IMG/VR virus record: IMGVR_UViG_3300021135_000003
Strand: one strand, 5' to 3'
DNA: 64,000 nt
Source: a virus
Shown: one piece after another, positions 1 to 64,000 of the stretch
Layout of the letters: each line of letters opens with the position of its first letter
How positions within the stretch are numbered: position 1 is the stretch's first letter
Program-made: the position numbers and the translations under genes
Notes under the pieces: model-generated
What the model saw: only the letters and a program-made list of their open reading frames with translations
Database searches by the model: none
Told to the model about the DNA's origin: nothing

Positions 1-228
1 ATTGTTGCTGTTACTTCTACTGGTGCTTTGCTTCAATCTATTGATAATGCAGTGCCAACTGTTGGATCAGTGTTTATTAACGTAGCAGGAAATACTTTTA
101 CTGCTTCAGGTGTAACCTCTCCAACAGCAGATAAATATTCAGGTAATATATTGTTTATTGATAACAAACAAGCGTTTACGCCAACTGCTGATCAGAACGT
201 AACATTAAGAACTGTTATCCACTTCTAA
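1..228 (+). CDS. gp8: Baseplate wedge protein gp8-like, C-terminal fragment (5' truncated by window)
   Basis: Open frame from base 1. C-terminus KYSGNILFIDNKQAFTPTADQNVTLRTVIHF resembles the SG(E/D)I(L/I)Y(I/L)(E/D)N…(I/V)xF end of T4-like gp8. Sits directly before the VrlC-like gene, as in T4-like cyanophages. Confidence 0.7.
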   Translation: MVAVTSTGALLQSIDNAVPTVGSVFINVAGNTFTASGVTSPTADKYSGNILFIDNKQAFTPTADQNVTLRTVIHF

Positions 229-234
229 TAAATA
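227..234 (+). promoter_or_regulatory. T4-type late promoter (AATAAATA)
   Basis: NATAAATA match 27 nt upstream of the 261 ATG. Confidence 0.55.
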
Positions 235-260
235 AACGAATAACATAAAGAGTAAAAAGA

Positions 261-3200
261 ATGCTAGACTTTAATACCGAACCGTATAATGATGATTACG
301 ATCCTGCGAAACAATTTTATAGAATTTTGTATCGTCCTTCGTTTGCTGTTCAGGCTCGAGAACTTACTCAAATGCAGAGTATTCTGCAGAATCAAATTAA
401 AACCCATGGCGATAATATCTTTAAAAATGGTGCCATGGTTATTCCTGGACAGGCTTCCATTCAAGCTGATGGCCAGCCAGGTGGTGGAGCAGACTACGTA
501 AAACTTATTCCTGTTTATTCAAACGTAGCAGTTGAAACTTTCTTATCAGCATTAAATGGTCAAACTATTATTGGCCAAACTACTGGTCTTACTGCAACTG
601 TTACTTACTGCCAAAGCGCAGAAAATGATGATCCAACTACATTATATCTAAATTATACTGGACCAACACCAACAGGTTCTACTACTGCTAAAACTTTTGG
701 TATTAATGAAGTATTAAAAACTTCTGATGGAACATATACATTCCAAATTGGTTCTACTTCTGACTGTGTTGGTAAAGGTTCTTTAGCAAGTATTCAACAG
801 GGTGTTTATTATATCAACGGATATTTTGTTCTTTGCACACAACAAACTATCGTTCTTGACAAATATACAACTACTCCAACATATCGTATTGGTTTAGTTT
901 ATACAGAATCTATTGTTACACCAGAATCAGATGAAACTCTTTTAGATAATGCTCAAAACTCATATAACTATGCTGCTCCAGGTGCACATCGTTATATGAT
1001 TGATTTGACTTTAACTAAACTTACAATTGATTCAACTTCTGATACAAATTTCGTTGAAGTTATCCGTGTAACAAATGGTAAAATTAATACTATTGTTCAA
1101 GACACTGCTTATAATACAATTTACAATCAAATTGAAACTGAAATCCAAAGAAGAACATATGATACTAATGGTGATTATACTGTTAGTGGTTTTGACATTG
1201 ATGTTCGTGAACACCGCAATAATAATCGCGGAACTTGGACTACAAACACAGCATATTTAATCGGCGACGTTGTTACTTACAACGGTAATATTTACACTGC
1301 ATTAAATACTACTACTTCTATTACCACTCCTCCAACACATACTTCTGGTTCTGCTTATGATGGATCAAGCACAACAGGTGTAAATTGGCAATATACTACA
1401 AACCCAATTTATAATCGTGGTATTAATTTAGATGGCAATGAAAATCAATTAGCCATTGGTATTGAAGCTGGTAAAGCATATGTTCAGGGTCATGAGATTG
1501 AAAAGACTGCTGTAACATATATTCCAGTTAATAAAGCTAGAGATTTTGTTCAAACTACTAACTCAGTTATACCAGCAACAGTTGGTAACTATGTTCTTGT
1601 TACAAACGTAAATAACCTACCTCCAGTTGATACATATGCAAACGTAATTTTGTATAACTACATTACTGGTGGTACTGTTGGTACTTCTCCAAGTGGAGCA
1701 ACAGCAGTTGGTACTGCTCGTGTTCGTGTAATGGAATACCATAGTGGTTTACCATTTAGTTCTTCAACTATCTACAAGTTAAGTTTATTTGATGTTCAGA
1801 TGAACTCTGGATATAAGTTTAACACAGATGTAAAATCTTTTGTATATGCAGTTGGTTCTGCCGCAACATCATTTAGCGCAGATATTAGCCCAATCACTAA
1901 TCAATTGATTGGTTCAGTTACTGCTTCTGGCACAACAGTTAATGGTACAGGAACATCATTCTTAACTGATTTAGCAGTTAATGATCTAGTTCAAATTTCA
2001 GCTTCTGGTTCTAGCTACTATCGTAGAGTAGTATCAATTACTAACCAAAACGCAATTGTTGTTGATTCTTCTGTTACTGTTACAGGAGCAACAATTATCA
2101 AATGTACTACTCAGATTGCTGAGCCAGAGAATATTTCCCTAATATTCCCATTACCTTACTACGCAATTCGTAGCGTTAAGGGTGTTGGTTCAAGTGGTGT
2201 TAATAATACTACTTACGTTTGCTATCAAAAGTTTACACAAAACGCATCTGGTACAACTTTAAATTTAAGTACTTCTGGTACATTTGCCTCTGCAGCAGAT
2301 AGCACACATTATGCTTGTTATGATAATACTACTGGTGTTGTATTCACTCCAATAACTATCCTACCAGTTGGAAGTAACGCAACCATTACTGTTCCTTCTG
2401 CACAATCAGGACACTCTATTACTGTTATTGCAACAGTTCAACGTAATGGTTCTGGCTTCGAAAAGACTAAAACATTATATACAGTCTCTGAAACCTTTAC
2501 TACTGCTGCAGCTGCACAAGCAGCTGTCGTTTATCTAGATAAAGCAGACGTATTCCAAATCGTAAGCGTAACAATGGCCACTGGTGCTGCATTTGGCACT
2601 ACTCCAGCTTCCACTGCTTATACTACTGATATTTCAGATCGTTATAGTTTTGACAATGGTCAGCGTAATACCCACTATGACTGGGGCTCATTAACATTAC
2701 TTCCATCTTTTGCTGCCCCATCAAATCCAATTAAAGTAACGTATCAATATTTTGAACATACTTCTGGTGACTATTTTGATGTTAACTCATACTATAACCC
2801 ATTAGTTGCTAACTCTGGTATTGACTATAAACTTATTCCTGCAAATTTAAGAGACGCTATTGACTTCCGTCCTCGTGTTGCAAATAGAAGTTTTGCTGTT
2901 GCTTCAGGTGGATCAAACTTTATGGCATATAAGAACTTTACTCAAACAGGTTCTAGTTACTCAGCTATGCCGAAACGAGGTGAATCTATTACTGCTGATT
3001 ACAGTTATTATCTTGCTCGTAGAGATAAAGTTGCTGTTGACTTAAATGGTAATATTTTTGATATCAATGGTGTTTCTTCTGTAACTCCAGGATATCCAGT
3101 TGATCCAGCATTGGGTATGGTTCTCTACACACTAGATTTACAACCATATACGTTTGGAACAACTTCTACAAACGTATCAGTTTCTAAAATTGATAATAAG

Positions 3201-6200
3201 CGTTACACAATGCGTGATATTGGTAAATTAGAATCACGTATCAATACACTTGAGTATTATACTTCTCTTTCTTTATTAGAGCAAGAAACTCAATCAATGA
3301 AGATCACTGACTCTAAAGGTCTTGATCGCATGAAAAATGGTTTCGTTGTTGATAACTTTGCTGGTAATAATCTTGGAGATAGCACAAATCCTGACTATTT
3401 CTGTTCTGTTGATATGGAAAGCAATCAATTGCGTCCATTCTATACAATGTATAACGTAAACCTGTTAGAGAAATTCTCTACTAATACATTACGTTCTGGG
3501 GCAAATTATCAGTTAACTGGTGATATTATTACATTACCTTACACAACTACTCCATTAATTACTCAGTCGTATGCTTCTCGTTTAGAGAATATTAACCCAT
3601 TTGCTATCTTTACTTTCTTAGGTTCAGTACAATTAAATCCACCAACAGACGATTGGTTTGAAACTGCTCGCTTACCTGATATTATTCAGCAAGTAGAAGG
3701 TAACTATAATATGGTTGCCCTTATGGCTGAGAAAGCTGGTGTTCTTGGTACTGTTTGGAATGCTTGGCAAACTGAATGGACTGGTCAACCAGTAAGCACA
3801 GGAACAACAACTTATGTTGGTGATAAACGTGGCGTTGGTGTTGCATCTTGGAGAGATGGAACTGTTTCTAATACTGATGCAAGTCAACTCGATGCTACCT
3901 TTGGTGGTGGTCCACAATCTCCATTAGGTGGCTGGGCTCACCGTCAAGTTACTGTTGAAACAACTGCAGTTGCTATCGGACAATCTAGAAGTGGTGTTAA
4001 TACATCTATTGCTCTTAAAACTGATTATCAGCAAGTTGATGATGTTGTAGTTTCTACTGCGCTTATCCCTTATATCCGTTCAAGAAATATTCTTGTTCAA
4101 GCGCATAAATTAAAACCAAACACTAAATTCTATCCATATTTTGATGGTCTTGATATTAGTGCTTTCTGCATTCCAGCTATTAAAATTATTATAAGTGGCG
4201 TAACTGGAACATTTGATACATCATCAAATGTTGGTGCTCAGGCTTCAGATCCAAAACGTAGAATCGCAAATGATGTTCAAGTTTGTTTAAATGCAGGCGA
4301 TGTTATTTCTAATGGTACTGGTGGTTCAGCTGTTGTTGTTAATTCATATATTGATGGTAATGGCAATAAATGTTTAAGCGTTGTTAATATTATTGGAACT
4401 TTATCTGGTCCAACTATTGTAGGTGGTATTTCTATTCCAGGTGATAGTATTACTGGTTCTTACAGTGGAGCTACTGCTACTATCGTTTCAGTAACACCAC
4501 AATCAACTTTAACAACTACTGCTTCTGGTGACCTTGAGTTCTTATTTAATATTCCTAATACTGATTCTGTTCGTTTCCGCACTGGTTCTCGTGAATTGAA
4601 ACTTGTTGATTCTAGCACATATGCTGGTAACTATACATCACGTGGTATTGCTACATATGAAGCTACTGGTACTTTAACAACTAAACAAGCTACTATTAAT
4701 GCAGTTCGCAATGCTACTTTAGTTCAAGAACAAGTTAGTGATAATCAAGTTATTCATCAATCTGGTCCAGATCGTGTTCTTTCCGATACTGGTTGGTATG
4801 ATCCTCTTGCGCAATCATTCTTAATTCAACAAAAGGGTGGCGCATTCTTAACAAGTATTGATATTTTCTTTGCAACTAAAGATGCCAATATTCCAGTAAC
4901 ACTATCAATTCGTGAAATGATCAATGGTGCTCCTGGAAAACGAATCCTACCATTTAGTACTGTTACTAAGTTCCCTGCTGATGTTAACTTATCTGCAAAC
5001 ACAGTAACTACTGCTGATGGTAATACTTACCCAACATTCGATACGCCAACTACATTTACTTTTGATTCTCCAGTTTACGTTCAAGACACAACTGAGTATT
5101 GTTTCGTTCTACAATCAGACTCAAACAGCTATAATGTTTGGATCTCTTATATGGGCGACACAATTCCAGGTTCAGGTAGAACAATTTCTGAACAACCATA
5201 TGCTGGTGTAATGTTTAAGTCTCAGAACGCATCTACTTGGACACCTGATCAAAGTGCTGATATTAAGTTTACAATTAATAGAGCAGTATTTAATACTTCT
5301 GTTGTTGCTGATGTAGAATTTGTTAATGATGTTCTACCATACGATAATCTTGACACAGATCCGTTTGAAACTACAAGTGGTTCTAACTTAGTTCGAGTTT
5401 GGCATTATGATCATGGTATGCCAGTGGGATCAACTGTTGATATTTCAGCAGTCAATGCAAATGATCCAGGAACTGGAACTATTACTACTTCTATTTCAAG
5501 TAGCACTGTTACTGGTGTTGGAACTACATTTACTACTCAAGCTATTGTTGGAACAAACCTGTATAGCGCACAAGATGTTTATATCGGTACTGTTACTGCG
5601 GTTGGTAGCGATACTTCATTAACTCTATCGGCCAATGCTACTATTGCTTTACCTGCTGGATCTACTTTCCAATATGTTGGACCTGTTAATGGTATCCCTG
5701 CTAATCAGGTATTTAAACAATCAATTATCTCTAACGTAGATTTAAACTCATACACAATTACTACAACTGCTAATGCTACTTTAACTGGTTATACTGGTGG
5801 GACTTTAATTCGTGCGTCTAGAAATATTGAATTTGACACAGTAAATCCATCTGTTCAGATTCAGTCATTCTCTGATACAACATCTTCTTTTGCAGTTAAA
5901 ACTACTTCTGGTAAGTCAGTTGATGGTAGTCAAACACCATATGTTGTTGATAGTAGTTTTACTCCATGTTTAATTAAACAGAATAATGATTTTGGTTCTC
6001 CAAGAATGATTGCTTCTGAATGGAATGAAGGTGCTAATATTGGTGGTTCTAAGAGTTTAACTTTCTCTGCTGCTCTTCAAACATCGAATGATGCTGTATC
6101 TCCAGTAATTGATACAACTAGAACAAGTTTGATTGCAGTTAAGAATATTCTTAATTACCCAACTGAATCTAATACTAACGTGGCAGCAATTGATACTGTA

Positions 6201-6848
6201 ACTTCGTTTACTGGATCTACTGGCGCATTTACTTTTAATGCGGGCGGAACTCTTACTTCTACTATTGCTGGCGTTAGAACTGCAATGTCTTCTATCGGTA
6301 TCGGTAAATATGTAACTATTGCTAATGCTACTACTAGCACCAACAATGGAACATTCTTAGTTACTGGCTTCACAGACGATGGTACTACTGGCACCCTTAC
6401 ATTGAATACCACGTTTACTGGAGAATCTGCTGTTACTTCTGGTACTGTAACTACGGTTTCTGCTCGTGTATTATTCGCTGATGAAATTGCTCCAATCGGC
6501 GGAACTACTGCAAGTAAATATGTAACTACTCCTATTAAGTTTGCCAACGCATCGACTTATATGAAAGTTATGATTACTGCAAATATCCCTGCTGAAGCTG
6601 ATGTTGGTGTATTTTATAAAACAGTTACTGGTGATAGTGCTCAACTAAAGTATGCTAAATATACTAAAATGACACCAGATTCACCTATCGTTAAGGTAGA
6701 TAATGGTAATAATACTTTTACTGATATTACCTATACATTGACTGGTATACAATCGTACGATACGGCAACAATTAAAATCGTTATGAATTCTTCGAATTCT
6801 GCTGCAGTACCGATTATTAAGGACTTCAGAGTAATCGCTTGCCCATAA
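261..6848 (+). CDS. Large virion structural protein, VrlC-like / DUF4815 family (baseplate/tail associated)
   Basis: 2195 aa. N-terminal FNTEPYNDDYD…FYRILYRP…VQARELTQMQSILQNQI, plus NYAAPGAHR, KRYTMRDIGKLE.RI..LEYYTSLSLLE, GFVVDNF, WYDPLAQSF and a terminal P.IKDFRVIA, all typical of this family. Confidence 0.85.
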   Translation: MLDFNTEPYNDDYDPAKQFYRILYRPSFAVQARELTQMQSILQNQIKTHGDNIFKNGAMVIPGQASIQADGQPGGGADYVKLIPVYSNVAVETFLSALNGQTIIGQTTGLTATVTYCQSAENDDPTTLYLNYTGPTPTGSTTAKTFGINEVLKTSDGTYTFQIGSTSDCVGKGSLASIQQGVYYINGYFVLCTQQTIVLDKYTTTPTYRIGLVYTESIVTPESDETLLDNAQNSYNYAAPGAHRYMIDLTLTKLTIDSTSDTNFVEVIRVTNGKINTIVQDTAYNTIYNQIETEIQRRTYDTNGDYTVSGFDIDVREHRNNNRGTWTTNTAYLIGDVVTYNGNIYTALNTTTSITTPPTHTSGSAYDGSSTTGVNWQYTTNPIYNRGINLDGNENQLAIGIEAGKAYVQGHEIEKTAVTYIPVNKARDFVQTTNSVIPATVGNYVLVTNVNNLPPVDTYANVILYNYITGGTVGTSPSGATAVGTARVRVMEYHSGLPFSSSTIYKLSLFDVQMNSGYKFNTDVKSFVYAVGSAATSFSADISPITNQLIGSVTASGTTVNGTGTSFLTDLAVNDLVQISASGSSYYRRVVSITNQNAIVVDSSVTVTGATIIKCTTQIAEPENISLIFPLPYYAIRSVKGVGSSGVNNTTYVCYQKFTQNASGTTLNLSTSGTFASAADSTHYACYDNTTGVVFTPITILPVGSNATITVPSAQSGHSITVIATVQRNGSGFEKTKTLYTVSETFTTAAAAQAAVVYLDKADVFQIVSVTMATGAAFGTTPASTAYTTDISDRYSFDNGQRNTHYDWGSLTLLPSFAAPSNPIKVTYQYFEHTSGDYFDVNSYYNPLVANSGIDYKLIPANLRDAIDFRPRVANRSFAVASGGSNFMAYKNFTQTGSSYSAMPKRGESITADYSYYLARRDKVAVDLNGNIFDINGVSSVTPGYPVDPALGMVLYTLDLQPYTFGTTSTNVSVSKIDNKRYTMRDIGKLESRINTLEYYTSLSLLEQETQSMKITDSKGLDRMKNGFVVDNFAGNNLGDSTNPDYFCSVDMESNQLRPFYTMYNVNLLEKFSTNTLRSGANYQLTGDIITLPYTTTPLITQSYASRLENINPFAIFTFLGSVQLNPPTDDWFETARLPDIIQQVEGNYNMVALMAEKAGVLGTVWNAWQTEWTGQPVSTGTTTYVGDKRGVGVASWRDGTVSNTDASQLDATFGGGPQSPLGGWAHRQVTVETTAVAIGQSRSGVNTSIALKTDYQQVDDVVVSTALIPYIRSRNILVQAHKLKPNTKFYPYFDGLDISAFCIPAIKIIISGVTGTFDTSSNVGAQASDPKRRIANDVQVCLNAGDVISNGTGGSAVVVNSYIDGNGNKCLSVVNIIGTLSGPTIVGGISIPGDSITGSYSGATATIVSVTPQSTLTTTASGDLEFLFNIPNTDSVRFRTGSRELKLVDSSTYAGNYTSRGIATYEATGTLTTKQATINAVRNATLVQEQVSDNQVIHQSGPDRVLSDTGWYDPLAQSFLIQQKGGAFLTSIDIFFATKDANIPVTLSIREMINGAPGKRILPFSTVTKFPADVNLSANTVTTADGNTYPTFDTPTTFTFDSPVYVQDTTEYCFVLQSDSNSYNVWISYMGDTIPGSGRTISEQPYAGVMFKSQNASTWTPDQSADIKFTINRAVFNTSVVADVEFVNDVLPYDNLDTDPFETTSGSNLVRVWHYDHGMPVGSTVDISAVNANDPGTGTITTSISSSTVTGVGTTFTTQAIVGTNLYSAQDVYIGTVTAVGSDTSLTLSANATIALPAGSTFQYVGPVNGIPANQVFKQSIISNVDLNSYTITTTANATLTGYTGGTLIRASRNIEFDTVNPSVQIQSFSDTTSSFAVKTTSGKSVDGSQTPYVVDSSFTPCLIKQNNDFGSPRMIASEWNEGANIGGSKSLTFSAALQTSNDAVSPVIDTTRTSLIAVKNILNYPTESNTNVAAIDTVTSFTGSTGAFTFNAGGTLTSTIAGVRTAMSSIGIGKYVTIANATTSTNNGTFLVTGFTDDGTTGTLTLNTTFTGESAVTSGTVTTVSARVLFADEIAPIGGTTASKYVTTPIKFANASTYMKVMITANIPAEADVGVFYKTVTGDSAQLKYAKYTKMTPDSPIVKVDNGNNTFTDITYTLTGIQSYDTATIKIVMNSSNSAAVPIIKDFRVIACP

Positions 6849-6849
6849 T

Positions 6850-7074
6850 ATGAAATATTTGAAAGTTGCGGGACACGCTGGTTTAGTTAGAGATACCACG
6901 ACTGGCGCAATCCTAAATACTAATAAGAGTGAATATGAGGAATATATCGCTAGACAGCGTGAAGCTGAGGAGCGAGAAGCTGAAATTTCTCAACATACTG
7001 AAGATATAAATAACATTAAGAACGAATTGCAGGACATTAAATCATTGCTTCTTCAAATATTGAAAAAAGATTGA
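6850..7074 (+). CDS. Small coiled-coil protein typically found after VrlC-like genes
   Basis: KVAGHAGLVRDTTTGAILN start with a heptad-rich C-terminus; adjacent to the upstream stop. Confidence 0.7.
   Translation: MKYLKVAGHAGLVRDTTTGAILNTNKSEYEEYIARQREAEEREAEISQHTEDINNIKNELQDIKSLLLQILKKD
7005..7012 (+). promoter_or_regulatory. T4 late promoter TATAAATA driving the Cys-tipped fibre cassette
   Basis: Exact TATAAATA 79 nt upstream of ATG 7091. Confidence 0.65.
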
Positions 7075-7090
7075 CCAAAGGAAACCTTAA

Positions 7091-8293
7091 ATGGCAAACA
7101 TAACATCCGCATCTATTACGCTAAGATCTTCTAAAGGAAGCCCTCTTACTAATACAGAAGTAGATAATAACTTCTCAAACATTAATACAGCCCTTGCGAC
7201 TGGTCTTACTGCAGCTAGTTATACTGCAGCAGACGTATTATCAAAATTAAACTCTGTTTCTGGACCTACTCAAGCTGGTGGTGTAAACGCTGATACTGTG
7301 ACCTTTGCGTCTGGTGCTCGTTCTGCTACTAACTTGGCTACTGGTAATACTATCGTTGCTCGCGACAGTTCTGGAAATTTCTCTGCTACTACGATTACTG
7401 CTAACTTAACTGGAACTGCCTCTGTTGCTTCTAGTTTAAACTATACAGTGGCTATTTCTGGTGGTGGTACTGGTGCTACTGACGCTGGTACTGCTCGTAC
7501 TAACCTTGGACTTGCTATTGGTTCAAACGTACAAGCATATAGCGGAACTCTTGCTGCATTAGCTGGTACAACTACTGCTACTGATACTTTACCATACTAC
7601 ACTGGAGCAGGAACTGCGTCAACCACTACTTTTGGTTCTTATGGAAGAACATTAGTTGGTTCTGCTGATGCTCCTACTGCTCGTAGTAATCTTGGTCTAG
7701 TTATTGGCACTAACGTACAAGCATATGACGCAACATTAACTTCATTGGCTGGTTCTGGAACTGGTATTTTAGTTAAAACAGGTACTGGTACAACTGCTCC
7801 TCGCTCACTTGCTGCTGGCACAGGTATTACTATTAGTAACGCTGATGGTACTGGTGGTAACCCAACGATCTCCGTTACATCTTATGTTTCTTCTGTACAA
7901 GGAGCAATAGGTGCTGTTATTGTTTCTGTTCCTGTTACATCCGTTCAAGGTAGCATTGGTGGTGTTATTGTAACAAACATCTCTGGTTCTGCTGGATATG
8001 CTACTAATGCTGGTTATGCTACTAATGCTGGTTACGCTGGAAACTCTGGCGGTGGTTGGCCAGGTTCTCTATCGCAGTTTTCCAATAACTTAGGTAACTA
8101 TGGCGCATGGGTTCCGCATAACCAAAAATATGGTCAACAGCGTATGTCTGGTTTTGGACCATATTCTGGAGGGCAGGGTAACTGTGGTAATAATCCATAT
8201 GGTCCAGTTGCGTATATTTACTTGGATACTGGCTCTGCTATGAATGCTGGTTGGTACCATCAAAATTGTCACAACTGTAACTGTAACTGCTAA
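7091..8293 (+). CDS. Tail fibre-like protein with C-terminal Asn-Cys repeat (NC…NCHNCNCNC)
   Basis: N-terminal LRSSKGSPLTNTEVDNNF fibre-attachment motif, two ARxNLGLxIGxNVQAY fibre repeats and GGTGAT/AGYATN repeats. All 5 Cys lie in the last 37 aa. Confidence 0.8.
   Translation: MANITSASITLRSSKGSPLTNTEVDNNFSNINTALATGLTAASYTAADVLSKLNSVSGPTQAGGVNADTVTFASGARSATNLATGNTIVARDSSGNFSATTITANLTGTASVASSLNYTVAISGGGTGATDAGTARTNLGLAIGSNVQAYSGTLAALAGTTTATDTLPYYTGAGTASTTTFGSYGRTLVGSADAPTARSNLGLVIGTNVQAYDATLTSLAGSGTGILVKTGTGTTAPRSLAAGTGITISNADGTGGNPTISVTSYVSSVQGAIGAVIVSVPVTSVQGSIGGVIVTNISGSAGYATNAGYATNAGYAGNSGGGWPGSLSQFSNNLGNYGAWVPHNQKYGQQRMSGFGPYSGGQGNCGNNPYGPVAYIYLDTGSAMNAGWYHQNCHNCNCNC
7991..8038 (+). repeat. 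18-bp tandem repeat encoding (AGYATN)x2.7
   Basis: gctggatatgctactaat gctggttatgctactaat gctggttacgct. Confidence 0.8.
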
Positions 8294-8304
8294 GGATAAA
8301 AATA

Positions 8305-9141
8305 ATGGCAATAATTAAAAAAATTAAACCTGTAGCTCAGTATTTTCCAGAGTTATTTACTGGAAAAAATCATACAATAAATTATATTTTTAATATAACA
8401 GAAGATGTATTGAACTTACAAATAACTAGAACTAAAACAACTGAAGAAGAAGATGTAGTTTTATACGCATTTTCTCTTTCGTTAGACGTATTAAAATCAA
8501 GTTCTCGACTTTCTGATCATTCATATTGGACTTTTGGTAATGTAAATTTACACCCAATTGATGGATATGTACAAAATTTAACTGTTGCTAATTTGTTATC
8601 AATTTTTGATAAAACATTTGCAACTAAACCAAAAATATTAGTGAATGAACAATTAGGTGGTGCTGAACTTGATTACAAGTTTCCTGTTAGAATATTCGTT
8701 CCTTCTTATAATTCAAAATTTACTGATTGTACATTTTTAGTTGCTAAATTTGATCAGTTACAACCTACAGATGATTCTCCGCCTGTAAACGATCCATATA
8801 ATATTAGTATAACAGTAGATGTAAATTCTCCAAATACATTTGTTGATGAATTTACTACTGCTTCTGAATTATTGGGAACAGTAACTTCTTCAACTACTCT
8901 TACCGATGTTTCTGCTGGTACCACAATTCCTGTTACTGTAACATGTTCAGATATTTCTGTTTCTATATTGTATCTTGAATCTGTGTGTGGTATTCTAGAT
9001 AGAAATCAAGTAAAAATGACAAATGGTTCTGGAACATTTAATGTTTTAACAAATACGTTAGAATCAGGCGATACTGTAGAGATTAAAATTGGATATAAAA
9101 AATATTCTAATGTTAATACCTTTACTAAAACATTAGCATAA
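8305..9141 (+). CDS. Hypothetical protein with a predicted beta-sandwich/Ig-like C-terminus; candidate partner of the Cys-tipped fibre and radical SAM enzyme
   Basis: 278 aa with AAGGA SD. Alternating beta pattern in the last ~90 aa (TIPVTVTC…LYLESVCGILD…GSGTFNV…GDTVEIKIGYKKY). Confidence 0.65.
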   Translation: MAIIKKIKPVAQYFPELFTGKNHTINYIFNITEDVLNLQITRTKTTEEEDVVLYAFSLSLDVLKSSSRLSDHSYWTFGNVNLHPIDGYVQNLTVANLLSIFDKTFATKPKILVNEQLGGAELDYKFPVRIFVPSYNSKFTDCTFLVAKFDQLQPTDDSPPVNDPYNISITVDVNSPNTFVDEFTTASELLGTVTSSTTLTDVSAGTTIPVTVTCSDISVSILYLESVCGILDRNQVKMTNGSGTFNVLTNTLESGDTVEIKIGYKKYSNVNTFTKTLA

Positions 9142-9159
9142 ATATTTTTATACTATGTT

Positions 9160-9190
9160 AATCCCACTATAACATAGTGGGATTTTTCTT
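9160..9190 (+). terminator. Intrinsic terminator-like hairpin between the 278-aa gene and the radical SAM gene
   Basis: aatcccactat-aac-atagtgggatt followed by a T-rich run. Confidence 0.6.
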
Positions 9191-9209
9191 TTTATACTCG
9201 GAATAAACT

Positions 9210-10604
9210 ATGGCCAAATTTGAAATTACCGCACATAATCCTTTAACCAAAGATACACGTAAAATAATTTACGATTCTTCTAGAAGTACATTGAAATGGG
9301 AAGATGGTACTGATCTAGTAGATTTTCCAAAAACACCAACAATTATTGCAGAAAAACAAATTAAAATTCAGCAAGGCAAGCGCGACTTATCAACAATAAA
9401 AATTCAGCTTGGTCTTTCGTGTAATTTTGAATGTGATTATTGTAATCAAAGATTTGTACCCCACGCAGATTCAACTAATCCAGACGATGTATTTCCATTT
9501 GTTATGAATATGTCAACCTGGTATAAAGGTGGGGAAGATGGCCAAGGTAAAGGAACTAAAATTGAATTTTGGGGTGGAGAGCCATTCGTTTATTGGAAAA
9601 CAATGAAACCTCTTGCTGAAATGATAAGGATGCGATACCCTAATGCAGAATTTGGAGTTATTACAAACGGTAGTCTGTTGGACCAAGAGAAAAATGATTG
9701 GTTAGAAAAACTAAATTTCTCTGTTTCAGTATCACATGATGGTCCAGGTCAATTTGTTCGTGGTCCAGATCCATTATTAGATACTACCTCAAAGGCAGGT
9801 ATTATAGATTTATATAAAAGACTTGCGCCAAAACAACGATTTAGTTTTAATTCCATGATTAATAGTAAGAATATTAGTCGTGTTGATATTGAAGCATTTT
9901 TTGTAAAATTTGTTGTCGATGAAATTGGACCAACATACTTAAATCATCTTATGATAGGTGAGGGTACTTTTGTTGATGCCTATGATGAAGGTGGATTGGC
10001 TAATTCATTATTAGACGAGGAAGAAGATATTGCATTTAGAAATAAATCTTTAATGGATTTACGTTCTGGTAATGCAATGAAGTTTGGTACAATTCATGAT
10101 AAAGTAAAGGGTTTTATTGCATCACTAGAAACGAGAATCCCTCTTGAAGTTGTTACTCAAAAGTGCGGTATGGACAAACCTGAGAATATTGCGATTGACT
10201 TAAATGGTAACGTGTTAACCTGCCAAAATGTAAGCACAGCTTCGATTAATCCTGCAGGTGTTTCTCATCATATTGGCCATGTTTCTAATCTGGAAGCAGT
10301 TGATTTAAAAACATCAACTCACTGGAGTGATAGAGAAGAATGCCCAAATTGTCCAGTAGTTCATATTTGTAAAGGTGCTTGTATGTTTCTTTCTGGAGAA
10401 CTTTGGGAAGCATCTTGTAATAATGCCTTTAGTGATAATATAACTGTACTAACAATCGCTATAGAGATTCTTTCCAAGGGATATGTTCTTGGTTATATTG
10501 AAGGACCATTACGTCAAGATAGAAAAGATGTTTACTGGTGGATGAATGGTAAACCAGAAAATACTCGTAAAGCAAAAAAAGTAATCTCAATTATGGCAGT
10601 ATAA
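9210..10604 (+). CDS. Radical SAM enzyme with C-terminal SPASM domain (peptide/protein maturase class)
   Basis: CNFECDYC (CxxxCxxC), FWGGEP, ITNG and SVSHDG, plus SPASM cysteines KCG…DLNGNVLTC…CPNCPVVHICKGAC…C. Confidence 0.92.
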   Translation: MAKFEITAHNPLTKDTRKIIYDSSRSTLKWEDGTDLVDFPKTPTIIAEKQIKIQQGKRDLSTIKIQLGLSCNFECDYCNQRFVPHADSTNPDDVFPFVMNMSTWYKGGEDGQGKGTKIEFWGGEPFVYWKTMKPLAEMIRMRYPNAEFGVITNGSLLDQEKNDWLEKLNFSVSVSHDGPGQFVRGPDPLLDTTSKAGIIDLYKRLAPKQRFSFNSMINSKNISRVDIEAFFVKFVVDEIGPTYLNHLMIGEGTFVDAYDEGGLANSLLDEEEDIAFRNKSLMDLRSGNAMKFGTIHDKVKGFIASLETRIPLEVVTQKCGMDKPENIAIDLNGNVLTCQNVSTASINPAGVSHHIGHVSNLEAVDLKTSTHWSDREECPNCPVVHICKGACMFLSGELWEASCNNAFSDNITVLTIAIEILSKGYVLGYIEGPLRQDRKDVYWWMNGKPENTRKAKKVISIMAV

Positions 10605-10605
10605 G

Positions 10606-10899
10606 ATGGAATCATTCATTAAAGGGTATCTTTTTGAAATTAATGGATTCCCAAGAAATAACGATCTTTTTACGATAAAAGATTATTTTTATTACGAATC
10701 AAATACACCAGAATATGGGTATAGAGACACAATTATCCCACGAGAACTTGTTATAAATAATGATGAAATTCCAGATGAAGGTATCATAAGAGAACTTATA
10801 AATAAAGGTATATTCTCTATGAAAAGGTCAATTGACCTAAATAAACAAACAGAAACGTGGTTTTTTGAAACTAAGTGTTTAAAGGAAATAAACAAATGA
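10606..10899 (+). CDS. Hypothetical 97-aa protein in the radical SAM cassette
   Basis: Starts 1 nt after the rSAM stop; its stop overlaps the next start (ATGA). Confidence 0.6.
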   Translation: MESFIKGYLFEINGFPRNNDLFTIKDYFYYESNTPEYGYRDTIIPRELVINNDEIPDEGIIRELINKGIFSMKRSIDLNKQTETWFFETKCLKEINK

Positions 10900-11843
10900 C
10901 AACCAAACATGTAAAATGGGTTATTGCCCACGAGCCAATCGGCTTATTTTTGAAAGTTGCAGAAGCATTTTCTGCTGAAGTTAACGAGAAAACTAATGGT
11001 GCATTTAACATCGAAGTTCTTTCTTTAACTGACTATACTAACAAGTATAATGCTGGTAAGAAAATTACCAAGAATGAACTAATGGAGTTGGTTGATAATG
11101 GCACTATCGAAATGAGCCATATCTACACTACTTGGTTGGCTGATTACAATAAAGATCTTCATGCTTTAGATCTACCATTCCTATTCCGCGATCATGATCA
11201 CGCTAATGCAGTTTTAGAAGGCGAGATCGGTGCTGAGTTATTAGCAGGTGTTGCTAAGAATTCTAATACTCACGCTATGTCTTTCACTTACTCTGGTGGA
11301 TATCGTGTTGTTCCAGCTAACTTCCGTGCTGATACTGTAGAAGCATGGCAAGGTCAAACAGTTCGTACTTCTCGTAGCCCAGTTGCTGTTGAAACTTTCA
11401 AACTTCTTGGTGCTGAGCCAAAAGAGCATATCGCTCTTGAGGAAATGAATGAATTTGCAGATCGCGGTGAGATCGCTGCTGGTGAGTCTACTTACGTACG
11501 TATTTTCCCACTAGATCAATATAAGTCTTTCAAAGTTGTTAATGATACAGCACACAGCTTGTTCTTGACTTCTATTATCGTTAATAAAGATTTCATGAGC
11601 CAGTTTGATGATGAGACTCAAGAGATTATGGCTACTGCTGCATTCAATGCTGCTCGTAAAGAGCGTCGCGAATCAGTTGCTGATATTCCTAACATTCTTG
11701 CAGAATGTGAAGCCAAAGGTGTTGAAGTTGTTCGTATGTCTGCTGAAGAAGAAAGTAAGTTCAAACAAGTTACTTCTAAGGTATATGAGAAATTTGCTGA
11801 TTACTTCACTCCAGGTTTGGTTCAGAAGATTCAGTTACATTAA
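10896..11843 (+). CDS. TRAP-transporter DctP-like solute-binding protein, no signal peptide
   Basis: FSAEVNEKTNGAFNIEV, LDLPFLFRDHDHA, GGYR, GQTVRT and FKLLGA motifs of the DctP family. AAGGA SD before ATG 10896. No hydrophobic N-terminal signal. Confidence 0.8.
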   Translation: MTTKHVKWVIAHEPIGLFLKVAEAFSAEVNEKTNGAFNIEVLSLTDYTNKYNAGKKITKNELMELVDNGTIEMSHIYTTWLADYNKDLHALDLPFLFRDHDHANAVLEGEIGAELLAGVAKNSNTHAMSFTYSGGYRVVPANFRADTVEAWQGQTVRTSRSPVAVETFKLLGAEPKEHIALEEMNEFADRGEIAAGESTYVRIFPLDQYKSFKVVNDTAHSLFLTSIIVNKDFMSQFDDETQEIMATAAFNAARKERRESVADIPNILAECEAKGVEVVRMSAEEESKFKQVTSKVYEKFADYFTPGLVQKIQLH

Positions 11844-11866
11844 TTGTAATTAATGCCTAAATATGA

Positions 11867-11888
11867 GGGAGCTTCGGCTCCCTTTTTA
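11867..11888 (+). terminator. Intrinsic terminator with cUUCGg tetraloop
   Basis: gggagc-ttcg-gctccc-ttttt after the DctP-like gene. Confidence 0.8.
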
Positions 11889-11902
11889 TTTTGAAAGATA
11901 TT

Positions 11903-12967
11903 ATGAATAAACCAAAACATCCAGAAATTTTATATTATGATGTAAATAATGTATCAAAATATATGAAAGGACGTCCTGAAGATTTAATAAATTTTTCAGT
12001 TGAACGTAACGCTCAAACATATTTTGAATTGTATGAACTCTTTGGATTAAACAAGTATAATGTTGTCTACGATAGAACTGGGAACTTACCCCATTATCTT
12101 AGAATGGTTCCAGATTTATATCCAATACCAGATGCAGATATAAGTTATAATAAATCATTCTTTGAAGTAACAGAACAAAGATGTAAAGAATTACTTGCTC
12201 TAAACAAACCAATAAATGTTATGTGGTCTGGTGGTATTGATAGCACCTTTGTTTTGTTTATGTTACATTATTTTGCAAACGATAAAGATCAAGTTCGAGT
12301 TTGTGGGACTTATAATTCTATAATAGAATCTGGGGATATGTTTGACAGAAAAATTAAACATATGTTCAACCATAAGATAACAATCCCATTTACTAATGAG
12401 ATTAATTACCAAGAAGATGGGATCTATGTAAGCGGAATGTGCGGGAATCAGTTATTTGGTCCAACTGATGATATGTTTGCAACAGGTGGACCAGCAATGT
12501 TCCACCACACTCTTGGCACAAAAGAAACCATATATGAGCCGTATGAGAAAAATGTTGATCAAAAATTCTTGGAATTTTTAGATCCAGCGATCAAAGCCAG
12601 CCCAAGAAAACTTGAAACTGTCGCAGATTTACGATGGTATTGCATTTTTAATTTAGATTGGTATACTGCAGTTTATGAACATAAGATACGATTAGAACCA
12701 TCTAAGGCGGAGAAGATTCATGGGTTTTTTAATTCCATCGAATTTCAAAAATGGGCAGTAAATACTAAAGAGCCGTTCACAAAGATAAGAGGGGATTCAA
12801 CTACTCATCGATGGCAGATGAGAGAAATCCTTAAAGATCTATTTGGTGAAGAACATTATGCATTAAACAAAACGAAAAAGATATCTAATTTTGGAATCAA
12901 TCAGCAGAACTGGATTTTTCTACTAGAAGGATATCATAATGTTTTTGTCGACCAAGATGCAAACTAA
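11903..12967 (+). CDS. Adenine-nucleotide alpha-hydrolase (PP-loop) protein, asparagine-synthetase C-domain-like
   Basis: VMWSGGIDS PP-loop; SGMCGNQLFG resembles the AsnB (S/T)GxG(A/G)DExFG motif. No N-terminal Ntn glutaminase Cys. Confidence 0.7.
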   Translation: MNKPKHPEILYYDVNNVSKYMKGRPEDLINFSVERNAQTYFELYELFGLNKYNVVYDRTGNLPHYLRMVPDLYPIPDADISYNKSFFEVTEQRCKELLALNKPINVMWSGGIDSTFVLFMLHYFANDKDQVRVCGTYNSIIESGDMFDRKIKHMFNHKITIPFTNEINYQEDGIYVSGMCGNQLFGPTDDMFATGGPAMFHHTLGTKETIYEPYEKNVDQKFLEFLDPAIKASPRKLETVADLRWYCIFNLDWYTAVYEHKIRLEPSKAEKIHGFFNSIEFQKWAVNTKEPFTKIRGDSTTHRWQMREILKDLFGEEHYALNKTKKISNFGINQQNWIFLLEGYHNVFVDQDAN

Positions 12968-12985
12968 GTCCCAACTTCCGTATCT

Positions 12986-12993
12986 TATAAATA
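12986..12993 (+). promoter_or_regulatory. T4 late promoter TATAAATA
   Basis: Exact consensus upstream of the 13027 structural operon. Confidence 0.75.
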
Positions 12994-13026
12994 AAGAGGT
13001 ATAAGAATAGTGTTTAGGATGGGTCA

Positions 13027-13362
13027 ATGGCTACTATTAGCAATCTTTTCGTGGACGCTGGAAGCGATTACAGTAACATAATTACTGTTAGTTCAACCAA
13101 CGGACAACCTCTGAATTTAGGTGGGTATACTGTAGCTTCTCAGATGAGAAAGTCCTACAGTTCATCCACAGCATATGCATTTACCGCAACAGTTTATGAC
13201 GCTGCCAATGGTAAAGTTAGACTCCAACTATCCGCTTCAGATTCTTCAGCTATTCCCGCAGGGAGATGGCTTTATGACGTGGAGATCACTTCTGCATCTG
13301 GTTCAAAAACCAGAGTAGTAGAGGGTATCGTAACAATAACCCCACAGATAACACAAATATAA
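13027..13362 (+). CDS. Small Ig-like virion/fibre-adaptor protein
   Basis: GSDYS…NLGGYTVASQMRKSY…GRWLYDVEI…TRVVEGIVTITP pattern common in T4-like fibre regions. Confidence 0.7.
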   Translation: MATISNLFVDAGSDYSNIITVSSTNGQPLNLGGYTVASQMRKSYSSSTAYAFTATVYDAANGKVRLQLSASDSSAIPAGRWLYDVEITSASGSKTRVVEGIVTITPQITQI

Positions 13363-13613
13363 TGGCAGATATAGTAGCAGTTGTAACCCCAGACCAAGCA
13401 TTATCGGTCGCAGTTTCGGAAGGTGTTCTTACACTTTCACAAACAAATTTAGCTGCGCCAGCTGTGGTTGAATCGATTTCAAATATCGCCGATGTCGATA
13501 TTACTACTTACGGTAAAGTAAACGGGTCCATACTGGTTTACAAAACAAATACAAATAAATGGACAGCTTCCACTACGCTTGATGCGCAGAATATGGAAGG
13601 TGGCGAATTTTAA
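13362..13613 (+). CDS. Small fibre-associated protein
   Basis: Coupled ORF with DVD…NGSILVY…KW and a terminal EGGEF motif. Confidence 0.6.
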   Translation: MADIVAVVTPDQALSVAVSEGVLTLSQTNLAAPAVVESISNIADVDITTYGKVNGSILVYKTNTNKWTASTTLDAQNMEGGEF

Positions 13614-13627
13614 TCGGAGAATAAAAG

Positions 13628-16600
13628 ATGGCATCAATAATTAGAATTAAGCGTTCATCGACAGCGGGAAATCCAAGTACACTTGGTGCTGGTGAATTAG
13701 CGTATTCAGCCTACGCTGGCGCAGGTGGTAATCGCTTATATATCGGTATTGGATCAGAGACTACAGGTAATGCAGCAAATCACTATGTAATCGGTGGTAC
13801 TTACTATACTGGTTTAATCGACGCATCAACTGCTGGTACATTAACTACTAACGCATCATCAATTCCAGTTCTATCATCAACTGGTACTATTGATAAGTGG
13901 TTAGTTGGTAATACTCAATTAACTGGTAATACTTTAAGCACAACAAATACCAATGGCAACTTAGTTCTTAATCCGAACGGCACTGGTATGGTTCAAATTG
14001 CTGGTACTTGGACACTACCAAGATCAGCTGGTACTAACACTTACGTATTGACTACCAATGGCACTGATACTGCTTCTTGGCAGCCAACTGTTGCAACATT
14101 ATCTCTTGCAGCTGGTGGTGGTACAACCAGCACAGTAAACCTATTAAATCAGACATTAACAGTCGCTGGTGGTAATGGTATTACTACTACTGTTTCTGGT
14201 CAAACAATTACAATTTCTTCTATCGGTGCAGGTGGATATAGTTCTACTGCCACTGGTGCAGGTGTTACAACTTTATCTGCTTCTAGTCCAGCAAACCAGT
14301 TCTTCACTGGTACAACTACTCAGACTGTTAAACTTCCTGACACATCAACATTAACTGTTGGTCAAGAATACATTCTTACTAATAACAGTACTGGTAATAT
14401 TACTGTTCAAACTTCTACTGGTGGTGGATTATTAGTTCAGCTTGCTGGTCAACAAGTAACATATACCGTTTCATCTATCTCTACTCAATCTTGGGTATAT
14501 GAATACAGTGGTTATAACTCTGTAACTGGTACAGGTTCAGTTGTTCTTGCTAACAGCCCAACTTTAGTAACCCCAACATTAGGTGCTGCAACTGCAACTA
14601 GCATTGTTACTTCTGCTGGTTTAGTTTCTTCTGGTATTTTCAGTGGAACATATTCTGATGGTATAATTCTTGATTACGATTCAGGTAATAGTAATGCTCG
14701 TGTTTCTGCTGGTTCTGGCGATAGTATTACTTTCTACAATGCTGCTGATGCTACTCGTGTTCAATTATTAAAAATTGGATCTACTGGGCATATTACGCTT
14801 GAAGGAGTTACTTCTACTGGAGCAACTGGTACTGGTAATTTTGTATTCAGTACTAGCCCATCATTAACAACTCCAACTATTGGTTCTGCTGGTGCGAACT
14901 TTTCTGGTTCTACTTCTGGTACTATCACTCTTGCAGCTACTGCGATTGCTGGTTCAAATACATTAACATTACCAGCAGCAACTGATACATTAGTTGGTCG
15001 TGCTACTACTGATACATTAACTAATAAGACTTTTGATACAGCTGGCGCAGGAAATGTCTTTAAGATTAATGGAACACAGATTACATCAAATACTGGTACT
15101 GGCGCCAATGTTTTAGCAGTTTCTCCAACAATTACTGGTCATCCAACAATTGAAGGTGTTACTTCTACTGGTGCAACTGGTACTGGTAACTTTGTATTCA
15201 GTTCTAGTCCAATTTTAGTTACTCCAACTCTTGGAGTTGCAACTGCCACAAGTATTAATGGTTTAACAATTAGCACTACTACTGGCACATTAACTCTTGC
15301 CAATGGTAGCACTTTAGTTACTTCTGGTGCATATAGCACTACTTTAACATCTACTGGTTTAACAAACGTAACATTACCAACTACTGGTACTCTTGCTACT
15401 TTAGCCAATAGTGAAACATTAACTAATAAAACTTTATCTACAGGTTCTACTTGGAACGGTAATACAGTTGCTGTTGCTTACGGTGGTACTGGAACTACCA
15501 ATGGTTCTATCACTGGTACTGGCGCATTAGTATTTACTGCTGGTGGAACAAACCAGAACGTAGATTTGGTTCCATCTGGTACTGGTACTGTTGATGTTTC
15601 TTCTGCTCGTATTACTTCTCTAGGTACTCCTACTCAAGCAACTGATGCTGCTACTAAAGCATACGTTGACGGATTGAAGTCTGGTTTAGCAGTTAAATTC
15701 CCTGCTCGTTTAGCAACTACTGGTGCAAACTTATCTGTAACTGCTTCTGGTTCTGGCGCAGGAAAAACTCTTACTAACTCTGGCACACAAGCTGCTTTAG
15801 TTATTGACTCTGTTCCTGCTGTTGTTGGTGATCGTGTTCTTATTAAAGATCAATCAACTGCTAAAGATAATGGTATCTTTGTTGTTACAAATATCGGTTC
15901 TGCTTCTACAAACTGGGTATTGACTCGCGCAACTGATGCTGATGGCGCAACAACTACTGGTACAATGGATCCAGGTGCATTTATCTTTGTTACTGAGGGT
16001 ACATTAAATGCTAACTCTGGTTACGTAATTGCTGAGTTTTCTTCTGATGTAGCAACTATTACTGTTGATACAAACCCAATTAACTTCGTTCAGTTCTCAG
16101 GTGCTGGTGAAATTAATGCTGGTTCTGGTTTATCTAAGAATGGTAATACACTATCAGTAAACGTAGATAATGCAACATTATCAATTACTGGTGGTAACCT
16201 ACAAGTTAATACAGGCTACGTTGGTCAAACAAGCATTACTACATTAGGTACTATTACTACTGGTACTTGGCATGGTAACGTACTTGGCGCTACATATGGT
16301 GGTACTGGTGTTAACAATGGTTCAAATACTATCACTCTTGGTGGTAATATTAACACTGCTGGTGCACTTACAACTTATGGCGCATTCCCAATTGCAATTA
16401 CTGCAACTGCCAATACTGGTGTAACACTACCAACTACTGGTACTCTTGCTACTCTGGCAAACTCAGAAACACTAACTAATAAGACACTTGGTTCAGGTTC
16501 TACTTGGAATGGTAATACTATAAATGTTGGATATGGTGGTACTGGTATTACTACTGCTACTCAGTATGGTATCGTTTATGGTAATGGTTCTGGTCCACTA

Positions 16601-16717
16601 CAAGTTACTGCTGCAGCTGCTGGTGGTTCTGGAACTGATTTAAGTTATCAAATATTAACTGTGAATTCTTCTGGAGTTCCAATGTGGTCATCATCAATTG
16701 ATGGTGGTACGTATTAA
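13628..16717 (+). CDS. Long tail fibre protein
   Basis: MASIIRIKRS…LGAGELAYS start, G/T/S-rich repeats, DAATKAYVD, GDRVLIKDQ…NGIF…LTRA.D, QFSGAG and terminal IDGGTY. Confidence 0.85.
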   Translation: MASIIRIKRSSTAGNPSTLGAGELAYSAYAGAGGNRLYIGIGSETTGNAANHYVIGGTYYTGLIDASTAGTLTTNASSIPVLSSTGTIDKWLVGNTQLTGNTLSTTNTNGNLVLNPNGTGMVQIAGTWTLPRSAGTNTYVLTTNGTDTASWQPTVATLSLAAGGGTTSTVNLLNQTLTVAGGNGITTTVSGQTITISSIGAGGYSSTATGAGVTTLSASSPANQFFTGTTTQTVKLPDTSTLTVGQEYILTNNSTGNITVQTSTGGGLLVQLAGQQVTYTVSSISTQSWVYEYSGYNSVTGTGSVVLANSPTLVTPTLGAATATSIVTSAGLVSSGIFSGTYSDGIILDYDSGNSNARVSAGSGDSITFYNAADATRVQLLKIGSTGHITLEGVTSTGATGTGNFVFSTSPSLTTPTIGSAGANFSGSTSGTITLAATAIAGSNTLTLPAATDTLVGRATTDTLTNKTFDTAGAGNVFKINGTQITSNTGTGANVLAVSPTITGHPTIEGVTSTGATGTGNFVFSSSPILVTPTLGVATATSINGLTISTTTGTLTLANGSTLVTSGAYSTTLTSTGLTNVTLPTTGTLATLANSETLTNKTLSTGSTWNGNTVAVAYGGTGTTNGSITGTGALVFTAGGTNQNVDLVPSGTGTVDVSSARITSLGTPTQATDAATKAYVDGLKSGLAVKFPARLATTGANLSVTASGSGAGKTLTNSGTQAALVIDSVPAVVGDRVLIKDQSTAKDNGIFVVTNIGSASTNWVLTRATDADGATTTGTMDPGAFIFVTEGTLNANSGYVIAEFSSDVATITVDTNPINFVQFSGAGEINAGSGLSKNGNTLSVNVDNATLSITGGNLQVNTGYVGQTSITTLGTITTGTWHGNVLGATYGGTGVNNGSNTITLGGNINTAGALTTYGAFPIAITATANTGVTLPTTGTLATLANSETLTNKTLGSGSTWNGNTINVGYGGTGITTATQYGIVYGNGSGPLQVTAAAAGGSGTDLSYQILTVNSSGVPMWSSSIDGGTY

Positions 16718-16731
16718 TTAAAATTTAGTAT

Positions 16732-16753
16732 AGAGGGAATTTTTATTCCCTCT
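16732..16753 (+). terminator. Hairpin (possible terminator or RNA stabiliser)
   Basis: agagggaat-tttt-attccctct. Confidence 0.5.
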
Positions 16754-16775
16754 GTTAACCTTTTTAGGGATATGA

Positions 16776-18704
16776 ATGAGTACAGGAATTCTACTCAAGA
16801 AGTCATCAGTCTCAGGTAAAGTACCTCAGCCTACTGACTTAAATTACGGTGAAATAGCATTAAACTATGCTGATGGATTATTGTATTTTAAAAATTCTTC
16901 TAATACAATACAATCATTCACAAGTAATCTTTCATCATATGTTACCTTAACAGGTACACAAACCCTAACAAATAAAACCCTTTCTAGTCCAACTCTTACT
17001 GGTGCAGTAACAGCAGGTGGATCTACTGGAACTGCGGGACAATATCTACAAACAACTGGTACTGGTGTTCAGTGGGCAAATATTGCCACTGGGATTTCAT
17101 ATACTTTAGTAAATTCAAATACTACCGCAGTATCTGGTCAAGGTTATTTGGCGAATACGATTGGTGGTAGTTTTACAATTACCCTTCCAGCATCTCCACA
17201 AAATGGTAATTATGTAGTTATTGCTGACGATGCAAATTTTAATAGCAATAATTTAACCATTGCTGGTAATGGTTCTAGTATTGATGGTTATAATGCAAAT
17301 TTAGTGGCTGATGTTGCGGGAGTTGCAATAACTTTAGTGTTTGACGGAACTACTTGGAAAGTATATGCTCAAGTTGGAGCAACTGCTGGATACACAAATA
17401 CATTTAATGTACCAACTGCCACTAATAGTAATCTTGGTATAGTTCAACCAGACGGAACAACTATAACAATTAACTCTGGTGTAATCTCTGCTGCAAATCA
17501 ATCTTTTCAGCCAAATGGCGTAACTAATATTACTGCCAACAATACAACAACTACACTAACAGTTTCTACTGCTATAAACATAACAGTATCAGGAAATAAT
17601 ACTCAGATAATTAAATTACCTGATGCTACTACATTAAAAGCTGGCTGGATTTTCCGTATTAATAATAACACAAGTAGCGCATCGAGTTTAACAATAAACA
17701 ACAATGGTGGTGGCCAAGTTGGAACAGTTCCGCAGGGTGGTGATTGTCAAGTAATTTTATTAGATAATTCAACAACAAACGGATCATGGGATTTCCATGG
17801 TTGGATTCCTTCTAATCTTTTAATGGGGTCATCAGTTTTTCAACTAGGATCTTCCTCATATACTATTGGTCCATATAATTCCGCATTAAGTATTGGCACG
17901 TCAACTGCTGCAACTACATACAATTTTGGAACTGGTGCAACATTATCAGGTAATACCAAAACAATTAACATTGGTACTGGCGGTGCATCTGGTTCAACAA
18001 CAGTTGTAAATATTGGTTCGTCAAACTCTAGTAGTGTTGTTCTAAGTGGATTAATATCTTTAAACTATACTGGTGCTGGTTCTACTTCTACTTTAAACCT
18101 TGCTGGTTATAACAGCAAAGGTGGTACTGGTTATCACGACTTTTTAGTAGCAACTAATGGATATGGTAGCGCATCAAATCCAAACAAATGGTTTAGAATA
18201 GATTCTACTGGTAGTTTACAAGTTATTAATAGCGCATATTCTACAACTCTGTTTAGTTTAACTGATACTGGCGATTTAGGTATTAATGGTAGCATAACAA
18301 TGCCAAATCGACCAGCATTCCGAGTTTATGGTGGTGGCACAACAGCGATTAACGCAACAAATACACTTACTAGCAGCAACTGGGTTGTTGATTATCAGCA
18401 GGGTTCTAACTTAAACGGATCTACTGGTATTTTTACTGCTCCATTTGCTGGTTTATATCAAGTTAATCTAGTGGCAAGATGGGGTGGATCCGCAAATACA
18501 TCCGCAATTCAAGTTCAGAAAACAAGCGGTGGAACTACGACAACCCAAGTATATCTAGAGTGGGGTGGAAACTCAACAGCATTTCACTATGGTGGTTCTG
18601 CCGTTGTTAAACTCGCAGCTAATGATACACTTAAAGTAACTGTTACTTCTGGTACTGTTACATTTGATGCCAATGACTGTTGGTCCGTGGCTTTTATAGG
18701 ATAA
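16776..18704 (+). CDS. Tail fibre protein with C-terminal C1q/TNF-like head domain
   Basis: ILLKKSSVSGKVP…GEIALNYADGLLYFK start and a TITLPASP module. C-terminal PAFRVY…GIFTAPFAGLYQV…VKLAANDTL matches the C1q pattern. Confidence 0.8.
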   Translation: MSTGILLKKSSVSGKVPQPTDLNYGEIALNYADGLLYFKNSSNTIQSFTSNLSSYVTLTGTQTLTNKTLSSPTLTGAVTAGGSTGTAGQYLQTTGTGVQWANIATGISYTLVNSNTTAVSGQGYLANTIGGSFTITLPASPQNGNYVVIADDANFNSNNLTIAGNGSSIDGYNANLVADVAGVAITLVFDGTTWKVYAQVGATAGYTNTFNVPTATNSNLGIVQPDGTTITINSGVISAANQSFQPNGVTNITANNTTTTLTVSTAINITVSGNNTQIIKLPDATTLKAGWIFRINNNTSSASSLTINNNGGGQVGTVPQGGDCQVILLDNSTTNGSWDFHGWIPSNLLMGSSVFQLGSSSYTIGPYNSALSIGTSTAATTYNFGTGATLSGNTKTINIGTGGASGSTTVVNIGSSNSSSVVLSGLISLNYTGAGSTSTLNLAGYNSKGGTGYHDFLVATNGYGSASNPNKWFRIDSTGSLQVINSAYSTTLFSLTDTGDLGINGSITMPNRPAFRVYGGGTTAINATNTLTSSNWVVDYQQGSNLNGSTGIFTAPFAGLYQVNLVARWGGSANTSAIQVQKTSGGTTTTQVYLEWGGNSTAFHYGGSAVVKLAANDTLKVTVTSGTVTFDANDCWSVAFIG

Positions 18705-18714
18705 TAAATATAAT

Positions 18715-18954
18715 ATGTCTTCTGGAAATCCTACCCTTCTATCACAGATTTTACCAACTGGTAATGGATCAGGTGGAACAACACTTCCAACACCATATGT
18801 TGCAGGAGAGTTTTTAACAAATAATGGTACTACTCTTTCCTGGGCTTCAATAACATCTGGAAATAACAATGGGTTTCCCATAGCAGATATGGGTTTAATT
18901 ACAGATTCAATTTCTGCAGCTGCAACAGTAGACGCAGGATCAATAGCGAGTTAA
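18715..18954 (+). CDS. Small fibre-associated protein
   Basis: GEFLTNNGTTLSW and D(M/A)GxI motifs; AATAAATA at 18703-18710 just upstream. Confidence 0.6.
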   Translation: MSSGNPTLLSQILPTGNGSGGTTLPTPYVAGEFLTNNGTTLSWASITSGNNNGFPIADMGLITDSISAAATVDAGSIAS

Positions 18955-18959
18955 GATAA

Positions 18960-21797
18960 ATGTCAATTCAATTTCAACTAAGACGAGGTACGAGCACTCA
19001 GTTTGCTACTTTTACAGGAGCACTTGGTGAAGTCACATACAACACAACAGCTGGTTCTATTAGAGTACATGATGGATCTACTGTCGGTGGTATTGAAATG
19101 CTTCGTCTTGATTTGGCAAATATTGGCGGGTCAATTCCCAATACAGCTTTATCGCATTCTACTATTTCGGGTGTCGCTCTTGGTTCAAATTTAAATGCAT
19201 TAACTATCGGTACTGGTTTATCTGGTACTTCTTATAATGGTACAACTGGTGTAACTATTGCTCTTGCTGCATCTGGTGTTACTGCTGGTTCTTATGGTTC
19301 TTCTACTGCAGTTCCAGTTATTACTTTTGATACATATGGTCGCGCAACAAGCGTAAGTACTGCTTCTATTTCCAGCGCAATTAGTTTTACTGGTGACGTA
19401 ACTGGTTCAGGTACTACTGGAAGTAGTACTGCTTTAACTCTAGCGACAGTTAATAGTAACGTAGGTTCTTTTGGTTCCGCAAGCACTACATTATCAGCAA
19501 CAGTTAATGCCAAAGGATTAATAACAGCGATCTCTTCTCAAGCAATCGCAATTGCCAATACTCAGGTTTCTGGGCTTGGCACTATGTCAACACAATCTGC
19601 TAGTTCAGTTAATATTACTGGTGGAACAATAAATGGTACTGCAATCGGTGGAACAACTCCTGCAGCAATTGCTGGTACTACAATTACTGGTACTACATTA
19701 ACATCAACAGTAGCTACTGGAAGTGCGCCATTAGTAGTTACATCTACGACTCCTGTTGCAAATTTAAGTATTGGTGCTGGTGGTAGTTATCAGGGTAATG
19801 TTATCTCTGGAACTTATGGTGGTACTGGTGTTAATAATGGTTCAAATACATTAACACTTGCTGGCAATGTGACACACGCTGGTTCGTTTACCCAAACATT
19901 TACTGCAACTGCTAATACTTCTCTTACGCTTCCAACTACTGGTACTCTTGCTACTTTAGCTGGCGCAGAAACATTTACTAATAAAACTATTAGTGGTTTA
20001 ACAAATACTTTTACGTCTATTCCAAATAGTTCGTTATCAAATTCATCAGTAACAATTGGTTCTACAAACGTAGCATTAGGCGCAACTTCAACAAGTATAT
20101 CTGGTTTAACTGCCATAGATGGTACTTCTGGCGCAACATCTTTCTTCGCTACACCAACAAGCCCAACTCTGTTTGCTGCTGGTACTTCTATTAATATTGG
20201 TGCTTCTACTGGTACAACTACTGTTAATAATAACATGGTTGTTACTGGTAACTTTACAGTAAATGGAACTACTGAAACAATTAACTCAACAACAATGGTT
20301 GTTGCAGATAAAAATATTGAAATTGGTAAAGTTGGCACGCCAACAGATACTACTGCAAATGGTGGTGGTATTCTTTTATATGGCTCCACAAATAAAACTT
20401 TCCAATGGGCTTCTTCAACAAGCGCATGGACTTCTTCTGAAAATATTGCACTTGCTGCTGGTAAAAGTCAATTATTTAATGGTTCTACTTCAGGAACTAT
20501 TACTTTAACATCAGCAGCGATTGCTGGAACTAACACTATTACTTTACCAGCAACCACTGGTACTGTTGTAACAACTGGTGATACTGGTACTGTTACAAAT
20601 ACAATGTTGGCTGGATCAATTGCTAACTCTAAATTAACAAATAGTTCAGTAACAATTGGTTCTACAAACGTGGCACTTGGTGCTACGGTAACTACTTTTG
20701 CTGGTTTAACATCTGTTACTTCTACTACCTTTGTTGGTGCATTAACTGGCAATGCTAGTACTGCAACTACTTTACAAACTCCTAGAAATATTAATGGAGT
20801 AGCATTTGATGGTTCTGCTAATATAATTATTGCGGCAAGCACAACAAATGCATTAACTATTGGTACTGGTCTAACAGGAACATCTTTTAATGGTTCTTCT
20901 GCAGTAACTGTAGCATTAGCATCCTCTGGTGTTACCGCTGGATCTTATGGATCCGCGACTGCTATCCCTGTATTATCAATAGATCAATATGGACGTATAA
21001 CATCAGCATCTACTATTGCTTTATCTAGCACAATAGCGTTTAGTGGAGATGTAACTGGTTCAGGTACTACTGGAACTACTACGGCAATGACCCTTGCCAC
21101 AGTTAATACCAACGTAGGTTCTTTTGGTTCTACCACACAAATACCAGTTGTTACTGTTAATGCAAAAGGTTTAGTCACTGCAGTTTCTACCGCTTCAATA
21201 TCTGGTGCAATTACTTTAAGTGGTGATGCAACAGGTACTGGTACTACTGGCGGAACAACAACAGTTACTTTAGCTTCTGTTGGAACTGCAGGTACTTATA
21301 CTAAGATAACAACAAATTCTAAAGGACTGGTTACTGCTGGTTCAAATGCTACCACTGATGATATTGCTCAGGGATCTTCTAATCTTTATTTTAGTGTTCC
21401 ATTAGCAAGAGCTTCGATAAGCGCAAGTGGTATTGCTTCTTATAATTCATCTACTGGGGTTATTAATGTAAATAATCCAACTCTACAATCACTGTCTGGA
21501 GTTAATATAAGTAGTCCTGCTGCTAACCAAGTATTAACATATACTGGTTCAGCATGGATTAATGCAGCATCAAACGCAACAGTTGCTTCTGCGATTTTTG
21601 CAACTTCTGCTTCAGATCTTGGTTACGTCACTGATAATAATATTACCATTACTGAAGATGAAGGAACAGTATATTCTACCGCAAATAATATTTACGATTG
21701 CGGTATTTTAAGTTTTACAGGTATTATTTCGTTAAACAACATCGACCAATCAGTCAAATCAGATTATTTGGCTCAAGCACTTATTTTTGGTTTCTAA
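18960..21797 (+). CDS. Tail fibre protein with Mtd-N-like N-terminal domain
   Basis: QFQLRRGT…FTGALGEVTY…IRVHDGSTVGG start; repeated GVTAGSYG/NAKGL modules. Confidence 0.8.
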   Translation: MSIQFQLRRGTSTQFATFTGALGEVTYNTTAGSIRVHDGSTVGGIEMLRLDLANIGGSIPNTALSHSTISGVALGSNLNALTIGTGLSGTSYNGTTGVTIALAASGVTAGSYGSSTAVPVITFDTYGRATSVSTASISSAISFTGDVTGSGTTGSSTALTLATVNSNVGSFGSASTTLSATVNAKGLITAISSQAIAIANTQVSGLGTMSTQSASSVNITGGTINGTAIGGTTPAAIAGTTITGTTLTSTVATGSAPLVVTSTTPVANLSIGAGGSYQGNVISGTYGGTGVNNGSNTLTLAGNVTHAGSFTQTFTATANTSLTLPTTGTLATLAGAETFTNKTISGLTNTFTSIPNSSLSNSSVTIGSTNVALGATSTSISGLTAIDGTSGATSFFATPTSPTLFAAGTSINIGASTGTTTVNNNMVVTGNFTVNGTTETINSTTMVVADKNIEIGKVGTPTDTTANGGGILLYGSTNKTFQWASSTSAWTSSENIALAAGKSQLFNGSTSGTITLTSAAIAGTNTITLPATTGTVVTTGDTGTVTNTMLAGSIANSKLTNSSVTIGSTNVALGATVTTFAGLTSVTSTTFVGALTGNASTATTLQTPRNINGVAFDGSANIIIAASTTNALTIGTGLTGTSFNGSSAVTVALASSGVTAGSYGSATAIPVLSIDQYGRITSASTIALSSTIAFSGDVTGSGTTGTTTAMTLATVNTNVGSFGSTTQIPVVTVNAKGLVTAVSTASISGAITLSGDATGTGTTGGTTTVTLASVGTAGTYTKITTNSKGLVTAGSNATTDDIAQGSSNLYFSVPLARASISASGIASYNSSTGVINVNNPTLQSLSGVNISSPAANQVLTYTGSAWINAASNATVASAIFATSASDLGYVTDNNITITEDEGTVYSTANNIYDCGILSFTGIISLNNIDQSVKSDYLAQALIFGF

Positions 21798-21807
21798 AGG
21801 ATAGAAC

Positions 21808-24711
21808 ATGGCACGTCAGCTAATTGAAAAGTATGTCTTTACTCCAGGTCCAGCAGGACAGGGAACATTATTATTCCCTGGTAAAGTGGATCTAACCCAG
21901 TTATTAATTATTGCAAATAAAACAGCGCAGACAAATATCTACGCTCTTGGCGATCCTACCAAAAATGGTACGATTGTATATAATCCAAACGATACTACAT
22001 TTACTCCACAACCAAGTGGTTTTGGGTATACAATGGGTTCACAAACTTCTGAACAGTTAGGAACATCATTGGTTACTTTTGGTGCTGATACTTCAACAAT
22101 GTTGAGCACAGATAAGATTGCAATTTATTCTGACGCACCTAAACAAATCGGTAATATTGTTCGCCCATATGCGTTTGGTGTTGATGCTATTGAACGTATG
22201 CGTGTTGCTGAACCACAGGCTATGATCGACGCTGACTTTGAATATGGTCTCCAACCAACAAAGTGGCAAAATTTTGCACACAATAGATTGATCCCAGGTA
22301 TTTTTGAAAAACCAGGTCTTGACTTATTCGTTACCAATATTACATCAGATGGAGGCAATCCATCAGTTATGACTGTTACTTGTTCACAGGCTCACGGTCT
22401 TACAGCTGGATCTCCAGTTATTGTATTCGGTTTAACAGGTACTCAATATTATGCTCGTGCTGAAGGTTCATTCGTTGTTGTTTCTACGCCAACAACAACT
22501 ACATTTACTTACTACGCAAAAGGTATTGTTGGTACAAACGGATTAAGCGTTTTCCAAGGAAGTTCTTATGCACGTAAAGGTGGTTTCTATGCTGGGTCAC
22601 AAATTCCAATTGCATCTGTAACATCTGATGGTAACTCTCCATCTAAGATTACTGTAACATGTTCTGCTAATCATGGTATTGTTCCAGGAACTCCATTAAT
22701 TAATACTGTTCAATCAAGTGGTACTAACCATGTTTACATGCAAGGTAACTTCTACGCTGAGACAGTTCCTTCTCCAACTACCTTTACGTTTACTGCTCAG
22801 GTTGGTGGTGCCGTACAAAACTCTGGTATATCAATAACTTCCCACGTTCGTTCTGATGCGTTCGTTCAGCACAGACCATTTGATGGTGGTATTAACTTGG
22901 GAACTTTCGTTTCAAGTCATGGTGCTTCTATATCTCGTCAGACTAAGAAATATATCCGTTACCAATCTGGTAAAGGTATTATGTGGACTTCTGGTGTTTT
23001 GTTTAACCCAGTTCTTAACCTTGACCAAATTTCTGCAAACGGAACAACAGTTGGTTCTGTAATTACTGTTTCAACTGAAGTTGACCATGGTATTCAAGCT
23101 GGCGCAACAATTGTTATCTCAGGTGTTGTTACTGCAGGATATAATGGAACTTATGGTGTTACTGGTGTAGTTTCTGAAAACCAATTTACTATTGCAGCAA
23201 CAACTCCATTGGGTTCTGCTTCTTCAGTGTTGACAAATCTTCCACGTGTTACAGTTACTAACTGGCATGGCGCAACTACTCGTTGTGGTACGTTTGATGA
23301 TCAAAATGGATTATTCTGGGAATTTGATGGGCGAGAATTAGCAGTTGTTAAACGTGCCTCAGTTTTTCAAACATCAGGATTCGTTTCAGTAACTCCAGGC
23401 TCACAAACTGTAACTGGAACATCTACTCGTTTTACTCAACAATTAAAAGTTGGTGATAACGTAGTTATTCGTGGTATGTCATATAAAGTTAATGCTATCA
23501 CAAGTGATACATCAATGACAGTTAATCCACCATATCGTGGTATTAATGCATCAAGTCTTATTAAATTATCTTTAACAATTGATACTCGTTACCCACAATC
23601 TCAATTTAATATTGATAAAATTGATGGTACTGGTATTTCTGGTTATCAAATCTCTGTTAATAAAATGCAGATGTTGGGTATTAGCTGGTCTTGGTATGGT
23701 GCTGGTTTTATTGATTTTATGTGCCGTGGTTCTGATGGTAACATGATTCTTGTTCACCGCATGAAACAAAATAACGTAAACGATTCTGCTTACATGCGTT
23801 CTGGTAACATGGTTGCTCGATACCAAGCCATCAATGAATCTGCTGCTGATCGTTTAATGGCAAGTATGACAAGCACTGATACTACATTAACATTAAATGA
23901 TGCTTTAAGATTTCCAACAAGTGGCGGAACAGTTTTAGTTGAAAATGAATTGATTAATTATACTGGTGTTTCTGGTAATCAATTAACTGGTTTAACACGT
24001 GGTGCATCGATGACATTCTTTATCGGTGGATCTAATAAAACATTTACTGGTGGCGCAGCAGGAATCCATGCGGTTGGCAATGGATTTAATTCGGTAACAT
24101 TAGTTTCTTGTACTGCTTCTCCTGTTGTTAACCACTGGGGTTCTTCTTATATTACTGATGGTAAGTTTGATAACGATCGTGGTTACTACTTTAACTATCA
24201 ACAACAGGTTACTAATTTAGCAGCCAATGCATCGGTAACAGCGTTCTACCTACGTCTAGCACCTTCTGTTTCTAACTCAATTGCTGGAGTTTTCGGAGAT
24301 AGAGATCTTGTCAATCGTGCGCAATTATTGCTGCAATCATTACAAATTCAGTCTGACCAATCAGTTACTGTTACTGGTATTTTAAATCCAGGTAATACCG
24401 ATGCATCATCATTAACATGGACAAACGTAAACACAACTGCATTAGGTTCACAACCTTCTTTTGCACAAATTTCAACAAGTTCAGCAACTGCTGCTACTCC
24501 AGGCGAACAGTTATTTGGTACACTTGGACAGCCAGGAGGTTTCGCTTCTATTGACTTATCCAACTTGAAAGAATTTGGTAACTCAGTAATTGGTGGTTAT
24601 AGTAACTTCCCTGACGGTCCAGACGTTTTGGCAGTTGTAATTAAAAACAACAGTACTACAACTGCTGCGAATCCAATTGTCAACTTATTCTGGACAGAAG
24701 CGCAAGCATAA
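21808..24711 (+). CDS. Large virion structural (fibre/spike-associated) protein
   Basis: DAIERMRV…IDADFEYGLQPTKW, RQTKKYIRYQSGKG, G.FDDQNGLFWE and SWYGAG motifs of T4-like phage structural proteins. Confidence 0.7.
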   Translation: MARQLIEKYVFTPGPAGQGTLLFPGKVDLTQLLIIANKTAQTNIYALGDPTKNGTIVYNPNDTTFTPQPSGFGYTMGSQTSEQLGTSLVTFGADTSTMLSTDKIAIYSDAPKQIGNIVRPYAFGVDAIERMRVAEPQAMIDADFEYGLQPTKWQNFAHNRLIPGIFEKPGLDLFVTNITSDGGNPSVMTVTCSQAHGLTAGSPVIVFGLTGTQYYARAEGSFVVVSTPTTTTFTYYAKGIVGTNGLSVFQGSSYARKGGFYAGSQIPIASVTSDGNSPSKITVTCSANHGIVPGTPLINTVQSSGTNHVYMQGNFYAETVPSPTTFTFTAQVGGAVQNSGISITSHVRSDAFVQHRPFDGGINLGTFVSSHGASISRQTKKYIRYQSGKGIMWTSGVLFNPVLNLDQISANGTTVGSVITVSTEVDHGIQAGATIVISGVVTAGYNGTYGVTGVVSENQFTIAATTPLGSASSVLTNLPRVTVTNWHGATTRCGTFDDQNGLFWEFDGRELAVVKRASVFQTSGFVSVTPGSQTVTGTSTRFTQQLKVGDNVVIRGMSYKVNAITSDTSMTVNPPYRGINASSLIKLSLTIDTRYPQSQFNIDKIDGTGISGYQISVNKMQMLGISWSWYGAGFIDFMCRGSDGNMILVHRMKQNNVNDSAYMRSGNMVARYQAINESAADRLMASMTSTDTTLTLNDALRFPTSGGTVLVENELINYTGVSGNQLTGLTRGASMTFFIGGSNKTFTGGAAGIHAVGNGFNSVTLVSCTASPVVNHWGSSYITDGKFDNDRGYYFNYQQQVTNLAANASVTAFYLRLAPSVSNSIAGVFGDRDLVNRAQLLLQSLQIQSDQSVTVTGILNPGNTDASSLTWTNVNTTALGSQPSFAQISTSSATAATPGEQLFGTLGQPGGFASIDLSNLKEFGNSVIGGYSNFPDGPDVLAVVIKNNSTTTAANPIVNLFWTEAQA

Positions 24712-24736
24712 TAAATAGAGAAAATAGAGGAATAAC

Positions 24737-26209
24737 ATGTCAACACAAGTACAATTTAGAAGAGGAACTACCACACAGAACAATGCGTTCACTGGAGCAG
24801 CAGGAGAATTATCTGTTGACTCAACACTTAACGTATTGCGTCTCCATGATGGTACAACTGCTGGTGGTAACGCATTATTAAGCGCAAACGCAGTTCAAAC
24901 TGCTTTAAATAAAACCTTTAGTACTGGTTCTGTTTGGACTGGTACTGCTGTTGGTTTAGGATATGGTGGTACTGGTTCAGCAATTACAGCAAATGCTGGT
25001 TCTGTTGCTTATTCTACTTCTAATGGTCTTGCTCTTACTGCTTCTGGTACTTCTGGACAACTTCTTGTTTCTGGTGGTATTGGTGCACCTACTTGGGTTG
25101 CTGCTTCTTCTATCTCAGCTGGTACTGCAACTACTGCTGTTTCAGCAAATAATATTAATGGTGGTTCTGCGGGTCAGTTAATTATTCAGTCTGACGTAAG
25201 TACTACTACTTTTATTACTGCTGGTGCATCTGGTACATTCTTAAAATCTGCTGGTGCTGGTTATGCTCCTACTTGGGCAACTGGTCAGGTTACTATTGGT
25301 TCTAGTTCAGTTTCTCTTGGCTCAACAATTACTAGCGTTGCTGGTTTAGATGTACTTTCTGCAACTGGCACAAATTATTGGTTGATTCCAGTTGGTACTA
25401 CTGCTCAACGTCCAGGATCGCCATCTGCTGGTATGATGCGTTATAATACGGATCAAGTTTCTTTCGAAGGGTATTCTTCTGGCGCATGGTCTTCATTAGG
25501 TGGTGTATCTTCTGTTGACAAATATACTTACATTAGAGCAGAAACTTCTGCTGGTGCATCCAACGGTGAATTAGAATTCTTTGCTAAGAACTCTGCTGGT
25601 AATGCTGCACTAAAAGTTGCTGGTATGAACTACTCTCGTTTCTTAGAAGCGACTGGTACTGTTCTTGGAACACAAACTACTCAGAACTTATTTAATACAG
25701 TAGCGACTACTCTTAATATTGGTGGTTCAGCTACTACAGTTTCTATTGGTGCGGGTACTGGTACTACTACTGTTAATAATAACTTAACAGTTACTGGTAA
25801 CCTTACAATCAATGGTACAACTACAACAGTAAACAATGAAACTGTAGTTAATACTATTACAGTTTCTACTTTTGACGATACGATTAGAACTAGAAAATCA
25901 TTCTCTGGTTCTACTTCTGGATCAACTGCAACTGCTATTACTACTTTCGCAACAGCAACGTATCGTTCTGGTGTTATTGAAATGCAAGTTGTTAATGGAA
26001 CTGCATACAGAGTTCTTCGTTTGATGTTTGTTCATGATGGAACTAACGTAACTTTATCTGAAAACTATTTGGCTGGTATAGAAGTTCAAACAGCAACAAC
26101 TAACACTACGTTTACAGCATCTATTTCTGGTGGTACATTAACTGTTTACGCTACTTGTTCTTCTGGAACCTCTGCTATCAAAGGCGAATCAATCGCATTC
26201 AAGGTATAA
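24737..26209 (+). CDS. Tail fibre/whisker-like protein with Mtd-N-like N-terminus
   Basis: QVQFRRGTT…FTGAAGELSVD…LRLHDGTTAGG start and an IPVGTTAQRP…GMMRYN…FEGY module; AATAAATA at 24710-24717. Confidence 0.75.
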   Translation: MSTQVQFRRGTTTQNNAFTGAAGELSVDSTLNVLRLHDGTTAGGNALLSANAVQTALNKTFSTGSVWTGTAVGLGYGGTGSAITANAGSVAYSTSNGLALTASGTSGQLLVSGGIGAPTWVAASSISAGTATTAVSANNINGGSAGQLIIQSDVSTTTFITAGASGTFLKSAGAGYAPTWATGQVTIGSSSVSLGSTITSVAGLDVLSATGTNYWLIPVGTTAQRPGSPSAGMMRYNTDQVSFEGYSSGAWSSLGGVSSVDKYTYIRAETSAGASNGELEFFAKNSAGNAALKVAGMNYSRFLEATGTVLGTQTTQNLFNTVATTLNIGGSATTVSIGAGTGTTTVNNNLTVTGNLTINGTTTTVNNETVVNTITVSTFDDTIRTRKSFSGSTSGSTATAITTFATATYRSGVIEMQVVNGTAYRVLRLMFVHDGTNVTLSENYLAGIEVQTATTNTTFTASISGGTLTVYATCSSGTSAIKGESIAFKV

Positions 26210-26212
26210 TAT

Positions 26213-27181
26213 ATGGCAATCCCAGCTTCTAGAGAAGATCTAAAGCAATACTGCCTCAGAGATCTAGGTGCTCCAGTTTTGGAGATTAACGTAGATGATG
26301 ATCAGTTAGAAGATCGTATTGATCAGGTGCTAGATTACTGGCGTCTATATCACTACGAAGGTATCGAACAAGTATATCTTAAGTGTCAAATTCATGCTTC
26401 CACTATAACTCTTACTACTAATAATGCTTCATCATTTGGTTTAGAAGATCAGGTAGTAGGTCAAACTTCTCTTGCTGTTGCAACAGTTACTAGAGAAAAT
26501 TTTGCTGCGTCATCAGGCAATAACCTAATGGTTAAAAATGTGGTCGGAACATTTTTAGCTGGTGAAACTATTATTAGCGGACTTGGTGTAACTGCTACTC
26601 TTGGTTCAGGATCCCCATGCGTTCTTGGTGAATATGATAAAAAATATATTGATATTGATGACTCAGTATACGGTGTTCAAAAAGTTTTAAGTATAGGTCA
26701 GGCTTCATCATCTAAGAATATTTTTGATTTACAATATCAATTGCGTTTGAATGACCTATACGATTTAACATCTACATCAATTATTTACTACAAAACTGTT
26801 ATGTCTCATCTGGCTCTATTAGATTTAGAGTTAAATGGTCATACGCTTTATCGTTTTAATCGTTTACAAAATCGTTTATACCTAGATATTAACTGGGCAA
26901 CTGATATTCAGTTTGGTGACTATATTATTGTTCAAGCATATCGTGCTTTAGATCCAGCTGCTTTCTCTAAAGTTTGGAATGAAAACTGGATTAAGCGTTA
27001 TTGCACTGCTCAATTTAAACGTCAATGGGGTACTAACCTAAAGAAATTTACAGGACTTCAACTTCCAGGTGGCGTAACATTAGATGGCGATAAATTATAT
27101 CAAGAAGCCATGACAGAAATACAAACCTTAGAAGACGAACTACAAAATAAATCAGCCCCATTAGAATTCTTCTTAGGATAA
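26213..27181 (+). CDS. gp13: Neck protein gp13
   Basis: PASREDLKQYCLRDLGAPVLEINVDDDQLEDRID and KRQWGTNLKKF.G.QLPGGVTLDG. Confidence 0.92.
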   Translation: MAIPASREDLKQYCLRDLGAPVLEINVDDDQLEDRIDQVLDYWRLYHYEGIEQVYLKCQIHASTITLTTNNASSFGLEDQVVGQTSLAVATVTRENFAASSGNNLMVKNVVGTFLAGETIISGLGVTATLGSGSPCVLGEYDKKYIDIDDSVYGVQKVLSIGQASSSKNIFDLQYQLRLNDLYDLTSTSIIYYKTVMSHLALLDLELNGHTLYRFNRLQNRLYLDINWATDIQFGDYIIVQAYRALDPAAFSKVWNENWIKRYCTAQFKRQWGTNLKKFTGLQLPGGVTLDGDKLYQEAMTEIQTLEDELQNKSAPLEFFLG

Positions 27182-27182
27182 A

Positions 27183-28109
27183 ATGAGCACCGTAAATGTA
27201 TATTTTTCTCAGGGAACTAAAAACGAGCAATTCCTGATTGAAGACATTATCATTGAATCGTTAAAGATTTATGGTAATGAAGTTTTTTACATTCCAAGAT
27301 CCTTAGTTTCTAAGGATAATGTTCTAGGTGAAGATCGCCTTTCTCAATTTAAAACTGCATTTCCTATTGAAATGTATTTTGAGAACGTAGACTCGTTTTC
27401 TGGTCAAGGTGCATTTATTCAGAAATTTGGTTTAATGATTGAACAGTCTGCAACTTTAGTTGTTGCTCGTAGACGTTGGGGTCAGTTTGTTGGTCGTTAT
27501 GGCGTAACAACTGTTCCTGATAGACCAAATGAAGGTGATTTAATTTACTTCCCACTTACTGGTGGATTGTTTGAAATTAAATTTGTTCAACATCAAGATC
27601 CATTCTATCAACTTGGTAAACTTTATGTTTACAAATTACAAGTTGAATTGTTCCAGTACTCTTCAGAAAGAATTGATACTGGTATCGCTGAAGTGGATAA
27701 TTTTGAATCTCTTAAAACATTCAGCACTAATACTACTAGAAATATTCATGGTCGTGTGCATACTATTACATTAACAAATAATGGAACAGGATATACTTCT
27801 GTTCCAACAGTTACATTTACAAGTTCTTCTGGAACTGGTGCAGCAGCAACTGCAGTTTTAGGATCTGGAACTACTGCTGGTCAGATTGTTGCAATTAACC
27901 TTACCAATGCTGGTACTGGTTATCAAATTGCCCCAATTATTAGTTTTGTTGGTGGTAGTGGCGTTGGAGCTGCTGCAACGACAACTCTTGATATTGATAT
28001 TAATAAGTCTTCTGACGGATTTGGTGAAAATGATGCCTTTAAATCTGCAGCAACAGGGGTATTAAATTTTGATGAGCTTAATCCATTCGGAGAAATAAAC
28101 AATGCTTGA
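27183..28109 (+). CDS. gp14: Neck protein gp14
   Basis: EQFLIEDIIIESLKIYG…YIPR, RPNEGDLIYFP, PFYQLGK and terminal NPFGE. Confidence 0.92.
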   Translation: MSTVNVYFSQGTKNEQFLIEDIIIESLKIYGNEVFYIPRSLVSKDNVLGEDRLSQFKTAFPIEMYFENVDSFSGQGAFIQKFGLMIEQSATLVVARRRWGQFVGRYGVTTVPDRPNEGDLIYFPLTGGLFEIKFVQHQDPFYQLGKLYVYKLQVELFQYSSERIDTGIAEVDNFESLKTFSTNTTRNIHGRVHTITLTNNGTGYTSVPTVTFTSSSGTGAAATAVLGSGTTAGQIVAINLTNAGTGYQIAPIISFVGGSGVGAAATTTLDIDINKSSDGFGENDAFKSAATGVLNFDELNPFGEINNA

Positions 28110-28851
28110 TGGAAATGTTTATTATCATGGTTCAATAAGAAAAGCGATCGTTGCGTTCGGTCGTTTATTCAGCGACATTTATATTGATCGTAAACAAGGC
28201 GACTCTGTTAATGGTGATACTATTCAGCGTTTACAAGTTCCGCTTTCTTATGCGCCAAAAGAAAAATGGTTAGTTCGTTTAGACCAACAACCTGATATTG
28301 AAAATAATGTTACTATGGTTTCCTTGCCAAGAATGTCATTTGAGATTATTGGTTATGTTTATGATTCATCTCGTAAATTAAATAGAATGCAACAAATTAA
28401 AACTGACGCTTCTAATTCAACAAAACCAACTGTATATACTCCTGTTCCTTATAACTTAGATTTATCTCTTTATGTTATAACTAAAACACAGGAAGATGGA
28501 ATGCAGATTATTGAGCAGATCCTTCCTACTTTTACACCAGAATATACACTTCAAATTAACATGGTACCTGAAATGGGTATTACCATGGATGTTCCTATTA
28601 TTTTAAATAGTGTTTCAGTTGTTGATGAATACGATGGATCTTTTACTGATAGAAGATTTGTTACTCATACGCTTAATTTTGAAATGAAACTTAACCTTTA
28701 TGGTCCAGTTTCTGGTCAGGGTGTTATTACTCAGGTTAATGCTAATATTGGAGAGAATGAAGCTACTGGTGCTAATAGGGCATATGTGGCGCAAGGTGAT
28801 GTGACTACCGCAACAGTTACTTCGGAGCAGTGGACTGGCCAAGGATTATAA
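28102..28851 (+). CDS. gp15: Tail sheath stabiliser/terminator gp15
   Basis: YHGSIRK..VAFGRLF, VPLSYAPKEK, LPRMSFEI, PVPYN and QIIEQILPTF.P. Confidence 0.92.
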   Translation: MLDGNVYYHGSIRKAIVAFGRLFSDIYIDRKQGDSVNGDTIQRLQVPLSYAPKEKWLVRLDQQPDIENNVTMVSLPRMSFEIIGYVYDSSRKLNRMQQIKTDASNSTKPTVYTPVPYNLDLSLYVITKTQEDGMQIIEQILPTFTPEYTLQINMVPEMGITMDVPIILNSVSVVDEYDGSFTDRRFVTHTLNFEMKLNLYGPVSGQGVITQVNANIGENEATGANRAYVAQGDVTTATVTSEQWTGQGL

Positions 28852-30429
28852 ATGGCAGAAATATATAATTCGAATGCGAACTTAAAAGCAGCAGGTGTAG
28901 TAGTTGATTTTACACAGGATAATATTAAAGAGTACATGAAATGTGCTCAAGATTATATTTACTTTATTGAGAATTATTGTTATATCGTTACTCTTGATTA
29001 TGGTCTGCAGTTGTTTAAATTGTATGATTGTCAGAAGAATAAATTAAATGTAATCCATAATAATAGACGTGTTATCCTTATGGAAGGACGTCAGCAAGGT
29101 AAAACTACTGCCTCTGCTGCTTATATTCTTTGGTATACATTATTTCAAGCAAATAAACAAGTTGCTATTTTGGCCAACAAAGCAACTGCTGCAAGAGAAG
29201 TTTTAAATCGTTACCAAACCATGTATGAGATGCTTCCTTTGTGGATGCAACAAGGTGTTACTACTTGGAATAAAGGTGACGTAGAACTAGAAAATGGTTC
29301 AAAGGTATTTACAGCTGCCACATCTACTTCTGGTATTCGTGGTAAATCTGTTAATTTACTTTATGTTGACGAGGCTGCGATTATTCCTAATAACGTAGCT
29401 GAAGAATTCTTTACTTCTGTTTACCCAACTATTTCTGCTGGTGAAACAACAAAGATTCTTTTATCTTCAACACCACTTGGATATAATCATTTCTGGAAAT
29501 TTTGGAATGATGCTGAAAACGGACGTAATGGTTTTACTGCTTTGTTTATTCCGTATTGGGAAATCCCTGGACGTGATGATAAATGGGCAGCTGAACAGAA
29601 AGCAATGCTTGGTGAACTTAAATATAATCAAGAGGTTGCTTGTAAGTTCCTTGGTTCTAGTTTAACTTTGATTAGTGCTGATATTATTGCCAAGATGTCA
29701 ATTGATCCTAGAATCTATGAAAAAGATGGATTAGATGTTTATGTAAGACCACAAAAAGGTCATACATATTGTTTAGTGGCTGACGTAGCAAAAGGTGTTG
29801 GTGGTGACTATTCTGCTTTCCAAGTGGTTGATATTACTGAAGCACCATATAGAATTGTTGCAAAATATAGAAAAAATGATATTAGTCCTTTGTTATATCC
29901 AAACATACTGTATAAAGTAGGTAAAGAATATAATGAAGCATATCTCTTGTTAGAGATAAATGTTAGCGAACAAGTTGCCCATATCTTGTATAATGAATTA
30001 GAATACGAGAATATATTGTTTGTTAATCGTCACACACAAGGGCAATATGTTGGTGCTGGTTTCGGTGGGGGTAAAACCCAATTAGGAGTTAACACTGATA
30101 AAAAGATTAAACGAATTGGGTGTCACAACTTCAAATCTTTGGTTGAAGAGAATAAATTATTAATTACTGATGCGGATACGATCTCTGAAATCTCTACTTT
30201 TATTGAGAAAAAAGGTTCGTATGAAGCAGACGAGGGATATCATGATGACTTGGTTATGCCTTTGGTTCTTTTCGGTTGGCTTACAACTCAGCCTTATTTT
30301 AAAGACCTAAATAACATAAACCTAAGAACTATTATGTATGAGAAACAGATTCAAGCAATTGAAGATGAACTTACTCCCTTTGGGTTCTATGATGATGGAA
30401 ATGACGATAAAGAACCACTTAATTTTTGA
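28852..30429 (+). CDS. gp17: Terminase large subunit gp17
   Basis: Walker A-like GRQQGKT, Walker B LLYVDEAA, SSTP.G, and nuclease motifs DVAKG.GGDYS and HDDLVM. Confidence 0.96.
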   Translation: MAEIYNSNANLKAAGVVVDFTQDNIKEYMKCAQDYIYFIENYCYIVTLDYGLQLFKLYDCQKNKLNVIHNNRRVILMEGRQQGKTTASAAYILWYTLFQANKQVAILANKATAAREVLNRYQTMYEMLPLWMQQGVTTWNKGDVELENGSKVFTAATSTSGIRGKSVNLLYVDEAAIIPNNVAEEFFTSVYPTISAGETTKILLSSTPLGYNHFWKFWNDAENGRNGFTALFIPYWEIPGRDDKWAAEQKAMLGELKYNQEVACKFLGSSLTLISADIIAKMSIDPRIYEKDGLDVYVRPQKGHTYCLVADVAKGVGGDYSAFQVVDITEAPYRIVAKYRKNDISPLLYPNILYKVGKEYNEAYLLLEINVSEQVAHILYNELEYENILFVNRHTQGQYVGAGFGGGKTQLGVNTDKKIKRIGCHNFKSLVEENKLLITDADTISEISTFIEKKGSYEADEGYHDDLVMPLVLFGWLTTQPYFKDLNNINLRTIMYEKQIQAIEDELTPFGFYDDGNDDKEPLNF

Positions 30430-30443
30430 GAAAACCAATAAAA

Positions 30444-30451
30444 ACTAAATA
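30444..30451 (+). promoter_or_regulatory. Late promoter variant (ACTAAATA) for the tail sheath gene
   Basis: Intergenic, 56 nt upstream of the gp18 ATG, which has an AAGGAG SD. Confidence 0.55.
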
Positions 30452-30506
30452 AATGGTAGACACGAATTTCTGTCTAAAGTAAAACTTATTAACAAGGAGA
30501 ATTACA

Positions 30507-32696
30507 ATGCCTTTCCAATTATCTCCAGGCGTTGCAGTCGTAGAAAAAGATTTTTCAGCGATCGTTCCAGCAGTATCTACTAGTCGTGGTGCTACAGTTG
30601 GTGCGTATGTATGGGGTCCAGTTATGTCCCCAGTTCAGGTTACTTCAGAGAACGAATTAGTTCAAATCTTTGGCAAACCACAAGACGCTAATGCTCAAGC
30701 CTTTTTTACTGCAGCGAACTTCCTGTCATATACAAATGCTCTTCTAGTTACTCGTGCTGATTGCACAAACGCTAGAAACGCAGTATCAACACCATCTGGT
30801 TCTATCAGTGCTGTTACTATTTCTAATGCAGGTTCTGGATACACTTCTGCTCCAACTGTTACAATTGGTGCACCTCAAGTTACTGGTGGTATTCAAGCTA
30901 CTGCTACTGTTACTCGTTCTGGTGGTACTGTAACTGGTGTAACTATTTCTGCTGGTGGTACTGGCTATACTGGTACTCCTACTGTTACATTTAGCAACCC
31001 ACAAGTTGCTGGTGGCACAAATGCTACTGGTACAGTAACTGTTGTTGCTGGTGCTGTTACTGCAATTACTATTACTAATCCAGGTTCTGGTTATACTTCT
31101 GCTCCAACTGCTACAATTACTGGTACTGGTACTGGTGCTACTGTTGGTACTGTTACTATTTCTGGATCAACTATTACTGGTATTACTATTACTAATCCAG
31201 GTACTGGTTATACTTCTGCTCCAGCAATTAGTTTAACTGGTGGTGGTGGTTCAGGATTTACTGCAACTACAACTATTTCTGTTGGTGGTGTTAAGATTAA
31301 TAACAGCACAGTTTATCTAAACAGCTTTATCGATGGTGAAGGTGTTGTTGGTGAATTTGCTGCCAAATATCCAGGTACACTAGGTAACTCATTACAGGTT
31401 GTAATGGCTGACTCTGCTACTTTCACTGGTTGGACTTATGCTGCTGCATTCCCAACTGCTCCAGGCACATCTCCATATGCAGCTTCTGTTGGTGGTTCTA
31501 ATGACGAACTCCACGTTGCTATCATTGACCAAGATGGTCTATGGTCTGGAATTCCAGGAACTATCCTAGAGAAATTTGCTTATGTTTCTAAAGCATCTGA
31601 TGCAAAATCTCCAAACGGAACTAACAACTATTACAAGAATGTAATTAACTCTACTTCTAAATATGTATGGTGGTTAGATCACACTACTGCAGTTCTTTCT
31701 GGATCTGCTTGGGGTACTGCTGCTCAAGTTGGTTCTGTTGGTACTATTTTTGCATCATTATCTGCAGCGTATACTTCTTCCCTATCAGGTGGTGTTGATG
31801 ATCTAGCAGTTACTGATGGCCAATTAGAAAATGCTTGGGCACTTTATGCTGACGACGCTCAGTATGATATCAGCCTATTGCCAGTTGGTCCAGCTTCTGC
31901 TACTGTTGCTCAGTATGTTATTTCTAACATTGCTGAAACTCGTCTTGATTGCGTAGCGTTTATTTCTCCACAAGACGTTTCTTCTGGTAACCCAATTACT
32001 GGTACTGGTTCTGCTGCTACTACTGCTCTTGTTGCGTATCGTAATTTAATCTCTAGCACTTCTTATGGTGTTATGGATTCTGGTTACAAATATCAATACG
32101 ATCGTTACAACGACAAGTATCGTTTTGTTCCATTAAATGGTGATACTGCTGGTCTATGTGCTCGTACTGATAACACTAATGATCCTTGGTTCTCTCCAGG
32201 TGGTTTAAATCGTGGTCAAATTAAGAACGTAGTTAAATTGGCTGTTAATCCAAATAAAGCAGATCGTGATGTTCTTTACGCTGCTGGTATTAACCCAGTT
32301 GTTACTTTCCCAGGTGAAGGTACTGTTCTTTACGGTGACAAAACTCTATTGGCTAAACCAAGTGCGTTTGATCGTATTAACGTACGTCGCTTATTCATCG
32401 TTATGGAAAAAGCTATCGCTACTGCTGCTAAGTTCCAGTTGTTCGAATTTAATGACAGCTTTACTCAAGCGCAATTCCGTAACTTAGTAGAACCATTCTT
32501 ACGTGGTGTTCAAGGTCGTCGTGGTGTTACTGACTTCATAGTTGTTTGCGATGGTTCAAACAATACTGGTGACGTTGTTGATGCTAACCAATTCGTTGCA
32601 GACATCTACGTTAAACCAAATCGTTCTATTAACTTTATTACTCTAAACTTTGTTGCTGCTCGTTCTTCAATCAGCTTCACAGAGCTTGGTGCTTAA
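30507..32696 (+). CDS. gp18: Tail sheath protein gp18
   Basis: LSPGVAVVEKD, WGP, AANFLSY, PWFSPGG.NRG, GDKT, FDRINVRRLF and FEFND. Confidence 0.96.
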   Translation: MPFQLSPGVAVVEKDFSAIVPAVSTSRGATVGAYVWGPVMSPVQVTSENELVQIFGKPQDANAQAFFTAANFLSYTNALLVTRADCTNARNAVSTPSGSISAVTISNAGSGYTSAPTVTIGAPQVTGGIQATATVTRSGGTVTGVTISAGGTGYTGTPTVTFSNPQVAGGTNATGTVTVVAGAVTAITITNPGSGYTSAPTATITGTGTGATVGTVTISGSTITGITITNPGTGYTSAPAISLTGGGGSGFTATTTISVGGVKINNSTVYLNSFIDGEGVVGEFAAKYPGTLGNSLQVVMADSATFTGWTYAAAFPTAPGTSPYAASVGGSNDELHVAIIDQDGLWSGIPGTILEKFAYVSKASDAKSPNGTNNYYKNVINSTSKYVWWLDHTTAVLSGSAWGTAAQVGSVGTIFASLSAAYTSSLSGGVDDLAVTDGQLENAWALYADDAQYDISLLPVGPASATVAQYVISNIAETRLDCVAFISPQDVSSGNPITGTGSAATTALVAYRNLISSTSYGVMDSGYKYQYDRYNDKYRFVPLNGDTAGLCARTDNTNDPWFSPGGLNRGQIKNVVKLAVNPNKADRDVLYAAGINPVVTFPGEGTVLYGDKTLLAKPSAFDRINVRRLFIVMEKAIATAAKFQLFEFNDSFTQAQFRNLVEPFLRGVQGRRGVTDFIVVCDGSNNTGDVVDANQFVADIYVKPNRSINFITLNFVAARSSISFTELGA

Positions 32697-32727
32697 TAAA
32701 TAAATAAAGAACTAAGGAGAAAAATAA

Positions 32728-33315
32728 ATGGCAAATATTGCTGATTTTAAAGCGCAGATGTTGGGTGGCGGTGCTCGCCCAAACCAATTCCGTGTTGAAC
32801 TAACATTTCCAAGTTTTGTGACATTAGGCGCAGTTGCTGGCCAACGTGCACAATTCTTGTGTAAAGCTGCTCAGTTACCAGCTTCTACTATTGAGAACAT
32901 TGGTGTTCTTTATCGTGGTCGTCCTGTTAACTTTGCTGGCGAACGTACTTTCCAACCTTGGACTGTTACTGTGTATAATGATACTACTTTTGGTATCCGT
33001 AATGCACTAGAACAATGGCAGTCTGGTATTCAGAACTATGACACTACTGATGGTCGTGTTAATCCTACTGACTACCAAGTTGACTTAGCTGTACACCAAT
33101 TAGATCGTAGTGGTGCTATCATCAAGACTTACAACTTTATTGATGCTTACCCAACTACTGTTGCTGCAATTGGTTTAGATTACGAACAACAAAATGCTAT
33201 TGAACAGTTTGATGTAGAATTCCAATACAACTTCTTTACATCTGCTACTGGTGCTGCTTCTGGATTTGGTGTTAATGTTTCTGTTGACACTCCAGTTGGT
33301 AGTTTCCCAGTTTAA
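32728..33315 (+). CDS. gp19: Tail tube protein gp19
   Basis: GGGARPNQF, FLCKAAQLPAS, GR..NFAGERTF.PWTVTVYND; AATAAATA at 32695-32702. Confidence 0.95.
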   Translation: MANIADFKAQMLGGGARPNQFRVELTFPSFVTLGAVAGQRAQFLCKAAQLPASTIENIGVLYRGRPVNFAGERTFQPWTVTVYNDTTFGIRNALEQWQSGIQNYDTTDGRVNPTDYQVDLAVHQLDRSGAIIKTYNFIDAYPTTVAAIGLDYEQQNAIEQFDVEFQYNFFTSATGAASGFGVNVSVDTPVGSFPV

Positions 33316-33343
33316 TAATTAAACAATTCGAGGGTTTTATATA

Positions 33344-34933
33344 ATGCAGTTATTTGGATTCGAGATACTACGTAAAAAGGAAAGGGAGTTAGACAGTATT
33401 GTCGCTCCTAATCCTCAAGATGGATCAACTGTAGTAAACACTGGTGTAAATGCTGGTGGTTACTATGGTATGGTCATGGACCTAGATGGTGTCATTAAAA
33501 ATGAAAATGATCTAATCCGTCGTTATCGTGAAGTTGCAACATATAGCGATTGTGATGGTGCCATTGAAGATATTGTTAGTGAAGCAATTGTATACGATGA
33601 AGAAGATCAAACAGTTACTATTAATTTAGATGACGTTGATGTTTCTGAAAGTATTAAGAAAAAAATTCGCATTGAATTTGAAGAGATAGTTAAACTATTA
33701 AAATTCCAAGAACGTGGTCATGAAATTTTTCGCACTTGGTATGTTGATGGTCGTATTTACTATCATATTCTTTTAGATGAAAATAATTTAAAACAGGGAA
33801 TTGTTGAGTTACGTTACATTGATCCACGTAAAATTCGTAGGATTAAAAATGTAGTTAAGTCAAGAACTCCTCAGGGTGTTGAAGTTGTTAAAGAAGTTCA
33901 AGAATATTATCTTTACAATGATAAAGGTATTACTGAACAAACAACTCAAGGTGTTAAGTTATCTTTAGACTCAGTGGTTTATACACCATCTGGTTTCTTA
34001 GATGCTAATACTGGTATGATGATGTCTTATTTGCATAAAGCAATTAAGCCAACTAACCAATTAAAGATGATTGAAGATTCTTTAGTTATCTACCGTATTA
34101 GTCGTGCGCCTGAACGTAGAATATTTTATGTTGACGTAGGTAACTTGCCAAAAGTTAAGGCAGAACAATACGTTAATGATATCATGAACAAGTTCCGTAA
34201 TAAGATTGTTTATGATGCAACGACAGGCGAGGTCAGAGATGATCGTCGCCATTTGTCAATGATGGAAGATTTCTGGATGCCACGTCGTGAAGGTGGTAAA
34301 GGTACTGAGATTACTACTCTTCCAGGTGGTCAAAATCTTGGTGAGATTCAAGATATTGAATACTTCCAGCAAAAATTATATCGTTCATTGAATGTGCCAA
34401 TTGGTCGCCTTCAACAAGATGGTGGTTTTAGCATAGGTCGTGCGCAAGAAATTAGTCGTGATGAGGTTAAGTTTAATAAGTTTATTATAAGACTACGTCA
34501 AAAGTTTAGCCACATATTTACTGATGCACTTCGTGTTCAGTTAATCGCTAAAAATATTATGCGCCCAGAAGACTGGGAACTAATTAAACAAGATATTCGT
34601 TACAATTATGTTGTTGATAATCATTATGCTGAATTAAAAGATAATGAAATTTTAATGGGTCGTTTAAATGCCCTACAATTAATTGAACCATATCTTGGTA
34701 AATTTTATTCTATGGACTGGGTTAAGAGAAATGTTCTTTACCAGACTGAAGATGAAATTGAAGAAATGCAAGCTGAAATGGATTCTGATGAAGAATACCA
34801 TGTAAGTGATGCAGAAAGAACTGGACAACTTGCTGGTGTTACCCAAGCTGCTCAACAGAATTTTTTACAAGCAAATGCGCCACAGGCTGCTGAAGCACCA
34901 GTTGCTGATGCTCCAAAACCTGCTGGTCAATAA
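33344..34933 (+). CDS. gp20: Portal protein gp20
   Basis: YLHKAIKP.NQLKMIEDSLVIYRISRAPERRIFY and EDFWMPRREGGKGTEITTLPGG. Confidence 0.97.
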   Translation: MQLFGFEILRKKERELDSIVAPNPQDGSTVVNTGVNAGGYYGMVMDLDGVIKNENDLIRRYREVATYSDCDGAIEDIVSEAIVYDEEDQTVTINLDDVDVSESIKKKIRIEFEEIVKLLKFQERGHEIFRTWYVDGRIYYHILLDENNLKQGIVELRYIDPRKIRRIKNVVKSRTPQGVEVVKEVQEYYLYNDKGITEQTTQGVKLSLDSVVYTPSGFLDANTGMMMSYLHKAIKPTNQLKMIEDSLVIYRISRAPERRIFYVDVGNLPKVKAEQYVNDIMNKFRNKIVYDATTGEVRDDRRHLSMMEDFWMPRREGGKGTEITTLPGGQNLGEIQDIEYFQQKLYRSLNVPIGRLQQDGGFSIGRAQEISRDEVKFNKFIIRLRQKFSHIFTDALRVQLIAKNIMRPEDWELIKQDIRYNYVVDNHYAELKDNEILMGRLNALQLIEPYLGKFYSMDWVKRNVLYQTEDEIEEMQAEMDSDEEYHVSDAERTGQLAGVTQAAQQNFLQANAPQAAEAPVADAPKPAGQ

Positions 34934-34942
34934 GGAGATATT

Positions 34943-35116
34943 ATGAGTACATTAGATTTAGTGTCGGCGATTATTAATAAAGATGCAACTGGAATTGAAA
35001 CTGCATTTAATGACGCAATGGCGGAAAAGATTTCTACACGTTTAGATGATATGCGTACTGATGTTGCGCAATCAATGTTTAATCAAGAAGAACCAGTAAC
35101 CACTGAAGAAGAATGA
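34943..35116 (+). CDS. gp67: Prohead core protein gp67-like (57 aa, below ORF-track cutoff)
   Basis: Read manually: MSTLDLVSAIINKDATGIETAFNDAMAEKISTRLDDMRTDVAQSMFNQEEPVTTEEE*. AAGGAG SD and syntenic position after gp20. Confidence 0.7.
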   Translation: MSTLDLVSAIINKDATGIETAFNDAMAEKISTRLDDMRTDVAQSMFNQEEPVTTEEE

Positions 35117-35658
35117 AATATTACGAATTAAAATCTTCTCTTAGAAAATCTAACATTGTTGAAAGTGTTAGATCCTATCGCCAGTTAATAGAAATGACTG
35201 ACGAAGGTAAGATTTTAATTAATGGTTTAAACACTGATCATAAGACTATCGAAGAAGCAAGAAAATATATTAAAGAAGATTACGATACACATCAATTAGC
35301 TGGCAAGATTACAAAAGATACATATCAGGAAATTTCGGAACATACGGTAGCCAGTATTATTAAAGAACACCACGATATTAAAGTTACTGATACATTAATA
35401 GAATCATACGTAGAACTTGCTTCTTCAAATATTTTTAGTGTTGACCCAGTCGTTCATAAAATTCGTTCTTTAAATAAACTTGATAGAATCGTTGAAGGCA
35501 AATTGCACTATGTGCTTGCTGATAACTCCACAGTTGCAATAAATGAAGATACACAAGATATCCTAAATAAGTTATTAGGTGATCAAACAGAGATTATCGA
35601 GTATATGAGAGAATCAAAAGATAACTTCTTTCACGTGCTTGAACAAATAGAGGAATAA
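35113..35658 (+). CDS. Putative prohead core/internal protein (gp68-position)
   Basis: Lies between gp67 and gp21; many [ILV]xE motifs resembling gp21 cleavage sites (IVE, LIE, IKE, ISE, INE). Confidence 0.55.
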   Translation: MKYYELKSSLRKSNIVESVRSYRQLIEMTDEGKILINGLNTDHKTIEEARKYIKEDYDTHQLAGKITKDTYQEISEHTVASIIKEHHDIKVTDTLIESYVELASSNIFSVDPVVHKIRSLNKLDRIVEGKLHYVLADNSTVAINEDTQDILNKLLGDQTEIIEYMRESKDNFFHVLEQIEE

Positions 35659-35660
35659 AA

Positions 35661-36113
35661 ATGGCTGTCTTATTTACAACTGTTAAAAATACAAACCAAG
35701 AAGTAATCGTACATTTTGATACTGTTGCTGCTGAAACTGGAACCCTTACTATTGCTAACTTAGGTGCTGCTACTCAGGCTAGAAATTCTGATACACCAAC
35801 TGTTAACATTGTTAAGTTTATTTCTACTGGTGCGGATGGTGCTACATTGCGTATTACTCGCAATAGCAAAAACATTATTGCATGCGCCCCAGAAAATGCT
35901 CCATTCTTAGATTTTAATTCTAATGGTTTTGCTGACACAACTAACAACACATATGATATTGTTGTTAACAATGATGTAGCAAAACCAGTTACTGGTTATT
36001 TAATTTTACGTAAAGTCGCTGGTTGGTCTACTACAGTTGAGACTGCTACTTACGGTTCTTATGACGATCCAACTATTGTTGGCGCTAACACTAGCTTATC
36101 AGGACACCCATAA
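35661..36113 (+). CDS. Hypothetical head-module protein
   Basis: GAGG SD, CCTAAATA at 35562-35569, coupled to gp21. Confidence 0.6.
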   Translation: MAVLFTTVKNTNQEVIVHFDTVAAETGTLTIANLGAATQARNSDTPTVNIVKFISTGADGATLRITRNSKNIIACAPENAPFLDFNSNGFADTTNNTYDIVVNNDVAKPVTGYLILRKVAGWSTTVETATYGSYDDPTIVGANTSLSGHP

Positions 36114-36766
36114 TGAAACTTATTAGAGAAGTTTTTGATACAACTAACTTAATCGTTGAAGAAAAGTTAGGTAAACCAAAACAATATTTTATTGAAGGTG
36201 TTTTCCTTCAATCAGAAATTACTAACCGCAATGGTCGTATGTACAAAGAAAGTACAATGGATCGCGAAGTTGGTCGTTATATTAAAGAAGCTGTAGAGAA
36301 TAATCGTGCATACGGTGAACTAGGTCACCCAGAAGGTCCAGGTATTAATCTTGATCGTGTATCACATATGATTACTTCTTTACGCAAAGAAGGTACGAAC
36401 TATATTGGTCGTGCTAAAATTTTAGATACTCCAATGGGTCAAATCGCTAAAGGTCTTTTAGAAGGTGGCGCAAACCTTGGTGTTTCTTCAAGAGCAATGG
36501 GTTCACTTAAGACTAATAACGAAGGTGTACAAGTTGTTCAAGATGATTTCATGCTGTCTACTGCAGCTGATATCGTCGCGGATCCTTCAGCCCCAGATGC
36601 TTATGTACGTGGCATTATGGAAGGTAAGGAATGGACATTTGTTGATGGAAAGTTTGTGGAACAAAATATTGAAGAGGTAAAATCTTTCATTAAGAAAACT
36701 TCTTCTAGAAATCTAGAGGAAGCAAAGATTCGAGCTTTCCAACACTTTCTGAGTAAAATCAGATAA
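36113..36766 (+). CDS. gp21: Prohead protease gp21
   Basis: IEGVFLQ…NRNGRMY, GELGHP, GVSSRAMGS and DIVADPSAPDA. Confidence 0.96.
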   Translation: MKLIREVFDTTNLIVEEKLGKPKQYFIEGVFLQSEITNRNGRMYKESTMDREVGRYIKEAVENNRAYGELGHPEGPGINLDRVSHMITSLRKEGTNYIGRAKILDTPMGQIAKGLLEGGANLGVSSRAMGSLKTNNEGVQVVQDDFMLSTAADIVADPSAPDAYVRGIMEGKEWTFVDGKFVEQNIEEVKSFIKKTSSRNLEEAKIRAFQHFLSKIR

Positions 36767-36808
36767 TTAATAAATAAATAATAGAACTATCCAGTTAGGA
36801 GAATAACG

Positions 36809-37825
36809 ATGTCAATCGAACAAAAAATCGCTGAAATTTTAGCAGAGTCTAAGAATAAACAATTAGATGAAGCCAAATTGGCTGGCGCTGAAACAGGTAA
36901 AAAAGATGTTACTGCTCATTCTGCAGGTGGCGATAAAGAGCCTATCCGTAAAGGTGATGCTGTTAAAGCAACTAAACCAGAAGATGAGCCAAGCAATGCT
37001 AAGAATGACGTGCAAACCCAAGAAGATGCTGAGAAAGGTCCAGAAGGTTCTATGAACCCACACAATGGCGACCAGACTCCAGTTCGCAAAGGTAACGCTG
37101 TTAAAGGTGTTAAGGAAGATTTAGATGCTATGTTTGGCACTGAAGATCTTTCAGAAGAATTTAAAGACAAAGCTGCTATGATTTTTGAAGCTGCAGTTAT
37201 GTCACGTGTAACTGCTGAAGTTGCACGTTTAGAAGAAGAGTTCGAAGCAAAAGTAGCTACTACTGTTGCTGAAGAAATTGAGGGTATTGTTGAACAAGTT
37301 GATGGATACCTCGGCTATATTGCTGAGCAGTGGATGACACAGAATGAAATCGCCCTTGAGCGTGGTATTAAGTCTGATATTTTAGAAAGTTTCGTTGATG
37401 GTCTGAAAGGACTATTCGAAGAACACTATATTGATGTTCCTGAAGAAAAGTATGACCTACTTGCCGACATGGAAGAAACAATTGGTGAACTTAAAGCGAA
37501 GATTGATGAACAAGTTGCTGCTAATATTGAGTTGACTAAATCAGTTAACGAAGCAAAGCGTAGCGAAATTGTTAAATCAATCAGTGAAGGTTTAACTGAC
37601 ACACAAGCTGAAAAGTTTGCTGGTTTAGTTGCTGAAGTTACTTTCGATGATGCTGAAACTTATGAATCTAAAGTTAAGACTTTACGTGAATCTTATTTCA
37701 CTACTAAAACTACATCAGGTGTAACATCTGTTGTAACTGATACTCCAGTTGAAGTTATCACTGAAGCTGGATCAAAGCGTACAGACCCAAAAATGTCTGC
37801 TTATCTATCAGCACTCAACAATTAA
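36809..37825 (+). CDS. gp22: Prohead scaffolding protein gp22
   Basis: Acidic coiled coil with LSEEFK.KA..IFEAAV, VDGYL.Y..EQW, LFEEHYIDVP and LRESYF. Confidence 0.92.
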   Translation: MSIEQKIAEILAESKNKQLDEAKLAGAETGKKDVTAHSAGGDKEPIRKGDAVKATKPEDEPSNAKNDVQTQEDAEKGPEGSMNPHNGDQTPVRKGNAVKGVKEDLDAMFGTEDLSEEFKDKAAMIFEAAVMSRVTAEVARLEEEFEAKVATTVAEEIEGIVEQVDGYLGYIAEQWMTQNEIALERGIKSDILESFVDGLKGLFEEHYIDVPEEKYDLLADMEETIGELKAKIDEQVAANIELTKSVNEAKRSEIVKSISEGLTDTQAEKFAGLVAEVTFDDAETYESKVKTLRESYFTTKTTSGVTSVVTDTPVEVITEAGSKRTDPKMSAYLSALNN

Positions 37826-37851
37826 TAAATTTTTAAATAAAGGAATCCAAA

Positions 37852-39144
37852 ATGGATCGCAAACAATTAATGGAAAAATGGGCACCCGTGTTAAATCACG
37901 AAGGCTCTGCTCCAATCGAATCATCTTACAAGCGTGAAGTTACTGCTGTTCTATTAGAGAACCAGGAACGTGAAATGGCTAAGCAAACTGAAGCTCTTTT
38001 CGAAGCAGCTCCAGCTAACAGCGTTGGTTCATATCCTGATGCTGGCGGTATCGCTAAGTTTGACCCAGTATTGATCAGCTTGGTACGTCGTGCAATGCCA
38101 CAACTTATCGCTTATGATATCGCTGGTGTTCAACCAATGACTCAACCTACTGGTTTGATTTTCGCAATGAAATCACGTTACAGCACTCAAGGTGGTACTG
38201 AAGCGTTATTCAACGAAGCAAACTCTGCATTCTCTGGTACTGGTACACAATCTGGTGGTCCATCTACTGGTGATGCTGCTGCAGGTACTGGTCTTGCTAC
38301 TTCCGCAGCTGAGCGACTTGGCCAAGGTGGTACTGGTGACGGTTCTTTCGGTGCTATGTCTTTCTCTATCGAAAAGACTTCTGTAGTTGCTAAGACTCGT
38401 GCTCTTAAAGCTGAATACTCAGTTGAATTAGCACAAGACTTGAAAGCAGTTCATGGTCTTGACGCTGAAGGCGAATTAAGCAACATTCTCTCTACTGAGA
38501 TTCTTGCTGAGATCAACCGTGAAGTTGTTCGTACTGTATACCGTAGTGCTGTTCCAGGTGCTGCTGTTGGTACTGCTACTCAAGGTACTTTTGACCTAGA
38601 CGTTGACTCTAATGGTCGTTGGTCTGTTGAAAAATTCAAAGGTCTAATGTTCCAAATCGAACGTGAAGCCAATGCTATCGGTCAACAAACTCGTCGTGGT
38701 CGTGGTAACTTTATCATCACTTCAGCTGACGTTGCTTCTGCTCTAGCAATGGCTGGTGTGTTGGATTATCAATCTGGTCTAACTGGTAAAAATAATCTAA
38801 CTGTTGATGATACTTCTACTACTTTCGCTGGTGTTCTAAACGGCAAGTACAAAGTTTATGTTGACCCATATTCATCAAACGTATCTGCTAGCCAATTCTT
38901 CGTAGTTGGTTACAAAGGTGCTTCTGCGTTTGACGCTGGTTTGTTCTATTGCCCATACGTTCCGCTCCAAATGGTTCGTGCTGTTGATCCTAACAGCTTC
39001 CAACCTAAAATTGGTTTCAAGACACGTTATGGTATGGTTGCTAACCCATTCGTTGACTTGGACGACAGCTCTGGTACTACTGGTGATATTATCTCCAATA
39101 AGAACTACTACTACCGTCGCGTAACTGTTACTAACTTGCTATAA
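37852..39144 (+). CDS. gp23: Major capsid protein gp23
   Basis: KWAPVL, LLENQE, DPVLISLVRRAMP, GVQPM..PTGLIFA, RALKAEYS.ELAQDLKAVHGLDAE and FQPKIGFKTRYG. Confidence 0.98.
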   Translation: MDRKQLMEKWAPVLNHEGSAPIESSYKREVTAVLLENQEREMAKQTEALFEAAPANSVGSYPDAGGIAKFDPVLISLVRRAMPQLIAYDIAGVQPMTQPTGLIFAMKSRYSTQGGTEALFNEANSAFSGTGTQSGGPSTGDAAAGTGLATSAAERLGQGGTGDGSFGAMSFSIEKTSVVAKTRALKAEYSVELAQDLKAVHGLDAEGELSNILSTEILAEINREVVRTVYRSAVPGAAVGTATQGTFDLDVDSNGRWSVEKFKGLMFQIEREANAIGQQTRRGRGNFIITSADVASALAMAGVLDYQSGLTGKNNLTVDDTSTTFAGVLNGKYKVYVDPYSSNVSASQFFVVGYKGASAFDAGLFYCPYVPLQMVRAVDPNSFQPKIGFKTRYGMVANPFVDLDDSSGTTGDIISNKNYYYRRVTVTNLL

Positions 39145-39175
39145 TAGTTAGAATCAGTAAAACGATTAGTAATTC

Positions 39176-39201
39176 AAAGGGCACTTCGGTGCCCTTTTTT
39201 T
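39176..39201 (+). terminator. Intrinsic terminator after gp23 (cUUCGg loop)
   Basis: aaagggcac-ttcg-gtgcccttttttt. Confidence 0.9.
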
Positions 39202-39204
39202 CAT

Positions 39205-39212
39205 TATAAATA
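39205..39212 (+). promoter_or_regulatory. T4 late promoter TATAAATA for gp3
   Basis: Exact consensus; ATG follows 6 nt later. Confidence 0.75.
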
Positions 39213-39217
39213 ACTAT

Positions 39218-39736
39218 ATGACTATTTCTATTCCAGCTGGCTTAAATCCACTATCCCCTAATGGGTTCAACTTTAGTATATCTAAAGTTCCTGATGTTAC
39301 ATTCTTTTGCCAACAAGCAAATATCCCAGGTATTACATTAGGTGATCCTGCATTTTCAACACCTTTTGCTACTGCTCCAGTTCCAGGTGATCATTTAACC
39401 TATGACACATTAACTGTTAATTTTATGGTTGATGAGCAGATGTCAAATTATAATGTAATCTATAATTGGATTGTTGCGTTGGGATTCCCAGAATCTTATA
39501 CACAATATACAAATTTACTTGCTGGTGATACAACACAATATGATGAACTTGCAAAAAATTATTCTGATGCAACTTTACAAATTTTAGATGCAAATAATAA
39601 TCCTGTAAGAACTATTACGTTTACTGATTGTTTCCCAATTGCATTAGAGTCATTAACTTTTGCATCTACTAATGTTGATGTTTCTTATTTAATCGGTTCT
39701 GCTACTTTTAGATTTACACTATATAAATTTACTTGA
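39218..39736 (+). CDS. gp3: Tail tube terminator / tail completion protein gp3
   Basis: N.LSPNGF.F…P.V.FFCQ.ANIPGI, PGD, F.VDE…NY..IYNW, SDATLQIL and FP..L. Confidence 0.85.
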   Translation: MTISIPAGLNPLSPNGFNFSISKVPDVTFFCQQANIPGITLGDPAFSTPFATAPVPGDHLTYDTLTVNFMVDEQMSNYNVIYNWIVALGFPESYTQYTNLLAGDTTQYDELAKNYSDATLQILDANNNPVRTITFTDCFPIALESLTFASTNVDVSYLIGSATFRFTLYKFT

Positions 39737-39761
39737 CTTTATTGCAGATTTATAGTATAAT
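39733..39761 (+). promoter_or_regulatory. sigma70-type promoter for uvsY
   Basis: TTGACT-N17-TATAAT. Confidence 0.75.
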
Positions 39762-39778
39762 GTTATTTTGAGGTTATT

Positions 39779-40216
39779 ATGAATATAGAACAGTTGCAGG
39801 ATATGTGGGATGTTGATTGCCAAATAGATGATAATTATCTTGGTGAAACAACCACAGCTACGCCCAAACTCCACGCTAAGTATTTAAAACTACTTGTCAA
39901 TGTCAAACTTAAACATACTAAGTTAAGTTCTGACGCAAACATTCTCCGCAAAAACAAATTTCGTTTATATCGTGGCGAGTTATCACGTGATGAATTAACA
40001 CAACTTGGTTGGGAACAATGGCAAGGTGTTAAACCATTAAAGAATGAAATGGATGAATTCTTAACAGGCGATACAGAATTAAATACATTAAAAATAAAAA
40101 TTGATTATCTTGAGACAATGATATATTTTCTTGAATCAGTCCTTGGTCAAATTAAAGCAAGAGACTGGCAAATTAAAACTGCTGTTGAGTGGAAGAAATT
40201 CCTTGCTGGAATGTAA
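39779..40216 (+). CDS. uvsY: Recombination mediator UvsY
   Basis: W..D..IDD..L…PKLHAKYL…I..R.WQIK.A.EW.KF; precedes uvsW. Confidence 0.88.
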   Translation: MNIEQLQDMWDVDCQIDDNYLGETTTATPKLHAKYLKLLVNVKLKHTKLSSDANILRKNKFRLYRGELSRDELTQLGWEQWQGVKPLKNEMDEFLTGDTELNTLKIKIDYLETMIYFLESVLGQIKARDWQIKTAVEWKKFLAGM

Positions 40217-41700
40217 TGATAAAGATTGAAAAACTTGATGAAGTTTTTGTTCGCATATTTTCTGACCCAAGTGTTGAACAAGAACTAGGTGACTTCTTCA
40301 CTTATGAATATCCAGGTGCTAGGTTTACACCTCAATTCAGAGCAAGACTCTGGGATGGTAAAGTGCGTTTGTATGATGTTATTCGTAAAACACTTTATAT
40401 CGGTTTGCTTGATTATGTAAAAGATTTTGCTGAAAGGAATCAGTATGAAATACAATATGTTAAACCAGAAAACTTCGTACAAAATAATATCGTTTACAGT
40501 GACATTGAACGATGGGTCAAAACACTCAATCCTCAATCCAAAAATGAAGCAATCACAGTACGAGATTACCAATGTGATGCAATCCATAAAGCAATCAATT
40601 CTGAACGAGTATTACTCTTATCGCCAACAGCGTCAGGTAAGTCCCTAATCATCTATTCAATACTTCGATGGCATTTAGAAAATAATCGCAAATGTATTAT
40701 TATAGTTCCAACCACTTCATTGGTTGAACAATTATATACTGACTTCGAAGATTATTCAACTGTAAATGGTTGGGATACAAAATTACATTGTCAAAAACTT
40801 TATAGTGGTTATACTAAAGATTTTACTAAAGATGTTTTAATTACAACTTGGCAATCTGTTTATCTTCAACCAAAATCTTGGTTCAAACAATTTGATGTTA
40901 TCTTTGGCGATGAAGCCCATCAATTTAAAGCGAAATCCCTTACTGGGGTTATGGAAAAGATGGATTCTATTAAATACCGTATTGGAACTACAGGAACTCT
41001 TGATAATAAGAAAGTTCATAAATTAGTTCTTGAAGGTGTTTTTGGTCCAGTGCATAGGGTCACCACTACCAAGAAATTAATGGATAGTGGGAAACTCGCT
41101 GACCTAAATATCATGTGTGTGTTATTAAAATATAATGAAGAGATTCGTAAGGAACGTAAAAATAAAACGTACCAAGAAGAAATGGATTGGCTAGTATCTT
41201 GTGAACCAAGAAATAAGTTTATCCGAAACTTGGCAGTAAATTCTAAAGGAAATACGCTAGTCCTTTTTCAATACGTTGAAAAGCATGGCAAGGTTCTTTA
41301 CGAACTTATTAAATCTAAAGTGCATGATAAAAGAAAAGTGTTCTTTGTTTATGGTGGCACTGAAACTACAGATAGAGAAGCAATTCGCCATATAACTGAA
41401 GGCGAAAGTGACGCTATTATTATTGCATCTTTTGGTACGTTTAGCACAGGGATTAATATCCCATCATTAGAAAATGTTATTTTTGCTTCACCATCTAAAA
41501 GTAAAATACGTAACTTACAAAGTATTGGTCGTGGGTTAAGATTAAAAGATGGCAAAACTACATGTAACTTATTTGACCTTGCTGATGATTTACATTGGAA
41601 GTCTTGGAAGAATCATACTTTAAATCATGCAGCAGAGCGTTATAAAACTTACGCTGAAGAAGAGTTTAAAGTTAAACTGGTTGAGGTAGATTTATGTTAA
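40216..41700 (+). CDS. uvsW: SF2 DNA helicase UvsW
   Basis: RDYQ, SPTASGKS, DEAH, GTTGT, TFSTGINI and LQSIGRGLR. Start placed at ATG 40216, overlapping the uvsY stop. Confidence 0.95.
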   Translation: MIKIEKLDEVFVRIFSDPSVEQELGDFFTYEYPGARFTPQFRARLWDGKVRLYDVIRKTLYIGLLDYVKDFAERNQYEIQYVKPENFVQNNIVYSDIERWVKTLNPQSKNEAITVRDYQCDAIHKAINSERVLLLSPTASGKSLIIYSILRWHLENNRKCIIIVPTTSLVEQLYTDFEDYSTVNGWDTKLHCQKLYSGYTKDFTKDVLITTWQSVYLQPKSWFKQFDVIFGDEAHQFKAKSLTGVMEKMDSIKYRIGTTGTLDNKKVHKLVLEGVFGPVHRVTTTKKLMDSGKLADLNIMCVLLKYNEEIRKERKNKTYQEEMDWLVSCEPRNKFIRNLAVNSKGNTLVLFQYVEKHGKVLYELIKSKVHDKRKVFFVYGGTETTDREAIRHITEGESDAIIIASFGTFSTGINIPSLENVIFASPSKSKIRNLQSIGRGLRLKDGKTTCNLFDLADDLHWKSWKNHTLNHAAERYKTYAEEEFKVKLVEVDLC

Positions 41701-42143
41701 CTGGTAACGAATTCTATGTAGTAATGAAACTTACTACTGGTGAACAAATTATGGGTGTTCTTGAACAAGAAGACTCAACGCACCTCCAAATAATTTCCCC
41801 AATGATTATTAGATCTATTCCTATTCCACAAGAAGGTAGAGAGCATATAACTGCTCACCCTTATTGCCAGTTCACAAACGACAATGTGTTTGATATAGAT
41901 AAGAAAAATGTTATTTACATTAAACCTCTTAAAGAGATTATGATACCACATTATAAAAGAATTGTAATGCAACATGAACGAGAAGATAGTGTTGAAGTTG
42001 CTACTGAGATAACAGCAGAAGAAGCGAGAAAACGAATTAGAATGTTAGCGGATATCTTTGGGGATGAATTAGATAGTGCTTTGGGAGAAGAAACAGAAAA
42101 AGAACCAAGTCACTTCGTAGAAGGAAACGATACTAAACATTAA
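41694..42143 (+). CDS. Conserved T4-like protein, Sm-like fold suspected
   Basis: VMKLTTGEQIMG start, typical of the small protein between uvsW and gp55. Confidence 0.6.
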   Translation: MLTGNEFYVVMKLTTGEQIMGVLEQEDSTHLQIISPMIIRSIPIPQEGREHITAHPYCQFTNDNVFDIDKKNVIYIKPLKEIMIPHYKRIVMQHEREDSVEVATEITAEEARKRIRMLADIFGDELDSALGEETEKEPSHFVEGNDTKH

Positions 42144-42166
42144 CTAATATCAAACCCGACATGGTT

Positions 42167-42195
42167 ATTATACCCACTGTTGGCGCACAAGGCAA
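42167..42195 (-). promoter_or_regulatory. Leftward (antisense) sigma70-type promoter
   Basis: Minus strand reads TTGCCT-tgtgcgccaacagtggg(17)-TATAAT. Confidence 0.55.
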
Positions 42196-42231
42196 ATTTA
42201 AATGACTGCAAGATGCATAGTCAAATGAAGT

Positions 42232-42260
42232 TTGCCTTTTTTCATTATATAAGGTATACT
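42232..42260 (+). promoter_or_regulatory. sigma70-type promoter for gp55
   Basis: TTGCCT-N17-TATACT. Confidence 0.6.
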
Positions 42261-42297
42261 TACTGTATGTTGATAATTATAGGAAACAAATAATGCT

Positions 42298-42936
42298 ATG
42301 GCTCATTACGTAAACAATAAAGACTTTCTCGCAGCAATTGTTGAGATGAAAACAAAAGTTAAACATGCTGAAGAGAATGGTTTACCTAAACCAGTTATTA
42401 GTAATTATATCGGTGAGTGTATTTTAAAAATCGCAACTCATTTATCATATAAACCAAACTTCATTGGATATTCATATCGCGATGATATGATTCTTGATGG
42501 GATTGAAAACTGTATTCAGTATATAGATAACTTTGATCCATCTAAATCAAGCAATCCTTTCGCATACTTTACGCAAATTATTTACTACGCATTTTTACGT
42601 AGGATAGCCAAAGAAAAGAAACAGTCTTATATTAAAGGTAAGTTAATTCAGAACATGCCTTTTGAAGCATTTGAATTACAAGATCAAGATGATGGTGGTG
42701 AGTTCCATAACGCATATCTTGAATTTATGCAGCAGAATAATACGTTTGATGATTTTATCGGCAGGAAAAAAGAAAAAGCTGCCAAGAAAAAAATGGAAAA
42801 TACACTTAACGCATTTATAGGTGAAGAACAAAATGTCAATGACGAGCAGAGCAGTGAGGGAATGGATACGGGACTTGTCGGTATCGACTCGATCTTATCC
42901 ACCGATTCGGTCGAGGAAGAAAAACAGAAAGACTAA
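42298..42936 (+). CDS. gp55: Late transcription sigma factor gp55
   Basis: HYVNNKDF, YIGEC..KIA..LS..PNF..Y.YRDDMI.DGIENC and NPFAYFTQIIYYAFLRRI.KEKKQ. Confidence 0.95.
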   Translation: MAHYVNNKDFLAAIVEMKTKVKHAEENGLPKPVISNYIGECILKIATHLSYKPNFIGYSYRDDMILDGIENCIQYIDNFDPSKSSNPFAYFTQIIYYAFLRRIAKEKKQSYIKGKLIQNMPFEAFELQDQDDGGEFHNAYLEFMQQNNTFDDFIGRKKEKAAKKKMENTLNAFIGEEQNVNDEQSSEGMDTGLVGIDSILSTDSVEEEKQKD

Positions 42937-44005
42937 AAAAACTATCAGAAAGTTTACTTGGGATGCTTCTGATAATATGTTTTATTTGAATAAGATTATG
43001 AACGAAAATACAAACGAAAAAATATTTTTAGGTGTTAGTGATTTTGATGATATGATTACTTCAGAAATTCTGAAGCGTCGTGTTGAAGCAGGAGAGCGCA
43101 CTATCCATCGCGAAACTAATGTTCTTTGTAATAGAGAACACTGGGCTGAATGGGCTGAAGAAACTTTCAAGAACGACCTTCATGTGCAAGGTAATTCTTC
43201 TAATGGTTTTATTATTGAACGTGATACTAATAACTATATCAAGTTCGATGTTAATAGCAATACAACTACTGTTCGTGCTTATGGTGATGTGCATTTTGCA
43301 GACGCTATTATTGCATTAGTTGAATCTAAATTTGATATTGTTACTTGTCACATCGAATGGGTTTATGGTGGTGATGGTCAATCAGTTAATGTTCCACTTA
43401 ATCGCGATCGTTTACCTTGTGCTGAAATGTATCCTTTCTTAAAAGGAGAAACCCTTGAATCATATTATGATCGTTACATGGAATCTTCTGCGAATATTCT
43501 TTTGTTAATTGGTCCACCTGGAACTGGCAAAACTACATTCATCCGTGGCTTACTTGCTCACACAAACTCCTCAGCTATTGTATCTTATGATGCAGCAATC
43601 TTAGATAAAGATGGTTTCTTTGCTCGTTTTATTGAAGGAGACGAAAGCATTATGGTTCTTGAGGATAGTGACGCATTCCTTAAACCACGCAGTGATGGTA
43701 ATACAATGATGCATCGTTTCCTTAACGTAGGTGATGGTCTTGTTACAACCAAAGGTAAGAAAATGATTTTCTCTACCAACTTACCATCTATCCGTGATAT
43801 CGATTCTGCCTTGACTCGTCCAGGAAGATGTTTTGATATTGTTGAATTCAAACCACTGTCTTTGTTTGATGCTAAAAAACTAGCAGAAAAATTAGATGGT
43901 TCTGTTCCTGAAGTTTCTCCAGGTAAAGTTGTTGAGTTTTCTATCGCTGAAATCTTTAATACACAAACTAATAAGCCAACTGAGCGAAAGGTAGGGTTCA
44001 TTTGA
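42833..44005 (+). CDS. AAA+ ATPase (BCS1-like single AAA domain); start uncertain (42833 or 42998)
   Basis: Walker A GPPGTGKT, Walker B variant VLEDSD, FLN..DG, STN and ID.AL.RPGR. Confidence 0.85.
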   Translation: MSMTSRAVREWIRDLSVSTRSYPPIRSRKKNRKTKKTIRKFTWDASDNMFYLNKIMNENTNEKIFLGVSDFDDMITSEILKRRVEAGERTIHRETNVLCNREHWAEWAEETFKNDLHVQGNSSNGFIIERDTNNYIKFDVNSNTTTVRAYGDVHFADAIIALVESKFDIVTCHIEWVYGGDGQSVNVPLNRDRLPCAEMYPFLKGETLESYYDRYMESSANILLLIGPPGTGKTTFIRGLLAHTNSSAIVSYDAAILDKDGFFARFIEGDESIMVLEDSDAFLKPRSDGNTMMHRFLNVGDGLVTTKGKKMIFSTNLPSIRDIDSALTRPGRCFDIVEFKPLSLFDAKKLAEKLDGSVPEVSPGKVVEFSIAEIFNTQTNKPTERKVGFI

Positions 44006-45057
44006 AAGTAGCAATTATTACTGATCAGCATTTCGGTGCTAGAAATGATAGTGTTGCGTTTTTAGATTTCTTCCAAAAATTCTATGACAATACTTTTTTT
44101 CCTACTCTTGATGCATCTGACATTGACACTGTTCTTATTCTTGGTGATACTTTTGATAGACGCAAGTACGTCAATTTTTATGCTTTGGACAGAGCCAAGA
44201 AAATGTTCTTTGACAAATTGGAAGAACGTGGTATTACTGTTTATATGCTTGCTGGTAATCATGACACCTATTATAAAAATACCAATGAAGTAAATTCTCC
44301 TGATTTGTTATTAAATGAATACAATAACATTGAAGTTATTGCTGAGCCAAAAACTATTAACGTAAATGGCTTTGAGGTTTGTATGTTACCTTGGATCTGT
44401 CCTGAAAACTATCAACAAAGTATTGATGAAATAAAGAACACCACAGCTACGTTATGCATGGGGCATTTGGAGATTGCTGGGTTCGCAATGTATAGAGGAA
44501 TGGAAAGTCATGAAGGATTTTCTGCAGAAATTTTCAACAAATTTGATTTGGTGTTTAGTGGTCATTATCATCATCGTAGTAACGACCGCAATATTTACTA
44601 TTTGGGAAATCCGTACGAACTTACTTGGCAGGATTATAACGATCCCAGAGGATTCCACTTGTTCGACTTCTCTACAAGACAACTCGACTTCATTAAAAAT
44701 CCTTATCGAATGTTCGAAAGACTCGAGTACACCGACAAGGAAACCGACCCGATCGACATTGATCAGTTAGAACTAAAAGAGAAATATGTAAAATTAGTTG
44801 TTTTGGAAAAAACTGATTTTTATAAATTTGACAAATTTATTCAGAAGTTATATAATAAAGGCTGCCACGAAATTAAAATTGTGGAAGACTTTTCTGAATT
44901 TGAAGCAGGTGAAATCAATGAGGAGATTAACTTAGAAGATACAGTTTCTGTTCTTTCTAATTATATTGAATCAATTGAAACTGATGTTGATAAAGAAAAA
45001 GTTAAGTCATATATGCGTGGCTTATATACTGAGGCAATTAACATAGAGGTAGTCTAA
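44002..45057 (+). CDS. gp47: Recombination endonuclease subunit gp47 (Mre11/SbcD-like)
   Basis: TDQHFG, LGDTFDRRK, GNHD, GHLE and SGHYH; TTG start. Confidence 0.95.
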   Translation: MKVAIITDQHFGARNDSVAFLDFFQKFYDNTFFPTLDASDIDTVLILGDTFDRRKYVNFYALDRAKKMFFDKLEERGITVYMLAGNHDTYYKNTNEVNSPDLLLNEYNNIEVIAEPKTINVNGFEVCMLPWICPENYQQSIDEIKNTTATLCMGHLEIAGFAMYRGMESHEGFSAEIFNKFDLVFSGHYHHRSNDRNIYYLGNPYELTWQDYNDPRGFHLFDFSTRQLDFIKNPYRMFERLEYTDKETDPIDIDQLELKEKYVKLVVLEKTDFYKFDKFIQKLYNKGCHEIKIVEDFSEFEAGEINEEINLEDTVSVLSNYIESIETDVDKEKVKSYMRGLYTEAINIEVV

Positions 45058-45359
45058 TGAGTCAATTAGAGATTCAATATTTCTTTCCACTTACGGAACA
45101 GATTGAACTTGATTTAGATTTTTCTCAGTGTTCTCCGCACCAATATTATTATCGTGCTCAAGGTATAGCTGGTCTTCATGGACCAATTCCTGTTGGTATG
45201 CAATACAGAAATGCTGTACTTGTTAGTGATGGTGGAACAGGAGCAACTTGGTCTCAACGTATTGGTGAATGGGAAATTCCCAGTGAAAAAAAACAACCAA
45301 GCAAACTTCAAAAGTTTATGATGAAGTATTTCTTGGGTTGGAAATGGATGGGTAAATGA
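45057..45359 (+). CDS. Hypothetical protein inserted between gp47 and gp46
   Basis: GAGG SD; coupled overlaps at both ends. Confidence 0.65.
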   Translation: MSQLEIQYFFPLTEQIELDLDFSQCSPHQYYYRAQGIAGLHGPIPVGMQYRNAVLVSDGGTGATWSQRIGEWEIPSEKKQPSKLQKFMMKYFLGWKWMGK

Positions 45360-47068
45360 TTGTATTTAAAAGTGTAAGCTGGAAGAACTTTTTATCAACT
45401 GGCAACTCACCCAATAAAGTATTACTAAACAAATCTCAAACTACTTTAATCATTGGTAAAAATGGTGAGGGTAAAAGCACAATCTTAGATGCTTTGTGTT
45501 TTTCTTTATTTGGTAAACCATTTCGTAATGTTAATAAAGGTCAGTTGGTTAACTCTATTAACAATAAGAATTGTTTAGTTGAGGTTGAGTTTGATATCAA
45601 TGGTAAAGAATATAAAATCATTCGTGGTATAAAACCAAACGTCTTTGAGATTTGGTGTGAGAATGAAATGATTAATCAAGATGCTGCTTCTCGTGATTAT
45701 CAAAAGATCCTTGAGCAACAAATCCTAAGATTAAATTATAAAACTTTTACCCAAGTTGTTATTCTTGGCTCGGCATCTTTCGTTCCATTTATGCAGTTAT
45801 CTTCATCGCAACGTAGGGAAGTTATTGAAGATATTTTAGATATTAGAATTTTCTCTACAATGAACTTGCTATTGAAAGAAAAAGCGCAGGAGACTAAAGA
45901 TGCCATACTACGGACTGAGAGTGAAATTAAAAGCGCAAAAGATAAGGTTGAAAATCAACAAGCGATTATCAAAACGATCACGGAAGCGAAAACTGAAAGT
46001 ATCAACAATATCTTATCAAAGATATCTGCGAACAATGCAGAGATTTTACACACAGAGAGCGAGATCGAACTTATCGTTTCGGAGATCGGTACTCTTAAAG
46101 CAAGCATCAATGATAAGGAAACTGTTACTGATGACATTGAAAAAGCAAAATCCTTTAAAAGTAAGTTGCTCCAAAAGATCGAAACTTGCGAGCATCAGTC
46201 AGAGTTTTTTAACGAGCACGATGTTTGCCCTTCATGTGACCAAGGTATCCCAGAGGAACATAAATCGAAAATTGTCGAGGAACTTAATTCAAAGTTGCTG
46301 GAACAAAATGGAAAAGTTAGCGAACTCGAAACAATCCTATCCAGCCTTAATGAAAAATTATCTGTCATTGCTGAAGTACAATCAAAAATTACCGAAAAAA
46401 ATATTGAGTTATCTACAAGAAACTCAGCAATCACCCTCCTCAACAAACAAATTAAAACGCTACAGGACGAAGCTGAAAGCGCAAAAACTGATACGGCAAA
46501 TATCGATGAGGAGAAGAACAAGTTAAAAGATCTAGCAAAAGATGCGCTAGATAAAATTGCTCAGAAGAATCAACTGCAAGAACATCGCAACATTGAAGAA
46601 GTTGCTAATGTGCTTTTGAAAGATACAGGTATTAAGACTGCTATTATTCGTGAATATCTACCAGCAATGAATAAGTTAATTAACAAGTATCTGAACGCAA
46701 TGGATACTTACATTCACTTTGAACTTGATGAAGCGTTCAACGAAAAGATTAAATCTCGTTTCCGTGATGAGTTTACTTACGCAAGTTTCTCTGAGGGTGA
46801 GAAAATGCGCATTGACCTTGCAATTCTTTTTACTTGGCGCCAAATAGCAAAAATGAAAAACTCAGTTAATACTAACCTACTTCTACTCGATGAAATTTTT
46901 GATTCAAGTTTAGATACAGCAGGTACTGATTATTTCCTAACCCTAATGAATCAGTTTGGTGAAAATTCAAACATCTTTGTTATTAGTCATAAAGGTGATC
47001 AGTTGTTTGATAAATTCAGATCTGTGATTAAATTTGAAAAACGAAACGACTTTTCAATTATCGTGTAG
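45356..47068 (+). CDS. gp46: Recombination ATPase subunit gp46 (Rad50/SbcC-like)
   Basis: KNFLSTG, GKNGEGKST, zinc hook CPSC, FSEGEK, LLLDE and ISH. Confidence 0.96.
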   Translation: MIVFKSVSWKNFLSTGNSPNKVLLNKSQTTLIIGKNGEGKSTILDALCFSLFGKPFRNVNKGQLVNSINNKNCLVEVEFDINGKEYKIIRGIKPNVFEIWCENEMINQDAASRDYQKILEQQILRLNYKTFTQVVILGSASFVPFMQLSSSQRREVIEDILDIRIFSTMNLLLKEKAQETKDAILRTESEIKSAKDKVENQQAIIKTITEAKTESINNILSKISANNAEILHTESEIELIVSEIGTLKASINDKETVTDDIEKAKSFKSKLLQKIETCEHQSEFFNEHDVCPSCDQGIPEEHKSKIVEELNSKLLEQNGKVSELETILSSLNEKLSVIAEVQSKITEKNIELSTRNSAITLLNKQIKTLQDEAESAKTDTANIDEEKNKLKDLAKDALDKIAQKNQLQEHRNIEEVANVLLKDTGIKTAIIREYLPAMNKLINKYLNAMDTYIHFELDEAFNEKIKSRFRDEFTYASFSEGEKMRIDLAILFTWRQIAKMKNSVNTNLLLLDEIFDSSLDTAGTDYFLTLMNQFGENSNIFVISHKGDQLFDKFRSVIKFEKRNDFSIIV

Positions 47069-47266
47069 TTGGAATTCCTAAGTCAACTCCTTCCAAAACT
47101 TATCTCTATGGTTTTATCTTGGATAGACCATGGGAATCTCCGCAACCGAGTCTATGAGTTGCAAGATCGGCTTGAAACCCTTGAGATCGCTTTAGAGGAT
47201 ATAGAGCGGATGAATAAAGACCCTAAGATCCATAGGGTTATTCAGAACACTAAAAAACCCTTATAA
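47069..47266 (+). CDS. Small hypothetical coiled-coil protein
   Basis: TTG start adjacent to the gp46 stop; LRNRVYELQDRLETLEIALEDIER heptads. Confidence 0.45.
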   Translation: MEFLSQLLPKLISMVLSWIDHGNLRNRVYELQDRLETLEIALEDIERMNKDPKIHRVIQNTKKPL

Positions 47267-47345
47267 ATCAACAACTTACGATTATAGTCAAATTTCGCTT
47301 TACTTTTACAAAAAGATGGCGTATAATAGTTGTATAAATGATGAA
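47264..47345 (+). promoter_or_regulatory. Repeated early-promoter cassette, copy 1 (IHF-consensus site plus TTTACT-N17-TATAAT)
   Basis: AATCAAcaacTTA at 47266-47278, -35 at 47299-47304, -10 at 47322-47327; shared tail ggcgtataatagttgtataaat. Confidence 0.8.
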
Positions 47346-47357
47346 AAGGTGATAAAT

Positions 47358-47516
47358 ATGTGGAATGAATTTAATGATTTTGAACTAGCCCAGTTGGCTG
47401 GTCAATATGGTCTAGAAGACTCATTAGTTTTCTCAGGTGAACTTTCCTTAGCAAATCGTGCTGAAGTTGAGTCATTGCTGACTTTAGCAGAACACGATAT
47501 GGCGTTTGGAGAATAA
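47358..47516 (+). CDS. Small acidic early protein (52 aa)
   Basis: AAGGTG SD, then MWNEFNDFELAQL…; directly after the promoter cassette. Confidence 0.6.
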   Translation: MWNEFNDFELAQLAGQYGLEDSLVFSGELSLANRAEVESLLTLAEHDMAFGE

Positions 47517-47517
47517 T

Positions 47518-49698
47518 ATGGATATCAAAGCATCAGATCTTTCCGCACGTCTTCTTGCTACTGAAAATCTTTCAGTGCAGCGTGCTAGAACTCGCACTGC
47601 ATCATTCGATGTAAAATCCCGTGTACTAACACTACCTCTTTGGAAAGATATGACTCCCGAGATTGAGGACATGCTTGTTGGTCACGAAGTCGGTCATGCA
47701 TTATATACAACCGATGAGTATTTTGTTCCTATTAAAGATAACTCAAAAATAATGACCTACCTCAACGTACTTGAAGATGTACGTATTGAGAAAATGATCA
47801 AACGTAAATATCCAGGTCTGCGTAAACGTATGAACGAAGGATATAAACAACTCAATGATCGTGACTTCTTTGGCGTTAAACAAGTTCAGAATTTCAATGA
47901 CTTATTGTTGATTGATAAAATTAATCTATACTTTAAAGCAGGATTTTCCTGTGGCGTTACTTTTGACGCTGATGAAAAACCATTCGTCAATCGTGCTGAA
48001 CGTACTGAGACTGTTCAAGAAGTTATCGATTTGGCTGAAGAGATCTGGGGTTACTCTAAACAAAAATTAGAGGAAAAGAAGAAACAGATGCTTGAACAAA
48101 ATCCTGAAGATCTCGAGCCAACTGACGATGAGCCTATGGGCGAGTTCGATGATTCGGATCTTGACTATGATGATTTTGAAGAATCAGAAGATCAAGATGA
48201 TTCTGACTTGAAACCTTCTAGCCAAAAATCTGCTTCAAACGAACAACGTGAAGAAGATAAACCTGATGAAACAACTTCTTCAGTTGGCGATCAAGAACTT
48301 GAGTCAAAGACTGAGAAAGCATTCTCTGAGAAATTAGAAGACCTTGCTGATGAGAGCAATGAATATCTCTATCATGAATTTGATACTGATTATTTTGCTG
48401 ATCCAGTAATCGGTTATAAACAGGTACTCAATGAGACTAAACAATATTGGGTTACTGAAGATAACCTTATTGAATCCGCAAAAATTATTGCTGAAGAAAA
48501 TAGTAAATATGATAAGTTCAAAACCGAGACTACACGTGCTGTAAATTATCTCGTTAAAGAATTTGAGATGCGTAAATCTGCTGCACTATACAAACGTGCT
48601 CAAGTAGCAAAATCAGGTTCTCTAGATATGAAACGTGTTTGGTCATATACCCTCAGCGATGATATCTTCAAACGTGTTACAATCCTTCCTGAAGGCAAAA
48701 ACCATGGTATGGTTTTCTTGCTTGACTGGTCTGGTTCTATGGATGGTGTTCTTGAAGATACTTTGAAACAGGTTATCAATTTGGCTATGTTCTGTGCTAG
48801 AATCAATATTCCATATCGTGTTCTTGCTTTTACTTCTCAGTACAATGATCGTAAATATCCTACTGAAGAAGAACGAATTAAGAATCGTCAGTGGGCTGTT
48901 AATAAAAATGCACGAAATGAAAACAAGAATATCTTGAGCAATGTAAGTAATAATTTTAATCTTCTAGAATTATTCTCCAGCAAAATGAGCACTAGTGAAT
49001 TCCACTCTATGGCAAAACGTGTTTTGAATACACGCAAATTCCAGTGGAACGATGGGTTCTCTACTGGTGGAACTCCACTCAATGAAGCATTGGTTTGGAT
49101 TTACCTAAACATTGACAAATATATCAAACAAAATTCTATTGAGAAAATGACTTTGATTACTTTGACTGATGGCGCTGGTGGACCATTGTATTCTTCTCGT
49201 GGTCTTGAAGATCAGAAATATGAATATGGTTCTGATGGCGTTACGAAGAAAGTTAAACAGAAACACTTTATTCGTGATACTGTTACTCAGAAGACTTATC
49301 AGTTGTCAAGATTTGCTGGTGTTCAAACTGAAACCTACCTGCGTATGATTAAAGATCGCCATAATATTATGATTGTTGGTTTCTATATTTGCGCAAACCG
49401 CAGACGTGATTTGCAGTGCGCATTGAATGATAATTTACCAAATTATAATGGTAATTCTACTTTCCAGATTGATTCTTGGAGGAAAGATTTCCGTGATCAA
49501 GGGTTTGCTTCAATTAAGAATACTGGTCGTGATGATTTGTTTTTGATTCCTCAAAGTTCAACGAAGATTGAAGAGGGTGAGTTAGATGTAAAAGCCGATG
49601 CGAATGCAAAGGTTATTGCAAAGAATTTCAGTAAATTCCTCAACATTAAGAAAACCTCCCGAGTGCTACTCAATAGGTTCGTGGGTTATGTTGCGTAA
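47518..49698 (+). CDS. Metallopeptidase-like (HExxH) plus VWA protein, CobT-like partner of the AAA ATPase
   Basis: LLATENL…ASFDVKSRVLTLP.W, GHEVGHAL, N.LEDVRIE, acidic linker, MIDAS LDWSGSM, GGTPL and LTDG. Confidence 0.85.
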   Translation: MDIKASDLSARLLATENLSVQRARTRTASFDVKSRVLTLPLWKDMTPEIEDMLVGHEVGHALYTTDEYFVPIKDNSKIMTYLNVLEDVRIEKMIKRKYPGLRKRMNEGYKQLNDRDFFGVKQVQNFNDLLLIDKINLYFKAGFSCGVTFDADEKPFVNRAERTETVQEVIDLAEEIWGYSKQKLEEKKKQMLEQNPEDLEPTDDEPMGEFDDSDLDYDDFEESEDQDDSDLKPSSQKSASNEQREEDKPDETTSSVGDQELESKTEKAFSEKLEDLADESNEYLYHEFDTDYFADPVIGYKQVLNETKQYWVTEDNLIESAKIIAEENSKYDKFKTETTRAVNYLVKEFEMRKSAALYKRAQVAKSGSLDMKRVWSYTLSDDIFKRVTILPEGKNHGMVFLLDWSGSMDGVLEDTLKQVINLAMFCARINIPYRVLAFTSQYNDRKYPTEEERIKNRQWAVNKNARNENKNILSNVSNNFNLLELFSSKMSTSEFHSMAKRVLNTRKFQWNDGFSTGGTPLNEALVWIYLNIDKYIKQNSIEKMTLITLTDGAGGPLYSSRGLEDQKYEYGSDGVTKKVKQKHFIRDTVTQKTYQLSRFAGVQTETYLRMIKDRHNIMIVGFYICANRRRDLQCALNDNLPNYNGNSTFQIDSWRKDFRDQGFASIKNTGRDDLFLIPQSSTKIEEGELDVKADANAKVIAKNFSKFLNIKKTSRVLLNRFVGYVA

Positions 49699-49800
49699 GT
49701 TATTGATTTAGAAGGGGATTTTAATCCCCTCAAGTTTGTAAGGTTATACAAAATATCGCTTTACTTTAATTGCGAACTGGCGTATAATAGTTGTATAAAT
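49694..49800 (+). promoter_or_regulatory. Repeated early-promoter cassette, copy 2 (IHF-consensus site inverted)
   Basis: taagttattgatt at 49696-49708 (reverse complement AATCAAtaacTTA), hairpin aggggatt/aatcccct, TTTACT at 49760-49765, TATAAT at 49783-49788. Confidence 0.8.
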
Positions 49801-49834
49801 TGATTGATTATGTTGTTTTTTGAAAGTGAGTTAT

Positions 49835-50998
49835 ATGATGGCTAAGATTGACAGTGCGTTTCAGACCGAGTTTGAGACTAAACTTTTTGAATTATTCCCT
49901 GATGTGAAAACCGAAGGACTTGTGCAAAATGCGCAGTTGCTTGAAACGATGCGTGCTCTTAATACGAAAACCTCACCCAAGTGGTTGATGGTGAATAAAG
50001 TAAGTCGTGGTTTGTATGCGATCGATGGTAGTAAACCTATGGTCGTTGGCAATACTGCTTTGAAACCCCAACCAAAGATTGAATCATTTACAGTGGATTA
50101 TAATAATACATCATCGTTGATTCCTGCGAAGGATCCAAATTTTGTTCCTTTCGGCAACTATGCTGACTTGGAAAATATTATTAAGGCGAAGATTTTCTAT
50201 CCAGCCTATATCAGTGGTCCGACTGGGAATGGCAAGTCAACTATGATTGAGCAGATTTGTGCCAAACATAAGCGTCCATTGATTCGTGTTAACTTGAATA
50301 TGATGACTGATGAGGAACAACTCATCGGTACGAAAACCCTCGAAGACGGTAACGTGCTTATCGTTGAAGGTCCAGTTCTTATCGCTATGCGAACTGGTTG
50401 TACCTTATTGCTTGACGAGATTGACGCAGGCTCAGCAAATACTTTGCTCTGTTTGCAACCTATCCTTGAAGGTAAACCCTATTACTTCAAACTTAAAAAC
50501 GAGATGATCGTTCCTGCTCCTGGATTTAATATTTTCGCTACTGCGAATACTAAGGGTAAGGGTTCAGATGATGGTCGTTACATTGGCACGAACGTCTTGA
50601 ACGAAGCATTCTTGGAACGATTCGCTGTTACGTTTGAACAGGATTATCCTAATGCTAAGATTGAACAAAAGATTATTGAGAATCTGATGGAAACCTACGA
50701 ATGCAAAGACGTAGAGTTCGCAGAGACATTGGTTAAATGGGCTGACGCAATCCGTCGCACGTTTGCTGATGGTGGTGTGGATGAAACTATTACGACTCGT
50801 CGTATGATTCATATTGTTCGTGCGTTTGCAATCTTTAAGAAGCGTGAGAAAGCAGTAGAACTTTGCTGCAATCGATTTGATTCTGCAACAAAGACTGCGT
50901 TCATTGACCTATATGATAAAGTTGCAAATCCTGCACCTGAGGTTCCTGCAACACCTGAAGTTGCTATAACACCTGCAAGTGATGAAGTGCCATTTTAA
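49835..50998 (+). CDS. CobS/MoxR-like AAA+ ATPase
   Basis: FVPFGN, GPTGNGKS, LLLDEID, ATANTKGKGSDDGRYIGTNVLNEAFLERF and ITTRR, as in phage 'CobS'. Confidence 0.9.
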   Translation: MMAKIDSAFQTEFETKLFELFPDVKTEGLVQNAQLLETMRALNTKTSPKWLMVNKVSRGLYAIDGSKPMVVGNTALKPQPKIESFTVDYNNTSSLIPAKDPNFVPFGNYADLENIIKAKIFYPAYISGPTGNGKSTMIEQICAKHKRPLIRVNLNMMTDEEQLIGTKTLEDGNVLIVEGPVLIAMRTGCTLLLDEIDAGSANTLLCLQPILEGKPYYFKLKNEMIVPAPGFNIFATANTKGKGSDDGRYIGTNVLNEAFLERFAVTFEQDYPNAKIEQKIIENLMETYECKDVEFAETLVKWADAIRRTFADGGVDETITTRRMIHIVRAFAIFKKREKAVELCCNRFDSATKTAFIDLYDKVANPAPEVPATPEVAITPASDEVPF

Positions 50999-51000
50999 AC

Positions 51001-51029
51001 TTGCTTTGCATATTAAATCGTAGTATAAT
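51001..51029 (+). promoter_or_regulatory. sigma70-type promoter
   Basis: TTGCTT-N17-TATAAT. Confidence 0.65.
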
Positions 51030-51059
51030 ATTATTTGAAATTGAAAAAGGAAATTGATT

Positions 51060-51509
51060 ATGTTGAAATTCGCTGACCTGAGTATGGCTCAAAAGAAATG
51101 TGTTGTTGCTTTGATTGAAGCCCAACCATCTCTAAAAAAGAATAGCAAGATCTCTTTGAAAGAAGTTGTTGCTATCACCCAAGATTTGGCTAAAAAGCGT
51201 AGTGCTGGTGCGCCAAAGATTGGATATCCTAACTGGTTGTTCAAGAGCAATAAACTTGAGCGTGGTTTGTATCAGTTGCCAGTTCCTACTGAAACTGAAC
51301 TCTCTACTTACGCTAAAGATTTGAACAACAAACCTTCTTCTAAGAAGATTGTAAAGAACAAGAAAGTAGTTAAGGTAGCCAAGACTGCTTCTACTACTGA
51401 TCTTTCTGAGACCACTCGTCTTGAAAAGATTATCAATGATTCTGTTGAAGTTGACCAAGATACGGAAGACTTCAATCAGATCTTACGTGAAAACGGCATT
51501 ACTGTTTAA
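51060..51509 (+). CDS. Basic hypothetical protein (possibly DNA-binding)
   Basis: AAGGA SD; Lys-rich, with KIGYPNWL…RGLYQLP. Confidence 0.65.
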   Translation: MLKFADLSMAQKKCVVALIEAQPSLKKNSKISLKEVVAITQDLAKKRSAGAPKIGYPNWLFKSNKLERGLYQLPVPTETELSTYAKDLNNKPSSKKIVKNKKVVKVAKTASTTDLSETTRLEKIINDSVEVDQDTEDFNQILRENGITV

Positions 51510-51521
51510 TCACGTGTTTGA

Positions 51522-51560
51522 GTCAGAGGGGTCACTGCCATCTCCCCTCTGACCTTTTTT
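51522..51560 (+). terminator. Strong hairpin plus U tract (terminator; possible pseudoknot)
   Basis: gtcagagggg-12 nt loop-cccctctgac-cttttttt. Confidence 0.7.
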
Positions 51561-51600
51561 ATTTTATGATGGTTCGTTAATTATGGAGTTTTCTCTTATT

Positions 51601-51861
51601 ATGTCTAAACAACAAACGCTGTTGAAACACCTCTCAGCTGGTAAAGCATTTACTGCAAAGCAAATCAAAGCATCTTTTGGTATTGCTCACCCAGCTTCCT
51701 CAATCCGTAACCTACGTGAACAAGGTTACTGCGTATACGCAAACCCTGCTGTTGTTAATGGCGCAGAAGTAGTTAAGTATCGCATTGGTAAGCCAACTCG
51801 TGCTATGGTTGCTCTTGCTGCTGCAATCAAAGGTTCATCTGTATTCACTCGTACAGTATAA
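51601..51861 (+). CDS. Winged helix-turn-helix DNA-binding protein
   Basis: LLKHLSAGKAFTAKQI…FGI…ASSIRNLREQGYCV…KYRIG. Confidence 0.7.
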   Translation: MSKQQTLLKHLSAGKAFTAKQIKASFGIAHPASSIRNLREQGYCVYANPAVVNGAEVVKYRIGKPTRAMVALAAAIKGSSVFTRTV

Positions 51862-51874
51862 TTAAGTGAGTTAT

Positions 51875-51902
51875 AAATGGATATTCTTCGGAGTATCCAT
51901 TT
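51875..51902 (+). terminator. UUCG hairpin after the wHTH gene
   Basis: aaatggatattc-ttcg-gagtatccattt. Confidence 0.65.
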
Positions 51903-51924
51903 GTCGTTTCATTTGGAGAAATGT

Positions 51925-52026
51925 ATGATTGAGATTATTTTAGGTATTACCTTCCTTATTATTATTGCTGTAGTTTGTAAAGGGATTTCCTGTATGAAAA
52001 ACCATAGTGAAACATTGGAGGATTGA
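51925..52026 (+). CDS. Small membrane peptide (33 aa)
   Basis: Read manually: MIEIILGITFLIIIAVVCKGISCMKNHSETLED*. GGAG SD; TGATG coupling to the next gene. Confidence 0.5.
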   Translation: MIEIILGITFLIIIAVVCKGISCMKNHSETLED

Positions 52027-52415
52027 TGTCAAAAGTAAAAATTCAAGATGCTCCATTTACTGGACAGTTTTCAAAGCAACAGATTCAAGATGCTATTAAA
52101 GAATCACAGAACGCCACTACTGGTGGTAGAAAATTTGATGGTGGTAAACTGCAATATGGTTTACTGCCACCACTCGCATTAAAAGCGACTGTAGAAATTC
52201 TAACATTTGGCGCAGAGAAATATGAGCCAGATAATTGGAAACATGTGCCTGATTCAAAACGTAGATACTTTGACGCAATGCAAAGACATCTTTGGGCATG
52301 GAAAGAGGAAGAGCAAAACGATCCCGAAACTGGCAAGAACCATTTGGCGCATGCAATGTGCTGCTTAATGTTTTTGTATGAGCATGATGTAAAGTATTCT
52401 AAGGAAACCAAATGA
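52026..52415 (+). CDS. dATP/dGTP pyrophosphohydrolase-like protein (DUF5664-type)
   Basis: GRKFDGGKL.Y.LLP…LTFGA.KY..DNW…RY.DA..RH…DPETG.NHLAHA.C. Confidence 0.85.
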   Translation: MSKVKIQDAPFTGQFSKQQIQDAIKESQNATTGGRKFDGGKLQYGLLPPLALKATVEILTFGAEKYEPDNWKHVPDSKRRYFDAMQRHLWAWKEEEQNDPETGKNHLAHAMCCLMFLYEHDVKYSKETK

Positions 52416-52765
52416 CCATCGAACAATGGATTTATGCAGCAACAGCATGGGGAATTTTAATTGCTATTATATATGGTAAAACTGGGTATCAAAACGTATT
52501 CAATTGTTACAAAATGTGGACAACAAAAGAATACTGGACTAATTATAACACAGTCGAGTTTCTTTCTTGGGCTGCAAAGGCAATTATTATTATTCCAGGA
52601 TTGATTTGGGGTATTCAACTTTGGTGGTTATATATCCTAACACTTGGTACAAGTCTTTCTTTAATTTGGGCGAGTAATAAGAAATTACTTCCAACCCTAG
52701 TAGGATTTAATACTATTTGGGCATGGATTAGTTGCATGGTTATTGTTCAACATTTAGTCAAATAA
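52412..52765 (+). CDS. Small multi-pass membrane protein
   Basis: Three to four hydrophobic, Trp-rich segments. Confidence 0.65.
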   Translation: MTIEQWIYAATAWGILIAIIYGKTGYQNVFNCYKMWTTKEYWTNYNTVEFLSWAAKAIIIIPGLIWGIQLWWLYILTLGTSLSLIWASNKKLLPTLVGFNTIWAWISCMVIVQHLVK

Positions 52766-52767
52766 AT

Positions 52768-52796
52768 TTGTCAAAAAGCCACTTTTAGGGTATAAT
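52768..52796 (+). promoter_or_regulatory. sigma70-type promoter for the clamp/clamp-loader operon
   Basis: TTGTCA-N17-TATAAT. Confidence 0.7.
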
Positions 52797-52837
52797 GAAT
52801 TATACATATTATTATACCAAACAAAAAGGAGTTAATA

Positions 52838-53014
52838 ATGGAACATGTATATGTGCGTTGCCCAATGGATGGAACACAGAATCAAAAGTTTTGTGGTCTA
52901 GTTGAACACTATAAATCAAATGGAAATATTGATGAATGTCCACATCTCCAAGAGTGTAGTGAAATTAAAAATTATGTTATCAATGAAGAAGGAAAATTAA
53001 ATGAAATTAAGTAA
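52838..53014 (+). CDS. Small 4-Cys protein (58 aa, possible metal binding)
   Basis: Read manually: MEHVYVRCPMDGTQNQKFCGLVEHYKSNGNIDECPHLQECSEIKNYVINEEGKLNEIK*. AAGGAG SD. Confidence 0.55.
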   Translation: MEHVYVRCPMDGTQNQKFCGLVEHYKSNGNIDECPHLQECSEIKNYVINEEGKLNEIK

Positions 53015-53657
53015 AGAAACTGTAGGTCTAATTAAGAACTTTGCTGGTATCAATAGCAATTTGCTTTTGAAGGCTGGTAATAAATTGGCCACTATCTCGG
53101 CTCAGAAAAACGTAATGGCTGATGCAGTTGTTACTGAAACTTTCCCAGACTTTGGTATCTATGACCTCAATGAGTTCCTCGGTGCCATGTCTTTGTTCGA
53201 TGATCCAGAATTGACATTCAATGACAAGTGGGTTACTATTGAACAAGGTGGCAACAGTATTAAATACTTTGCAGCTGAAGCAAGCGTATTGACTGCTCCA
53301 CAAAAAGCGATTACCTTCCCAGATCCAGAAATTGAATTTAATATGAGCGCAAATATGCTCAGCATGATTCAACGTACTGCTTCTGTATTGCGTGCTTCTG
53401 ATGTATCTATCGTTGGTGATGGTTCAACTATGAGCGTAGTTGTTGGTGATAAAAAGAATGCCACTGGTAACTCATATAACTCTACTGTTGGTTCAAGTGA
53501 CAAGAAATTCAAAGTTAATTTGAAAGTAGAAAACCTAAAAATGATTCCAGGTGATTATGCTGTTAGTGTTTCCAGTAAGAAGATCTCTCGCTTCAAAGGT
53601 GCTGGTGATTTGGTTTATTATGTAGCAGTTGAGGCAGATTCATCATTCGAGTTTTAA
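53001..53657 (+). CDS. gp45: Sliding clamp gp45
   Basis: MKLSKET..L.KNFA.IN, FGIYDLNEFL, ENLKMIPGDY and YYVA.E. Confidence 0.95.
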   Translation: MKLSKETVGLIKNFAGINSNLLLKAGNKLATISAQKNVMADAVVTETFPDFGIYDLNEFLGAMSLFDDPELTFNDKWVTIEQGGNSIKYFAAEASVLTAPQKAITFPDPEIEFNMSANMLSMIQRTASVLRASDVSIVGDGSTMSVVVGDKKNATGNSYNSTVGSSDKKFKVNLKVENLKMIPGDYAVSVSSKKISRFKGAGDLVYYVAVEADSSFEF

Positions 53658-53658
53658 T

Positions 53659-55128
53659 ATGAAGAACATTATTGTTCTTGGTGGCGGAACAGCTGGGTTA
53701 ATCTCTGCTATCACTTTAAAGAAAACTTTTCCCGATTATTCAATTAAAGTTATTGAATCCGATAACATTGGAATCATCGGTGTTGGAGAAGGATCAACTG
53801 AACATTGGAGACGATGGGTTGAATATTGTGGTTTAGACATTAGAAATTTAATTAGAGAAACTGATGCTGCATTAAAGAAAGGTATCAAATTTGAAAACTG
53901 GAATGGTGATGGTAAAAGTTATTTCCACTCACTTGGTGGATTATGGTATCCTTACAATCAACCAGTTAATGAAAATGAGTTTGTAAAATCTTTAATTATT
54001 TCAAATATTAAAACTGAAGATGTTTTAGTTGACACGAATTTAATTGATTCAAAATCTGGAATTTTTAGTGTCAATCAATTTCATTTTAATACATTCAAGT
54101 TAAATGTTTATTTACATAAGGTTTGTGAAGAACGTGGCATTGAAGTAACAAATGATACAATCTCCAATGTTACACTATCGCCTACTGGCGATGTTGCCTC
54201 TATTGTTGGAGAGAATGCTGAGTATTTTGCGGATTTCTTTATTGATAGTAGCGGATTTAAAAGGGTTATTGCTTCAGCAGTTGGAGCGAAGTTTATTTCC
54301 TATAAAAAATATCTTCCAATGAATCATGCATTAGCATTTCCAACTGATGATGTATCAGATCTTAAACCATACACACTATCTCGTGCCCTCTCTTCTGGAT
54401 GGAATTGGAGAATATCTACACAGGGTAGGTACGGTAATGGTTATGTTTTCTGTGATGACTTTATTGACTCAACAAAAGCCCATGATGAAGTTCAATCATT
54501 TTATACTGAACAAGTTAATGTCGCCAAAGATATTAGATTTGAAGCTGGTCGTGTAGATAAATTTTGGATTAATAATGTAGTTTCTGTCGGTTTATCTGCA
54601 TCATTTGTTGAACCTTTAGAAGCATCTAGTATCGGCAACTCAATATTGCAAGCATTTGGTATATGCGAAATGTTAGGGGACTGGGTTGAAGACAGATCAG
54701 TATGCAACAAATACAATGATACCTTTACTAAGTGTTTTGACAATATAGTTGATTTTGTTCAGTTACATTATATCACTAAACGTAAAGATACTTTGTTTTG
54801 GCAAACATTACCAGAGATGATGACGCAGACTGATTTTATTAAAGATCATCTTGAACATTTCAAACGAAATATGCCATCCCAGCATTATTTTTCTGGTTTC
54901 TATAATATGTTTAATGCACCAAATTGGGCTCAGGTAATGGCTGGTCTTGATTTGTATGAAAAAGAACATATGAAATATAATTTGATTAATACTCATGGTA
55001 AGGGTATAATTGAAAACCAGTTGACTGAATATGATAAGTATCTTTCTGAATTGGAAACTGAGTCGTGGATTGAACATAAAGTTTTACTATCCCAAAATAA
55101 TATTGTAGTAAAAATTGACCGTAATTAA
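53659..55128 (+). CDS. Flavin-dependent halogenase (tryptophan halogenase PrnA/RebH family)
   Basis: GGGTAG FAD motif, IGVGEGS, K.GIKFENW (catalytic Lys region), FFIDSSGF, GWNWRIS (WxWxIP variant), G.GYVF and FVEPLEAS. Confidence 0.88.
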   Translation: MKNIIVLGGGTAGLISAITLKKTFPDYSIKVIESDNIGIIGVGEGSTEHWRRWVEYCGLDIRNLIRETDAALKKGIKFENWNGDGKSYFHSLGGLWYPYNQPVNENEFVKSLIISNIKTEDVLVDTNLIDSKSGIFSVNQFHFNTFKLNVYLHKVCEERGIEVTNDTISNVTLSPTGDVASIVGENAEYFADFFIDSSGFKRVIASAVGAKFISYKKYLPMNHALAFPTDDVSDLKPYTLSRALSSGWNWRISTQGRYGNGYVFCDDFIDSTKAHDEVQSFYTEQVNVAKDIRFEAGRVDKFWINNVVSVGLSASFVEPLEASSIGNSILQAFGICEMLGDWVEDRSVCNKYNDTFTKCFDNIVDFVQLHYITKRKDTLFWQTLPEMMTQTDFIKDHLEHFKRNMPSQHYFSGFYNMFNAPNWAQVMAGLDLYEKEHMKYNLINTHGKGIIENQLTEYDKYLSELETESWIEHKVLLSQNNIVVKIDRN

Positions 55129-55143
55129 ATAATGGAGTAAGTG

Positions 55144-56097
55144 ATGATTGATTTTCGTGATGACCAATTTCTTTGGGTAGAAAAATATCGCCCACAGAAA
55201 ATTGATGACTGTGTTCTTCCTGAATCTTTGAAAGAAACTTTTAAGCAATATGTAACTCAGGGTGAACTACCTCATTTCCTTCTTTCTGGAACTGCAGGGG
55301 TGGGCAAAACTACCATTGCCAAAGCACTCTGTAATGAGATTGGTGCTGAATATATTATGCTTAATGGTTCAGATACTGGGGGTCATATTGATACCCTTAG
55401 AACTCAGATCAAGGGATTTGCTTCAACAGTATCCCTAACTGATTCACCAAAGATAGTTATTATGGATGAGGCAGATTTTCTTCAGGCAAACTCTACTCAG
55501 CCAGCCTTGCGTGCATTTATTGAAGAGTTCTCCGCTAATTGTCGTTTCATCTTTACTTGTAATTTTAAGAATAAGATTTTAGAAGCGATTCATTCTCGTT
55601 GCGTTTGTATCGATTTTAAGATTGACGCAAAAGATAAACAAGTGATGTTAACTCAATTCTTTAAACGTGCAACGCAAATTCTTAAACAAGAGAATGTTGA
55701 CTTTGATCAGAAAGTAGTTGCTGAACTAATTACTAAACACTTTCCAGATTATCGTAGAGTTTTAAACGAACTTCAGCGTTATAGTGTTTCAGGTAAGATT
55801 GATTCTGGTATTCTAGTTAATATGAGTCAGGAATCTTTCAAAGATCTAATTAAGATGATGAAAGAAAAAGATTTTACTAATGTGCGTAAATGGGTTGGTA
55901 AAAATTCTGATTCAGATACAGTTGCTCTGTTTCGTGAACTTTATGACACGTCAGTAACATATATGGTTCCAGAAAGTATTCCCTCATTGGTTTTGGTTCT
56001 TGCTGATTATCAATACAAAGCAGCATTCGTTGCTGATCATGAACTGAATATTATGGCAGCATTGACTGAGATTATGGCCAACTGTAAATTCAAGTGA
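55144..56097 (+). CDS. gp44: Clamp loader large subunit gp44
   Basis: FLWVEKYRP, GTAGVGKTT, DEAD, Q.ALR.FIEEFS.NCRFI, SRC and FPDYRR.LNELQRY. Confidence 0.96.
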   Translation: MIDFRDDQFLWVEKYRPQKIDDCVLPESLKETFKQYVTQGELPHFLLSGTAGVGKTTIAKALCNEIGAEYIMLNGSDTGGHIDTLRTQIKGFASTVSLTDSPKIVIMDEADFLQANSTQPALRAFIEEFSANCRFIFTCNFKNKILEAIHSRCVCIDFKIDAKDKQVMLTQFFKRATQILKQENVDFDQKVVAELITKHFPDYRRVLNELQRYSVSGKIDSGILVNMSQESFKDLIKMMKEKDFTNVRKWVGKNSDSDTVALFRELYDTSVTYMVPESIPSLVLVLADYQYKAAFVADHELNIMAALTEIMANCKFK

Positions 56098-56104
56098 GGC
56101 TGAT

Positions 56105-56434
56105 ATGACATTATATGATTATTTGATATGGATTGTTGTTTGGATTATGGGTGCTGTATATGGATGGTATGCTAGAGAACGTCATGCAAAAAGAACTATC
56201 GAGCGTTTTGTTACAGAGATAATGCCAAAGGTTGAAGAACAATCTGATTCCCGCATCCACGTTTCAATTGAAAAACATAATGGTGTATTTTATGTTTATG
56301 ATAAAATACAAAATGAATTTATGGCTCAAGGTAAAACTCGTAGAGAGTTAGAAGATGCTCTTGCAAAAAGATATCCAAATAAATATTTTGCCGCAACAAC
56401 AGAAGATCTAAGGGTACTCAATGAGTCCCTTTGA
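56105..56434 (+). CDS. Hypothetical protein with N-terminal TM helix, inserted between gp44 and gp62
   Basis: YLIWIVVWIMGAVYGW; GAGG SD. Confidence 0.65.
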   Translation: MTLYDYLIWIVVWIMGAVYGWYARERHAKRTIERFVTEIMPKVEEQSDSRIHVSIEKHNGVFYVYDKIQNEFMAQGKTRRELEDALAKRYPNKYFAATTEDLRVLNESL

Positions 56435-56804
56435 TTTTTTAAATGCAATTAATTTTACCAAAGAAGATTTGTTTGAAAAGGATCCGCAAGCAGGTAAAGA
56501 TTATAAACCTTTCATTATAAATAGAGGGTTATCGTATTTCCCCGATACCGTATTCTATGCTAACCAGATGAATCAACATGCTGGTTTAGATAAGGATATG
56601 CAGTTTTTCTTTTTCCTAAATATTATTTCGAGGAAAAAGAGATTTAGTAAGTGGTCTAAAAAAGACGCTGAAACGGAATCTCTTGAACTCGTTAAAGAGT
56701 ATTATGGGTATTCAAGTGAGAAGGCGACAGAAGCATTAAAAGTGCTGTCCGAAGAGAACTTGATTATGATAAAAGAGAAACTATATAAAGGTGGAAAATC
56801 ATGA
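56421..56804 (+). CDS. gp62: Clamp loader small subunit gp62
   Basis: PFDFLNAIN..K, Y.PFIINRGLS.F.DT, AN.MN, RKKRFSKW and VKEYYGYS.EKA. Confidence 0.92.
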   Translation: MSPFDFLNAINFTKEDLFEKDPQAGKDYKPFIINRGLSYFPDTVFYANQMNQHAGLDKDMQFFFFLNIISRKKRFSKWSKKDAETESLELVKEYYGYSSEKATEALKVLSEENLIMIKEKLYKGGKS

Positions 56805-57220
56805 CTGTTGAAATGATTTATTACGACTGGACGCCAGAGTCCATGCTTGAAGTGGTTTTACCTGAGCCTGATAACTTTCTAAAGGTTCGTGAAACTTTGA
56901 CTCGCATTGGGATTGCTTCTAGGAAAGAAAACAAATTATACCAATCTTGCCATATTTTGCATAAGCAAGGTAGGTACTTTATCGTGCACTTCAAAGAACT
57001 ATTTGCTTTGGACGGTAAAGAATCGAATATCACTGCTGGTGATATTGAGCGCAGGAATGCTATTTCTGGTTTGCTACAGGATTGGGATCTGTTAAAGATC
57101 CTAAATAATACGCAGGCTGAGCAAAAAGCATCTCTGTCTCAAATTAAAGTTGTGTCCTTCAAAGAGAAAGACCAATGGGAATTAGTACCGAAATATAACA
57201 TAGGAAAAAAATCAAAATGA
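56801..57220 (+). CDS. regA: Translational repressor RegA
   Basis: PDNFLKVRETLTRIGIAS, LYQSCHILHKQGRYFIVHFKELF.LDG and W.L.PKY.IG. Confidence 0.96.
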   Translation: MTVEMIYYDWTPESMLEVVLPEPDNFLKVRETLTRIGIASRKENKLYQSCHILHKQGRYFIVHFKELFALDGKESNITAGDIERRNAISGLLQDWDLLKILNNTQAEQKASLSQIKVVSFKEKDQWELVPKYNIGKKSK

Positions 57221-57393
57221 TTAAACTTGAACTTGAAATTAATGAAGTAAATTCTATTCTTGCCGTATTGGGTAAGCATCCTTTCGAGGAAGTTGTAGCA
57301 TTGATCCAAAAGATCAAAGTACAAGGCGACCCACAAGCACAAGCAATCGCTGACGCTGAAGCTGCACAGGCACCAGAAACACCAGCTGTTTAA
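57217..57393 (+). CDS. Small hypothetical protein (58 aa)
   Basis: Read manually: MIKLELEINEVNSILAVLGKHPFEEVVALIQKIKVQGDPQAQAIADAEAAQAPETPAV*. ATGA overlap with regA. Confidence 0.65.
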   Translation: MIKLELEINEVNSILAVLGKHPFEEVVALIQKIKVQGDPQAQAIADAEAAQAPETPAV

Positions 57394-57407
57394 TCAGGAG
57401 AAACTAA

Positions 57408-57602
57408 ATGGCAGAACAAGTAAACCCAACAATCGAAGAAATTGAAGCAAAAGATGCTGCTGCTCGCGCAGAAGCTATTAAGGCTGCAGAAGAAAAAGCT
57501 GCTGCTGAACTTGCTGCTCACGTAGCTGCAGTTAAAGCTACTGAAGCTGAGGCTCTTGCTAAATCTGCCGAACAGTTTCCAGAATATCACGCTGATAAGT
57601 AA
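57408..57602 (+). CDS. Ala/Glu-rich helical small protein
   Basis: AGGAG SD; low-complexity helix. Confidence 0.65.
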   Translation: MAEQVNPTIEEIEAKDAAARAEAIKAAEEKAAAELAAHVAAVKATEAEALAKSAEQFPEYHADK

Positions 57603-57607
57603 TTCAC

Positions 57608-57740
57608 CTTAGGACCGCTAAGTTACGAATCGTTGGTAAAGCTGTCAGTACGTTAAGCTGTCGCTGGAACCAGTAACCAGCATTTAATCGACATGCCTTC
57701 GGGGTGTCAAATTTATAACTCGCTTAATAGGAGAAACACC
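57608..57740 (+). ncRNA. Putative structured RNA leader of hsp20
   Basis: Three hairpins (cttag/ctaag; gctgg/ccagc; gacat-gcc-UUCG-gg-gtgtc) and a repeated aagctgtc before the AGGAG SD. Confidence 0.4.
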
Positions 57741-58241
57741 ATGGGAAATTCATTTCCAAACATTGCATTATTTGGTCCAGGATTTAAGGACTTCGACAAA
57801 TTCTTTGTCGGCTTTGAGGATCACGCAAAACAGTTACAGTCTTTGCATGCTGATCTAACTAAAAACATTCCAAACTACCCACCTTATAACATTCGCAAGA
57901 ATGATGAGAACTCATACACAATCGAAATCGCAGTTGCTGGTTTCGGTGAGTCAGAGATCGATATTGAGATTGATGGTGGTAAGTTGATTGTTAAGGGTAA
58001 TGTTGATGCAGCTACTGATGCACTAGAAGATAACTTCTTGTTCAAAGGTATTGCTACTCGTGCATTTACTCGTGCATTTGCTATCGATGATCATATCGAA
58101 GTTAAGAACGCAGAACTATTTAATGGTATGCTTAAAATCGCTTTGGAGCGTTTAGTTCCAGAAGAACAGAAGCCAAAGAAAGTTCCAGTAAAGACAACTG
58201 GCAAAAAAGAATTTTTGACTGAAGGAAATACAAATGACTAA
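57741..58241 (+). CDS. hsp20: Small heat-shock protein Hsp20 (IbpA-like)
   Basis: NYPPYNI, IEIAVAGF, KGIATRAFTR.F, A.L.NGML.I.L and PEE.KPK. Start at ATG 57741 after AGGAG. Confidence 0.93.
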   Translation: MGNSFPNIALFGPGFKDFDKFFVGFEDHAKQLQSLHADLTKNIPNYPPYNIRKNDENSYTIEIAVAGFGESEIDIEIDGGKLIVKGNVDAATDALEDNFLFKGIATRAFTRAFAIDDHIEVKNAELFNGMLKIALERLVPEEQKPKKVPVKTTGKKEFLTEGNTND

Positions 58242-58341
58242 CATTCTAAAATCTATTAAGGGATTTGTTGTGGAAGTTATTGCGTGTATTCAAGAAGCAA
58301 AAAGAATTCAAGCACAGGAGTACACAAAATGGCACTCCTAA
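58234..58341 (+). CDS. Small hypothetical peptide (35 aa)
   Basis: MTNILKSIKGFVVEVIACIQEAKRIQAQEYTKWHS*; AAGGA SD. Confidence 0.45.
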   Translation: MTNILKSIKGFVVEVIACIQEAKRIQAQEYTKWHS

Positions 58342-58475
58342 AATTGATTAGTAAATTATTTCCAAAACAACAATCATCTCTTGAACAATTTATCGTAAGT
58401 AAACGACCACTTAATGCTGCAGATGTAGAGCATTGGACTCGTAGATATTACGAAGGTCAAGCAAGGGGATTATAA
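58329..58475 (+). CDS. Small hypothetical protein (48 aa)
   Basis: AGGAG SD, then MALLKLISKLFPKQQSSLEQFIVSKRP…. Confidence 0.55.
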   Translation: MALLKLISKLFPKQQSSLEQFIVSKRPLNAADVEHWTRRYYEGQARGL

Positions 58476-58555
58476 TGTGTAATTGGATTCCAATGACCGA
58501 TGATGATTGGGATTGGGTTAATGGTAAAGTACCAGTAACTCCTAACCAAAAATAA
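58475..58555 (+). CDS. Small Trp/Asp-rich peptide (26 aa)
   Basis: MCNWIPMTDDDWDWVNGKVPVTPNQK*; GGGG SD and TAATG coupling. Confidence 0.4.
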   Translation: MCNWIPMTDDDWDWVNGKVPVTPNQK

Positions 58556-58599
58556 TCATAGCAAGTAGGGGGACTTTCGGGTTCCCCTAAATACTTGTT

Positions 58600-58806
58600 A
58601 TGATGAAAGCAAAACTATCACCAAACCTCATATCCTTCTTTCTGGTTCGCAGAGGGAATTGGACATTGAAAGTTTCGGTGTACAAGAATAAGCAGATTCT
58701 AGTTTTAATGCAACACGTATATGATATGGATAAAATTATTATGGAATATTTCCAGAGTCAAGACGAAGCAGCAAATTTTATTGAACACATGATAGAGGAA
58801 GTATAA
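58600..58806 (+). CDS. Hypothetical protein
   Basis: 68 aa; CCTAAATA at 58586-58593 immediately upstream. Confidence 0.6.
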   Translation: MMKAKLSPNLISFFLVRRGNWTLKVSVYKNKQILVLMQHVYDMDKIIMEYFQSQDEAANFIEHMIEEV

Positions 58807-59108
58807 TGATTAAAGTTTTTAAACTATTGAATGGTGAAGAGATTATCGCCAAGACTGAATTAACTGAATTTGGTTATACATTAAGCGATCCCGCTGCAAT
58901 CGTAATTCAACAAACAGAAAAAGGTGTTGGTGTTGGACTTGCTCCATACATGCCTTACGCTGAAAGCGACATTATCCTTTACGCTACCGCAATCGCTACT
59001 GAAGGTATTCCAGCCCCAAACATGGCGAACGAATATAACCGAATCTTTGGCTCGGGTATCGAGGTCGTTTCCGCCAGTGCCCTGAGTGGTCTAAAGATCG
59101 TCTCTTAG
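58806..59108 (+). CDS. Conserved T4-like Sm-like small protein
   Basis: IKVFKLLNGEEII…P..I…GLAPYMPY…EY.RIFGSGI. Confidence 0.7.
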   Translation: MIKVFKLLNGEEIIAKTELTEFGYTLSDPAAIVIQQTEKGVGVGLAPYMPYAESDIILYATAIATEGIPAPNMANEYNRIFGSGIEVVSASALSGLKIVS

Positions 59109-59212
59109 GACGTGCCAAAACGATCGTAGAGACGTTTTTCGGCTCCCAATAGGGGTTTACCCACCCCTACCTCTCCGACCTCCCTACGGTCTCCTACGCC
59201 CTCTCTCGGGCT

Positions 59213-59335
59213 TTAAAATCCCTTTCTAAATCAATAACTTACGTATTCCCCTCAGGTTTGTAGGGGATAGTCAAATTTCGCTTTACTTTAATGCAATTAT
59301 GGCGTATAATAGTTGTATAAATGATGAAAAAAGGA
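59213..59335 (+). promoter_or_regulatory. Repeated early-promoter cassette, copy 3
   Basis: AATCAAtaacTTA at 59229-59241, hairpin tcccct/agggga, TTTACT at 59282-59287, TATAAT at 59305-59310. Confidence 0.8.
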
Positions 59336-59341
59336 ACTGAA

Positions 59342-59554
59342 ATGAGCGTAATTTATAAGTCAAAATCTGAGTTGGCTAAAGAAACTGAAAAACAAATTAA
59401 AGCATTCCTCCGTAAAGGTGGTTCGATTGAAGTTGTTAAGTCTCGTAAAGCACCAAAACAAATGATGCGTTCGAAATCTTCACGTGGCTTTGTTCAAGGT
59501 ACTTCTGGTTTTCCAGCTGGTGCTCCACGCAAATCTGCTTTCAGTTTAGTTTAA
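59342..59554 (+). CDS. Small basic early protein
   Basis: AAGGA SD; AFLRKGGSIEVVK motif. Confidence 0.6.
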   Translation: MSVIYKSKSELAKETEKQIKAFLRKGGSIEVVKSRKAPKQMMRSKSSRGFVQGTSGFPAGAPRKSAFSLV

Positions 59555-59572
59555 TTTTTTAGGAGATCATAA

Positions 59573-59947
59573 ATGTCTGAATTCAAATCTTGGGAAGAAA
59601 TGTCTGCGTTGGAACAAGCCCAGTGCACTTACTCGGACTTTCATAAAGATGCTTATGGTTTCCGTCCACGCAATGATGTTAGCAATTGGACACTAGAGGA
59701 TTTTGATCGTGAGTTCGCTGTGTTTGCTCGTGTATGTGAAGAGAATCGCATCCAAGAAGAAGCTGCAGAAGCTGAAGCAATTATTCGTTTCGAGGATCGT
59801 GTAACAAATCTTATGCACACTGGCACTAATCGTGCTCGTGTTATTGCTTGGCTCATGGATGCTGAGGGTGTTAATGGTGACTTTGAGTATTTCTGTTTTA
59901 CGCAGGGTCTTCCTTATGGTTACTTCAAAGAAATGGAAGTAGCATGA
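59573..59947 (+). CDS. Hypothetical early protein
   Basis: AGGAG SD; YSDFHKDAYGFRPR…GLPYGYF. Confidence 0.7.
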   Translation: MSEFKSWEEMSALEQAQCTYSDFHKDAYGFRPRNDVSNWTLEDFDREFAVFARVCEENRIQEEAAEAEAIIRFEDRVTNLMHTGTNRARVIAWLMDAEGVNGDFEYFCFTQGLPYGYFKEMEVA

Positions 59948-60291
59948 TTTTAGCAAGAGAACTTACAACTTGGGAAGATGGTATGGATTGTAACCATACA
60001 TATATAATGAGCGAATCAATGGATAAGATTTTTGGTTATTTCAAAAAGAATAATCCTAAAGATTTTATGATGTTTAAAAATTTTATTCGCATTGATACAA
60101 GGTATCGTAAGTTTAAAGTTATTCAACGCAACTTAAATTTTGCTGGGCAGAAACCCTCTAATCGAACTTGGGAAATTAAAGGTAGCAAGGATCACGTATA
60201 TACTGTTGAAGAAACAGAAAATGGTTTGAGTTGTAGCTGTATTGGTTTTAAATATCATGGTAAGTGTAAACATATCGAGAGTGTAAAATGA
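59944..60291 (+). CDS. SWIM zinc-finger protein
   Basis: GSK…YTV…CSCIGF…CKHI (CxC-xn-CxH). Confidence 0.75.
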   Translation: MILARELTTWEDGMDCNHTYIMSESMDKIFGYFKKNNPKDFMMFKNFIRIDTRYRKFKVIQRNLNFAGQKPSNRTWEIKGSKDHVYTVEETENGLSCSCIGFKYHGKCKHIESVK

Positions 60292-61595
60292 ACATCAATA
60301 AATTTTTGGATAGTCTTGCGGCAAATGCTTCACGCAACTTTAAGAAAGAACAACTAGAAGCAAACAAAGATAATGAAACTCTCCGTGAAGTAATTCGTTT
60401 GGCTCTTGATCCATTTACTCAATTTTATATCCGTAAGATTCCAGCGTATACTCCACAGACAGAACAAACTAATGTTACGTTGAGGTTTGCATTGGATTCT
60501 TTATTTGATTTATCCAGTCGTCTAGTAACAGGAAATGCGGCAATTGCTCATCTTAAAGGTATGCTAGAAGTTCTAAGCCCAGATGACGCTAAGGTTATTG
60601 AAAGAATTATTCAAAAAGATTTGAAGTGTGGGGTTCAAGTATCAACAGCAAATGATGTATGGATGGGACTCGTTCCAGAATATCCATGCATGCTTTGCTC
60701 ACCATTTGAACAGAAATTGGTTGATAAGATTAAATTCCCAGCCTATGCTCAAATGAAGATGGACGGTATGCGTTTCAATGCGATCGTTCGTGATGGTAAG
60801 TGTGAATTTAGGAGTAGAAATGGCAAAGAAATTTTATTACTTGGCAATTTGGAGCAAGAGTTTATTTCTCTTGCTGGTTCTGTTGATTGTGTTTTTGATG
60901 GTGAACTTTTGGTAATGGATGACGATAGTTGTCAGTTTATGGATCGTCAGACTGGTAATGGTATCCTCAACAAAGCAAACAAAGGAACTATATCAGCTGA
61001 AGATGCAGCAAAGGTTCATGCTTCTGTTTGGGATTTAATTCCTTATGTTCAATTTATTGACGGACATTGCGGAACTCCATATTCAAAAAGGTTCTCAACT
61101 CTTGAGGCGATTGTAAATAAACAACCAGCCAAAGATAAAAAGATTTGGGCTGTTACTTCAACCATTGTTGAAACGATTGAACAGGCTCAGGAGATTTTTC
61201 AAGATTATCTATCAAAGGGATATGAAGGTATTATTCTTAAAGATGGTAATGGTGTTTGGGAAGATAAACGTAGCAAGACTCAGATTAAATTCAAAGGCGA
61301 ACTAGAATGTGATCTTAAGATCGTTGCAATTGAAGAAGGTACTGGTAAGTATGCAGGAATGCTGGGTAATATTGTTTGCGAATCAGCTGATGGTAAAATT
61401 AAAGTAAACGTAGGCTCTGGTTTTAATGATACACATCGCAAGAATTATGGTCAAGAAATAGTTGACAAAATCGTGGCAATCAAGTATAATAGTAGAATAA
61501 AGAATAAGTTGGGAGACGAGAGTTTGTTTCTTCCAATCTTTGTTGAAATTCGTGATGATAAAGATATCGCAGATAGTTCAAAGGACATAAAATGA
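60288..61595 (+). CDS. gp30: ATP-dependent DNA ligase gp30
   Basis: KMDGMR adenylation motif, SRNGK, FDGEL, EGIILK, KFK, VGSGF, SLFLP.F and R.DK. Confidence 0.95.
   Translation: MNINKFLDSLAANASRNFKKEQLEANKDNETLREVIRLALDPFTQFYIRKIPAYTPQTEQTNVTLRFALDSLFDLSSRLVTGNAAIAHLKGMLEVLSPDDAKVIERIIQKDLKCGVQVSTANDVWMGLVPEYPCMLCSPFEQKLVDKIKFPAYAQMKMDGMRFNAIVRDGKCEFRSRNGKEILLLGNLEQEFISLAGSVDCVFDGELLVMDDDSCQFMDRQTGNGILNKANKGTISAEDAAKVHASVWDLIPYVQFIDGHCGTPYSKRFSTLEAIVNKQPAKDKKIWAVTSTIVETIEQAQEIFQDYLSKGYEGIILKDGNGVWEDKRSKTQIKFKGELECDLKIVAIEEGTGKYAGMLGNIVCESADGKIKVNVGSGFNDTHRKNYGQEIVDKIVAIKYNSRIKNKLGDESLFLPIFVEIRDDKDIADSSKDIK
61462..61490 (+). promoter_or_regulatory. Perfect-consensus sigma70 promoter inside the ligase 3' end
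   Basis: TTGACA-N17-TATAAT. Confidence 0.7.
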
Positions 61596-61957
61596 AAGTA
61601 GCAATCAATACATGTTTCGGTGGGTTTGGTATTTCAAATGTAGCGTTTGAGAAATTGCTTGAGCGTAAGGGTATCGCATTCGATAAGGTGCCAGCAAAAT
61701 GGCCAATTCGTGGTAACGACTCAGACTATTACAAAGCTGGTAGTCCACAATCTGATGCGACATATCTAAGTGAGTATGAATTCTATGAACAACGCAATGA
61801 TCCAGATTTGATTGCAGTGATTGAAGAATTGGGTAAAGAAGCATGGGGTTTTGCAGCAGAACTAGCAATCGTTGATATTCCTGATGATGTCGAATGGCAT
61901 ATTCACGAGTACGATGGTCTTGAGCATGTAGCAGAAAATCATAGGACTTGGGGTTAA
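61592..61957 (+). CDS. Conserved hypothetical phage protein
   Basis: MKVAIN.CFGGFG.S…R.DP.LI.V.EELG…L.IV.IPDDV.W.I.EYDG.E.V.E.HR.W. Confidence 0.75.
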   Translation: MKVAINTCFGGFGISNVAFEKLLERKGIAFDKVPAKWPIRGNDSDYYKAGSPQSDATYLSEYEFYEQRNDPDLIAVIEELGKEAWGFAAELAIVDIPDDVEWHIHEYDGLEHVAENHRTWG

Positions 61958-63456
61958 TGATTGATGCTGTTATTCTTAGTGGTGGTCAAGATATGCCAAA
62001 CGACTACCCTAAGATACAAAGATCGCTTGGTCCATACAGGGTTGCTTCTGCTTTAGAAAAAGCAGGATACACTACATGTGTAATTGATTATATTCAGTAT
62101 CTTTCAGTAGAAGAAATTATCAATGCTTTGAAAAATGTTTTAACACCTAATACTTTATGGGTTGGTATTTCTTCTACTTTTTTCTACTCACCATTAGCAA
62201 AGAAGGTTGGTCTTTCTAGGATGTACCAAAATATATCTTATGAAAAAATTTCTAAAGTATATGAATTTATTAAAGCGAACAGTAATGCTAAGATTGTTTT
62301 TGGTGGAGCATATGCCCTTCAAGCACACGCTGATCCGATGATTGATTATTACATTGCTAGTTATGCTGATGTGACTGTTGTAGAATTAACTGATTTCCTT
62401 TCAGGTAAGAAAATATATCTTGAACATTCAACTGAGATTGATATTGGTGGAACTAAGTCTGTGTTGATTGATTCTGGTAAGTATAAAGAACCAGAAATGA
62501 ATTCATTGGAAACCTTTTGGCATAAAAAAGAATACAACATATTACCAACCGAATCATTGCCTATTGAATTTGCTAGAGGGTGTATTTTTAAATGCAAGTT
62601 TTGTAACTATCCCCTTCTTGGTAAAAAGAAAGGTACATACATTAGAGATATGTCTCAGGTTCGTGATGAGATAATTAAAGTGTGGGAAGAGAATGGAACT
62701 GATTCATTTTATATGACAGATGATACCTTCAATGATGATAATGATAAGATGGAAGAATTTCATAAGTTGTTTACATCGTTGCCGTTCAAACCTAAGTTTA
62801 GCGCATTTCTTCGACTTGATTTGATTGATAGATTCCCGCATCAAGCAGATCTTCTTTTAGAAGCTGGTTTGATTGGTAACTTTTTTGGGATTGAATCATT
62901 CAATCATAAAAGTGCTAGAGCAATTGGTAAAGGTTTGCACCCAGATAGAATTAAGAAACGTCTAAACTGGGTGAGAGAAAAATGGGATGGTAAGGTTAAT
63001 ACTGTAGTAGGATTAATTGTTGGTTTACCGTATGATGATGAGAAGTATTTTAGAGAACTTGAAACATATCTTATGTCTTCAGAATACCCTGCTCAGAGAA
63101 CTGTTATTAATCCTCTGCATATTTTTGATAGGAGCAAAGGTGTTAATCTTTATGGTTCTGAGTTTTCAGTTAACTCAGAAGTCTATGGATATAAGTTTGA
63201 TTCGAATGGTAGATGGTATCATGAAGAACAGGGTTTTGGTTTTGATGATATGATAAATGTTTCAAACTATTTTTCAGAATTGATGAGCAGTAAAAATAAA
63301 GTTAGTGGATTTGAGATGTTGACATATATGAATCTTGGTATTTCGTTGAAAGATATATTAACATACACTGAAGATGAATTAATACAACGCTATGATATCC
63401 CAAAATTAAATAATGAAAAATTGACAATGTATAAACAAATGATTGGAGCAGTATAA
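61957..63456 (+). CDS. Cobalamin-binding-domain radical SAM enzyme (class B-like)
   Basis: N-terminal Rossmann-like region (SLGPY.VA..L…GY…ID, VGISSTF, IVFGG), EFARGCIFKCKFC, DDTFN, FGIES and IVGLP. Confidence 0.85.
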   Translation: MIDAVILSGGQDMPNDYPKIQRSLGPYRVASALEKAGYTTCVIDYIQYLSVEEIINALKNVLTPNTLWVGISSTFFYSPLAKKVGLSRMYQNISYEKISKVYEFIKANSNAKIVFGGAYALQAHADPMIDYYIASYADVTVVELTDFLSGKKIYLEHSTEIDIGGTKSVLIDSGKYKEPEMNSLETFWHKKEYNILPTESLPIEFARGCIFKCKFCNYPLLGKKKGTYIRDMSQVRDEIIKVWEENGTDSFYMTDDTFNDDNDKMEEFHKLFTSLPFKPKFSAFLRLDLIDRFPHQADLLLEAGLIGNFFGIESFNHKSARAIGKGLHPDRIKKRLNWVREKWDGKVNTVVGLIVGLPYDDEKYFRELETYLMSSEYPAQRTVINPLHIFDRSKGVNLYGSEFSVNSEVYGYKFDSNGRWYHEEQGFGFDDMINVSNYFSELMSSKNKVSGFEMLTYMNLGISLKDILTYTEDELIQRYDIPKLNNEKLTMYKQMIGAV

Positions 63457-63986
63457 TGAAACGTGAACTTGATGAAATACTCTGTGCAAAGTATCCTCTG
63501 ATCTTTAAAGATCGTCACGAGAATATGCAACACACAGCAATGTGCTGGGGGTTTGAAACTGGTGATGGTTGGTATAATATCATTGATACTCTTTGTGGTC
63601 TATTGACAAGCGATTATCGTAGCGCAAAAAGTCGTTATGAACATCTTATAGAAACAGGTGTTGGTAATGTTCTTTACGGAACAAAAACAGTAACACAAGA
63701 AGCTGTTGATGAAGCAAAAACAAAACTTGACGAAGAAAGTCTGAAAGTTCCAGTTGCTGTTCAAGTAAAAGAAAAGTTCGGTGGACTAAGATTCTATGTT
63801 CAGGCTGCAACTGATAAACATTATCAGTATATTACTTTTGCTGAGTCTATGAGTTATCGTACTTGTGAAGAGTGTGGTGCTCCAGGTAAAACTTATACTG
63901 ATGGATGGCATATGACTCTGTGTGATATTCATGCAGAAATGAATGGTAAAGAAGAAGAATATGAATCTGATGAAGGGGATGAATAA
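63456..63986 (+). CDS. Conserved hypothetical phage protein with C-terminal zinc ribbon
   Basis: GDGWY.II, QVKEKFGGLRFY and TCEECG.PG…GW..TLC..H. Confidence 0.75.
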   Translation: MKRELDEILCAKYPLIFKDRHENMQHTAMCWGFETGDGWYNIIDTLCGLLTSDYRSAKSRYEHLIETGVGNVLYGTKTVTQEAVDEAKTKLDEESLKVPVAVQVKEKFGGLRFYVQAATDKHYQYITFAESMSYRTCEECGAPGKTYTDGWHMTLCDIHAEMNGKEEEYESDEGDE

Positions 63987-64000
63987 TGTTTTACGGTAAA

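Follow-up and report, generated by a model that had tools for sequence, protein, structure and literature searches.

An Asn-Cys-tailed fibre protein, an Ig-domain protein and a radical SAM/SPASM enzyme recur together in phages as a candidate fibre-tip modification system

In a freshwater, T4-like phage, the gene for a tail-fibre-type protein ending in repeated Asn-Cys pairs is followed by those for a 278-aa protein with an Ig-like domain and for a radical SAM/SPASM enzyme (rSAM), and nearly all the related phages and prophages sampled have this threesome too. Because of this recurrence, phages of this kind probably modify their fibre tips chemically, judging from gene content. The tie between the fibre tail and the enzyme is strongly supported by comparative genomics, and we consider it moderately probable that the fibre, 278-aa and rSAM genes make up one three-part system in which the enzyme would act on the cysteines of the tail. 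We know of no phage structural protein matured by radical SAM chemistry, and the literature searched contained no description of a system combining a phage tail fibre with radical SAM, SPASM or thioether chemistry. 'Radical SAM cassettes' were noticed, and left unexplained, in the host-recognition clusters of myophages (PMC7029224).

The window analysed is a stretch of 64,000 nucleotides (64 kb) of this phage, in which ORF calling placed all the genes of the cassette on the + strand (Table 1), with intergenic gaps of 11, 68, 1, −25 and 47 nt in order from the fibre to the PP-loop gene. A T4-like structural region surrounds the block: upstream of it lies a gene for a VrlC-like giant protein, and downstream of it are genes for fibres, neck proteins, terminase and sheath. 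An earlier note on this DNA, made from the letters alone, was borne out in its gene order and family assignments by the ORF calls and profile matches, and also in its placing of the block within the virion structural region, given the structural genes on both sides. Its argument from a late promoter is weak. The motif TATAAATA lies in the p74 coding sequence, at 7005-7012, on the codons for the conserved D-I-N-N of that protein, and such motifs are not enriched in the 64-kb window (6 found vs 7.6 expected); for both reasons it was discarded as a dedicated promoter. Hairpins of differing sequence are found at the gap between the 278-aa and rSAM genes in nearly all relatives of the clade. Megablast of the block against GenBank phages gave no match.

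Table 1. Position of the features of the cassette and its left flank in the 64-kb window.
Feature	Coordinates	Strand	Remarks
74-aa virion structural protein p74	6850..7074	+	phrog_473; conserved left neighbour of the fibre
T4 late-promoter-like TATAAATA	7005..7012	+	inside p74 gene, 79 nt upstream of the fibre ATG
Tail-fibre-type protein, 400 aa, proposed substrate	7091..8293	+	tail-fibre PHROGs
Asn364-Cys365 dipeptide in conserved G-N-C-G-N motif	8180..8185	+	
Fibre C-terminal tail NCHNCNCNC, residues 392-400	8264..8290	+	
278-aa all-beta protein, C-terminal Ig-like (Big) domain	8305..9141	+	
Stem-loop (11 bp) and T-run, terminator- or attenuator-like	9160..9194	+	gap between 278-aa and rSAM genes
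Radical SAM/SPASM enzyme, 464 aa	9210..10604	+	PF04055, TIGR04085, phrog_1802
97-aa protein, opens the optional trio	10606..10899	+	
DctP-family solute-binding protein without signal peptide	10875..11843	+	likely start 10896
GC-rich stem-loop with T-run	11865..11894	+	between DctP and PP-loop genes
AsnB-type synthetase-domain (PP-loop) protein, 358 aa, ends the trio	11891..12967	+	no glutaminase domain

Residues 81-272 of the fibre match tail-fibre PHROGs, and its cysteines are confined to positions 365, 393, 396, 398 and 400, that is, to the last 36 residues, each of them being preceded by Asn. The Cys-free body with an Asn-Cys end described in the earlier note was therefore recovered, with NCHNCNCNC as terminus, part of which is encoded by AACTGT hexanucleotide repeats. 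Among the open frames of at least 60 codons in the 64-kb window, this tail is the sole (X-Cys)x3 run. The relatives vary little or not at all in the terminal N-C-x-C-N-C. In a set of 99 distinct tails the Cys positions were invariant, Asn preceded 75% of the cysteines (the main substitutes being Asp, Ala and Gln) and Cys was the last residue in 87. In cases where the run is not terminal (JWF gp028 and loci L060 and L114), a Hint self-cleaving domain begins exactly at its last Cys, so processing would leave the run at the end of the fibre. Contigs of four freshwater sequencing runs contained no indels in the hexanucleotide-repeat tail, and gave only pieces of the NC tails and rSAM genes of other phages.

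A long Cys-free N-terminal part followed by a Cys-rich C-terminal core resembles the leader and core of a RiPP precursor, and two loci (L044 and L080) carry three tandem NC-tailed ORFs of 81-94 aa each. Even so, we regard it as very improbable that the tail is a core cleaved from a 'leader' resembling a fibre and set free as a bioactive small peptide, with no modification of the virion, as the carriers match tail-fibre families and are placed among structural genes, the cleavage of the Hint fusions keeps the NC run on the fibre, and the cassette has neither a protease nor an exporter gene. RiPPs in the narrow definition have a short precursor, the leader of which is bound by an RRE, and a core set free by a protease or exporter; the substrate here would be a 400-aa fibre, and a Pfam/NCBIfam profile search of the cassette found no match to RRE, protease or transporter families.

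Profile scores assign the enzyme to the radical SAM superfamily (PF04055, 30.0 bits vs a cut-off of 29.5) and to the SPASM subfamily (TIGR04085, residues 319-394, 34 bits vs 27), and its match to phrog_1802 reaches 6e-63. It belongs to a family with 2771 homologues at E ≤ 1e-20 and carries a 60-residue N-terminal extension. Its cysteines are exactly 10 and all of them are invariant in the relatives: C71, C75 and C78 form the cluster motif CX3CX2C, invariant in 12 and in 24 homologues, and C319, C338, C378, C381, C387, C391 and C403 are the seven of the SPASM region. We take seven cysteines for two predicted auxiliary [4Fe-4S] clusters as consistent with one iron kept free to bind the thiolate of a substrate, as in CteB. 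Among curated families, peptide thioether maturases match best (PapB-type, 7e-16; QhpD-type, 1.6e-11; and SCIFF). The enzyme nevertheless falls outside the PapB-type ranthipeptide maturases (NF047865, 58.3 bits vs a cut-off of 340) and the SCIFF maturases (TIGR03974, 36.8 bits vs 425), and a SCIFF peptide is absent from the cassette. The PDB matches include CteB (5WGG, rSAM core only) and anSME, and the best one by sequence is the cyclopropylglycine synthase TvgB (8VPO). With scores far below the cut-off of every named maturase and TvgB as best PDB match, sequence does not fix the type of reaction.

SPASM enzymes catalyse many different reactions, and the rSAM gene of phage JWF was deposited as 'anaerobic sulfatase-maturating enzyme'. 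Together with the matches to TvgB and anSME, this leaves room for modification of the tail by another radical reaction, such as anSME-like formylglycine formation, epimerisation, C-C cross-linking or cyclopropanation, which we judge distinctly unlikely. The tail NCHNCNCNC contains neither the anSME substrate motif C/S-x-P/A-x-R nor the Val pairs of TvgB substrates, the score against the anSME family (TIGR03942) is 34.5 bits vs a cut-off of 349.45, and the residues that do not vary are cysteines, which all rSAM thioether synthases use as donor.

The association of tail and enzyme was examined in both directions. Among the rSAM-anchored loci with at least 3.5 kb upstream (n = 125), 122 encode upstream, on the same strand, a protein with an Asn-Cys run, most of them tail-fibre-like, and in 105 of those the run stands at the very C-terminus. 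When the rSAM sequences are clustered at 70% identity, 36 of 37 clusters show the association, and at 55% it is seen in 8 of 8. Conversely, when loci were anchored on p74, the 74-aa structural gene beside the fibre, 30 had both tail and rSAM, 15 had neither and none was discordant. Since the loci are phylogenetically related, their counts overstate the independent events, a bias lessened by their distribution among four phage types and 37 clusters. The pairing was seen in phage types that are unrelated to each other, namely in T4-like freshwater phages, in Ralstonia phage RSP15 (classified in the Ackermannviridae, with a fibre ending in NTNCQCGN), in Achromobacter phage JWF (a siphovirus) and in Burkholderiales prophages, and the NC proteins of the relatives match tail-fibre PHROGs. 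The earlier note had proposed to look, prophages included, for a fibre ending in (Asn-Cys)n upstream of rSAM homologues, and such a fibre is there almost always. In other lineages, genes for 2OG-Fe(II) oxygenases lie between the partner and rSAM genes, like in tailoring cassettes.

The third conserved member of the core, with the fibre and the enzyme, is the 278-aa protein, which consists of a fast-evolving N-terminal part and a conserved C-terminal Ig-like (Big) domain, the family ending in the motif G-[FY]-K-x-[FY]-S (GFKxFS). It has no Pfam match by sequence. By structure it belongs to the Big domains (intimin/invasin-type beta-sandwich), as residues 190-278 of the model align to intimin/invasin domains over 83-87 residues with Z of 9.3-10.1 and rmsd of 2.2-2.4 Å. 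The whole model gave only generic tandem-Ig matches in Foldseek, the N-terminal 189 residues having no fold assignment. Atlas look-alikes (Big_2 and tail-tube-like clusters, about 0.8) were too low to be trusted as a lead. A complex prediction with the fibre tail, the rSAM and this partner scored 0.01, which is uninformative in either direction.

From these data we infer the following mechanism. Inside the infected cell, the enzyme would act post-translationally on the tail cysteines; the donor would be a Cys thiol that an auxiliary Fe-S cluster binds, and the acceptor a carbon of the neighbouring residue, usually Asn, giving rise to thioether cross-links within one fibre chain or between chains. 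The modified tail would remain on the fibre as part of the distal tip of the virion. The 278-aa protein would take part in stoichiometric amounts, as a structural or adhesin subunit bound to the tip or else as an adaptor presenting the substrate. Cys-donor thioether cross-links are the most likely product by analogy with NxxcB, PapB, QhpD and CrpC.

In the streptococcal RaS-RiPP system NxxcB/NxxcA, a thioether links the sulphur of Cys to the C-beta of Asn (PMC9389541). Like the phage enzyme, NxxcB is of the radical SAM/SPASM type; it takes Cys as donor and Asn as native acceptor, and the acceptors that it tolerates (Ala, Gln and Asp) are the residues replacing Asn in the phage tails, whereas Cys is irreplaceable (PMC9389541). 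The likeness concerns the donor and acceptor residues as described, and the substrates differ, being a short secreted peptide with a leader and an N-x-x-C motif in one case and a 400-aa fibre with adjacent N-C at its extreme C-terminus in the other. PapB/freyrasin and CteB/SCIFF share with the phage system a SPASM enzyme with auxiliary clusters and Cys-rich repeated cores. However, they make small peptides in which the acceptor, Asp or another residue, is spaced as in C-x3-D, and the phage enzyme, besides its low scores against both models, comes without a detected RRE. Whole proteins are also thioether-cross-linked by rSAM/SPASM enzymes, namely QhpC by QhpD and CrpA by CrpC, in a paper that does not mention phages (PMC13692751). 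In these cases too, the target is a Cys-rich region of a real protein encoded beside the enzyme, and the QhpC product stays in a larger assembly, as proposed here for the fibre tip. Both proteins are cellular, QhpC being a subunit of an amine dehydrogenase and CrpA an archaeal protein, and have C-x-x-D/Q-type motifs, while the phage target is a structural fibre with an additional conserved Ig-domain partner. Finally, TqqB joins adjacent Thr and Gln by an ether, forming a backbone morpholine (PMC9389541), which is a precedent for a cross-link between adjacent residues, the only spacing that the N-C-N-C tail offers; the analogy is chemical only, because the substrate of TqqB is a small peptide and the bond an ether instead of a thioether.

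In a more specific and tentative version, which we hold to be unlikely, the thioethers would be intermolecular, and would either join the three chains covalently at the fibre tip or attach the Ig-domain partner, which evolves fast and is a candidate adhesin, to the conserved Asn-Cys tail. In that case adjacent Asn-Cys pairs could possibly give backbone thiomorpholine rings.

The Asn-Cys ladder could also be a metal or Fe-S site at the trimeric fibre axis, with the rSAM doing something else or helping to load or stabilise the site. The fibres of T4 gp37 have HxH iron sites, and these and the short-fibre metal sites are, like the ladder, an alternating ligand motif near a trimeric tip. The alternating pattern sets all the cysteines on one face of a beta-strand, His-rich stretches such as DPHHHHNNCTNCNCNC come just ahead of the tail in many relatives, and CrpA has been discussed as a possible metal binder as well. 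Nevertheless, the T4 sites use His instead of Cys and need no dedicated enzyme. A metal site could do without a radical enzyme of its own, yet the tail co-occurs with the enzyme in both directions, and metal ligation does not account for the preference for Asn before Cys, so that we see this explanation as quite improbable.

If the enzyme does modify the tail, cross-linking of the RiPP type takes place at the end of tail fibres that recognises the host, which would be a new class of virion post-translational modification and would extend to viruses the protein-level thioether chemistry known from QhpC and CrpA. It would concern a very large family, with T4-like freshwater, Ralstonia and Achromobacter phages and many Burkholderiales prophages, would account for the cassettes of the myophages (PMC7029224), and would bear on fibre stability, host range and fibre engineering. 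In the event of intermolecular thioethers, these phages would have an enzyme-made, covalently cross-linked receptor-binding tip. RSP15 and JWF, as cultivable carriers, make all of this directly testable.

The earlier note had presented six genes as one system. The core of fibre, 278-aa protein and rSAM stands, while the trio formed by the 97-aa, DctP-like and AsnB-like genes is optional. For the 97-aa protein, atlas look-alikes indicated no family and were too low to trust. The DctP-like gene is the most conserved of the block (65-92% identity) and its product matches PF03480 (3.6e-40, 138.5 bits vs 23.4) and NF037995 (104 bits vs 50) and keeps the carboxylate-binding Arg. Its translation probably begins at the ATG at 10896, which overlaps the stop codon of the 97-aa gene. 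The stretch ahead of the mature domain measures about 12 residues at most, too short for a signal peptide, in agreement with the signal-less protein first described. In addition, genes for the TRAP membrane components (DctQM) were absent from the cassette and from those of its relatives; for both reasons, it appears to be a DctP-fold protein and not a working part of a TRAP transporter.

In the 358-aa protein the PP-loop, WSGGIDST, is invariant, and no Pfam or NCBIfam family scored above cut-off. Its AF2 model (pLDDT 90) matches the synthetase domains of carbapenam synthetase, beta-lactam synthetase and AsnB with probability 1.0 and TM by query of 0.30-0.42. With 358 aa and no glutaminase domain, and with no lasso B protein, it belongs neither to AsnB nor to the lasso cyclases, and nothing beyond the shared fold supports the analogy with the latter drawn in the earlier note. 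A role of the AsnB-like enzyme in Asp-to-Asn conversion or on tail-specific residues was rejected, since presence of the gene is uncorrelated with the tail sequence.

An AsnB fold adenylates carboxylates, and the Arg kept by the DctP-like protein binds them; hence, the six genes might be a single maturation pathway in which the AsnB-like enzyme amidates or ligates the tail by using a ligand held by the DctP-like protein. In this clade the trio always sits within the cassette, either after the rSAM gene or between it and the 278-aa gene, and a Polynucleobacter locus (L143) has a distant PP-loop homologue close to its rSAM gene. This pathway is nonetheless improbable, as the presence of the trio does not follow the type of tail and it is missing from many close relatives whose tails are of this same kind (L005, L010, L018-L024 and L029). 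By its distribution, the trio is to be seen as an optional, separately mobile add-on with a putative link to the fibre, and not as an obligatory part, since in another phage lineage it is found beside the genes for RNR, NifU and Hsp70 and has neither an rSAM gene nor an NC tail within 7 kb.

The six genes of the block, as the earlier note had claimed, are genuine open frames closely packed on the + strand, with intergenic gaps of 11, 68, 1, −25 and 47 nt. Upstream stand genes for a VrlC-type protein of 2195 aa and a virion protein of 74 aa; downstream are genes for more fibres, neck proteins resembling gp13/14/15, the large terminase and the sheath, a setting identified by sequence as a T4-like structural region. 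The phage was found repeatedly in freshwater metagenomes from 2012 to 2017.

Residues 81–272 of the 400-aa protein matched tail-fibre PHROGs. It has Cys at positions 365, 393, 396, 398 and 400 only, in each case following an Asn, and its C-terminus reads NCHNCNCNC; no second (X-Cys)x3 run was identified in frames of at least 60 codons in the 64-kb window. Among 99 distinct tails, Asn preceded 75% of the Cys residues vs an Asn content of 16% of tail residues, followed in frequency by Cys, Asp, Ala, Gly and Gln, and Cys was the last residue in 87. In the clade of this phage the final six residues were N-C-x-C-N-C, with invariant Cys, and a second conserved motif, G-N-C-G-N, was present about 30 residues N-terminal to the tail end. 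Three lineages carry the Asn-Cys run internally, and there the start of a Hint self-cleaving domain coincides with the last Cys of the run. Cleavage would put the run at the new C-terminus of the fibre, which argues that the tail remains on the fibre and requires a terminal position, and against its release as a peptide. In two loci (L044 and L080) one long fibre is replaced by three tandem ORFs of 81–94 aa, each with an NCNCxCNC end; those of L080 stand before the partner gene.

The 464-aa protein matched PF04055, TIGR04085 (34 bits vs a cut-off of 27) and phrog_1802 (6e-63), and by sequence is a radical SAM/SPASM enzyme (rSAM). It has exactly ten Cys, namely CX3CX2C and seven SPASM Cys, all invariant in its relatives. 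The top curated-family matches were peptide thioether maturases (PapB-type, QhpD-type, SCIFF and others), every score being far under the cut-off of the family concerned, and among solved structures the profile matched first TvgB (8VPO, cyclopropylglycine synthase), then CteB and anSME. These results indicate a separate family whose reaction type is not fixed by sequence, one rival to thioether formation being another radical reaction. The family comprises 2771 proteins at E ≤ 1e-20, and an identical rSAM is present on a 169-kb contig. In the Ralstonia jumbo phage RP12, a distant relative of the rSAM (25% identity) has different neighbours, no Asn-Cys tail was found beside it, and it marks the family boundary. 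It belongs to a cassette with three radical SAM genes placed after a 125-aa His/Tyr-rich protein (HTHNYYDYYW ... HTHYSPDGSY) without Cys, which may be another, different fibre-associated modification system.

Whether rSAM homologues keep an upstream Cys-tipped fibre, as the earlier note had asked, was studied in 80 viral and 80 genomic loci, the latter mostly from freshwater Burkholderiales and looking like prophages. The count was restricted to the 125 loci in which at least 3.5 kb precede the rSAM gene. In 122 of these, an ORF located upstream on the same strand encodes an Asn-Cys run, placed at the very end of the protein in 105; 36 of 37 rSAM clusters (70% identity) had such an ORF. Carriers from other lineages likewise matched tail-fibre PHROGs. 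The exceptions were L078, L095 and Ralstonia phage RSP15 (L001), whose fibre has just two Cys at the C-terminal end. RSP15 and Achromobacter phage JWF encode the closest rSAMs among GenBank phages (45 and 43% identity, respectively). The gene order is side tail fibre (end NTNCQCGN), 272-aa protein, 277-aa protein and rSAM in RSP15, and fibre with NCNCDCNCNCSC then a Hint domain, 241-aa protein and rSAM in JWF. In the reverse direction, using the 74-aa gene neighbouring the fibre as anchor, tail and rSAM were both present in 30 loci and both absent in 15 (in one of these, L210, the anchor protein was 63% identical), with no discordant locus. This two-way co-occurrence makes it quite probable that the rSAM acts on the tail. 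Contigs of other, commoner phages in two freshwater sequencing runs (X15 and X18) matched the tail DNA and short conserved rSAM segments and nothing else of this phage, indicating that several phages with such tails share these samples.

By analogy, the rSAM would most likely form thioethers on the tail, with Cys, its invariant residue, as donor. In CteB an open iron site on an auxiliary cluster takes the substrate thiolate, and seven Cys for two auxiliary clusters fit such a site in the phage enzyme, which also favours this chemistry. Precedents point the same way. NxxcB joins Cys, which is irreplaceable, to the Asn beta-carbon and tolerates Ala, Gln and Asp as acceptors, the substitutes also found in phage tails; TqqB makes a cross-link between adjacent residues feasible (PMC9389541), and whole proteins serve as substrates of QhpD and CrpC (PMC13692751). 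Alternatively, the tail could be a metal-binding ladder, a less probable reading. In its favour, many relatives, including L012, L014, L015 and L020, have a His-rich stretch (e.g., DPHHHHNNC) immediately before the tail, a hint that metal may be bound close to the tip. No account of a tail-fibre/rSAM system was found in full-text literature searches; a pelagimyophage study (PMC7029224) went no further than noting 'radical SAM cassettes' in host-recognition clusters. Both the class of enzyme and the chemistry held likely are known already, and a virion fibre tip as target would be new.

Relatives of the 278-aa protein, identified from a G-[FY]-K-x-[FY]-S motif at the C-terminus, are encoded directly 3' of the Asn-Cys protein gene in all lineages but JWF. 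Its AF2 model (pLDDT 86) is all-beta, with an intimin/invasin-type Ig domain at residues 190–278 (Z ~10, rmsd 2.2–2.6 Å, ~86 residues aligned). The N-terminal part evolves fast, with 20–40% identity where rSAMs share 57–85%. In our reading this protein is a partner in stoichiometric amount, serving as tip subunit/adhesin or as substrate adaptor; L044 has two paralogues. Nearly all clade relatives (gap checked in L003–L054) have a hairpin between the partner and rSAM genes; the stems differ widely in sequence, and an ATAAATA-like motif often directly precedes them. The hairpin may have a conserved function in attenuation or RNA stability, combined with a late promoter, and its position would suit strong expression of fibre and partner with a lower level of the rSAM.

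Coordinates of features in the window and in comparison loci
Feature	Position	Remark
400-aa fibre gene	7091-8293	
Asn-Cys tail DNA	8273-8293	matched by X15/X18 contigs
Stable hairpin + T-run	9160-9194	between 278-aa and rSAM genes
Listed DctP GTG start	10875	
Probable DctP ATG (10896)	10896-10899	ATGA-type overlap
GC-rich stem-loop GAGGGAGC-TTCG-GCTCCCTT + T-run	11865-11894	between DctP and PP-loop genes
Internal Asn-Cys run + Hint domain	L002	JWF gp028
Internal Asn-Cys run + Hint domain	L060:4013-5434	
Internal Asn-Cys run + Hint domain	L114:4247-5389	
Three tandem short ORFs	L044:2868-3648	
PF13759 oxygenase genes	L044:5151-6996	
PF13759 oxygenase genes	L112:4903-6782	
Solo trio	L256:5768-8041	plus flanks
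RP12 radical SAM cassette	L315:382-7107	

The proposal that all six genes form a single system is improbable. The last three, encoding the 97-aa, DctP-like and 358-aa proteins, are missing from many close relatives whose tails are of the same type and are placed between the partner and rSAM genes in others. In another phage lineage (L256) no rSAM or Asn-Cys tail was found within 7 kb of this trio; its neighbours there are genes for ribonucleotide reductase and a class II aldolase at one end and for a NifU-like protein, a cell-wall hydrolase and Hsp70 at the other. Such a distribution indicates a separately mobile module, apart from the core of fibre, partner and rSAM, with at most a putative link to the fibre. 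The PP-loop of the 358-aa protein is invariant, and its fold is that of the synthetase domain of AsnB, beta-lactam synthetase and carbapenam synthetase, without the glutaminase domain. Of the six genes, the one for the DctP-like protein is the most strongly conserved; its product retains the family domain with the conserved Arg and lacks a signal peptide; the pairing of a cytoplasmic DctP with an AsnB-like ligase is itself puzzling. Its listed GTG start is probably too early, because homologues align over 313–315 residues, and the overlap of the probable ATG with the stop of the 97-aa gene suggests translational coupling. Finally, in other lineages the partner and rSAM genes are separated by one to three genes for 2OG-Fe(II) oxygenases, oxygen-dependent enzymes encoded next to an oxygen-sensitive rSAM.
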